A stretch of DNA of 64,000 nt from Anthoceros angustus. Lineage: Eukaryota > Plantae > Anthocerotophyta. Made by a program: the position numbers and the translations under genes. The stretch is taken from positions 186,001-250,000 of the forward strand of contig MU008194.1 in the NCBI GenBank assembly GCA_010909165.1, read 5' to 3'. Of the stretch, positions 1-64,000 are shown in pieces. The notes under the pieces are model-generated. The model was given only the letters and a program-made list of their open reading frames with translations, was not told where the DNA came from and searched no databases. The stretch's first letter is position 1, and the number at the start of each line of letters is the position of its first letter.

Positions 1-37
1 GGCTAGCAATTGGAGACTTGTAAGCGAGCTCGGTACC

Positions 38-1132
38 ATGGCGGTGCAGCTCGCAGCTGTGATTGTGGCGGTGTTGGCTCTGTCCGTGGCCAGCGATGTG
101 GCAGGTAATTCGAAATTCTGTGAGATGGGTATTGTGAGGCGCAGCAGCAGGAACTCAGGTGTTTACAGCCCGCCCATCATTTGATGAGGCTCTGGAGTGC
201 TGCAATCCGGGGTTGATTCTCATCCCGATTGTATCTGCTTGCAGCCGTAAGGTGGAAGCCGAAGCCGTGCAGCCAGGGCTACTACCGGGCTGCATCAAGG
301 ACGACCCGTGTTCGTGGGCAGCGACGGCAAGCCTTTCTACTTCCACGGCCACAAGGACGCCGACTTCTGCATCGTCTCCGACTCCCACCTGCACGTGAAC
401 GCCCACTTCATCGGCCGCCGGGCGGACCACATGTCGCGCGACTTCACCTGGGTGCAGTCCTCGGAATTCTCTTCGGCGACCACCAGTTGTACATCGGCGC
501 CAGCAAGGTGAGCCCACACAGCTGCAGGACTTCTTCACCCGCATAGTATCCGGATCCGTGAGAAGCAGGAGTGATCGATGCGTGCATCCATCGATGTCGT
601 GGCTGCAGGTGGCCACCTTCGACAACGCCGTGGACTACCTGGAGATGTCCCTGGACGCCTTCCCGATCCTCCTCCCGCAGGTGAAGGACGCCGCCTGGAG
701 CGCGCCCCACGCCGGCCTGACCGTCACCAGGTCCGAGAGCCGCAACGGCGTCGTCATCGAGGTGGACGACCAGTTCTCCTCTCCGTGCTCGTCGTGCCCG
801 TCACCGAAGCCGACAGCAACCGCCACGGCTACGGCATCACCCCGGACAACTGCTTCGCCCACCTGGAGCTCAACTTCCAGTTCAAGGCGCTCACGCCGTC
901 CGTGTCTGGAGTCCTGGGCCAGACCTACGCGCCCGGCTTCCAGCACCAGCAGAAGAAGGCCGGCCAGAGCATGCCCATGCTCACCCAAGAGGCCTCCTTC
1001 CTCTCTTCGGACATCATGTCCGCCGACTGCAAGGTCGCCAATTTCCGAGGACAAATCTCCAGCGAGGTCACTGTGGTCGACTTCCCTCGGACCACATGCT
1101 CCGGCGGCTCTGGCCTCGTCTGCCGTCGCTGA
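38..1132 (+). CDS. Root cap / late-embryogenesis-like secreted protein, copy 1 (spliced; apparent frameshifts, so pseudogene or sequence error)
   Basis: ATG at 38 starts a signal-peptide-like MAVQLAAVIVAVLALSVA. Exons encode DDPxFVGSDGKPFYFHGHKDADFCIVSDSHLHVNAHFIG...RDFTWVQ and NCFAHLELNFQFKALTPSVSGVLGQTY, ending CRR-stop at 1132. These are Root_cap family motifs. Three or so 1-nt indels relative to copy 2. Confidence 0.85.
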
Positions 1133-2216
1133 ATCCAATTCGATTCAATTTTAGAGTAGTTCAATTCAATTCATTGCACTTGACAGTGAACACTGTCATA
1201 GTGTGCACACAGTGGTGAGGCAGCTGGTCCTCCCATCTCTGTTCATAGCATCTCTCCTTTCTTCCATATAATTGCAGGCAAGGAGGGAACATAGACGGAT
1301 TTCGAGATAGCGTGGAGCACAAGAACTTGTTGCCTGGCATACTGCAATGGGCAAATTGTGTACCGTGCTCCATAATAGCAGTGAAAGAGGCTGTCTGATT
1401 TTACAGAAGCAGCAACGTTGCCTCGGTAGCTGGAGATTACGTTGGTGGTGGAGGGGCACTAGCGCGAGGCTTTGCACTTCATGCAGCCTTCGCGAGTTTA
1501 TGCACGCACAGCTTTCGTTAGAATTCCACAACCTCAACAACTACTACAAGACAGGCAAGACTACCAACCAAAATGCTGTGACAGCGCATCGCAAGCTGCT
1601 GGGTCGTGGAATCCACGTCTACCAGAAGGCCCAAGTCCCATCCATTCCAGGTCATTCCTGCAACGTTAACAGCGGGATCTCATCATTTTGAATTTGAACA
1701 CGCATCCCCTCCTTCCAACTTCCAACTTGGCCGTTCCTCCGGGAGCAGCACAACCGTTTAGCCTCATGGCGGTCTGTTAACCCTTACAATCTGGCATATA
1801 TATTAATGCAGTGCTAGTACACAAGTCGAACGATATGCATACATACAGACATGGATGGACTGTCAGGCCAGTTTGTCCTATTCAAACTTCGAACCATGAG
1901 AAGTGAAGGTCAGGCTACTGATCTTTTCTACTTGCTGTGTTCCAAGTCCATCATGTCAAGCTCCCCTTGCAATTGATGGTTGGGCTGTCTGCAGACTCTT
2001 TGGTGTTCAAACTGCGAACCATAAACCATGAGAAGCGAAGTCCAGGCCAGGGATCTCTCCATGGTGCTGTACATGCTCCAAGTCCATGATCTCAAGCTCT
2101 CTCACAGGCTTGTTTTCATTTAGGAAATCGTGTTTACAGACAGTCGCATCTACATAATACATTACTACAGCTTCAGCTGCTCAGCTGGATCGAGAAAGTT
2201 ACCAACAACATACAGC

Positions 2217-2600
2217 ATGCCGAATAAATCAAAGGCTCCCGACGATGAGGCCCACTCAACAAGCTCAGACCCACTTCCGTTGAGAGACCCAGGGCCAGAG
2301 TATATTTATACAGGAAGACTGATGGCGCCACTCACACCTCAGGCACGTTTCCTGCGTAAGTTGAGGCAAGCAAGTGGTGAAAAGATCGAGGAGGTTAAGG
2401 GGAAGCGGCCCCTTCCTGTGCCTGATGCCTCAGAATCCGACGACCTAGAACCCAATTACCCAGATGGCAAGAACCCTCGGCCTGTTCCAGAAGGGTATAA
2501 TTCAGATGGGTCGGTCAACCAGAGGCCCCAAGAGGAGCGCAGGAAGACGCACCAAAGGGAGTCCAAGAAGAGGCACAAAAAAAAGCTATCTAGGTTGTAG
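2217..2600 (+). CDS. Orphan hydrophilic ORF (MPNKSKAPDD...KKRHKKKLSRL), duplicated in inverted orientation near 40.7-41.1 kb
   Basis: Open frame in the ORF track. Peptides SDPLPLRD and EPNYPDGKNP recur on the minus strand at 40732-41117. Confidence 0.4.
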   Translation: MPNKSKAPDDEAHSTSSDPLPLRDPGPEYIYTGRLMAPLTPQARFLRKLRQASGEKIEEVKGKRPLPVPDASESDDLEPNYPDGKNPRPVPEGYNSDGSVNQRPQEERRKTHQRESKKRHKKKLSRL

Positions 2601-2875
2601 ACATATGTATGTGCCAGATGCCCACTGTGTATGAAGACGCTGTAGCAGTGTAGACGCTGTCTACATGAAGACGCTGATAATTACTATTAGAATGCAGATG
2701 CAGTATGTGTGCCAGGTATCTTCCTGCATCGAATGTTTCCAACCGTATCTGTCAAGGCATATCTTGACATGTCTTAGTTAGTCATGGAATTGGAAGAACG
2801 GTAATTCTTGTTTATATTGGAAATTTATATGTACGAAACTTGCCGGACATTGTTTTCCTTCTGTTATCTACACCG

Positions 2876-3445
2876 TCAAGTCAGCGTGGAAGTCTTGAAA
2901 ACCAGTAGACTACCCGAAGTGACTCCGTTGCTGCAGCAGCAGGATCGAATGACAATGCGAAAATTGTTCACCTGGGCTTCAGTTGTTTCTTTCGATGCGC
3001 TTCCAACACGGACGCTTAAGCTGCAGACGAACTGAGAAAAAACGTCTCTCCCTGTTTGCACGCACTTGCCATGAGGGTATTGCATTCGGCTGTTTGGCAA
3101 GCTCGGTGGGTGGTTTCCATTGGGATGTCTTCATCTTGGCATTGCCGATTTTGCTACAGTGGTTTTACTGCAATGAGGTTTTAAGTCCACAGAGTTGAGT
3201 GGTTTGCAGGTGGAGTGGGAGTGGAAGAGGTTTGCCTAAGGAGCTCCAGGTAGTTGCTTGCAAACTTCCACAGGCATTCAAGATACTCGATGAATGTGAC
3301 ATTATGCGGTACCAACATCTTCGAATTCTTCTGCAGCATAGTTTCATAGAGGAGGAAGGCGTTTTGAGCACGCCCTTGAGCAACATGGCGTAAGAATTCT
3401 GCGACAGCCCAACCATGCCGGGCCCGCACCTGGCATACCATACCA
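2876..3445 (-). pseudogene. Degenerate PPR (PLS-type) gene fragment
   Basis: AQGRAQNAFLLYETMLQ...VPHNVTFIEYL resembles the PPR consensus (AQNG..EAL.LY..M....PN.VTF..VL). An HGKC...RDVF remnant lies downstream. Frames are broken. Confidence 0.55.
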
Positions 3446-3457
3446 GCGTGATGGCCG

Positions 3458-3521
3458 TTTAGGGTTTAGGGTTTACTAAAGCAAGAGGTAAACAGGGTTT
3501 GGGTTCGGGTTTGGGTTTAGG
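3458..3521 (+). repeat. Interstitial telomere-like repeats (TTTAGGG x2 plus degenerate TTTGGG/TTCGGG units)
   Basis: TTTAGGGTTTAGGGTTT at 3458-3474 and AGGGTTTGGGTTCGGGTTTGGGTTTAGG at about 3494-3521. Confidence 0.7.
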
Positions 3522-4876
3522 CTGATATCTGATTATTCTCTTTATTAAATTAAGTTAAATATTAATGTTAGATTTCATGAAAAACTAAAATATTTATTGA
3601 ATTTATGATTTATAAAGTTCAATAGATTCCTTAATATCACCATATGCAGAATACGTTCATAACAAAAATTATTTTCCAAAGCGGGAAGGGATCTCTACAA
3701 GGTTTACATTCGTGCATGTTGATTTTGGTGAAGAAAAGTTGAGAGGAGTATCTTCAAAGGTTGGATCCTTATAGGGCAATGCAATTGGTGAAATTCAAGG
3801 GCCAAGATGGAATCAGGGGCACTGAGAACTCAACTTCAAAACTAAGTTATATGTGCAAAATTCTAAAATGGCCTACCGCCTTGGACTATAGTGCAATCAC
3901 CATAGGCATGTTCAACCTTTGCCTCAACTCCATGAGCTCAGTGCGACTCGGTGCTCGTCTAAACTATAGTGGTTGGAGTCAAATTGGGCGGCACCTTGTA
4001 GAATCTCATCCTTCATAGCCATCTCGAGATGGTTATGGTTGTCGATCTCCTTAACAAAACGTACATTGTCATGCACCCCATACAGGCGCAATTCCCTCAC
4101 TTGATGGTAGGCCAAAAAATCACACCAGAAAATGTAAGTGTAGTAGTGTGTGCTGAATGACTCGCTTTGAGTGGGTTGAGCACTCACGATAATAGTTAGA
4201 GTAGAGACTTGTGAGGTGGTGGGTTGTATAACTTTTTTTTCATATGTTTGGATCATTTTAAAATAATTTATTAAAAAATAAAATTTGATGCAATAAAATC
4301 TTTTCTTAGTACTGAACACGAGTAAGCGACCAACACCCCTTCAAATTTCTTTGTGGGTGCAAGGTTGGGGTGAGCTTTTGGAAAAGGAAGAATGGGAGAT
4401 GAGCAAGCTAGGCAGCCCAGCTAGCTAGCTTCGCAAAAGTTTGCGGCTCGTCAGCAGACACGGGTTTTTTCACTCTCTTGCTATCCGTTTTGCTTGGCAG
4501 GCAGCAAGATCCAAGGGCTGTGGAGTTGGTATGGCATGGGCAATGAAACTGCCCCAAGGGCCGTCTGGCCCAAAATTAAACAAGGGCTTCCTAGCCCAAA
4601 ATTAAACAAGGGCTTCCTAGCCCAAAATTAAACCAAAGCTTCCTAGCTAGCCCGTACCACGAACCGCCATCAATATGTAGCTAGGCTATGAGTTTTGCCT
4701 ACTGCATTGCCTAGCTTGGTCTTCATTTGCGGAAGAATTGCGACCGAGGATGATCAATAACCATACAAATGTGTGCTCAAAACTGGTCCGAGCTATGCCG
4801 GCCCAAGCAGTTGGTGACACGCGAAACCCCACCAACCATGATGTCTGGCTTTGTGTGTATGTGTGTGTGCGTGTTG

Positions 4877-7800
4877 TGTAAGGGTATTAAAGCCCAATGT
4901 ACTTAGACTAATACACTTAGTCTAAGTTAGGTGTCAGTTAAGTATCATTAGTTTAGCTGAAGCTAATCACTAGGAAGCTTCTTGTGCTCCTTCCTAGGGG
5001 CTTCTTGTGGAGCTTCCTAGGAGCCCTATTGGAGGTATAAATACCCTCCAAGCCTCATCTCAATGTGAGAGAGTTACACTTGCCTCCTCCTCTCCTCTCC
5101 TCTTTCCACCATAATGTGCTGCCACACGATCCTTCAACTGGTATTAGAGCATCTGCAGCATCCTACAAGCATCTGCGAGTGTTTGGCTGTGAGGCATACT
5201 GCCATGTTCCAAAAGAGTTTCGGGACAAGTTGGCACCTAAGTCCAAGAAATGTATTTTTCTTGGCTATGGTGATTCCGTGAGATGGGATACCGCTTGTGG
5301 GATCCAGAGGCTAGAAAGGTTGTTCGTACTAACGACGTGTTCTTCAATGAGAACAAGATGCACAGGAAGCCTACTCCAACCGTGGAGGTGCGAAGGGTGA
5401 TCTTCCAAGAAGATGGACATGATCATCATGTTGATAACGTGGTAATGTGCGTGAGCACATTCCTCCACCGGTAGATAAACCAAGAGTCGAACAAGCACCT
5501 ATAGAGGTGCTCGGTCAGAGGTCGTGCAGATTACACGACCTCGGCGGTATGATCCATCTCGGATTATGTCATGCCGACAGATTGTGGGGAACCCTCTTCT
5601 TACAAAGAGGCCATGTCAATGAGTAACAAAGAGAAGTGGGAGAAGGCCATGCGATCGAAATGAATTACCGCATAAGAACCAAACTTGGGAGTTGGTTCGT
5701 TGCCTAGGATAAGAAGGCACTACTGCAAATGGGTGTACAAGATGAAGGTCATACCTTGATGGCAAACCAAAGTACAAGGCACGATTGGTTGCTAAGGGTT
5801 TCAAGCAACAACCAGGCATTGACTTTGATGAGATTTTCTCACCAAGAGTCAAAATGACAACTTTGCGATGTGTTCTTGCTTTGCCGTGAATGATATGGAA
5901 CTTGCGGATGGATGTCAAGACGGCATTCTTGCATGGTGACCTTCAAGAGGGCGTCTACATGCGACAACGAAGGTTTTGTTGAGAAGGGCAAAGAGAATCG
6001 GTGTGCGAGGAAGAGCCTTTATGGTTTGAAACAGGCACCAGTGGTATCACAAGTTCCACTCATTTATGCTTTCTCAAGGCTACAAACGAAGCGATGAGGA
6101 TCATTGCCTCTATCTGAAACAAGCTAAGGATCAAAGCTTGCTCATTTTGATCCTCTATGTGGATGATATGCTAATTGTCGAACAAGATGCACAGGAAGCC
6201 TACTCCAAGCGTGGAGGTGCGAAGGGTGATCTTCAAGAAGATGGACATGATCATCATGCGGGTTGATAAGTGGTAATGTCGAGCACATTCCTCCACCGAT
6301 AGATGAACCAAGAGTCGAACAAGCACCTATAGAGGTGCACTGGCCGTGGGTCGAGGCGGGATTACACGACCTCGGCGGTATGATCCATCTGGATTATGTC
6401 ATCTTGTGATTGTGGGGAACCCTCTTCTTACAAAGAGGCCATGTCAATGAGTAACAAAGACAAGTGGGAGAAGGCCATGCGATCGAAATGAATTGCATAA
6501 GAACCAAACTTGGGAGTTGGTTGGTTGCCTAGGATAAGAAGGCACTCTGCAAATGGGTGTACAAGATGAAGGTCATACCTTGATGGCAAACCAAGGCACG
6601 ATTGGTTGCTAAGGGTTTCAAGCAACAACCAGGCATTGACTTTGATGAGATTTTCTCACCGAGTCAAAATGACAACTTTGCGATGTGTTCTTGCTTTGGT
6701 TGCGGGAATGATATGGAACTTGCGGATGGATGTCAAGGCGGCATTCTTGCATGGTGACCTTCAAGAGGCGTCTACATGCGACAACGAAGGTTTTGTTGAG
6801 AAGGGCAAAGAGCATCGGTGTGCGAGGTTGAGGAAGAGCCTTTATGGTTTGAAACAGGCACCAGTGGTATCACAAGTTCCACTCATTTATGCTTTCTCAA
6901 GGCTACAAGCGTGGCGATGAGGATCATTGCCTCTATCTGAAACAAGCTAAGGATCAAAGCTTGCTCATTTTGATCCTCTATGTGGATGATATGCTAATTC
7001 TTTGGAGCGATCTTGATGAGATTTCGTTGAAGTCAAAGTTGAATGCTCACTTTGAAATGACAGACTTGGGAGAGGCGAGCCATATACTTGGCATGCGTAT
7101 TCGTCGGAGCAGACATAAGCGTCGCTTTATTTGTCTCGCATTTTAATACATTATGTGGTGCTTCAACGCTTCAACATGGAGAAGGGAAGCCATTGGGTAC
7201 CCATTGCCTCCATATGTGAAACTTTCAAGCGCGGATTGCCCAAGCTCGAGGAGGACAAAGCTGAAATGGAGAAGGTCCCATACTCATCACCGTAGGGAGT
7301 TTGATGTATGCAATGATTGCTACACGTCGACATTGCCTTTGCGGTGGGAGTGGTTAGTAGGTTTATGTCAAACCTTGGCAAGAAGCATTGGGAGGCGATA
7401 AAAGGAGTTATGAGGTATCCGAATGGTACAAAAGCTTTGTGCATATGTTTTGGTAGTGAAGATGCATGTGTGGTTGGGTACATGATGCCGATTATGCAGG
7501 ATATGGACAAAAGGAGGTCCACATCGTTATGTCTTCATGTACCTTTGGAGGGGCGCCTCATGGCGATCTCGCTTGCGTGCATTACGCTATCTACCACAGG
7601 CCGAGTATGTTGCAAAGAATCGAGGCTTGCAAGGAAGCCATATGGCTTGCCTGCTTAGTGGGAGACTTGGGGATCAAGGTTGAGTGCCGGTGTTGCATTG
7701 TGATAGCAGTGCTATCCAATTGGCAAAGAATCCAGTGTTTCATGCGAAGACTAAACATGTGGATGTGAAGTATCACTTCATTCGAGAGGTGTTGGATGAC

Positions 7801-8207
7801 AAGAGGGTACAACTTGTCAAGGTTCACACCACCAACCCCGCAGATATTCTTACCAAGGGACTCTACGAGCAATTTGCACAAGCTCGGACACTGATGGGCA
7901 TGAGATAGTTCATTCTCCTACGAAGGTATATTAGCCTTTAAGTGAGAGGTTGTAAGGGTATTAAAGCCCAATGTACTTAGACTAATACACTTAGTCTAAG
8001 TTAGGTGTCGATTAAGTATCATTAGTTTAGAAGCTAATCACTAGGAAGCTTCTTGTGCTCCTTCCTAGGGGCTTCTTGTGGAGCTTCCTAGGGAGCCTAT
8101 TGGAGGTATAAATACCCTCCAAGCCTCATCTCAATGTGAGAGAGTTACACTTGCCTCCTCCTCTCCTCTCCTCTTTCCACCATAATGTGCTGCCACACGA
8201 TCCTTCA
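4877..8207 (+). mobile_element. Non-autonomous Ty1/Copia LTR retrotransposon (gag/PR/most of IN deleted; RT start duplicated)
   Basis: Near-identical LTRs 4877-5136 and 7951-8207 with TG...CA ends. 5-bp TSD TGTTG (4872-4876 and 8208-8212). PBS TGGTATTAGAGC at 5139, purine tract before 7951. Remnants of IN C-terminus (HLRVFGCEAYCHVPK), RT (MDVKAAFLHGDL, LILYVDDML) and RNase H (KTKHVDVKYHFIRE). Confidence 0.95.
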
Positions 8208-8577
8208 TGTTGTGGCCGTCATGCCTTCCTAAAAGACTTGCCGCATCACCAAGATGCTGATACTAGCCCGGGCCCTGGCTTAGAAAGAGAAGCAGAACAT
8301 GCCTTTACCTCACTGGATCCGCATTGTGAGAATGGACAACACGACTAGGTACATGCACATTTTCAAGTGGAGACACTTGAGGAGGACCAAGCTTGGTGTG
8401 GAGGCCAAGCGCCATGTAATAGAACTAGCAACATGGCATGAGAGGAGAGTCATATTCCATCACTAATATCCTTTCAAAGTTGAACTAGTTTTGTTCATTG
8501 TCATACGGTGCAATTCAATAAGTCATTCCGTCTAAGTGGACTGTAATAGAATTCTTCTTCTATTGCATACACTGGTG

Positions 8578-9165
8578 AACCGCTTATCATCCGTAAGCAT
8601 ACTTCTATGAACAAATCCAATAATGATCCTTACTTGTCGAAGGAAAAATACATTGATGAACCTCTTATCATTTGTAAGCATACTTTTCTGAACAAATCGA
8701 ATTATGATCCTTACTTATTAAAGGGAAAAAAAACTATCGCAAAAATTCCTATGACAGATTTCCGTTCCTCGAGACCCCATTAGATTACTAATTGCCAATG
8801 TTTTCTTATTAAGCCATTGCGGTGACTTGCTAACCTTTTGCCATTTTCTTAAAGTGTACATAGAAAAACCCCACACAAGGGTTTGACTCAGAAGTAGCCT
8901 CTTGCTATTGATGAACCGCGTATCATCTGTAAGCATACTTTTATGAACAAATCGAATTATGATCCTTACTTATTAAAGGGAAAAAAAACTATCGTAAAAA
9001 TTCCTATAACAGGTTCCATTCCTGGAGACCCCGTTAGATTACTAATTGCCGAGTTTTCTTATTGAACCATTGCGGTGACTTGCTAGCCTCTTGTCACTTT
9101 CTTAAAGTGTACGTACATAGAAAGCCCTACACAAGGGTTCGACTTAGAAGTAGCCTCTTGGCTAC
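8578..9165. repeat. Nested tandem duplication (about 80-bp motif x3; about 250-bp block x2)
   Basis: TATCAT..GTAAGCATACTT...GAACAAATC.AAT.ATGATCCTTACTT recurs at about 8585, 8665 and 8922. Block 8660-8910 is repeated at about 8915-9165. Confidence 0.8.
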
Positions 9166-9214
9166 TTCTGAGGCTACGTCACTTGGCTCGACAATGTGGG
9201 AGCGGTAGATAGCT

Positions 9215-9625
9215 TCAAGGTAGACATTTGGGGGCTAGTCCTTGCAATTGGCTTGGGTTCTCTTTAGGGTTGACATTTAGGCTAGTCCTTGGCTTGGGTA
9301 TCTAGATAGGTTCAAGGTTGACATTTGGGGGCTAGTCCTTGGCTTAGGTTCTCTTCAGGGCAGATATTTGGGGGCTAGTCCTTGGCTTAGGTTCTCTTCA
9401 GGGTAGATATTTGGGGGCTAGTCCTTAGCTTGGGTAGATAACTTCATGGTAGACATTTGGGGGCTACCCCTTGGCTTAGGTTCTCTTCAGGGTAGATATT
9501 TGGGGGCTAGTCCTTATCTTGGGTAGATAACTTCATAGTAGACATTTAGGGGCTAGTCTTTGGCTTGGGTTCTCTTCAGGGTAGACATTTGGGGGATAGT
9601 CCTTGGCTTGGGTTCTCTAGAGGGT
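9215..9625. repeat. Minisatellite of about 38-40-bp units (AGACATTTGGGGGCTAGTCCTTGGCTTGGGTTCTCTTCAGGGT and variants)
   Basis: About ten recurrences of TTTGGGGGCTAGTCCTT with alternating unit variants. Confidence 0.85.
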
Positions 9626-10079
9626 TGTTCCTTATCACCCGAGTGTAGATAGGACTTTCCATCTCGGCATACTTATAAAGTCTCCACGTTCTCACAAATC
9701 CACATCTCATAATGTGTTTTTATTATAGGCTCACATCTTTCATTTAAGTTTTTACTTTCTTAATCATCACATTGAAAGTCACTGTCAACATCCTTTATTA
9801 TTAGTGCACATGTTTTCCACTCATTTTTTTTACCGACTCAATCGTGAAATTGGTAGTCCTTGTAAGTGTCTTTATTGCGAGTGCTCACATGTTCGCTTAC
9901 ATGATTTCTTAGATCACATTAGAGGGTCATGACCAACTAGAATTTTCACCTTCTCAATAGCATTGAAAGTGATTCTAAGTATCTAAATTTGATTTATGTT
10001 GTGATAATGAGCGTGCATTTATTTATTATTAGCAAAGCAAGACTTGAGAAGTATAATTATTATTCATTGGAGAAGTCTT

Positions 10080-11690
10080 TAGCAACGCCATATAATTTTG
10101 TTCATGGTATTGGAGATGTGCCTCTCATGCTGACAAAGGGTGCATGCCCGTCTCACTGTGGTTCTCTATGTGTTTGGTCTTACCAAAAACTTTTTGTCAG
10201 TTAGCAAGTTGGCCGTTCATGGGCACCAAATCATCTTTGACTCTACTACCTGCTCTATCATGAATTTGAAATTTCAAAATATTATTGCTAGGGTTGCTTG
10301 GTCAAGTTATATTGTCTTATCACTAATAAGAGTTCTGCCAATTACGTTGCTGACTTTGCTAAATAGCAATTACAGCTTTGGCATGGGTCATGTTCAAGTT
10401 CTCACCATTAGAGCTACGAAAAAATTGTTGGAGTATACGTGAGATGCCTGTCGCTGACTTGTTTTGTGAGAATTGCGTATTTACCAAGCATCTTAGGACT
10501 CCATTCCGTACAAGGTCTATCTTTAAAGCTCAAGAGGTCTTGGCTCTTGTGCATACTAATGACTATGGGCCCATGCGGATATCATCCATCCATGGTTTTT
10601 TTTTAATTTTTTGTTACTTTTATTAATATTGATGATTTCTTGAGAGAAACTTTTTGATACAGAGCGCAGACCCATGGCCATCTCGCGCTCTCTAGTGTCT
10701 GAGCATTCTTAGCGGATCGGTGAGCAGGCGGGGAACCAAGTAGCAGGTACCTCTTTCGTGAATAGGAAAATTAAGTAGTTATAGCTATATTCTTAGAGAA
10801 AATAGACTATATGCTCAGTAAATAGATTATTTATAGATAAATTAAATATTATTCTTAATAAATATGATAAATACAGTAAAATAAGATAAGTCTATAGAAA
10901 TGAACGGGTAACACCCAACCAACCTACCCACCAAAATTCAACGGCCAAACGCCTAACCAACCCAAATACCTAACCAACCCAAACACCAGACAAGAAACAA
11001 ACACATGTATGCGGCCTTCTTGGCTTGGACCAAGAGACTGCATATGTACCAAGGATAGAGAAGTAAACGAGGTCCAATTCCTATGCTACAAATCCTGAAA
11101 CGCGCCGTAGCACTTTTGTATATTTTCTACAGTGCAAGTCTCAGGTTTTAGATAAATTCAAATGTTTCAAAGCTTTGGTTGAGAACTTGACTGACTATAC
11201 TTCTACTATGTTTGTTAACTTTTGTACAGAACATGGCATTGCTCGACAATTCTCTCTTCCGTATTCACTACAACAGAATGGTCTTGCTGAGCGACTAAAA
11301 CAATCGCTTACTTCCACTGCAAAATGCATGCTCCTTCATAGCAAGCTTTTGGAGAGGATTTAGGTGGAGGTTGTAGATACTGCAACATATGTCTTGAATC
11401 ATGTGCAGGCCCATGCACTAGACGGAAAATGCCCGAAAGAGCTATGGAACGGGCAAGTGTCGTTGTATTCATATTTCAGAGTTTTTGGTTGTGTTGCTTT
11501 TGTTCAGATTCCGCAACACCTTTGGTCCAAGTTTAACCCAAAGAGCATTAAAGGCATCTTTTGTTGGCTACTATAACGAGTCCAAGGGTTATAGGATATT
11601 TGATCCTACTTCCAGTAAGGTCTATCGAAGTCAGGATATGGTTTTCAGCAAACATGAGGTGTGGAGTTTCTGCGACAGCTATACATAGTG
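10080..11690 (+). mobile_element. Degenerate Copia pol fragment (PR end, GAG-pre-integrase, integrase)
   Basis: LTKNFLSVSKLAVHG, LALVHTNDYGPM, QQNGLAERL and YFRVFGCVAFV motifs in broken frames. Interrupted by a solo LTR. Confidence 0.85.
10655..11112. mobile_element. Solo LTR (458 bp) inserted in the Copia integrase
   Basis: Starts TGATAC and ends GTAGCA. Flanked by 5-bp direct repeat CTTTT (10650-10654 and 11113-11117). Removing it rejoins DDF.RETF/VYFL of the integrase. Confidence 0.8.
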
Positions 11691-13284
11691 AGAAACTGAC
11701 GATTGAATAAGGATAAATATTGCAGAGTTTTATTCATTGTTCATTTATACGATTTGTTCACTGTAAGTTATAGTCATTCTCAAATTTGGAATGTGACTTT
11801 GCATTTTACACCTACACAAAAGGCACTAGAAACAATAAAGTGACCTAAAATTTTATATTATATGGATAAGACACTAGTGAAAACAGTGGTGACTTGACAA
11901 ATGACTGACCGATAACAATACTACTGGGCAGCACAAATTTGAAACCCATAGTTGCATTAGACGAACCAAGAAGTCGCTCAAATGAAAAGTGGTGCTTGAC
12001 AAGATTTCATTGACACGGATACAAAATGAAGGATAAGATCATGACTGAACATTGAAACATAGAGCAAATATTCTTGTATATGTTGAGAAGTCCACGTCTC
12101 CATTAACCTTAACTAGTACTCCTATCTTGGACATGAGAAGTTTTTAAAGACTATATACTCTACATCTCCATCAATACCTATATCTTTGTAACATTAAAAC
12201 TCTCTATCTTAGACATGAGAAGACTAAATATAACATACTAACTTTCAAATGGAAAACATCAATAATTATGATGATAATTACTACAATCTAGAATTTGGCT
12301 TCATAAAGTCTTCCGGAAAAACACAAAAATATTCCACTTCAATCTTTTGTTAAATTTGCTTAGTACATTGACACTTAATAATGCTGAAAAGTTCTTATAA
12401 GCTTTATAGTTGGTCTTTTCTTTCTAGTATAGATGTTAGGTTATTCCGCTTCAATTTGAGCGACCCGGACTCAAATGACCAAGATCCGAGTCCCGCAGCA
12501 ATTGGAGCATAATGGATGCCTTTATTCTAGTGGTTGATAAAATTTTAATTCTTTGAGCCAACATTCTATATCTCCACCTGTATTGTTGTGAGGCTAAAAC
12601 TCTCCACCTTGACATGAGGAGACTACCTCGCTGTAGCATATGCAAGTGAAAAATATAAATAATGATGATGATGATTGTAATGATTTAAAAGCTGATTTCA
12701 TAAAGGTTTCCTAAAACTCACTGTCTAAGACATTAGGAGAATAGGTGCAACATACTAACCTGCAACTGCAAACCATGAGTAAGGAGAATGATAATTACTA
12801 TCATTGTTCTTCATATTGCTTTTTCTAACCCATCATGATATTCAACCAATCCATTCAATGAGAAATGAGAGCATCATCTTTACTTATCATGAAATATCTT
12901 TTTGGTCCTGAAAATCTTTATTCTGGAGCAACAACAGAGCTAAGTGACAACAATTTTGAAACTAAGGAGCTAAGAGACAACATTCCCCTCATAAAGTCTT
13001 TTGAATCACATAGTGAACTCCAATGGGTTGCTGCTGCTTTGGTTTCGAACAGCGAATTGGCATCCAGAGATGCCGGAAACGAGGAAACAGGAGACCAAAC
13101 CTTTTTGTCCCTGGCTGTGCGGGCGAAACAATCGTGAATCCGATTGGTCGTGTAGCATAGTACAATAGAGTACCTAGGGTGCTCTGTGGTGTGAGTTAGA
13201 GATTCGCCATTTCGCCGTCCCTCTAACCAAGGACCGAGGAGAAAGCCGAGCCATGAGCCATCCGGAAAGTGGCTGGCCGGGATG

Positions 13285-14290
13285 TCACACTCCTGCTGAG
13301 CCGAACGTCATAAGCAGCCCGTAAGTGACGGCCATGGCTGCCCATCCACCCACAACCACCCGGGCTGCAGCTTTTAGCACGGGCGCTCGCCCGACTATGG
13401 CACCCGCCGATCCAAACACTGCCAGAGCAATCGTGGAAACCACCACCACCACCACCAGCCTCGCCGTGTGGTGCGGGATGAAGGCTGCTGACAGAAGCGG
13501 CACCATCGCTCCCACCGAAAACGACAATGCTGAAGCCAGTGCAGCCTGCACGGGAGTTCACATTCCCACAAAACAGTAAGACGTGTGAGCGCTATTCATG
13601 CTGATCACCAACATATCTGGCACCGTGCCATCTAGCGACATCAGATTGCGAGCACCGAAGGTAGTTGAGTGGCAGGCGCCTGGCTTCACAGAGCGGAGGT
13701 CGGGTGTTCTAGACTAGCGTCCTTCCAAATGGAAAAGAAACATTCTTGTGGAGAGATGTTACCTGCACGGGATTGGCAAGCTCGTCCACATTGATGCCGA
13801 GCCGCTCCTGGACGTGAACCTTGACCACATCCTCGCCCTTGGAGAGCTCCTCCGCGACCTGCCTGGCCAGGGCCTGGCTGAGGCCGCGCTGAACGAACAC
13901 GTCGACGAGCTCCTCGAGCTTTCTGGCGTGGGCTTCAGGCCCGCCCCGCTTGAAATCGGACTTCTCCCGCTTCACCTGCGAGAGTTCCAGGTCCCTCTGG
14001 GAATATACAGACACGAACTCCCCTATGGCCATGGAGCAGGCGCCGGCCACGAGCCCGGCGAGTCCTGTGATGACCATGGATTTGGCATCATCCTTCACGG
14101 CCCCGACTCCCATGAGGAGAGACGCAGTGGAGACGAGGCCGTCGTTTCCTCCTAGCAGGGCTGCCCTCAGCCATGGAGCCCGCTGCGAGTAGTCCGGGCC
14201 CGTCTGCAGCTGGAGCTTGTCCGGGCTGGGAGGATCTGCAGCAGCGGGGTGGACAGCCAGAGTGTGGGCACCGACTCCGGATCCGTCCAT
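13285..14290 (-). CDS. VIT1/CCC1-family vacuolar iron transporter-like (VTL/nodulin-21-like), 2 coding exons
   Basis: YSQRAPWLRAALLGGNDGLVSTASLLMGVG...AGACSMAIGEFVSVYSQRD and AALASALSFSVGAMVPLL. GT-AG intron 13546-13762 joins them in frame. Start uncertain: ATG at 14290, frame open to about 14525. Confidence 0.9.
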
Positions 14291-16280
14291 CGGTTTGCTG
14301 CACACGTTGAAGTCCAGCGCATTCTTGACGCAGAAAAGAGAGGCCTCCAGATCCACTATGCTGATCTTCAGGTTGTGCAGCGGCTGCTCCACGCTTGACG
14401 AGTCTGTGACTTGTGCGTTCCTTGGTTTGGATGGGCTGAGGTCCTTGGACAGGGAGGGTCTGGCCTCAGGCGTGGAACCCATTCTAAGACAGTGGCCGCC
14501 GCCCACAAGCTTGTCAAATGAATAATCTGCAGAAGTTAAATAGCTGCCGGCAAGGACCCGCCGTGATTCAATGCATTCTGCCTGGGCCCCGCGGGGATCA
14601 TGAGCGGTTCCGATGCATCAGCTGGAATGCCTGCAGTGTGTGGCACAATCCTTCATTCCCAAGGACATATGTTTGATAGCAAGCGTCTGTACATGCTGAA
14701 TAAGGCTCTGCGCGTCCAAACCCACAACTGCTCAGTCCCTCAAGCTCTGCCCTCTCTCATAAAGCTACCAGACGCGATTACTAACTTCCACGACTAGTAA
14801 GTGAAGCAAAACTGGTATGTTCGATCTACACTTTTTGTTTGCAAGCATGCAAAAACGAATGCAGCCTACAGTAGTTGAAGGGGGATAATTTGAGCGAATC
14901 AAACAAGTAGTTGAAGCTTAAGGCAGCATTTCATGGTCTTTCGAACTGTGCAAGTGGAGAAATGCTTACTGAGAGTCGTCTGGAAAGAATGCCATTGGAG
15001 TTGTGACGCGAGAGAGAGAGAGAGCTCATAGATTTGGTAAGCAAGCGCAAGCTCAAGCTCGGGATCCTTCTTCCAGCTATTTAAGTACTTTTGTTGGGCA
15101 CAAGCTGAAACTCACACTGCGGGCATGAAGGCATCAAGGGCAGCGTTGGAAGGACGCGGCAGCAGATCAGCAGCACTTCCAAGAGCCCAATCCGTGGTAC
15201 ACCATAGGGCAGCCTTGACTGCAAAGACAGTCCGAGGGGGACATCACTGACTGATGGCAGACTTCCTCTTCCTCTTGGAATCCTCCTCCTCCTCCTCCTC
15301 CGCAGCAGCAGCAGCAGCAGCGAGCACAGGAGAGCTTTGGAAAAGAGGCTGCACAAACACACGGGGCCGCCTTCAAATACCTCGGCTACAGATCCGGGAG
15401 CTTGAAACGAAGCCAAGTCCGAGGGTCCGAGGGTCCGAGGGGCCTTCACAGTCTCCGATCCAGTGCTCCCCAAGGCAGCCCAGGCGGCACACACACAAGA
15501 ACACGTGGGGTTACCAGCGGCCCCGGCCGAAGTCGCAAGCAAAAGCAGGTGGGGCTGCGCCTGTGTGAATGAGCCTTGAAATAGCCCAGCCCAAGGCGAG
15601 GGCAGCAGTTGCCGGGTGCTCCCTCCGATGCGCAAAGCGCGAGCAAGTAGAAAGAGAGGCAGCGGCCCCGGCCCCGGCCCCGACCCCGGCTGCGGCTGGC
15701 AAGAAAACCACCTCCCAGACACAGCAAGGGACAAGAAGCAGCGCAGCGTCACACCATCCGCCGCACATCCCCAAAAGATGATTTCAGGCCCGGAGAAAGC
15801 GGCTCCCAGCCACTGTACAGCACGGCGGAGTCCGGTAGCAAAAAGCAGGGCAGCGCAATGCCAAGCAAGCACATCACATGAAACCGGCCGCGCCGCTCCA
15901 AATATGCCTGCCCGCTGCCCTGCGCTGCAGTACCTAATCGCCCACAATGCGCGTCATGGAGAAGAAGGGGCGGCCACGCTCACAGATTCGCGCTGCCCGG
16001 CCTCCGCCTCCGGGAATCGGAGAGTGAGACGACTCGCTTCCGATTGCAACCTCGCCCTCCCCTCGGCGGCCGAGGCCGCTGTCCCGGGACTGTGTGTTTG
16101 CACAAGTGTCTGGAGGCCCAGGCCGAGGCCCAGGGCGAGGGCAGCGAGGCTTACAGCCTTCCAGCGCGTGTCGTCCTCACGCTCGGCACGAGGCCCCCGC
16201 TTTACCCACCCCTGGTAACTCCCCGCTGCTTGCGCTGCGGCCGATAAAAAAACAAGAAACATGCAACCGCAAGAATCAAA

Positions 16281-16331
16281 CAAACCCCAGACCCCAGACC
16301 CCAGACCCCAGACGCCAAACCCCAAACCCCG
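16281..16331. repeat. Short 7-mer repeat (CCCCAGA)n / CCCCAAA, telobox-like
   Basis: AAACCCCAGACCCCAGACCCCAGACCCCAGACGCCAAACCCCAAACCCC. Confidence 0.7.
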
Positions 16332-17629
16332 GTGCCTTTGCCATTTTCTCACCAAACACCTCCTCCAGTAGATATCTACATCACTGCGTTACTCTTTTCT
16401 TTTCTACCTAATTATTTTACTTTCTACCCCAGAATATGCATGGATACTTCTCATAGCTACTACTACCTCCAAGGTGGGGTCTAGTGTCCTGTCCCACCAC
16501 TACTAGTACGGGGATTTGTACTAGGTTTATAACTGTATTTTAATAAAAATATATTAATGGTTTGATTGGTCATAAAGATTTTGGGCTTTGGAGGTGTTAT
16601 GGAGGATGATTTCTCACACTTCAGGCACCTTTCGTAAACTTTAGTGCTGGTGTGGGTTGTTCTTGTATGATGATGCACTTATATTTCAATGGGGTACAAC
16701 TTTGCTTTGAAAAAACCCAAAAATACAACAAAGTGGTAGGTTTGTTTTGTATTATGATCTAACTAACAATAGAGAGATAGGTTGCTTTGTATTGCGGTCT
16801 ATCTAATGACTTACACAATACAAGAAGACCTTGGAGATTGGAATGATGTGTGAACCTTATTGATCTCTGGATCATACTATTTTTTGATTTCAGTGAGTGA
16901 ATCTTTTAAACCTAATATTAAAGTACAAACAGAAAACTATTATTTTAATTTTTTAAAAAATATATAAAAATAGATAACTCAAAATATTTAATATTTCATC
17001 ATCACCAACTCGGAGGGTGAGTGAACCACATGGGTTTGACTACGAACGAATTTAAGGGAATCACTAACCAAACCTGTCGGACGAGAAGAGGAGAACATGT
17101 GAAAATTGTCAACAAAAAGGAACGGCATGTATTGAAAGTGAAGTTAAGTCAACCACACTTGCGATCAACGAACTGGCCAAGATTCTTTCAATTTTTAATA
17201 TTCCCTTGGAGTATATTTTGGAGGATGCTCCTGGAAGGAAAGTAAGTAGTTGTGTGGACATCGCCTCATGAGTTGCCCACTTCTGTTATTAATCTACACC
17301 TCAATGCGAGCCCAGGTGTTGATTCTTGTGTTGTCGTCTTTGGACTTTGGACTAATCAGGGTAGGCCTCTTCCAAGGCCGAGTTCAGCCGATGTTCCTCC
17401 ACAGTCCAGATCTTTAGGGAGTGCCAGTATGGTAGAAAAGCACAATGACTCATCAAATCTACCCATCCTGTCCGCATACACCGCTGCATAGCAGAGGCTC
17501 TTCGGAATTTGGTATGTGGTTCACCTAGAAAGCTCCGGTACTACCTAGTAGCTTGGATGGCAGAGATGTGTCCGTTCTTTGCGGACACCTTTGTCCGTGT
17601 GAAAGAGATTTCATCCCCAAGGTTTTGTA

Positions 17630-20600
17630 TTAGCTCACTTGTGATGCACATCCACGACACCTGGAGGGCAATGTGGCTCCTTGCTTGAGGCTCGTGTGTA
17701 TCCACTTCCTGAACTTGTGTCCAGCATCGATGTCACTCTTATCAAGCTGTAGAGTCTGCCTCACGTGATTCACGCCTTGGGGGTTGGACAATTCAGCAAC
17801 GCCACTGGAAACCATCTGCATGGCCGAACATGAAAAGCTCATATTTCAGGTCTAGGTTATCTGCCCTATGCACCACACTAGTACTGGTGTTATCAAGTAG
17901 CATCCTAACTCCAGGCCTAGGGCTACAGCTGCACGTCATGAGCCTGCCGGTGGTTACCAATGCAAATAGGTTGAGCAGCAATGGGGCCTCTTTGCGGACT
18001 CTGTTATAAGCTTCTATACACACGTACTCAAACAGCTTGAACCGCTTGTCGGAGATGCCGCCCATCACATATGCAAGATGCTGAGTGAACTGTTGCACAA
18101 GCCCACGGGTAATGTGTATGCTTAGGAGCACATGGGAAATACTCAGTAAGCCAGACGTATAGGAGACAAGTCAGGACCCATAAACGCCAACTGTTGCTTT
18201 CTGATTCTCTGCACAAAAGGATAAAAGATGTTGTTGGACATTCTGAGGCAACTCACCAGAAAACGACTTTGTCCTCGCTTCCTTTTCGTCCTGAACTCGG
18301 CGAGTATTTGCCTGAAATCAATGTCTGAGACGTGGCATGTTCAAGGCTCCAATTGCACTCTTACACATCCTGTACCTGTCACCTACGAGGAAGGGGACCA
18401 GACTCCGACTACCTACTGTACAGCGAACGAAGATCATCCAGAAGGGGTTTCCTGTACAGCACTACGGTCCTCAAATCCCCCAGAAGGGGAAAACGTTGTG
18501 GGATACGGAAAAATTCCCCCGTCCTTCTGACCATAACGGTATCGGCACTTCTGTTTCCAACACCAAGAATGCAGGTTGCAACACAGTACGCTGCGCACGA
18601 ATAGATCAGACTGCTAACTGCTTCTTCATATCTGTTGCCTGAAGCTCTTATAGACACACCAGGGTTTGAGCGCAGGTCAGCACAATGTCTGCAAGTTCTG
18701 ATTGCATCTTGACGTCGTATCCAGGGTACAGAGTCTAATGATACCTGTGGTGTTGTATGCCAACAGCCAATCCGACAATGCACTCGGTGTTCCTGTACCC
18801 TGGCATTTTGTGCAGCCATAGCACAACGCACAAACAGCCAGACACCCTTGGGATTAGTATCTCATCCTAACCTAACCAAACAAGCTGCGGACGGATTGCA
18901 GCCCATTTCCCTTCCCGTCTGAGGCATAAAAGTCACTCACCTCAGTGATGGACGTCAAAGATTCTGCATCCTGGACAATTTCTAGCATGCCAAAATTTGG
19001 TCCATTCGCCATGCACTTATATATTGTCATCTTCATGTCCATGCCGGCTCTTCTCCACATCTGCAATTACGTCCCAATCAATGGTTCGTTTTGGATGTTA
19101 CACAGAACTAGTTTGACAGAACCAAGGGAACGGCATGAATGACGGCAACAAACATCTAGGACAGAACCAAGGGCATGACATGCATGACGGAAACAAACAT
19201 CACCTTTTCCATCACGGAAAGCATCTGCAATCCCACCATGTCCGGGCGTAGATCTTTACCAATCTTAAAGATAACTACTACAAGACCTCCTGCTGCGTTA
19301 CTTTCCGAGTCTTTGGGGAGCTGTGATGTATGAGCATGGGGCTTGGGTCTCCTTTGATCAGCCCTTCGAAACGCCAGCCAAAGAGAAGAGCTGTCTGCTG
19401 AATCCGAGCAGTAGCAACTATCCAACACAAACCCGATCATCCTAAACCTGCATCGTGAGCAGCGGTCACGTTTAGGTCTGATGACAAGCATCATGATGAC
19501 ACAATGTTTCTCCATCTGCCCTAACCGGCCGGGTCCGATTTTCACCTCGGATCCAAAGGTAATGAAACTGGAGTGAAATCAAGAGACTTCAGTGAGCTCC
19601 TCAGCCCCTGATGCTTTTTGCTTTGCTCTAAAGTCTGCAATGAGAAGGCAATATCCGCCAGGCTTACAACCAAGGATTCCTGCTTCACCAGCTCTAATTG
19701 GAACTGAGCGTTCCAACTTTTGATAGCCTCTTTCAGTGAGACTTGATATTTCGCGTGGAAGCAAGGGTCTTGCACACGAGCCTGGAGGTGTGCAGAGTTC
19801 GTTAGCCAGCCCGTTACCAACAAGAGAATGTGCAACAAGATTATTCTGTAGTCATTCCTCGAGCTGGTCTGGGAACTCAACTTCAACATCCAAAAGAGCT
19901 GGTTGGCTATCCGCCAACTTGCACTCGCTCTTCTAAGGAGAAAGCTTAACAGCCCCGACCTTTGGAAGGGCTCGTATTGCAATGCCTGCACAGGATGGTG
20001 AGGTTAAGACTTTGCCACAGCCTGCTGGAACCGATTCTGACATCCTGCAACAGTAATTGAGAAATTGCTAAAATACCTGAACAAGCTGTAGCAAAATCAT
20101 CAGCACCTCCTCATCAGAGAGAGTGTCCAAGAGCTGCACACCATAGTCTCTAACGAAGACATCTCCAACCCGCGGATGTAAAAGCTGCTCACGTCAAATA
20201 ATCCTTGAAGGAGCGCGTCTTTCAACGACGACAGTGAAAACTGAAAACAGTACTTGAAGCAGTACCTGCAAAGCCTGAAAGGGATGCAGTCGCTCCCAAC
20301 CAGGTAATAGCCTGCATATCCTTTTGAGGAATGGTGCAATAAAATCACAATATTGGAATTTTTATAGGCGATGACAACGTCATTCTCGTACCAAACCACA
20401 ATCCACACATATTCTAGACGCATTTAAATTGACATGCCTGTGAACCTCTGCGACTTGAGAATTTTTGTCCCATTGGACTGACTGTAGAAATAGAGGTAAT
20501 ATTTCAGCTATCCTTTTTATAGCATTCCGATATCTCCATAACAAATGCATATGTTCTTGTGTAATCTTGGCATGAACTGGGTCTAGACATCCCAAAATCA

Positions 20601-21440
20601 AGATGAAAGTTCAGAATAGGATGTCTTAGAGCTCACTTATACATAGTCATATGAATTAGATTATATATACCATAATTCTCCAAGAACTTGTTTATTTTAG
20701 CCATGTCCTTTGTAGATGGAACAAATTCATCCTTACAACCTGTTATTTCAATACATACTCACTCAGATATTCTTGAGTTTATATGAGATGTTATAGAGGA
20801 TAGATCAATTCAAATAAGTCATATACTTGGATCATTGTCCTCCATATCTTGAATCACTCTTCTTCTCATTTTATTCAATGTAGAGTGATCAAACACTTGG
20901 TCAAGTTCAACATCCAAGATGCCTGAAAAGTAATCAGAGGTATTTTCCATGACAGTGCCTGCATCATGAAATTGGGTATCTATTAATAGCTCTATATATA
21001 TTTCAATGTCTGCAAAGCTGCTAGCAATTTTAAACATAAGAGTTTTACCCGGTGAAAATATTGGCTGTGTGTTCCACAATCTCATGTACTTCCTTCTATC
21101 TTCTATAGCTCCAGACTCATCTAAAAAATGAAAATTGGCCCATCCAAAAAGAGTAGCATCTACTATACCATCACCTTTCACCTGACCCGTATAAAGAGAA
21201 AAATTCAACCCCACCACCTAGGATTTTCAGGAGAAAATACTTGTTAAGCAAGAAGATTGCTCATGCGAATTTATCATATTTACATGAAATTCACTAAATA
21301 TATCTTTTCAAATGTGTACCTGAGGCATATCAAAGAGAAGAATGGGAAATGTGAGCAGTTCACGCCAACACAAGTTTTCGCAGCCCAAGATAAATGATGT
21401 TGCTTGTGAGTAATACGGCGATAAATGTTCAGCACCATGA
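17630..21440 (-). CDS. Multi-exon phosphoinositide 3-kinase-like protein, class I/II-type (C2, helical, kinase), catalytic motifs degenerate
   Basis: C2: WRELLTFPILLFDMP, FGWANFHFLD. Helical: LLWRYR...LPLFLQSVQW, QALQYEPF.RS.LLSFLLRRA...RIANQLFWMLK. Kinase: VIFKIGKDLRPDM..LQMLSVMEK, GMLEIVQDAESL, SCAAYCVATCILGVG, AYNRVRKEAPLLLNLF, SGVAELS....HVRQTLQLDKSD. The 5' end may extend to about 22945. Confidence 0.85.
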
Positions 21441-24400
21441 AATCTATAGTGGTTAAAAAAAATTCATATGCTTTTGTTTAGCAATATATGTGTAGAAGGT
21501 AGATAGCACTAACATGGATATCTGACACAAAATATTTCTCACTTCTATTAGCAACTGCATTTGTGCAATTACAATATGTAGCATTGTGTCCAAATATTGT
21601 GTAATCTCTAAGTGTGAGTTTAGCAATGATCTGAAGGATACAATGTAACAACTACATTAAAATAAAAAGGATCTTCATTGATGTTGGAAAAACATTCAGA
21701 TCTTATGCTACATCGGTTTATGGTTACATACAAGTATAGTCTGCGAAAATGTGTGGAATAACTCTGAGAAATGCAAAAGACACACAAAGGGTATTATTAC
21801 TCATCTAAGGAACTGCAAGATTTTTATCATAACTAGGAGCTCACATGGTTACCTGAGAAATTGCGTTAACCACATTTAAGCGTGCATCCTATCACCATGG
21901 ATTCACGTGAATTGTTTTAGAACATTACACCATGTTATTTACTAATCAATGCGGCAAGAAATAAAAATATAGACCCTACTTGGTAGGTTTGGAGACATGC
22001 TACTCACTTCCTTTTGATTATCTGATTCTATTTTTTTTGATTGAGCAACAACTTTGACGTTGTTTGCAACCAACCTAAGAATAATAGTTTTCTTCTCCGC
22101 AATGCATCTTTGGATATATCTGGATCAAACAATATTTGAGCTCTTTAAAGCTGCAGCTGGAATCAAGTTTATGGGACAAATGTACATTGATGATAAGCCA
22201 CAACTTGTAGCAATTTTCACAAAATTTTGATTTTGAACCTAAATCTATAATTTTGGAATAGATAGCTACCTTACTTATAATCAGACAAGGTTTTCCTAGT
22301 GCCCAACCGAGTGTCCAAATATAATGCAACTCCACCCTACAACAATAGAGGACTTCTCCTTTTACCTCCATCAAATTCTTGATATTACAAAATGACAGCA
22401 AAGGTAGGGTAAATTGTACCAGTTTAAGAGTATAATCATATGATGAATATTTATGTTTTTGGTCCAGAATATGAAATAAGTGATCTCGTATTGTGGTAAC
22501 AAGATCTGATCCTGTATTTTTCCATCATCAAAAAAATATTAATAAATGATATGTAGGGAAAAATTATAAACATAGATGTTGAATTTGACAAAAGAATGTT
22601 TGAATCAATGCATCACTATTGCAACTCATGCATGTTAGGAACCTCGGAGTGTCACTAAAATACTATTTGTTCCGGAAGATGAGAAACAACGACAGTGTAC
22701 ACCATCATGAAACTCCCCGCCAACATTTTTTTCAAGTCTACACTTACAAAAAATGGATTTGTAAGGCATTGCATGTAGCTCAAATGCCACACCATGCTGT
22801 TTATTGAATCCTAGTAAAAATAGTAGTCACCTCAAGGTCTCGTCAGAAAAGCTTTCACTTATGTCAGTATTAATGGTGTCCGTTTCAGGTTCTCTCATCG
22901 ATGATGATTCAATATAATTGAAAAGCGAACTATCTCCAGAGGAGTTCATCCTCCTCTATCCAATATATATAAAAAAACTATCAATTATCTCCAAAATACT
23001 TTGTCTTCATGAAAAATTTCCGTCTAAACGAAATGAAATTATTTTTTGAGGAAAGAAAACAAAAAATATAAAATACAAATATTCTTCATACTTTATATAT
23101 ATCTAAATTTGATAAAATTTCAAAAAAATTTCAACTTAGACTCTAAGAGAACAATAACTTACTCAAAACTTGCTAAGTATGAGAGCTATTTTGTTTAAAT
23201 TTTAGTTCAAATAGGAGCTATTTTGTTCAAATTTTAGTTCATTTTTCTTCAAATAGGAGCTATTTTTTAAATTTTAGTTCATTCTTCTTCAAGTAGTTAC
23301 ATTTGATGCTAATGGAAAATTTATATTTTGTTACTATACTTACTACCATTTTACAGGTTTTTGTATGATAAAAATTTTCTATATGAAGAACATTTTTCAA
23401 ATCAAATGATTAAAATTTTCAATGATACAAAGGAAGAATCCCTCAAGCTATTATTTTCATCCCAATGTTATGCATTTCTAGGATCCATCATCAGTCATGT
23501 ACATAGCATGTTGGTTTTTTTTTGGTTTGGTTTAGCTTATAGTAATCTAAATGGTAATTATTATATTTCAGTGAAATAATTCATTTTTTAATAGGAAGGT
23601 ATAGGTTATGATTAGGTAGGTAATACCTAGGTATTTCATATCATTATTCAATTTTATTAAATTTTAAAATTTTATTAAATTTTAAAATTTACTAGAAATT
23701 TTATTAAATTTGAAGCAAATACTATATATCCTTTTTTATACATAGGACATAGGTATCCAAGGACAGCTAGCAAGTGTGTTGCGACTTTAACCACACCAAG
23801 CCATATCTCTAACCTAGGACTTAGGGGCACCACTGCACATATAGCAAGACTGTTGTAACCCGACTATCCCTAGCCATATTGCCAACTAGGTACTACATAC
23901 TAAACACCACACAATGATGCCACTATGTCTAGATCTAGTGGCCAGTACTCTTGTTGATCATGCTTAGTGTAGCTTTTGAGCTAATCTCATACATCTTGCT
24001 CAAATTATGACGATCCTTTCTGTAACTTATAACTTGCAAAATACGTAATGCATATACCTCATGGACACAAATGTAATAAGGGGACACTAGTAGATCGTAT
24101 TGTCATTGGCGTATTGGGATTAGGGAGCTCCAAGCACAAGGTCAATTCTTTAGGAAAAGGATGCAATACTCATTTGAAATTGGGATTCTAGGGTCATAGT
24201 ACCTGGTCTTCATGCTCCCTTAGCATAGAGCTTGGCTTTCAATTCACTTAAAGGATGGATTGATTGATTTATTAATTTATTGAATATATACATATAATAT
24301 ACTAAAACATCCGATCTACAACAAACTTGTAAAATGCATTCTAGAATATCGTGGCACACGATTGTAAACCGAGATCTCAATCCTAGAATGATCAAAGAGC

Positions 24401-25639
24401 TCAAATTGAGAGTATTAGAGTGGTTCTAGAAGAATTTAATTTTTACAAAGTTTTTAAATAAATTTCTGGTTTATTTTGGTTTGCTGCTAGTTCTACACAT
24501 GATGGTTTCTTTTATATTAAAAATTTTAAAATTCTAGAAAAACCCAAAAAAGTTTAGAAGTCAGATTTTCAACCAAAGTTTTGCCACAATTATCGGCTTG
24601 AAATAGCAGCTTTGTAGCAAAACTCTAGTTAAAAATCAAGCTGTATATTGTCTTGAGAAAGGGACATGTCAAACTAGCATAGATAACTACACTCTTTCAA
24701 GATACAAGATGTCTTAGACTAGAGATTCTTATATAGTCTAGCAAACTTAGGGCTTCAGCTGGATCACTAGTAATATATTAAAATTATAAGTACCTCCACC
24801 ATAATTTAGAATAGTAGGATTTAAGAGTAAACTAGGTGGTACTATTCTTGGGGTAAGATTAATACCGAAGTAATCAGGCTTGAGGCCTATGCTAGGTACA
24901 CAAAATTATCTTGAAAACAAGCTAACTAATTGATTCTTATAGCTTTAATAGTAGTTAAGATATTTTATAATTAGTTAAGGCTTTATTTCATAGTACATTC
25001 ATAAAGGATAAATTTTAAACTAAACTGAAGGAAGATCTTGTGCTTTGGAGTCTCACACAAGGAAATTCAATACAATAAAATATAGTATAATACAATACAA
25101 TAAAAAGCCCGGGTAACTGTGGGTTAGTCCCCCCTTGTACTTTGTTATTTGTATTTTATTATATTGTATTGTAAACCAATCACCCCTCTAGGTGATATTG
25201 CATATGAATGTAAACCAATCATTGGTGAAGGCCAAGACCACTAAGAGTCACGTGTCACATTTGCTTTAACTCGTTGAAAACTTAACCACAGCAAAATTTT
25301 ATACGTCTCCTTAGAATTTTTGAAGCCCTAATTTTCAGCGAAGGTTTGCTACGAGTTTGGACTATCTATACTTGTTGCAAAACTCTATTAGAAGATAAGC
25401 CTTATATCGTCTTAAGAAAAGAACTACAAATCTTTTGTTTATGGCAATTCTAGTACTTTATAAAGATGAAAAACATTTGAGTACGATAGAGCTCATGAGA
25501 TCATAGCAAGACAAGACCATGTCGTGCAAACTATCAGAGTCTCAGGCTCAAACTTTCATGAATCTTCTTTAGTCTAGTACGCTCCGGCCAAAGAGGAGCT
25601 TGGGTCTTCCGACTCTATGTTTTGTGTTCTCTTCAACAC

Positions 25640-26120
25640 GAAATCTTGATTGACCAAATTGTATTGAGGTCTAGATGCTCTGGCTTTACAACAGCAAAGC
25701 TAATCGACCAGCAAGCCACGAAGAACCTTCATCGCATCACCACCCATGACGCTATCCGCGATGTCATGTTTGCCATAGCTTGCGAAATTGGCTACATGGC
25801 CTGGAGGGAGCGAGGGTACACTCTTTGAACATGCCGCTGACTTGTACTTTGTCCGAGGTGACCAGGTTTCGATGGCGGATATGGTGGTTATTGACCCTAC
25901 TCGAGACAGCATTTCTGCTCAAGTTATCATTAACCGTCCTGGTTGTGCTGCCGCCGGGGCTGCAGCTCTCAAGTTCGTGAAGTATAGCGGGATGCAAGCA
26001 GACCACTTCTTTATTCCGCTCACACTCGAACGTATAGGGCAATGGCTGAGGACTTCGATAGATTTCTCAAGTCCTGTGCCAGGCGACGGCAAATTGACGC
26101 TTCTTCCTCTTCCTCTGTAG
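25640..26120 (+). mobile_element. 3' fragment of an RLE-type (CRE/NeSL-like) non-LTR retrotransposon: zinc-knuckle remnant plus restriction-like endonuclease
   Basis: THDAIRDVMFAIACEIGY..W.E, then ADLYF..G....ADMVVIDPT...PG.AAA.AAA.K.VKY.....HFFIPLTLERIGQW. This matches the RH..vRD / PD / D.tv / K..KY / F.P...E..G.w pattern. Confidence 0.65.
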
Positions 26121-26746
26121 TTTGTAGGCCATTTGTTCTTCCTGCATATGATATTCTAGGAGGAGTAGATAACTTCAGGTAAGGAGCTTAGTCGCTCCTT
26201 TGCACCTTGACCCCCGGGGTCCACCTTGGTTGTCCCCTACTGGATGGGTTTTTTCCCGTCGTTCTTTTTTCTCAATAAATTATATATTCCTAACTCATGA
26301 TAAATTGTGCAATCCAATAATAAAGCCAACATAGAAGTCTTCTCTTTATAGGGTAGTTTCCTATGACCTGGCTAAAGATTATTCCATATTTGTTCAAATG
26401 GTGCCAAGAGATGCCGACGTGTTCTTTGTATATGTATTCTTCAAGTATTTAATAATGAAATATTATTACCTATTTATAACATATATGCAACAAGTCTTCA
26501 TAGTCTTCCTAGGTACATAGTGAGGAATCAATTAATGTATAAATATATAACATAAAAAATATGAACTCTTGTTTATTAGTAGATGTGGAATAACATCAAA
26601 CCCAAGTTATGCTTTGGATCTGTGCCAGGTCGTATAATAAGTTTTAGTTGCATAAAGAGTTTCACCTCATATCACTTTAGGAAATTACTTTCTATTGCAA
26701 CATGTATAAGACCTTTTAAATTCAAAATCAAAAATTTGCTCTCATT

Positions 26747-37872: not shown

Positions 37873-39388
37873 CAGGACGGGCCAATCCCGGATCCGGAAG
37901 CTCCCGAGAAGCACCCCAAGCTGGATCTGGCTGCTGTCAGACTTGCAGAGATTCAACACTTAAAGGGTGTCTTGACAGGTTCCAATGTAACGGGGCAAAA
38001 TCTGAGGTACGATGCGGATGTTGCGAGAGGAAAGGGTAACGTCGGAGGCTCTGCGCACAGTTGAAACATTATTCCGTGCCTCCACGAAGCGAGGGGTCGG
38101 CAGGGACGGGCGAAGATGGGATGAGGAAGTTATCACAATCCGGCGTCCGGAAGTTCCCGAGGACGAGCCCGAGCTGGATCTGGCTGCAAACACTGAAGAG
38201 TTAATAGATGTCTTGACTGTTCTCATGGTATCGTGGGACGATTTTATGTCCGTTGCAGACAGGGTGAATCGGTTGATAGAGCAAGACTTCAGGATACCGT
38301 CGGAACCTATTCAAGTATTCCTGTTCCGAGTATCCTGGGGGCGAGGGCTCGGGACAAAGTCGGGTGAAGAAACAGAAGGGCCAAAGTCGGGTGAAGAAAC
38401 AGAAGGGCCAAAGTCGGTTGAAGAAAAAGAAGGGCCAAGGTCGGTTCAAGAGAAAGAAGAGCCAAAGTCGGAAGAAGAAGCCATAACTGAAGGCCTGCTT
38501 GCTAGGTTGAGAAATCCCAGCCTAACGATCCAATCTCTGTACCGCATTCAACGCGATGTCGAGCGGCTCAAAGAGGAAGGGGTAGTGGAGGAATTCCTGT
38601 CCCCAGTTGAAGCCCTAATCCGAACCTTGAAGGTGCGAGGGATCCTAAGGGACAGGCCCATGTCGGATTTAGAAGTTCGCTCCACAATCAAATCCTTATT
38701 CGAAGTCGTGCGAAATATCAGCGTGTCGAAGGAAAATCTAGACCACATTCAAACGGTGGTGAATCAGGTGAGAGAGGATGGGGCAAAGTGGGAGGCTCGC
38801 CTGCGCTACCTTGAAGTATTAGTCCAGATGAGGCAACGCGAAGCCCTGGACACCTTGTCGGAGCTTTCGAGAGATAGTACCAGTTCTGGAGACAGTGCTA
38901 GTGGATCCACATCCCCAACACATCAAGGAAGTGAATCCTCATCCCCAAGAGATGAAGAATGTTTCTGGGGAAAGGGTCCTGCAGTTAGTCCATCCGAATC
39001 TGAGTCACTAGGGCGTGGTCAAGCCGAGAAGTCACTGGCTGTGTTGAGACGCCCCGACTTCTGTATGCATCTTGTGAGGAGGATACGAGAAGCGATGAGA
39101 TGGTTCGGGGCAACCTCGGAAGGGCTGAGACAAGTTAACGACAGAATCATCAGGCAATTTTGCGGGGACCCGAGACCGTCGGATCCTCGGCGAAGACTTG
39201 TTCCAGATCCAGACCCATCCGCAGCAGCTGCAGCCAGTTTCGAAAAATTTTTGGACGATGTTGTGGCCTGTGTGGCGAAGTACGAGGAGCCGCCGGCTCC
39301 CACAGTGAAAAACACCGATCCTGTTCGACGGAAATTCTTCCACGAACTGGTCACTTCTTCTCTTCTCAAGCACAAGGACATGAAGTGA
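37873..39388 (+). CDS. Unknown protein with four repeats of a roughly 55-aa helical module and a KSGEETEGP tandem repeat
   Basis: 458-aa ORF 38012-39388 plus a frameshifted upstream part (37864-38064) after a pyrimidine-rich acceptor ...GCCACAG at 37878. 27-bp repeat about x5 at 38352-38470. Confidence 0.65.
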
Positions 39389-39878
39389 AGGTGCCACAAA
39401 AAACTACCGGTCCGCTCTGGACACAAATTCAAATTTGGCTATCATATGTTCTTTGAAGCTCATTACATCTATATTTTATTGAAAACGTAGTATACATACT
39501 TTGGAATACATAATATTTGATAAGAGAATATTATATAGAGATAATAAATTAAAGCTTGAAGATGATTTATAGGTTTTTGTTGGGATGTGTAGAGTATAGA
39601 AGAAGAAGAAGAATTTTATTTAAGTCCACTAAGGACGGATTTTCGTCATGGGATTGAAATATGATAACTGCATAGATTGGTAAACTGGTCTAGACATTAT
39701 AATGTAAAGGTAAAATTCAAACAAGACAAATAATCTTCAATTTATCAACAGTGTCAATGAAATTGCGTGAACGAGGGCTAAACACCACCAATTCATCCCC
39801 ACGAAAGAAATCCACTTAACCTGCAGCACGAGATGCTCTGAAAGCGGGTAACTTCTCCTTCTTAGTCTTCCATTGCAA

Positions 39879-40006
39879 TGGTGTAAGATCCTCATTGATA
39901 TATAACTGAGTGGTGTAAGATCCTCATTGATATATAACTGAGTGGTGTAAGATCCTCATTGATATATAACTGAGTGGTGTAAGATCCTCATTGATATATA
40001 ACTGAG
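39879..40006. repeat. Perfect 32-bp tandem repeat x4 (GTGGTGTAAGATCCTCATTGATATATAACTGA)
   Basis: Head-to-tail copies with no spacers. Confidence 0.95.
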
Positions 40007-40559
40007 TTGTCCGCATAGTCTATTGAAAATTTATCATTTATGAAAAGATATGTGAGTTGTTGTAACTAAAGTTGTTGGTAACCTACATACATTCTTTTAC
40101 TCTATATATAATATATGAGAGATATTCTTGTCGAGTTACGTATTCAAAACGTTCCAGATTACAGTTAAGTTTCACAATATCATTTACTGTTGACTTGTTT
40201 TGCTATTAGTTTCTTGGTACGTTTGTTTACTTCTTTAAAATATTTATATATAAAATAGTTATTTTACTAAACTAACTATTGAATAAGAGATACATTCTAT
40301 AATAGCCAGTAGATTAGTAAGGTAAAATCAAGTAAATGAAAGAAAATCTAATAAATAATTATAAATCAAAATTAATAAAGTAAAATTAGATAAATAAGAA
40401 AAAATCCCATAAATGGTGAATAGCATAAGATATCTAATGAGAACAAGGGCCTAGATTTTCCGTCCAGCCCTTTAGGTACAGTAGAGCTGGCCGAGCTGGC
40501 TGCTTGAAGCCAGGTTATCTAGCCATTAATCTAAAATGGCTTTAGCAACCGTCCTTCGA

Positions 40560-41450
40560 ATTCCATGACAAACTTTAAGACATGTTAAGAGATGCCTTGA
40601 CAGATCCGGTTGTAAACATTCAATGTAGGAAGATACCTGGGAGACATACTGCATCTGCATTCTGGCAGGCTGAGCGTCTTCATACAGAGTTGGCCATACA
40701 TGTTGGGCATCTGGCACATATATACATATGTCTACAAGCTACGGTTTTTTTTGTGCCCCTGCTTGGATTCCTTTTGGTGCTTCTTCCTGCGCTCCTTTTG
40801 GGACCTCTGATTGCTCGACCCATGTGAATGATTCTCTGCTAGAACGGGCAGAGGGTTCTTGCCATCTGGGTAATTGGGTTCTTGGTCGTCGGATTTTGAG
40901 GCATCATCCACAGGAAGAGGCGGCGTCCACATAATGGCAATGTAGTCCTCCTCGATCTCTCTATCAGTTGCTCTCCCCCATGTACGCGGCAGGCGTACCG
41001 GATCTGGGGACGGCGCCGGCCAATTTCCAGTATCGGTATATTGTGACTCTGGTCTCTCAAAGGAAGCGGGTCTGAGCTGGTTGTTGAGTAGGCATCATTG
41101 TCGGGAGCTTGTAGCAATGTACTATGTAGATGAGGCTGCAGTCTGTAAACACGATTTCCTAAATGAAAACAAGCCTGGGAGAGAGCTTGATCAGATCATG
41201 GACTTAAAACATGTGCACATCGTGCAGCACAATGAAGAGATCCCTAGCCTGGACTTCTACTTCCCACGGTTCGCAGTTTGAACAGCACAGACCCTGACAG
41301 GCCTACCACAGGGGAGCTTGACATCATGGACTTGGAACACAGCACGATGAAGAGATCGATATCCCTAGCCTGACCTTCACTTCTCATGGTTCGAAGTTTG
41401 AATAGCACAGATTGGCCCGACAGTCCATCCAACGATATGTACGTCGCTCC
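40560..41450 (-). pseudogene. Inverted, frameshifted paralogue of 1850-2790 (orphan ORF plus upstream repeated motif)
   Basis: TTSSDPLPLRD, SDDQEPNYPDGKNP and NQRSQKERRKKHQKESK match the 2217-2600 ORF. Flanks also match (GTATCTTCCT..AT.GAATGTTT; CCAAGTCCATGAT.TCAAGCTC). Confidence 0.8.
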
Positions 41451-42589
41451 ACTGCATACAAGTGCTGCATTTATGCATGCTAGGCTGAACGGTTCTGCTG
41501 CTCCCGGAGGAACAGGCAACTTAGAAGTTGGAAAGACGTTTCAAAATGATCAGATCTGGCAGTTACCCTTGCAGGAATCATTTGGAATGGATCGGATTTG
41601 AGCCTCCTAGTAGACCTGGATTACAGGACCCAACAGTTTGTCGACTGCAACGGACCATTGAAGCTAAGTGCCAGCGTTTTGAAGCTGGCGCTGACGCTCA
41701 CAGCCCAGACTGTCTAATATCTTCTGCAGCGATTTCAGCATCTTCGCAGCCTCTCAGCATACAACACTGCCAACGTTGCTGACGCTCCCAGCTCGGCCGC
41801 AGTTCCCGTTTGCTCAGGCTCGAAGAAACTCCGCTTCCAATGGCGGAGGCTCCGAAGGATCCGGGTGTGGAAATTCCCACCACGGAGGCGGCCAACATTG
41901 CTGGGCCCTCCAGCCCAGCCAGCAGTACTTCGTCGGTCAGGTCTCAACATATTTGGGTCAGACAGGACAGGCCAATGTCAGATCGGTCAAACAGAACTGC
42001 TGGCTTCGCCGAAAGTGTCAGCAATGATGAAAGGGTCCTGACAGAGAACTTTCGATTCCGAGCTTGTTCCATCCAGTGTGACCGGAATATCTGGAAACCT
42101 CCTCGAAAAGGAACTGCTGGCTAAGGTGGATCCGGAACTCTAAGCAATGTTGGCAGCGTCCTGGCTAAACACTTCTGGATCCGACATCGGCCCTTGCTGT
42201 CTCACCGGAATATCTTGAGACCTGACCGAAGAAGTCCTGCTGGCTGGCTGGGATGGAAGGCCCAGCAATGTTGGCCGTCTCCGTCCTGAGAACCTACAGG
42301 CAGAGAGATACAGGCCGCTCCCTTCATATGTGCTATAAGCCTCAGCAATTCCAACCTGGTCCTGCTGTTTATTGCAGTGAACCACATCAGTTGCTGATTG
42401 CTGCCGGACCACTGCAGTCTGATCTATCGGGGTCTTTGGCATCTCCTGTTCTGCGCAATTGCTGCTTGCTGCGGAGACACTATGAGCCTTCCCTCGATTG
42501 GTTTGATCAGTTGCACTGCAGAAAACCGGGAACAACGCTTCTTCCAAATAAGCTGCAACAGACAAAACGTTCCTCATACGCTACGACCT

Positions 42590-43175
42590 GACCAGCAAAA
42601 TGCGGTTCAGCAAAATGTTGGGGCCCTGGTGGAACATCATACCTTTCGCTTCAATGCTTTGCCAGAACCATTGCTCATTGGCTAGGCTCACAGAGCCCCA
42701 GACCTCAACCTTGTATTTGTCTCCCTGCGCCAAGTGCTGACTGTCAAGGAAAAGTGCTGAACCAAACCAATATCTGTTAGTATGCTCCCTCTTATCCATC
42801 AATAGCATCAGATCCCTCCCCCTCTAGACGTAACTCTGGCAGCACCCTCAAGTGGAGTATACAGAACAGCCTCGTGCACCCGAGATTGTAACTAAAACTT
42901 GTGAGGAAAGAAGGGATATTTTGGCAATTAAGTGTGTGCATTCTCTGGTGAGATTCTTTGAAAATTGACCACCCTGTGCTACTGTCCTGGATTCAAACTC
43001 CTGCCAAACATCTGCACAACAGGCAAATATTTCACAGGTATGACGTAACAGGGATGGTGGACACATCGGTAGCCTTCCTGAATCAAACAAAAGTAGTTCC
43101 GCAGACGGTATTAATATCGACCCACCTACTGCATAGCGAGTCACGCATATATTGAGCCCAAGGAAAGGCTGCAAT
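42590..43175 (-). pseudogene. Isolated BRCT-domain fragment (TopBP1/MEI1-like)
   Basis: PFLGLNICVT..., AQGGQFSKNLTRECTHLIAK, GDKYKV..WGSVSLANEQWFWQSIEAK reproduce the BRCT G-G, THLI and W..(d/q)S pattern across short introns. Confidence 0.65.
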
Positions 43176-43643
43176 TTGTAAGGTTCTGCAGGAACAAGAC
43201 GGTGTTCCCTTGAACATTGGTAGAGCCAATCTACGGTAACAACAGGCTTGCGCCATCTCTAGGCACTCTGCACAAAGCACCAAGAACTGCTTTCAGGATT
43301 GAAAAGACAGACCCAAATCTTAGACAGGTACTTCACGTTGAAGCCCTTAGCATCCGAAAATTTTCTTGCTGTTTATGCATGGAGGGTGTCGGAATACTTG
43401 CGACTGGTTTCTCTTCAGGAGAGAAGGTGGCTTTCTTTTCGGTCATTTTCAGGCTTCAGCACCATTGCTGTGGGATGTTGGAATACTTACACGAGCTTAA
43501 TGCCCTCCCTGGGGAAAATAGAGCATCTTGTTGGGAGCATGTGTGGCGAAATCCAAGATGATCCAAGTCTGATGTACTTACAAGTGTGATGACCTTCCCC
43601 ACATGGGAAAGGCTCCTGCAGTTACTCAAGCCATGTCCCCACC

Positions 43644-43832
43644 ATGGCCAATGAAGTCGAGGAACTAGTGGATATGTTGAGACAACCTGACGTAGCGATG
43701 AACACTTCAAGCATCGTTGAAGAATCCATAGGTTCTTTGAGAAGGCTCGAGGCAACGTCGGACGAGCTCCAACCAGTTGAAGACTTTGTCAGAGCCTTGA
43801 GGATATTTTCCAAGGACCCAGGACCATCGTAG
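43644..43832 (+). CDS. Small ORF equal to one copy of the helical module in the 38012-39388 protein
   Basis: EVEELVDMLRQPDVAMNTSSIVEESIGSLRRLEATSDELQPVEDFVRALR aligns by eye with ITEGLLARLRNPSLTIQSLYRIQRDVERLKEEGVVEEFLSPVEALIRTLK. Confidence 0.4.
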   Translation: MANEVEELVDMLRQPDVAMNTSSIVEESIGSLRRLEATSDELQPVEDFVRALRIFSKDPGPS

Positions 43833-45574
43833 CCTCGAACAAGGTCTCCTTGGGACTGGTGACGGCTCATGGTCACTAGTTGGAAGGGTGTACGCAGGTC
43901 GAAAGGTATACAAAAGCCATCCGAAACCATGTTTTCATGATTCCATTTTAAAAAAAACCCCCGAACCTAGTAGCAAATCATAAAGGGATCCGTTTTACCG
44001 TATTTGTATGTCCTCATCTCATATTACTTTAGCTAACCAGCGGGGTACATTGCCTATAAACGCAGTTTTTGAAAATCAGGGCAACTTTGTATGGACAACA
44101 AAAATGCAAACGCGCAATGGAAAGTCCACATGGGTTGAGTCGGTGTCCACCGTCATGGTCACCCCTCTACATTAGTGGGGAGGGTCGTGGTGGCACCGGA
44201 CGTTCTGTGCATAAACCTTGCATCTCCTGCCCAATGTCGGCGCGGGAGTGGAGGAAGATTTCGGACTGCCTACCGCTCATGTCTGTACACCCGCGAGCCG
44301 CGACCCCCGTCTGCGAATCGTTTGGAAGTGGCTTGCCACTGCCTGGGAATATTTGCATGCGATGGAGACCTCACCTCCCGACAGCCGACTACTGAAACGA
44401 GAATTCCACATGGGCGATGGAAATTGGAAGTTGACCGCAGCTGGTGGCAATCACAACATGGGCAGGTTCCTTTCAAGCACGCCTGGAGTGATCTCGGCCT
44501 GCTTCATTGCTTGGTCCTTTAGGAATTTGTGGTTGAGGCGGAAGCTGGCAGTGCAAACTCGTGACACTGTTGCAACGTGTTGATCAACACCTGGATTCCA
44601 CTACTGGGTTTGGAGCAGTGTGAATTGTGTGGAGGGCAAAGGAGCACCTGACATGTCCAGGTGTCCTTACTGGTGGTCAAGGATAAAATTGGAGAAAGTC
44701 ATACAACATGTTACATGTGTGTACCGAGCCAGGTGTTAGTGCGGCTATCTGTGAAAGCAGTTGAACATCGCAGCATTTCGAAGTTGGATTGTCACATGAA
44801 ATCCATTGTCATCTTCATACACCGGTTGTTTTATCTCGTGGGTTTACAACATACACAGTCTTCCCTAGCATGAGGATTAGGAACAGTTTGGTCATTGTAT
44901 TGTTACGCTGCATGCATGCGAATGGGCGCCGCTTCGCGGAAATCGGTCCGTTGTTTCTGTGAAATCCATACCTTGCCTGACTGTGCAGCAACAGACGCCC
45001 ATGATCTCGCTCATCAAATACCCGGCGTCAATCAGCTGCTGAACACATTCTCCGGAATCGTCACCACTCCCATGCTTCCTGGCTTGCGTGCTCCACCAGC
45101 ACCGTGTTGGTTGTCTAGGTCTGCTCCAGGGACCTTGCCGCCTGATGTGTTTGTTGTGTTCATAGCCTGCTTGCATGCACGTTCGACCAAAGTGCCAGCT
45201 ACCACCGGCTGTCCGGTGCTTAAGACCCACACCGTTTCCTCCTACCAGAATCCTCGAAACAAACACGTAGCCTATCCACTGTCCGCACGACACACCTCGA
45301 TCTGTGGAGCAAAGTTTTCCAATTTTACATCCCCCACCATCTGGCTGTCAAGCCAACCCGCATGAGGGGGCTCTTCTGCATCTTTCACTTGCTGCTCCGC
45401 ATCCCCAAGGACCATTGAGTTGTCGCCTGCAGCTGCTTCACCACATGCCATATGATCCTTGGTCTCAGGCTTCCTCGTTGGTCTCTGCTTCAACGACACA
45501 TATGAACCCCGGGCACCAGTGTGGACCACGGACTCTCCCCGGGGGTAGGAAATGAGTTAGGTTTTGTTTTTTTT

Positions 45575-46923
45575 CGTAGGTACGGAGTACAAAATAAGGC
45601 GGAAAGGAAGAAATAAGCCCGGACTACTCGGGTACTCGGACTCGGAGTAAGGACTCGGAGTAGGTGGAAGGACTCGAGCACACTCGGGTGGTCCGGACTT
45701 ATCGCGATACTCCGGTGCTCGGAGCACACTCGGGCACCGGAGTATCGGATAAGTCCGGACCACACTCGAGCACACTCGGGCACACTCGGGAGGAGGCGGT
45801 CCGGGGGTTGGGGGTCCGGGACTTGAGGACCAGACCCTGGTAATAAGGTCGGACCTTCAGGTCCGAACCCCAGAGACGAGACCGGACCCTGAGGTCCGGA
45901 CTCTAGAAATAAGACCGACTCCTGAAAATCGGACCCCGGAGTCGAGACCGGACCCTGAGGTTCGGACTCAGGAGGAGAGAGGGAGTCATCCCCGACGTGC
46001 TCAGGAGGAGCAGTCAACCGGTGGTCCCATAGGGCGGGGACCCACTCGAAGGCCGGGAGAGGAGGATGTGGTGGTTACAGCGTCGCCCGCGTGTAACTGG
46101 CGGTCTCGGGAAGAGGAAGGGTCCGCCTCGCGGATCATCCGATTGGGTGCGCCGCAGCAGTCAGGGCAGGGAGTGGGGTCATCGGCGCCGAGGCGGAACC
46201 AAGGGCATTCCCAGGCCCACCGCCGACGACGGGAGGGGGGTAAGATGGTAGGCGGCTGATTAGGGCACACTGAGCTGGCCACCCGCTCAGAATAGGAGTG
46301 TAATAAAGACGCCGACCTTGGGCATAGTATAAGAGGGCCGGAGTTGCTCTAGTAAAGTATCTTTCTCTTGGTGTTGATACCGCGTTTCCTTGCAGACCCT
46401 TGTGCGTCTTCTTGCTAACGTGAGTCTGAGTCAGCGGCGAGCAGCGGAGGAACTCGGGAGGAGGCGATCCGAGTCACAGTGACGGACCCTAGCGTGTGGT
46501 GGTGTGTGCGAGGGGCGAACAACCGGGACCTTGCTCGTCCAAAGCGGTGACGGCGTTGGGCGGGCGAGCGTGAGCCGGAGGAACTCGGGAGGCGTGTAGA
46601 GCCCGGACGGAGAGGCCCGGCGAACGACGGAGGAGGTCCGGACCACGCAGCCCACCCGCCTTTTTCCAAAGAACGATGAGTGTAGCGAGAGTGGTAAGAG
46701 GGACGGACTAGAAGTACGAGGGACGGACTGGAATGATACGGACGCGAACGAGTCCTTAAACGTTTGGCCACGCCGAGTCTGTTCGGTGGACGTTACGGGT
46801 AGTTAGTAGTGAAACGATAAACGTATGTGTTTGAGTCCGAAATGGTCGCGGTGTGAGGTGAGAAACGATTGAAACGCGACAAACGGAGCCCATCATTCTC
46901 TTGGGAGCGGACTCCTTACTACA
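45575..46923 (+). mobile_element. LTR-like / repetitive element (about 1.35 kb) rich in CACTCGG and GGACC motifs
   Basis: Imperfect inverted ends (CGTAGGTACGGAGT vs reverse complement of ACTCCTTACTACA). TATAAGAG box at about 46329 followed by a CT-rich leader. Internal 30-bp hairpin. No TSD found. Confidence 0.45.
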
Positions 46924-49150
46924 ACGACATGGGATTGTGCGCGCGCGGCTGGCCATCAGCGAAAGTCGCGCCACAACCAGCCATGTTGTTCACCATGGGC
47001 TCCTTATTGAACGTCTTGCCGCCTCCATAGCCAGGCTCCTCGCCTACCTCCTCCTCTTCCGTCGGCCAGCTGTCCATTGAATTGATTCGCATGAATTGAG
47101 CGCACCTAGGATCCACATCAACAGAAATGACATTACGGCATAACTGAACAGCTGCTATCATATAAGATCCCGATCCTGCAGCCCAAAGACCCAATCTCCC
47201 TCATCAGACAATGAATCAACCTCTTCAAGAGTGTTAGGGGCTTCTGATAGGGGGAAACAACCCGATCATCTGCAGTGTTGTAACACAATTTTAGTTCCAC
47301 TACTCGCTCGGCAAACAAAGTTGTCACTCCACCGCCAAGTTGCGTCGGTTCTCTGAGTATAAACGGTTGAGGCACACAATCCTTATCCAAGCTCCCTGCG
47401 GCGCAAGTGAAAAAGTCCCCTGCATCGTACAGCCTGTCCTCTGACAATGTTGTTACATTGGTTTTATGCCGAATATGTCACAAAGACCCCGCACGCTTCC
47501 ATCAGCACTTCTCTCACCATAGATGTGTCATCCGGAGAATGGAAGACCACAATACGAAATACCTGGGATGTGGTGATGCCTTTGAACTGCATGATGACCC
47601 CTTCAAACTCTGCCTTGGTAAATCTTGTGTCATACTCTCGTGATTGGGGATCTAGATCCAAGCCTCTGGGGAGGTCTAACAACAGCAAAGCATACGGTCG
47701 AGGCTCTACAAACCGGGCCATGTTCACTATGTTGCCACACAGTATCCCGACCTTGCTGGGTTTTTCTGGCTTGGAGTCGTTCACGATGGTCATCAGCTTA
47801 TCCTCAGATGTGGTCGATTTCAAGGCACGTTGCGACTCCTCCATCTGCTTCCAAGCTCTGGCCTTGAATATGTGCTCCTTGAAGTTCTCAGGTAGGGCAC
47901 CCCACTCAAGGCAAGTGTTGGCACGCTGCAGACATGAAAGACACAACCCACCAATCAAATGCAACCGGACGTTCTACTGTTCGAATGTACGGTGTTAAGG
48001 CCTCCACTTTCCATGACTTATAAGGACAAGAAGCACCACAAGAGAGAAACTCTGTTTTGGGTATAGCTAAGTGTTCATCGAGGACCCGTTTTTGAAGGCA
48101 GGCTGGAAGTTACTAATTTGATTCACCATGCGATGTCGGGATATCGTTCTGAACCTCTTCAAATGTCTCACAGTGCAAATGCTTGGCGATGTCACATGGA
48201 TGAGGTTGAGTTTTTGGCCTTGTCCACCCACACGAACATTTGTTTCAATGTCAATTCTCCAGCCAAGACTTTCATGCATCTTTGTCTTCAAGTTGTTGTT
48301 CCAGTGCGGTATTCGATGCCACGAAACACTTCCATACCCTCACCGGTATACTAAGCTCCTTTGTGTCAATGACCAAGTTTGCTCTAACTTGAGTTGTCTT
48401 CCTTGAATTCTGCGGGCCTTATTTGTTTGGCTATGAGCTGCTTCCACCTTTCGAGCAAGCTGTTCGTCTCCCACTTCTCAAAGATTTCATCCACGTACTT
48501 CCACCTCATCATCAACCTTCGCAACACAATAATCCGATGTCCGGTTGTCCACGAGGCGGTGATAAGCGACCTTAGGTCCATGCTTGGTCGCATCCCACTT
48601 AGGAACCACCTTGACGGGCATATATCTCAACTTCAATCTAAGTCACACTTGACCCATCAGCTAGCAGGCCTTCATCTCGATTCGATGTACCTCACACGAT
48701 CGGAAGTAAAAGTCTTCACGGCATCCGCAATGGTGTTGTGATTAGTGGCAACTAACCTCATCTCCTCATTTGTGAGGCCAGCAAGAACATATGCATCCAT
48801 CCACCTGTACTCTTGAACCAATGGATACAAGTTGGCTAGTCTAGATCTGGCCTGGAAGGAATGATTCCCTCCCAATACATCAGATTTGTAAACCCCCCGA
48901 TCCACCTCATCCATGAACAGCGTCTCTCAGCATAGGGGTTATTCTCCATTAAAGGGGTTTGGGTCCCTAAAGACCAAAAAATGACCCCCGAAAACGGGCC
49001 AAAATGCATCATCTTTAGCAAAACCACTCTTTAAACATGTACTGAAAGATATTGACCATGTTATTTTCTCGTGAATACTTACACTAACAGGGTTTAAGCC
49101 GAAGAAGGTTCGCGGATTTCACCTTCACAAGGAAGGGATTTCAAGGATTT
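46919..49150 (-). pseudogene. ParB-like domain plus beta-class N4-cytosine/N6-adenine DNA methyltransferase (frameshifted)
   Basis: ParB-like: DVLGGNHSFQARSRL...AYVLAGLTNEEMRLVATNHN. MTase in beta order: ILCGNIVNMARFVEPRPYALLLLDLPRG (GD...D.I.TDPPY equivalent), HKTN....RL...GDFF, SPYQKPLTLLKRLIH.LSDEGDWV (motif X), AGSGSYMIAAVQLCRNVISVDVDP (motif I-II). Confidence 0.8.
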
Positions 49151-49860
49151 TTATGCCGTGTATGCAGCGGTAAGGCATAAAAGCGGTTAACTAGTGTCTG
49201 AGCCACTTCTTGTTTCCCTTGCGAGCATTCCTAATACGAATTGGCTGCAAGAGCCCGCTCTGTGCCGCACCCACAGGGCTGTAGATGTTTTGGCGCCCTC
49301 TCCTTCAACTCTCCCGGAAGGAGCATCCTCCCCTACTCTCCTTGGCTGCTTTGGAGGGCGTGACTCCTCGTCTAACATACGCTCCTGTCCACCTCATCCA
49401 TGAGCAGTCTCTCGGCATAGGGTTATTCTCCATTAAAGGGGTTTGGGTCCCTAAAGACCAAAAAATGACCCAGCAGGCCAAAATGCATCATCTTTTAGCA
49501 AAACCACTCTTTAAACATGTCTTGAAAGATATTGACCATGTTATTTTCTCGTGAATACTTACACTAATAGGGTTTAAGCGAAGAAGATTCATGATTTCAC
49601 GTTCACAAGGATTTCAAGGATTTTTATGCGTGTATGCGTGTAAGGCATAAAAGCGGTTAACTAGTGTCTGAGCCACTTCTTGTTTCCAGCCTTGAGCATT
49701 CCTAATACGAATTGGCTGCAAGGCCGCCCCGCTCTCTATGCTTACACTGCAGGTACATGTGTTTTGGCGCCCTCTCCTTCAACTCTCCCGGAAGGAGCAT
49801 CCTCCCCTACTCTCCTTGGCTCTTTGGAGGGCGTGACTCCTCGTCCACTCCTGTCCACCT
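48901..49860. repeat. About 485-bp tandem duplication (48901-49387 and 49388-about 49860)
   Basis: TCCACCTCATCCATGA.CAG...GGGTCCCTAAAGACCAAAAAATGACC and CTAGTGTCTGAGCCACTTCTTGTTTCC each occur twice, about 487 bp apart. Confidence 0.9.
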
Positions 49861-50668
49861 CCGGGATGTATCCACCTTCTTCTTCCCACACCACGGACAC
49901 CACCTTCACGTGAAGCACGTTCAGGTGTTAGTGCTTACTTCTTGCCTTGACGGCGTCGTTTGGCTGCGCCCATCGACTCGTTGTTGGGAAGGTGACCGAG
50001 CCATATGCCGTCCAAAAAGCAGCCAAGGGTTTGCAGACACCACCTCCAACGCCACGGCACTATCCACCGTATTTGAGCGACGCACTATCCACCAGCCAGC
50101 GGACCTACTTGCAACTTGTAGCGCCGTCTCGAACCTCGATCCGCTCCTTCCACCACGTCCTCCACATGTAGCCCGGAGCTTGTCACGATTACCCATAGCC
50201 AGCGAGTTCAAGTTTGAGCTCGTGGAGCTTGTCACGATTACCTAGCCTCTGAGTTCAAGATGAGCTCTGATACCTAGGTCATTTGCGGCTAAAAGCGGTA
50301 TGCACGTACTCGATCCACTTTGCACCACATAAATGATATTCTATGTTGATTATTAAACTCGGAGCATTTGAAGGCGGTAGCGTTGGCGGGCCGTTCACAG
50401 GCCACGAGTTCGTGAAATGAAGCGGCAAAAGGCCGACTATGTGGGGACATTGTCCTTAAACCACCGAATTTTTAAAGCATATTTTAATATACCATTCTTT
50501 ATTAAATTTTAATCCTAGATAAAAATAGACATGACTATAACATGTAAAAATGATAAATTGGAAAAGAAATGAATTTTTCATAATTGTAAACATTGCGTGA
50601 GGACAAATTAAGAGCGTTTCAACCGTTTCTAACTAAAGTGAGCACCCAACCATGCTTATACCCTGCAC

Positions 50669-53600
50669 CCCACCTCGTTGAAAAGGGGGTGTTACTTGTG
50701 GTATCAGAGCTCAAGGTTGAAGCATCTTTTAGCTAGGACGCTAGCTGGAGATGGCCGATCACGAAGCCAGGCGAGGCGAGAGAATACGGCGAAGAAAGAG
50801 AAGGCTCCTATGGTGGAGACCACGGTGGATGAGCCTCGGATGGAGCCACTAATTCACAGGCAGCGAGGCGAGATACCTCAGGGCGGACCGTCACCATGCC
50901 GCAAGAGGAGCTTCAAAATCTTTTGAGAAGAATGGAAGCTCTAGAGCAACAAGTACAAGGAAAAGAAAGCTCGATGAAGCGAGAAGGATGATGAGCAGGA
51001 CGAATTGGAGCTGGCCCGAGAAAGGAGTAGAGCAAGGAGACCCAAGAAGTTGAGGCTAAGCGTTCCCCAGATAGGTATAAGGGTGAGCGAGATGTGGAGA
51101 AAATCAATTCGTGGTTTTCTCATTGGAAGGATACTTTTACATGCAGGATTCCGCAGAAGAGTATCTAGATCACATCGTTAACTTCTTAGAAGTGCGCTCT
51201 TACTTGGTGGAGAACTTATGTTCGAGTATTGAACAGGTAATAGAGTGGAAACTATTTCCACACAGAATTCAAAGATGCACGCAACTTCAATTCCACCAAC
51301 TAATGCATCTATCTTTGGCAAGAAGGATGCTAGAGAATGTGAAGCACAGAATGTTGCGGCGTATGTGAGTGAATTAGCTTGTGTTACAATGCCCGATATG
51401 CGGAGGTGGATAAGCTCCACGGGTTTTATAGTGGACTCAAAGGTGGGCTCTGGATAGAATTCGATGACAAACCTCAAACTCTGCGAGAGGCTATTTGCGG
51501 ATGCGATACGACACAAGTCGTGCCGAAGCACCGGTGTCTTTCGGAGGAAGGTATCCAAGATCTTTTCAAGGAAGATCACGAGGTAGAGGAAGAGCCACCA
51601 ACACCGGGCATATTGGAACAAATGATAATGTTGGCGAGGAGGAAGAGGAAGAGGAGCCAATAGAGGTCGTGGCCGTGGAAGCCAAAGGACGACAGGCCCT
51701 CAATTTGGTGCGTGCTTGATTGTGGAGCAAGGACACTGCGAAGATTGTCCGCATCTTGGGAATTCCCAACGTGATAGCCGCCAATCCTCAAGCTCGGGAC
51801 TTAGGATTCGTGAGCTTTTCTGAGCCCAAATGGCCGGTGGCCACATGTTGTGGTGACATGTGGTGAGTCATCTAGTGTCAAGGATGACACTATTTTGAGG
51901 AAGGTGGAGCCCTTATGTACATATGTGGAAAGATGAATGGCTTAGAAGTAGAGTTATTGTTGGACTCGCCACCCACAATTTTATAACTCCTCAAGGCGAA
52001 AGAGCTTGGGCTAGAATGGGCTAGTACTTCCGCCATATGGAATCAAGCAAGCTAAAGGAACTACTTTTCTTGGGTGAATTGCATGGAGTAAAGCTGCAAA
52101 TAGAAGCGTGGGAAGGATACATGAGTTTCACGATTGTAGACATGGATGACCATGATGTTATCTTGGGTCTAGAGTGGATGAAATCCAATGAAGTGCGTGT
52201 AGATGTGAAGTCCCGCACCATTGAGATATTGAAGAATGGAAAGCACAAGGTGGTTTGTGCTAATCTTAGTCGAAGCTTGAGATGTGCTCGATGCAGTTGA
52301 TTTCAAAAGAGAGCTCAAGCGGGACATAAGATGAAGAAGGAGCTTTATCTAGTTATGCTCCGAGGATTAGAGGATGGTCTTGAGGAAGAATCCTCGAGAG
52401 AAAGACATCCCAAGGAATTACAGTGTCTTGGATGACTTTAAGGATTTGATGCACGATGAATTGCCACCTTTACCGTCTCATAGAGTAGTAGATCATGAGA
52501 TTGAATTGAGGCCGAGTACGCCTCGTCGAGCACCATATAGATTGTCGCAGGATGAGCTACGGGAACTCAAGCGACAACTATCCAACTGGCCAAAGGGATA
52601 TATCGAGTCTCTAAGTCTCCTTTTGGTGCGGGTATTGTTTACGCAAGAAGAATGGAGGACTAAGGATGTGTTTAGATTACGAGCTCAATCAAATTATGAA
52701 GAATGCATATCCTTTGCCAAGAATGGATGATATGTTTGACAGGTTGAAGGGTGCCAAGTATTTCACCAAGCTAGATCTGATGGCGGGGTACTATCAGATC
52801 AGAATCGCAGAGGGACATGAGTACAAAACAGCTTGTAGGACCAGGTATGGGGCTTTTGAATTTCTGGTCATGCCATTTGGACTTACTAATGCACCTGCCA
52901 CATTTCAGACACTTATGAATACTATATTCATAGATCTGGTGGACAAGTGTGTTGTAATCTATCTGGATGACATTTTGATCTTTAGCCATACCTTGGAGGA
53001 ACATGTTGAACACTTAAGAGAAGTGTTACAAAAGCTAAGAGAGAATTCTTTGTTCTTGGCAATTAAGAAGTGTGACTTCGTCAAGACAGAGGTAGCTTTC
53101 TTAGGCTTTATTGTCTCTGGTGATGGCATCGAATGGATCCGATAAGGTGAGGGCCATTCAAGATTGGCAACCTCCTAGGAACATTCATGAGGTTCAGCTT
53201 TATGGGTTTGGCTTACGTGCGGAGATTTGTACAGATGTTTGCTAAGATAGCAGCCCCATAATGACCTCTTAAAGATGACGAAAGCTTGGAAGTGGGATCT
53301 TTGAATGTCAAGCGATTTGAATACTTGAAGATGAAATTGAGTACAACTCGGTTTTAGGAATGTATGATCCCAAGAAGGATGTGGAAGTGTCTGATGCCTC
53401 GGACGTGGCCATAGGTGGAGTGTTGATGCAAGACCATAAGCCGATAGCTTTTGAGTCAAGGAAATTGCATCCTTATGAGTTGAAGTATCCCACCTATGAG
53501 AAGGAAATGATGGCTCATTCATTGTCTCAAGGTATGGAGACACTATCTCTTGGATCTTTTGTGCTCTATCGATAATATCGACAACATACTTCTCTAACCT

Positions 53601-55715
53601 TGAAGTTGAATGCAAGACAAGCTAGATGGCAAGATTTCCTAGCTATGTATGATGTGACTCTCAAGTATAAACCGGAAAAGAGAATAAGGTTGCGGATCTG
53701 GAGTCAAAAGAGTCGAAGTAAAGGCAATGGCAATCTTGGTTGAACCTATGGACACTCACAAAGATCAAGGAAGCATATCTGCGGGATCCGGATGTTGAGT
53801 GGATTAATGGAATAGAGCGAGAAGGAAGCAAGTTCAAATTGAGGGATGGTTTGTTGATATACAAAGCAGAGGAGGATTGTGATCCCAAATTCTTGAGTTG
53901 AAGAGCAAATTGCTTCTTGAATGTCATGATGTGCCAAGTCAGTCAGTGGAATTGACCCCACTTATGAGAAGCTAAGGAAGGCTTTTCTTGGCCGGAATGT
54001 ATCAGATACAATTATGTCAAGGCATGTGCTGTTTGTCGGAAGATAAGGTGGAGCAAGCTAAACCAAGAGGTTTTACTACCTACCTATTCCAAGTGGACCT
54101 TGGAAGAGTATCTCTATGGATTTTATCATGCCTTTGCCACCCGAATGGTTGTACAGCTATCATGACGGTGGTGGATAGATTCACCAAACAAGCACATTTC
54201 ATCCCTACTACAAAGCGGTGGCGACAGGTAGCCACTTGTTTAAGAAGTATATATACAAGTACCATGGCTTACCTATGCATTGTGAGTGAGGATCCAAGGT
54301 TCACGGAGAATTTTGGCATTTGATGAAATGCTTGAATGTGGAATTATGTATGAGCACGACTTTCCATCCGGATCTTGATGGCTCAACCGAGCGAGTCAAC
54401 CGAATCCAAGAAGAATACTTAAGGCATTATGCGATTGATCGGAGGATTGGTGATCATCTAGGCGATCACAATTTTGTTATAACAACACCGCACGACTCTC
54501 TGGATGTAGTCCTTTTGAGATGGGAGGAAATTCAGACCTTGGTATCCATGCTAAATGCTGAAGTTTTCGATACTACCACTAGAGATCCACGCCGATTCAT
54601 TGAGCGGTTGAAGGCTAGGCATGAGATTGCCAAAGGAATTTTAGCCAAGGCTCAAGCACGTCGGAAGAAATATCTTTGATAGGCACGGAGAGCTCTTCAA
54701 CGTTGGGGATAAAGTATGGGAGAAATTGAAACATTTCCCATTACCTCAAGGATTAACTCTTAAGTTAAGGCCAAGATATGGTGGTCCATTTGTAGTCTTG
54801 AAGCGCATTGGAGAAGTGGCTTACAAGTTACAACTGAATGGATTTTTGCACACAATGTGTTTCATGTATCACTACTGAAACCATTTGTGCCAGGCAAAGA
54901 GAAAGAAGACATGGACAAGAAGAAGTACAGTGTTCTCGTGCAGCATAATCAAGGATTGCGGGAAATTGAGGAATTCCTTGCAGAGAGTAGCGTGCCTACA
55001 AAACGTGGAATCGTACCACATATATGGTAAAGTTGCGTGGGATCTCAGATCCAGTTTGGGTAACGTTAGAGGATATTCAGAAAGGATCCTGGATGATCTC
55101 TCGTCGTTGGCTATCAACGATGATTCTTTTCGATGGGGAGAAAGTAACAGCCTTGCATGAGAAGCATGCACCGGATCTAGTTAGTAAGTTGTAAGTAGTG
55201 GTGGTAAGACTTAGCTTAGGGCTTAAGGAAGAAAGTGCTTTTAGCGATTACTTTGGAAATGATGTAAGCCTCCTATATAAGGAGATGAGGCTAGCCCTAG
55301 AGATATATCTTGTGATCCTAGCATGGGAGCTACACTCTTGAGGATAGGACTTTGGAGCCTAAAGGCCTTGGGAGCCTAGAGTGTGAGCATGTCTAGAAGG
55401 ATCCTAGCACTTGGGAGCTACACTCTTGTGAGGATAGGACTTTGGTGCCTAGAGGCCTTGGGAGCCTAGAGTGTGGCGTGCTAGAGGAGGCTGTTGAGGA
55501 GGAGATCGAGGGGAGGCTAAGCTCCTAGCTTAGGCAAAGATGGGGAGCTCTCTCGATCTCTCATGTATTCTTGTTGACTCTTGCTGGAATAAATAGCGCG
55601 GATGTCTTGTGCGAGTCGTCCGTGGAAGGGCCGGGCTGGAGAGCCTAGTCTTTGGTGTCTGGTGATGTTTTTTGCATTAGCTGCGTGCCCACCTCGTTGA
55701 AAAGGGGGTGTTACT
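50669..55715 (+). mobile_element. Ty3/Gypsy chromovirus-type LTR retrotransposon, degenerate, 5' LTR reduced to 28 bp
   Basis: PBS TGGTATCAGAGC at 50699. Gag, protease, RT (YFTKLDLMAGYYQIRI, VMPFGLTNAPATFQ, YLDDILIF), RNase H (DASDVAIGGVL..PIAFESRKL), IN (VVDRFTKQAHFIP, VFHVSLLKP) and a chromodomain remnant near 54950-55110. PPT GGGGAGAA, 3' LTR 55143-55715. Confidence 0.95.
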
Positions 55716-58090
55716 CATTTGCATGTTATGGGTTTCGCCTTTGGTCGAGGAACAAGTTTCAGTACCGTGCTGAGGCTATTAAATTCATCATCCTGCGTGC
55801 TTCCACTTATCCCTATCTGGACTGAAAATGCTTCTTTGAGGGTGAGTTCGGGGAGGGATAGCGAAGGAGGCATTGTGGACGGTGGTGTCAAACTCCAGCG
55901 ACTTGCGAGTCGATGGATGTGTAAGGGGCTCTATCCATTCGGATGGAGGGCGATGCACAGGTGGATCGGCCTTGGGTTGAGAGCATTCTCTTGAGGTAAA
56001 TGGTCATTCTCATCGGTAATCGAGGCATGAGAAGAAGGCAGGGTTCGGACTACGAGTCTACATGATTTCACAGGTTCTCGGGTTGTTCATGATCTGAATT
56101 TTCAGCATCGGCAGGTGCATCTACTTGTGCATCAGCAACTGGAGGATCAAGATCTGCTGGTTGGTCAGGGGCTACTGGAATTGGTGGGTTGAGGTGGTGG
56201 CAACCTGGCCAGGATGTCTGAGGTTGCAAGGGTGGAATATCTGGAGCAGTATCTCCATCAACATCATCAGGGTAGTCAGAATGTTCCTCTGCGAATGTCA
56301 AGTTACCATCATGTTGAGCAGGCAAAACGCTATCCCCTGTGATTGGTGGCTCCAATGTCTCCAGAAAGGTCACACTCCTTACACGATTGGCTGTAAGGTG
56401 TGCATCAATGAGTTTGTAGGCTTTAGCAATTTCATTGTACCAACAAATACTAACCCCTTTGAGCGATTGTCGAGTTTCGCCTTCTCTCGGCGGTATGTAT
56501 GCATAAGCTTTCGAACCAAAGATGCGAAGATGCATGATACTTGGTTTCTCTTCGAGAATCTCTCAAAAGGCGTCTGATCGGGGTGAATGTGATGGAAATG
56601 CAGTGAGTATGTAGGATATTCGACACGCCCAATATGGAGAAGGTAATCGACCACAAGAGCATTGATCTCGTCATTCCATCAATGTTTGATTCTTTAGATT
56701 CTGCGACCCCATTTCTTGTTGGGTATATGGAGCGATAAGGCGATGAATAATGCCTTGGCGGTCGGGAACTCATGGTGACAAATTCACCACCGTTATCGTC
56801 ACGAAAAGCTTTAGCAACGACTACGCCGCACCATGGTTAACCAATCCTTGAAGATAGAAAATGTATCACTCTTATGATGCATAGGGTATGTCCACGTATA
56901 GCTATAGTAAATCGATTAATGTCAAATAATAGGTTGCACCACCTAGTGGCGAGTTTGTAGCACGATATGTCTGAATGCACTAAGTCGAGGGCGATGTTGA
57001 CACTGTGTGCGGTGCTCTTGGAAAGGAGTCTCTCGTTGCTTGGCAAGAGTGCAAACTTCACAAATGGGAGCTCATTAAAACAACGTGGAAGAGGCTCACG
57101 ATAGTAGTCCTTAGAGATATCAATGAGTTTAGTTACATTAGCATGGCCAAGGCGTGCATGCCACCTGCTTTCTGTCGACTTAATACTGTAGTAGAAAATG
57201 CTTCATCGTGGAGGCGAGAAAATGTCTAGACGGTACAATTCTGAATCTACAAAGGCTTTGAAGATACAAATGTTTGGAGCACTACGTCTAAAGAAACAAC
57301 AAGCGTCATCTGAGACGGTAAGGACTAGATCCTTCATCTTCATCAATTTGCTAAGTGACATCAAATTCTTAGCCATCTTTGGTACATACAAGGCGTCGGG
57401 AAGAACTAACACACTATCGTCGTGTAGAAACTTAGAACTCCTCTACCAAGGATAGAGACTACTCCCACACTCTCATCACCCAAGTATACCTTTTCGGTGA
57501 TTGTTGATAGTGTCAAAGTAAAGAGAGATGCATCCCGACAGATATGGGCCGTGGCCCCTGAGTCAAAACCACCAATCCACCTCACTCGTCAAAGTGTTAT
57601 TAAGACAAGCAGTAAGAATCTTCACTCTTGGCTTGAATTTGTGGATGTTGTTGAGGTATCTATCTTGCTTGTGTGGTCATGTGTGCGGAGGGTCGAGAAA
57701 AAGCCCGTTGAGGCTCTTGACTTTCTTCTTCCGGCATTCCGTGCCCAATGACCTGAGTACCACACCAATTGCATGTACCTTCTTGGTTTGAGTAGAGGAA
57801 GATGAACCGGTGTTGCCAAGTGTGTAAGAAGGGGCCACGTTGATTGATTTCTCCCCTTCCTGCCTCGCCTCTAGTTCTTTGAAAAAAACTTTATCGGTTT
57901 TGTGTTGCTTTTGCTGCCCTCTCATAAGTCGGTACATTCTTCTTGGTATAGGGCTCCCATGACCTCCATGAAGGGGTTGGAGTTCAGTGAGGAAGGGCCC
58001 GGGAAGAGCAATGGGCATATTCAGTAGTGACAAAGTTTGATAGCTTGCGGGGAAGGTGAGAGAAGATTCCTTGGAATCCGCGAGAGGAAA
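55716..58090 (-). mobile_element. Ty1/Copia fragment (gag C-terminus, PR, integrase, start of RT), cut by the Gypsy 3' LTR
   Basis: LSHLPASYQTFVTT, GH.TECRKK knuckle, DSGATAHIC, LPDALYVPKMAKNLMSLSKL, LDLVHSDI, HLRIFGSKAYAYIP, then DEFNSL...LVPRPKAKPITCK abutting 55715. Confidence 0.85.
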
Positions 58091-61000
58091 GCTTTCGAAA
58101 CATACTCGCCACCATTATCGTCCTTAGACACTTCAATCGGTGGCGGTGATTCTCTACAAGGGTGACAAATTTACGAAAACGTCGAACTTCATCCTTTTCC
58201 TCAAAGGATAAAACCCACACCTTGCGTGAGAAATCATCTATAAGTGACAAAATAGGAGGCACCGCCTAATGATGATGAGCATAGGTCCACATACATCCGT
58301 GAACCAACTCAAGAGGTTTACTTCTACTTTTACCTCGTGTTCGATGTGATGATTTTGTCTTTCCCATATAAGCAGTGCTCACACATCGAGAGATCGGAGA
58401 AGTTAAACGAGGATATAACGAGCGAGATAAAACCTTCATTCCCTTCGAGACATATGTCCTAAGCAATGCCACAAGGAAACATTTGGCTGCTCATCACCAC
58501 AGATCACATGATCTTTGTGATGTTTACAAGTGAGTACAAAGTGCCACACTTGATCCACGAGCTAACACAAGAGAACCTTTGGAGATCTTCCAAGAGTGAT
58601 CCCCAAACCAGTGATGGTAACCAGCATCATCAAGCATCTGCGCTAATCATGCTCTTTGTCAACTTGGAACATGCCTAACGTCCTTGACATGAATGAAGAT
58701 CCGTTGTCAAACTTGAGTTGCACATCACCTCGCTGCGATCGGCATGCATAGTTATTTCCAAGCCTAACGCATCCTTTCCTTGTAGCATCATCGTGCTAAA
58801 CCACTCTCTATGCGGAGTAACATGGAAAGATGCACGAGTCAATTATCCAATTGCGGAATAAATGACTATCCACGGTACATTGGTATGCGGCATTCAAGTA
58901 AGAAGAGATAAGGACATCTCCGTCCTCAACGAGTTTAACTCTTCCAACCGTGAAAGTCGCCTTCTTGTCGTCTGCTTCTTCTCTTTTCCTTGGTCCTTTT
59001 GAACTTCTACTCTCTTTTGAAGTGACCCCTTTTGTGACAATAGTGACACTCCACATTCTTATTCGACTACGAGATTTGCTACGAGAAGCTTACATCGGTT
59101 GCTTCCCCTTGGCGGTGGACCTCCCTCTCACTATGAGACCTTTGGAACCTTTGGAAGGTTCCATGTTTTCTGTTCACCTCCTCGGTTAACAGGCTACCTT
59201 CTACATTTACAATGGTAAGACCACTAGCGAGGAATTACTCAGTCTGAAAGGTGTCCCAACTCTGGTAATGTGACCAGAAACATAGCTCTCACGGAATGCA
59301 GGAGCGTGATACCTTGAGATGAGGCTGGCTGAAAATGGTATTGAAATCATTCGGATGATCGGACATCCTCGTCCCTTCCTTCATCTTCAAGTCCACCATT
59401 TGTTTCAACCAATACACGAGCCGCACTTTGCTTCTCATCTGAGTCACACACCACAGTAACTCGTGGTCTTATCTTTCACATTGAAGTACCTGTTTTGACA
59501 ATGTTAGCATGATAGTAGATCTAGCAAGCTCATCCAGTCCGCCACTCATCACGGTCATACTATACGGTTTGACGCCTAACAACTTTATGGGCTTGATGCT
59601 TTTTACGCACTAGAACATTATACACTTGTTCTTTCGAGCGGGAAGTTAGTACCATCTAACTTCTCGATATTGAACATGACGTTTTCGATGATGAAGACAT
59701 CATGACTCAAAAATCGTCTGAGATAAAACACTCGACTCGCCTTGTCGGAAAAGTCAAAAAGAAATGGTCGGTATTTTCTTGACTTTCCACAATATTTTGC
59801 GAATATTTCCGCTCACCGCCGGCGTTGGCACCCTCAATTGTCTTCCGCGCCGCGCGCGCCGCGCGCCGCGCGCCAGCGCCGCGCCGCGCGCCGCGCCAGC
59901 GCCGCGCCCGCCACGGCCACGCCCGCGCCCGCCAGCGCCGCGCCGCGCCGCGCGCCGCGCGCTGCGGCGGCGCGGCGCCGCGCCCTGCGGCTGCGCAGCG
60001 TCGGCGCCGCCAGCGCCCCTGGCGCTGCGGCGCCGCGCTGCGCCAGCGCCCGCGGCTGGCGCTGCGGCGCCGCGCCCGCCCGGCGCGCGGCGGCGCGGCG
60101 CCGCGCCGCGCCGCCGCGCGCGCCGCGCTGCGCCGCGCCGCGCCGCGCGCTGCGGCGCCGCGCGGCCCGCGGCGCGCGCCCGCGGCCCGCGCCGCGCGCC
60201 GCGCGCCAGCGGCTTCGCGGCGCCGCGCGTCCGCGGCTGGCGCGCCGCGCGCCACCGCGCTGCGGCGCCGCGCGCCGCGCGCCGCGCCGCGCGCCGCGCT
60301 GCGCCGCGCCAGCGCCGCGCCGCGCCAGCGCCCGCGGCTGGCGCGCCAGCGCCCGCGGCGCTGCGGCGCCGCGCCGCGCTGGCGCGCGCCCGCGGCTGGC
60401 GTCAAGGCCGCGGCCCGCGGCCCGCGGCGCGCGCGCGCCGCGCCGCGCGCTGCGGCGCCGCGCTGCGGCGCCGCGCGCGCCGCGCGCCCTGCGGCCAAGG
60501 CTGCGCGCCCGCGGCGCTGCGGCGCCGCGCGCCCGCGGCCCGCGGCTGGCGCGCCGCGCTGCGGCCGCGCGTCGGCGCCGCGCTGCGGCGGCGCGCGCCG
60601 CGCTGCGGCGCCGCGCCAGCGCCCGCGGCCGCGCCGCGCTGCGGCGCCCGCCCGCGGCCGCGCCGCGCTGGTCGCGGTCTTGCCTCGCTCACGGCCTCAT
60701 CCGCTCGCGGCTCTGCGCGCTCGCGGCCCTCGCCGCGATCTGGATCATGCACTCCGCAGCTGCGGCCTGCGGACTAGACTATTCCACGAATATTTTGCGA
60801 ATATTTGGAATTTTACGCTCACCGGCGTTTGGCACTCGGTCACTTCTGCGCCCGGCGACCTACCCGCGTCACGCGGCGCTGCGCCGCGCGCCGCGCCAGC
60901 GCCGCGCCAGCGCCGCGCGCCAGCGCCGCGCCGCGCCAGCGCCCGCGGCCGCGCCAGCGCCCGCGGCTGGCGCGCGCCTTGCAACACGCGCCGCGCGCCC

Positions 61001-62699
61001 TGCAACAGCTCGGCGCCGCGCGCCCGCGGCCGCGCCCGCGGCGCTGCGCCGCGCGCCCTGCGGCGCCCGGCGCCGCGCCCGCGGCCGCGCGCTGCGGCGC
61101 CGCGCTGCGCCGCGCCGCGCCGCGCGCTGCGGCGCCGCGCGGCCCGCGGCGCGCGCCCGCGGCCCGCGCCGCGCGCCGCGCGCCAGCGGCTTCGCGGCGC
61201 CGCGCGTCCGCGGCTGGCGCGCCGCGCGCCACCGCGCTGCGGCGCCGCGCGCCGCGCGCCGCGCGCCGCGCGCCGCGCTGCGCCGCGCCAGCGCCGCGCC
61301 GCGCGCCCGCGGCTGGCGCGCCAGCGCCCGCGGCGCTGCGGCGCCGCGCCGCGCTGGCGCGCGCCCGCGGCTGGCGTCAAGGCCGCGGCCCGCGGCCCGC
61401 GGCGCGCGCGCGCCGCGCCGCGCGCTGCGGCGCCGCGCTGCGGCGCCGCGCGCGCCGCGCGCCCTGCGGCCAAGGCTGCGCGCCCGCGGCGCTGCGGCGC
61501 CGCGCGCCCGCGGCCCGCGGCTGGCGCGCCGCGCTGCGGCCGCGCGTCGGCGCCGCGCTGCGGCGGCGCGCGCCGCGCTGCGGCGCCGCGCCAGCGCCCG
61601 CGGCCGCGCCGCGCTGCGGCGCCGCGCGCTGCGCGCCGCGCTGGTCGCGGTCTTGCCTCGCTCACGGCCTCATCCGCTCGCGGCTGCGCGCCCGCGGCCC
61701 TCGCCGCGATCTGGATCATGCACTCCGCAGCTGCGGCCTGCGGACTAGACTATTCCACGAATATTTTGCGAATATTTGGAATTTTACGCTCACCGGCGTT
61801 TGGCACTCGGTCACTTCTGCGCCCGGCGACCTACCCGCGTCACGCGGCGCTGCGCCGCGCGCGCCGCGCCAGCGCCGCGCCAGCGCCGCGCGCCAGCGCC
61901 GCGCCGCGCCAGCGCCCGCGGCCGCGCCAGCGCCCGCGGCTGGCGCGCGCCTTGCAACACGCGCCGCGCGCCCTGCAACAGCTCGGCGCCGCGCGCCCGC
62001 GGCCGCGCCCGCGGCGCTGCGCCGCGCTGCGGCGCCCGCGGCGCGCGCCGCGCGCCGCGCCCGCGGCCGCGCGCTGCGGCGCCGCGCTGCGCCGCGCCGC
62101 GCCGCGCGCCGCGCCAGCGCCGCGCTGCGGCCGCGCGCCCCATGGGGCGCCGCGCGCCCGCCAGCGCCCGCGGCTGGCGCTGCGCCCGCGGCTGGCGCGC
62201 CAGCGCCGCGCGCTGCGGCGCCGCGCTGCGCGCCGCGCGCTGCGGCGCCGCGCCAGCGCCGCGCTGCGCCAGCGCCAAGGTCGCGGTCTTGCCTCGCTCA
62301 CGGCCTCATCCGCTCGCGGCATCTTTGCGGCGCGTGCTCGCCGCGATCTGGATCATATGCTCCACGGTACAGCGCCGGCCATTGACCCGGCCTGCGGCCT
62401 AGAGTTCTAGCATCACAACACAACCAAAACCGGCTCGATGCGGTTGAAGGATCGTGGGGCATGATGGTGGAAAGAGGAGAGGAGAGGAGGAGGCAAGTGT
62501 AGCTCTCTCACATTGAGATGAGGCTTGGAGGGTATTTATACCTCCAATAGGGCTCCTAGGAAGCTCCACAAGAAGCCCCTAGGAAGGAGCACAAGAAGCT
62601 TCCTAGTAATTAGCTTAAGCTAAACTAATGATACTTAACTGACACCTAACTTAGACTAAGTGTATTAGTCTAAGTACATTGGGCTTTAATACCCTTACA
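58090..62699 (-). mobile_element. 5' half of a Copia element of the same LTR family as 4877-8207 (LTR, GC-repeat leader, gag, PR, IN start)
   Basis: LTR 62445-62699 is the reverse complement of 4877-5136. Degenerate PBS ACCGCATCGAGCC follows. Gag starts near 59703 (NIEKLDGTNF). WIIDS protease; LELVHG and IDDFSRKVWV, LRTDNGGEYVS integrase motifs. Confidence 0.85.
59845..62400. repeat. Almost pure G/C tandem array (about 970-bp period, about 2.7 units) in the Copia leader
   Basis: Long runs of GCGCC/CCGCG/GCGCT words. AT-containing anchors GGTCGCGGTCTTGCCTCGCTCACGGCCTCATCCGCTCGCGG at about 60670, 61642, 62279 and AATATTTTGCGAATATTT at about 59791, 60789, 61760. Confidence 0.85.
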
Positions 62700-63670
62700 C
62701 TCCGGGCTGCCATCCTCCGAGGAAGAGTCCTCCGAGTCTGAATCTTGAGAGGAGTCACTCTCCTCTGAAGATTCTTCCTTCGACGACGAAGATCCCTTGT
62801 TAATCTTCCCTCGCTTGGACTTCTTCTTCTTGCTCTTTTCCTTCTTGTGCTTCTTCTTGTCCAAGGAGTTGGATTCTTCGTAGTTGAGTGCCGCCTTGAT
62901 GGCCTTGTCTACGTCCTTCTCCGCTTGCAGCCTCACATGTCGGCCCATCTCGGAACCTAAACCTTTAGCAAACCACCGAATGGCTTGTAAATCAGAGTGA
63001 GGGCCACTACGGTCACGCAAGTTAAGAAACCTCTCAACATAAGCCTCCAAGGTCTCCTTCCTTCTTCTCCTCAAAACTCCAACTTTGACAACACGTAGCC
63101 TTCTACATCTATCCCCCTGAACCTCTCACAAAGGCTTTCTTGATTCGTTGAAGGTTCAGCCTTTTGAGGTACTCCTCTTGTACCACTTGGCTGGCCCTCC
63201 GAAGAACTCCGTAGAAGCGTTGAATGCGCAGAAATCCCTGCATTCCTCGATTTGCAATGGTTAGTTGCTCAAAGCGTTCAACAAACTCTGGATCTTCATA
63301 CCCCTTCTTCTCTCCATACAAAGGTATGGGTCAGTAGTCATTGCAAAAGGAACCTGAAGTCATGACGTGCTATCCCAAAGAATCGCTTGTTGGTCTAGCA
63401 ACAGGGATCTCTCTAGCAACGCCCAAAAGTTGCCGAGTTCACGCAGTCGCACAAGTTCAAAGACGAGGTCGGAAGACAAGGATGGTCTCCCTAGGCAGCT
63501 GTTTGCTTCTTGGCTCCTCCCCCAGTATCGTTTCTTGTGCTCTCCTCGCCTCCTGCCCCGCAGCCCTTCGCCTCGCCTCCACAACGTTTTGTCTCTGTCG
63601 GAGTCTTCTTCTTTGAGTCTTCTCTTCACGGCTGGGTCAGAACTTTCGGACTCAATGGGTAGCATCCATG
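62700..63670 (-). mobile_element. Gypsy-type gag fragment interrupted by the Copia LTR
   Basis: YGEKKGYEDPE.FVERFEQL and RRRKETLEAYVERFLNLRDRSG...AIRWFAKGL...DKAIKAALNYE retrotransposon-gag motifs. The ORF runs into the LTR boundary at 62699/62700. Confidence 0.75.
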
Positions 63671-64000
63671 TATCACACTCAAGACCCCTAATACACTACT
63701 AGACAAGGTTAGTCTACTCTAAGGTCTTGACAACAATGACACTCAAGAACGCCCAAAATGTGGAGTGATTTTCTAAACCAAGTGGTCACAAAGAGGCCAC
63801 ATTTACCCTCTTTATCGCTAGACTTGAGACTCTGCAAAAGGAGTGATTTCGTGTCAAGACAACCAAAACATAGCCAATCCAACCAAACGCATACACACCA
63901 AACATCTAGACCAAAGCATTATCCTAACAACACTGCAGGCTATCTTAGCCACCTGTTGCTGCACTTGGTTGCTATCTTAGCAACCACCCTCTATTTTAGC

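What the first reader, a model, noticed from the sequence alone, without database searches (positions are those of the whole stretch)
17630..21440. Class I/II-type PI3K in a land-plant genome
Seen: diagnostic residues follow p110/class II rather than Vps34: SCAAYCVAT (CVAT, whereas Vps34 has CVIT), DLRPDM..LQM (DM vs Vps34 DQ), RIANQLFWMLK, and a C-terminal SGVAELS...HVRQTLQLDKSD..A...F...I..SL helix pattern. Established: flowering plants have only class III (Vps34). I recall class I/II-like sequences being noted in Selaginella, so this may not be new. Inference: an ancestral or horizontally acquired PI3K class retained in this lineage.
Basis: partly seen in the sequence, partly recalled or inferred. 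Interest (0 to 1): 0.7.

Follow-up and report, generated by a model that had tools for sequence, protein, structure and literature searches.

The report
Dead class I/II-type PI3K gene in hornwort
A hornwort-like land plant carries, transcribes and splices a gene related to the animal/amoeba-type (class I/II) PI3-kinases that plants are said to lack. Its catalytic residues are gone and its front end is missing or decaying, so it is a relic or a non-enzymatic "pseudokinase", not a working PIP3-type kinase.

Summary
On the minus strand, 21442-17630, lie about 14 colinear exons for half a PI3K C2 domain, a helical (PIK) domain and a PI3/4-kinase domain. Exons match p110gamma, beta, delta and PI3KC2alpha in the PDB; no Vps34 chain reaches the best 60.

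RNA contigs from the same organism and from a congener show GT-AG splicing. A third congener holds the locus colinearly. A plant VIT1 gene and an F-box gene flank it.

It is not an intact PI3K.
- At sites invariant in 68-71 of 71 relatives, DRHxxN reads NRSADT, DFG reads DFR, and GDDLRQD reads GKDLRPD.
- No ABD, RBD, PH, PX or start codon was found.
- The 5' third lies in AT-rich, CpG-poor DNA without RNA contigs.
- One exon junction is out of frame in the window organism's own RNA contig.

Against plain decay, about 759 homologous codons are open, and exons diverge 2.4% between congeners versus 6.5% for non-coding DNA (p = 1e-4).

The closest relatives are prasinophyte green-algal PI3Ks, which favours vertical retention, but the placement is unresolved.

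Best reading: a catalytically dead, still partly constrained relic (pseudokinase). Close rival: a transcribed pseudogene. Another first-stage note in this scan (s1-258216) made the pseudokinase reading on this same stretch.

The parts
21320..21442 (-). candidate exon for the first strands of the PI3K-type C2 domain. It has no in-frame ATG and the ORF is closed upstream at 21464.
   Evidence: Weak but colinear profile hits: 6.2 bits, E 0.27 and 8.0 bits, E 0.07 with the green-clade profile. A GT donor follows at 21319. No RNA contig covers it.
20823..21217 (-). candidate exon for the second half of the C2 domain (FGWANFHFLDESG...RLW), with an insert of about 30 aa
   Evidence: Profile hit of 13.2 bits, E 0.002, colinear. 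Not seen by Pfam or the PDB search. 131 codons are open in DNA of 37% GC, with GC3 0.32. No RNA contig covers it.
20438..20601 (-). first helical (PIK) domain exon (LLWRYR...SVQWDK); its 5' end is not defined. A GC, not GT, donor at 20437 is needed to keep the frame.
   Evidence: Pfam PI3Ka E 6.5e-8. Profile E 8e-9. No spliced RNA contig.
20266..20320 (-). helical exon (LLPGWERLHPFQALQ)
   Evidence: Colinear weak profile hit. Lies in the stretch 20076-20460 that the congener's RNA contig covers unspliced. Phase inferred by hand.
20077..20184 (-). helical exon (VRDYGVQLLDTLSDEEVLMILLQLVQ)
   Evidence: Profile E 3e-10. Its donor is confirmed by the X20 joint 19984|20076.
19881..19985 (-). helical exon (ALQYEPF...RIANQLFWMLK)
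   Evidence: Pfam PI3Ka E 1.8e-9. PDB PI3KC2alpha and p110gamma. X20 joints on both sides.
19782..19880 (-). 99-nt in-frame intron without a stop. It starts with TT instead of GT in the window, is spliced out in congener C and is retained in the window organism's RNA contig.
   Evidence: joint 19781|19881 with ends CT..AA; X2 record 19807-19970 unspliced. The profile treats it as an insert. The green-clade profile aligns nodes 839-861 both here and to the next exon.
19546..19781 (-). exon for the helical-to-kinase linker (…SLPLDP)
   Evidence: Profile hit. X20 joints on both sides. 3 differences in 238 nt between species A and C.
19204..19447 (-). kinase N-lobe exon. The ATP-binding Lys is kept (VIFK), but GDDLRQD reads GKDLRPD.
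   Evidence: Profile E 4e-12. Joints seen in X2 and X20. Column counts in references: K 70/71, D 69/71 (here K), Q 71/71 (here P).
18941..19060 (-). kinase exon (MWRRAGMDMKMTIYKC...LEIVQDAESL)
   Evidence: Profile E 2e-14. Joints.
18745..18799 (-). kinase exon (ALSDWLLAYNTT); ends in phase 1
   Evidence: Frame fixed by homology to P0001 and by the X20 and X2 joints.
18507..18646 (-). catalytic-loop exon: SCAAYCVATCILGVGNRSADTVMV, where the family consensus is GIGDRHnDNIM. The RNA-observed acceptor at 18647 puts it out of frame. An AG two nt further on (exon starting at 18644), or the congener's acceptor at 18591, keeps the frame.
   Evidence: PDB p110gamma E 2.6e-9. Profile 71 bits. Column counts in references: D 71/71 (here N), H 69/71 (here S), N 71/71 (here T). 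Joints 18646|18745 (X2) and 18590|18745 (X20).
18257..18324 (-). activation-loop exon: (H)IDFRQIL, so DFG reads DFR
   Evidence: Joints 18324|18507 (X20) and 18089|18257 (X2 and X20). Column counts in references: D 71/71 kept; G 68/71 (here R).
17958..18089 (-). kinase C-lobe exon (FTQHLAYVMGGISDKRF...NLFAL). It is the most conserved between species: one synonymous change in 132 nt.
   Evidence: Profile E 2e-13.
17630..17815 (-). last exon with the stop codon. The C-terminal helices are diverged, and no PX or C2 domain follows.
   Evidence: Profile E 1e-9. Joint 17815|17958 in X2 and X20. 7 of 8 differences between species are non-synonymous.
17398..17629 (-). 3' untranslated region covered by RNA contigs
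   Evidence: X2 contig reaches 17485 and X20 contig reaches 17398. About 9% divergence plus indels of 1 and 8 nt.

Best explanation
This is a nuclear gene of a hornwort-like land plant that descends from a class I/II-type PI3K catalytic subunit. It most likely comes by vertical descent from the (PH)-C2-PIK-kinase PI3Ks still present in prasinophyte green algae.

It keeps the fold-defining parts: half a C2 domain, the helical domain and both kinase lobes, the ATP-binding Lys and the DFG Asp. It has lost the residues that carry out phosphoryl transfer. DRH reads NRS, the metal-binding Asn reads Thr, DFG reads DFR and GDDLRQD reads GKDLRPD. It also has no recognisable adaptor-, Ras- or lipid-binding N-terminal domain.

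Shown: the gene is transcribed and spliced, and most of its exons have stayed under purifying selection between congeners.

Inferred: it cannot phosphorylate lipids. If it acts at all, it acts as a non-catalytic (pseudokinase or scaffold) protein built from the helical and kinase-like domains. Its 5' third and its C-terminal tail are drifting.
For: Homology and class.

Catalytic-site losses at positions invariant in 68-71 of 71 relatives.

Spliced RNA with GT-AG joints in the same organism (X2, contigs 99-100% alike) and in a congener (X20).

Open homologous frames of 533 codons (helical plus kinase) and 226 codons (C2 plus first helical exon), with no stop.

Divergence between species A and C: exons 24/983 (2.4%) with only one 3-nt indel, against non-coding 38/584 (6.5%) with many indels that are not multiples of three. 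Fisher p = 1.3e-4. Exons 18257-18324 and 17958-18089 together show 1 synonymous change in 200 nt.

Because exon divergence between congeners is so low, the many departures from the family consensus, including the catalytic ones, must largely predate their split. Constraint therefore continued after catalytic death.

Colinear DNA in a third congener (X3).

The top six relatives by summed exon scores all belong to the green-algal clade, and the best summed likelihood placement lies inside it.
Against: The only RNA contig of the window's own organism across the 18745 junction is out of frame, with a stop after 13 codons. The congener's in-frame junction drops 18 residues of the helix before the catalytic loop.

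Several introns are retained in RNA contigs, and intron 8 has a TT donor in the window.

No start codon, no upstream exon and no RNA contig were found for the 5' third. That part lies in DNA of 35% GC with CpG o/e 0.30 and diverges 9% from congener B, close to the 10.5% of the flank.

The last exon shows 7 of 8 non-synonymous changes, and exon 18941-19060 diverges 6%.

The state of the catalytic loop in the congeners was not read directly. There is no peptide evidence.

A more distant relative's contig that is syntenic for the VIT1 gene has no PI3K exons where they would be expected.
Confidence: 0.48

Rival explanations
1. It is a transcribed unitary pseudogene. A class I/II-type PI3K gene inherited from the green-lineage ancestor is dying in this genus. 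The RNA is by-product transcription, and no functional protein is made.
For: An out-of-frame exon junction with a premature stop in the window organism's RNA contig. Retained introns. A non-GT donor at intron 8. A GC donor needed at 20437 (and hand analysis). The 5' third has no RNA contigs, start codon or upstream exons, and sits in AT-rich, CpG-poor DNA with near-neutral divergence. Catalytic residues are lost. 7 of 8 changes in the last exon are non-synonymous. There is no annotated orthologue among 1.84 billion representative proteins. PI3K exons are absent at the syntenic place in a more distant relative.
Against: Exons diverge 2.7 times more slowly than introns and UTR between congeners (p = 1.3e-4), and exon indels come only in threes. 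About 759 homologous codons have no stop, including 131 codons in 37% GC DNA, where a chance open frame has a probability of about 1e-4 (own estimate). An in-frame splice alternative exists in the window and is the one used in the congener.
Confidence: 0.36
2. It is an active class I/II PI3K that makes 3-phosphoinositides beyond PI3P in this plant.
For: The fold-defining motifs, the ATP-binding Lys and the DFG Asp are kept. The gene is expressed.
Against: The DRH Asp (71/71 in relatives), the His (69/71), the metal-binding Asn (71/71) and the DFG Gly (68/71) are all replaced, as are two invariant N-lobe residues. These residues are required for catalysis in all studied PI3Ks (established knowledge of the family).
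Confidence: 0.03
3. The gene reached the hornwort lineage by horizontal transfer from a protist or alga rather than by vertical descent. This concerns origin only, whatever the gene's present state.
For: The known distribution in Archaeplastida is patchy: only Selaginella was known in 2015 (PMC4617754). The summed likelihood placement does not reject a position on the class II stem (delta lnL 2.7) or with a long-branch group (6.6). No orthologue was seen in the syntenic contig of a more distant relative.
Against: The best-scoring relatives and the best placement are green algae, which is the plant's own wider lineage. The gene has plant-like short GT-AG introns and composition and is syntenic in three congeners. 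An amoebozoan or opisthokont donor gets no support.
Confidence: 0.12

Closest known systems
Green-algal (prasinophyte) class I-like PI3Ks. Examples: Pycnococcus provasolii XRB07167.1 (P0200), Pseudoscourfieldia marina XRB21718.1 (P0318), Crustomastix stigmatica EP00217_P008151 (cluster of P0167), and marine-metagenome relatives P0001, P0095, P0168-P0170
   Same: They have the highest summed exon similarity. C2-PIK-kinase is colinear to the last residue of the kinase domain, and most lack an RBD. The best likelihood placement is inside this clade.
   Different: The algal proteins are intronless or compact and 1000-1400 aa long. Many have an N-terminal PH domain, and all keep the catalytic residues. 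The hornwort gene is only 31-38% identical over the aligned exons of the six best-scoring clade members. It is catalytically dead and 5'-truncated or decaying.
Class I catalytic subunit reported in Selaginella moellendorffii (Philippon et al. 2015, PMC4617754)
   Same: It is the only earlier report of a class I/II-type PI3K in a land plant, and it raises the same question of retention versus transfer.
   Different: Its sequence could not be retrieved with the tools, so orthology, domain content and catalytic state were not compared.
Mammalian class I p110gamma, beta and delta
   Same: They are the best solved-structure matches for the catalytic-loop and helical exons. SCAxYCVAT and the helical motifs are shared.
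   Different: No ABD or RBD was found. The catalytic loop and DFG are mutated, and the C-terminal membrane-binding helix is diverged.
Class II PI3KC2alpha
   Same: It is the second-best PDB family and the best hit for the helical exon. The class II stem is only 2.7 lnL worse as a placement.
   Different: The ORF stops right after the kinase domain and a 3' UTR follows in the RNA contigs, so there is no PX or C-terminal C2 domain.
Class III Vps34, the one PI3K that plants are known to have
   Same: The apparent architecture C2-helical-kinase, without an RBD, is superficially the same.
   Different: No Vps34 chain is among the 60 best PDB matches of either exon tested. The gene carries CVAT, as in 274 of about 282 class I/II relatives, rather than the CVIT of Vps34 (own knowledge).
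Kinase-independent (scaffold) roles of p110beta and p110gamma, and the catalytically dead PI3K-related kinase TRRAP/Tra1
   Same: They are precedents for a PI3K-fold protein acting without catalysis (own knowledge; review PMC3215182, listed).
   Different: p110beta and p110gamma are active enzymes with extra scaffold roles. TRRAP belongs to the PIKK protein-kinase branch. I know of no naturally dead class I/II lipid-kinase paralogue, and none turned up.

Membership tests
PI3K/PI4K superfamily (Pfam PF00454 kinase plus PF00613 PIK helical domain) | recognisable helical and kinase domains in colinear order | tested here: met
   Pfam hits on five ORF pieces. 11 colinear profile hits.
Class I/II PI3K clade (as opposed to class III or PI4K) | sequence closer to class I/II than to Vps34 or PI4K; the SCAGYCVAT-type motif | tested here: met
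   The PDB top 60 are all class I/II for two exons. CVAT is shared with 274 of about 282 relatives. No outgroup tree could be made.
Class I PI3K catalytic subunit | N-terminal adaptor-binding domain and Ras-binding domain | tested here: not met
   There is no profile hit upstream of the half C2 domain in 64 kb, and the ORF is closed at 21464. Divergence beyond detection, or exons beyond the AT-rich block, cannot be excluded.
Class II PI3K | C-terminal PX and C2 domains | tested here: not met
   The stop codon at 17630-17632 lies directly after the kinase domain, and RNA contigs continue into a 3' UTR.
Class III PI3K (Vps34) | best similarity to Vps34; CVIT motif | tested here: not met
   The architecture alone (C2-helical-kinase) would fit, but the sequence does not.
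Active PI3K of any class | catalytic loop D-R-H-x-x-N and activation-loop D-F-G intact | tested here: not met
   NRSADT and DFR stand at columns that read D 71/71, H 69/71, N 71/71 and G 68/71 in relatives.
Green-algal (PH)-C2-PIK-kinase PI3K clade | groups with Crustomastix, Pycnococcus and the P0001 clade in a tree | tested here: inconclusive
   The clade itself has 100% bootstrap support. The best summed per-exon placement is inside it, but only 2.7 lnL above the class II stem. Single exons scatter.
Functional pseudokinase (selected non-catalytic protein) | purifying selection after loss of catalysis, an open reading frame in mature mRNA, and a protein product | tested here: inconclusive
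   Exon versus non-coding divergence is 2.4% versus 6.5%, p = 1.3e-4. However, there is an out-of-frame junction in X2, the last exon is relaxed, and there are no protein data.

The most novel reading that the evidence does not exclude
Hornworts keep, under selection, a catalytically dead derivative of the ancestral green-lineage class I/II PI3K. This would be a natural 'lipid pseudokinase' made of the helical and kinase-like domains that acts as a scaffold or sensor. Together with Selaginella and the prasinophyte enzymes, it would show that this PI3K class was inherited vertically into land plants and lost many times, rather than being absent from the plant lineage.
Probability: 0.35. Interest if true: 0.65.

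Novelty: new variant of a known kind. Interest (0 to 1): 0.45.

Why it matters
Textbooks and reviews state that plants, fungi and algae lack class I/II PI3Ks and PIP3-type signalling. The one published exception is Selaginella (2015).

This locus adds a second land-plant lineage. With the green-algal clade found here, it makes vertical retention with repeated loss the simpler story.

It also cautions against reading such genes as evidence for PIP3 signalling, because this copy cannot be a kinase. If it proves to be selected, it would be a rare natural example of a PI3K-fold lipid kinase turned pseudokinase, in an organism where gene knockouts are becoming possible.

Tried and rejected
1. Annotated orthologue. 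A phmmer search of the catalytic-loop ORF against 1.84 billion representatives gave no near-identical protein; the best hit was 54 bits at 42% identity. Hornwort proteomes and the congeners' contigs seem absent from the protein collections: the VIT1 neighbour also has no hit above 73%.

2. Upstream domains. Stop-to-stop ORFs from 21200 to 34000, a class I/II profile and a green-clade profile found no ABD, RBD or PH exon.

3. C2 exon by Pfam and PDB: no hit. Only the custom profiles see it, weakly.

4. Single-exon ML placement on a fixed tree. The exons scatter onto long branches, so this was rejected as uninformative. It was replaced by likelihoods summed over nine exons for all 77 branches, which remained unresolved.

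5. Two IQ-TREE runs timed out.

6. Vps34 and PI4K outgroups and the Selaginella protein could not be obtained. None of the roughly 440 fetched proteins has CVIT.

7. Cross-species reading of the catalytic loop. The single read-laying run lists only 40 of 405 differences and does not cover 18535-18563 in the pieces shown.

8. A syntenic contig of a more distant relative (L005) holds no PI3K exons.

9. Literature searches found no paper on a class I/II PI3K in hornworts or other bryophytes.

Full report
**What is there.**

The finding lies on the minus strand.

Pfam recognises the PIK helical domain (E 6.5e-8 and 1.8e-9) and the PI3/PI4-kinase domain on five separate pieces.

Against solved structures, the catalytic-loop piece matches p110gamma best (E 2.6e-9), then p110beta, p110delta, PI3KC2alpha and p110alpha. 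The helical piece matches PI3KC2alpha and p110gamma. In both searches all 60 listed chains are class I or II and none is Vps34.

A profile I built from 30 full-length class I/II relatives hits eleven colinear pieces from 21442 to 17672 and nothing else in the window. The order is half a PI3K-type C2 domain (weak: E 0.27 and 0.002), then the helical domain, then both kinase lobes to the C-terminus.

CVAT is nearly universal among the relatives, but the residue after DLRQD varies within class I/II (M 66, Q 33, L 31 and others), so 'DM versus DQ' does not discriminate.

**Is it a real plant gene?**

Public runs hold the locus. Contigs of a run from the same sample that is probably RNA (X2, 99-100% alike) and of a probable RNA run from a related species (X20, 90-99% alike) skip parts of the locus. 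The ends of the skipped parts read GT..AG on the minus strand.

- Introns seen in both runs: 17816-17957, 18090-18256 and 19061-19203.
- Introns seen in X20 only: 18325-18506, about 18800-18940, 19446-19543, 19782-19880 and 19986-20076.
- The intron that ends e_k3 at 18744 is spliced to 18646 in X2 and to 18590 in X20.

A DNA contig of a third relative (X3) is colinear from 17201 to 22916.

The neighbours are a VIT1-family gene and an F-box gene. The VIT1 gene has its best named relatives in land plants and streptophyte algae, and no hit is closer than 73%. That agrees with earlier notes of this scan that call the genome hornwort-like.

The locus is therefore resident, transcribed and spliced nuclear DNA of a land plant, shared by at least three congeners.

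**Gene model, exon by exon.**

From the joints and from homology I placed the exons at:

- 21442-21320 and 21217-20823 (C2, inferred only)
- 20601-20438, 20320-20266, 20184-20077 and 19985-19881 (helical)
- 19781-19546 (linker)
- 19447-19204, 19060-18941, 18799-18745, 18646-18507, 18324-18257, 18089-17958 and 17815-17630 (kinase and stop)

Each exon is open in its homologous frame: 533 codons from 20601 onward plus 172 in the C2 exons, with no stop. The phases fit at every junction but one.

The misfit is this. Exon 18799-18745 ends in phase 1. The acceptor seen in X2 (exon starting at 18646) puts the next exon out of frame, with a stop after 13 codons. An AG two bases further on (exon starting at 18644) would be in frame. 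The junction used in the congener (18590) is also in frame, but it drops 18 residues (SGNRYEEAVSSLIYSCA plus one) of the helix before the catalytic loop (phases worked out by hand).

Further blemishes:

- The 99-nt intron 19880-19782 begins with TT in the window. It is unspliced in the X2 contig, and it is in frame without a stop.
- The junction 20438 to 20320 needs a GC donor.
- The congener's RNA contig runs unspliced through 20076-20460.
- No RNA contig covers anything upstream of about 20460.

No start codon, ABD, RBD or PH exon was found upstream.

**Catalytic state.**

The exons were aligned separately to 71 class I/II relatives.

| Site | In 71 relatives | In the hornwort gene |
|---|---|---|
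| DRH Asp | D 71/71 | Asn |
| DRH His | H 69/71 | Ser |
| Metal-binding Asn | N 71/71 | Thr |
| DFG Gly | G 68/71 | Arg |
| First Asp of GDDLRQD | D 69/71 | Lys |
| Gln of GDDLRQD | Q 71/71 | Pro |
| ATP-binding Lys | K 70/71 | kept |
| DFG Asp | D 71/71 | kept |

From what is established for this enzyme family, such a protein cannot transfer phosphate. This is an inference and was not assayed. Another first-stage note in this scan (s1-258216) read the same thing on this stretch, and I confirm the residue changes.

**Alive or dead?**

Two lines of evidence pull in opposite directions.

For decay:

- the frame-breaking junction in the window organism's own RNA
- the retained introns and the odd donor sites
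- the missing 5' end
- a compositional break at about 20400, upstream of which the C2 and first helical exons lie in DNA of 35% GC with CpG o/e 0.30 and GC3 0.31-0.39, against GC3 0.43-0.63 downstream
- divergence from congener B of 9.0% in that upstream part, against 5.2% for the gene body and 10.5% for the flank
- a last exon in which 7 of 8 differences from congener C change the amino acid

For function, counting the differences that one search reports per contig piece:

- Exons differ between species A and C at 24 of 983 positions (2.4%), with a single 3-nt indel.
- UTR and introns differ at 38 of 584 positions (6.5%), with many indels that are not multiples of three. Fisher p = 1.3e-4.
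- Exons 18257-18324 and 17958-18089 together show one synonymous change in 200 nt.
- The long open frames are not expected in decayed DNA. For 131 codons at 37% GC, my estimate of a chance open frame is about 1e-4.

Exon divergence between the congeners is very small, yet the gene departs from the family consensus at very many positions. Nearly all of those departures, the catalytic ones included, must therefore predate the congeners' split, and constraint continued afterwards. I could not read the congeners' catalytic loop directly. The tool listed 40 of 405 differences, and the pieces shown miss 18535-18563.

My best reading is a catalytically dead relic that is still partly constrained, a pseudokinase made of the helical and kinase-like domains (0.48). 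A transcribed pseudogene is a close rival (0.36).

**Origin.**

No annotated orthologue exists among 1.84 billion representative proteins.

Ranked by summed exon scores, the six best relatives are P0167, P0169, P0170, P0168, P0095 and P0165. All belong to one clade with 100% ultrafast-bootstrap support. That clade contains Crustomastix stigmatica (in the cluster of P0167), Pycnococcus provasolii and Pseudoscourfieldia marina, which are prasinophyte green algae, plus abundant marine-metagenome sequences. Their architecture is (PH)-C2-PIK-kinase, mostly without an RBD.

Class I/II-type PI3Ks therefore exist in the green lineage well beyond the single Selaginella case reported in 2015 (PMC4617754).

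Single placements scatter onto long branches. Summing the log-likelihoods over exons for each of 77 branches puts the gene beside P0001, inside the green clade. That position is only 2.7 units better than the class II stem and 6.6 better than a long-branch group.

Vertical retention is favoured but not shown.

A contig from a more distant relative (L005) is syntenic for the VIT1 gene and an intergenic piece. It has no PI3K exons in the 3.3 kb where they would be expected. This hints at loss or rearrangement there.

**Comparison with known families.**

The gene belongs to the PI3K/PI4K superfamily and, by sequence, to the class I/II side.

- It fails the class I architecture test: no ABD or RBD was found.
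- It fails the class II test: there is no PX or C2 domain after the kinase domain.
- It fails the sequence test for Vps34, although its apparent C2-helical-kinase layout looks like class III.
- It fails the test for an active enzyme.

Literature searches found no report of such a gene in hornworts or other bryophytes.

**Limits.**

- The spliced protein was never assembled, so no whole-protein search, fold or tree was made.
- No Vps34 or PI4K outgroup and no Selaginella sequence were available.
- RNA evidence consists of assembled contigs, which show presence but not isoform proportions.
- Species names are coded.

Noticed in passing
window 19782-19880 (minus strand): A 99-nt intron that is in frame, has no stop and begins with TT instead of GT in the window. 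It is spliced out in a congener's RNA and retained in the window organism's RNA contig. The green-clade profile aligns the same nodes (839-861) both to this stretch and to the start of the next exon, as if the segment were an internal duplicate.
   Followed up: partly
window about 20400-28000: A block of AT-rich (31-37% GC), CpG-depleted (o/e 0.30-0.58) DNA without recognisable genes. It begins inside the PI3K-like gene and swallows its C2 and first helical exons. The boundary coincides with the end of RNA contig coverage and with a jump in divergence from congener B from 5% to 9%.
   Followed up: partly
proteins P0001, P0095, P0164-P0170, P0126, P0200, P0222, P0318; loci L001-L004: A well-supported clade of class I-like PI3Ks, (PH)-C2-PIK-kinase and mostly without an RBD, in prasinophyte green algae (Crustomastix, Pycnococcus, Pseudoscourfieldia) and in many marine metagenomes, including TARA. 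One cluster has 171 members. This contradicts the statement that Archaeplastida lack class I/II PI3Ks apart from Selaginella.
   Followed up: partly
L005:1-7510 (Logan SRR33208241): A contig of a more distant relative. Its VIT1 gene is 77% identical in DNA, and a short intergenic piece is conserved (window 15697-15781). No PI3K-like exon lies in the 3.3 kb upstream, where the window has the last four or five exons.
   Followed up: partly
window 13712-14617 (minus) and 29628-30683 (minus): Flanking genes: a VIT1/CCC1-family iron-transporter homologue in a single 302-codon ORF, and an F-box protein gene. A reverse-transcriptase ORF lies at 52615-53142.
   Followed up: partly
window 60001-62000: A stretch of 87% GC giving very long ORFs in all frames. 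Another first-stage note (s1-258309) describes it as an A/T-free tandem array in a Copia element. I did not examine it.
   Followed up: no
window 17630-17815 versus 17958-18324: Selective regimes differ sharply between neighbouring exons in congeners. The last exon has 8 changes, 7 of them non-synonymous. The two exons before it have 1 synonymous change in 200 nt.
   Followed up: yes
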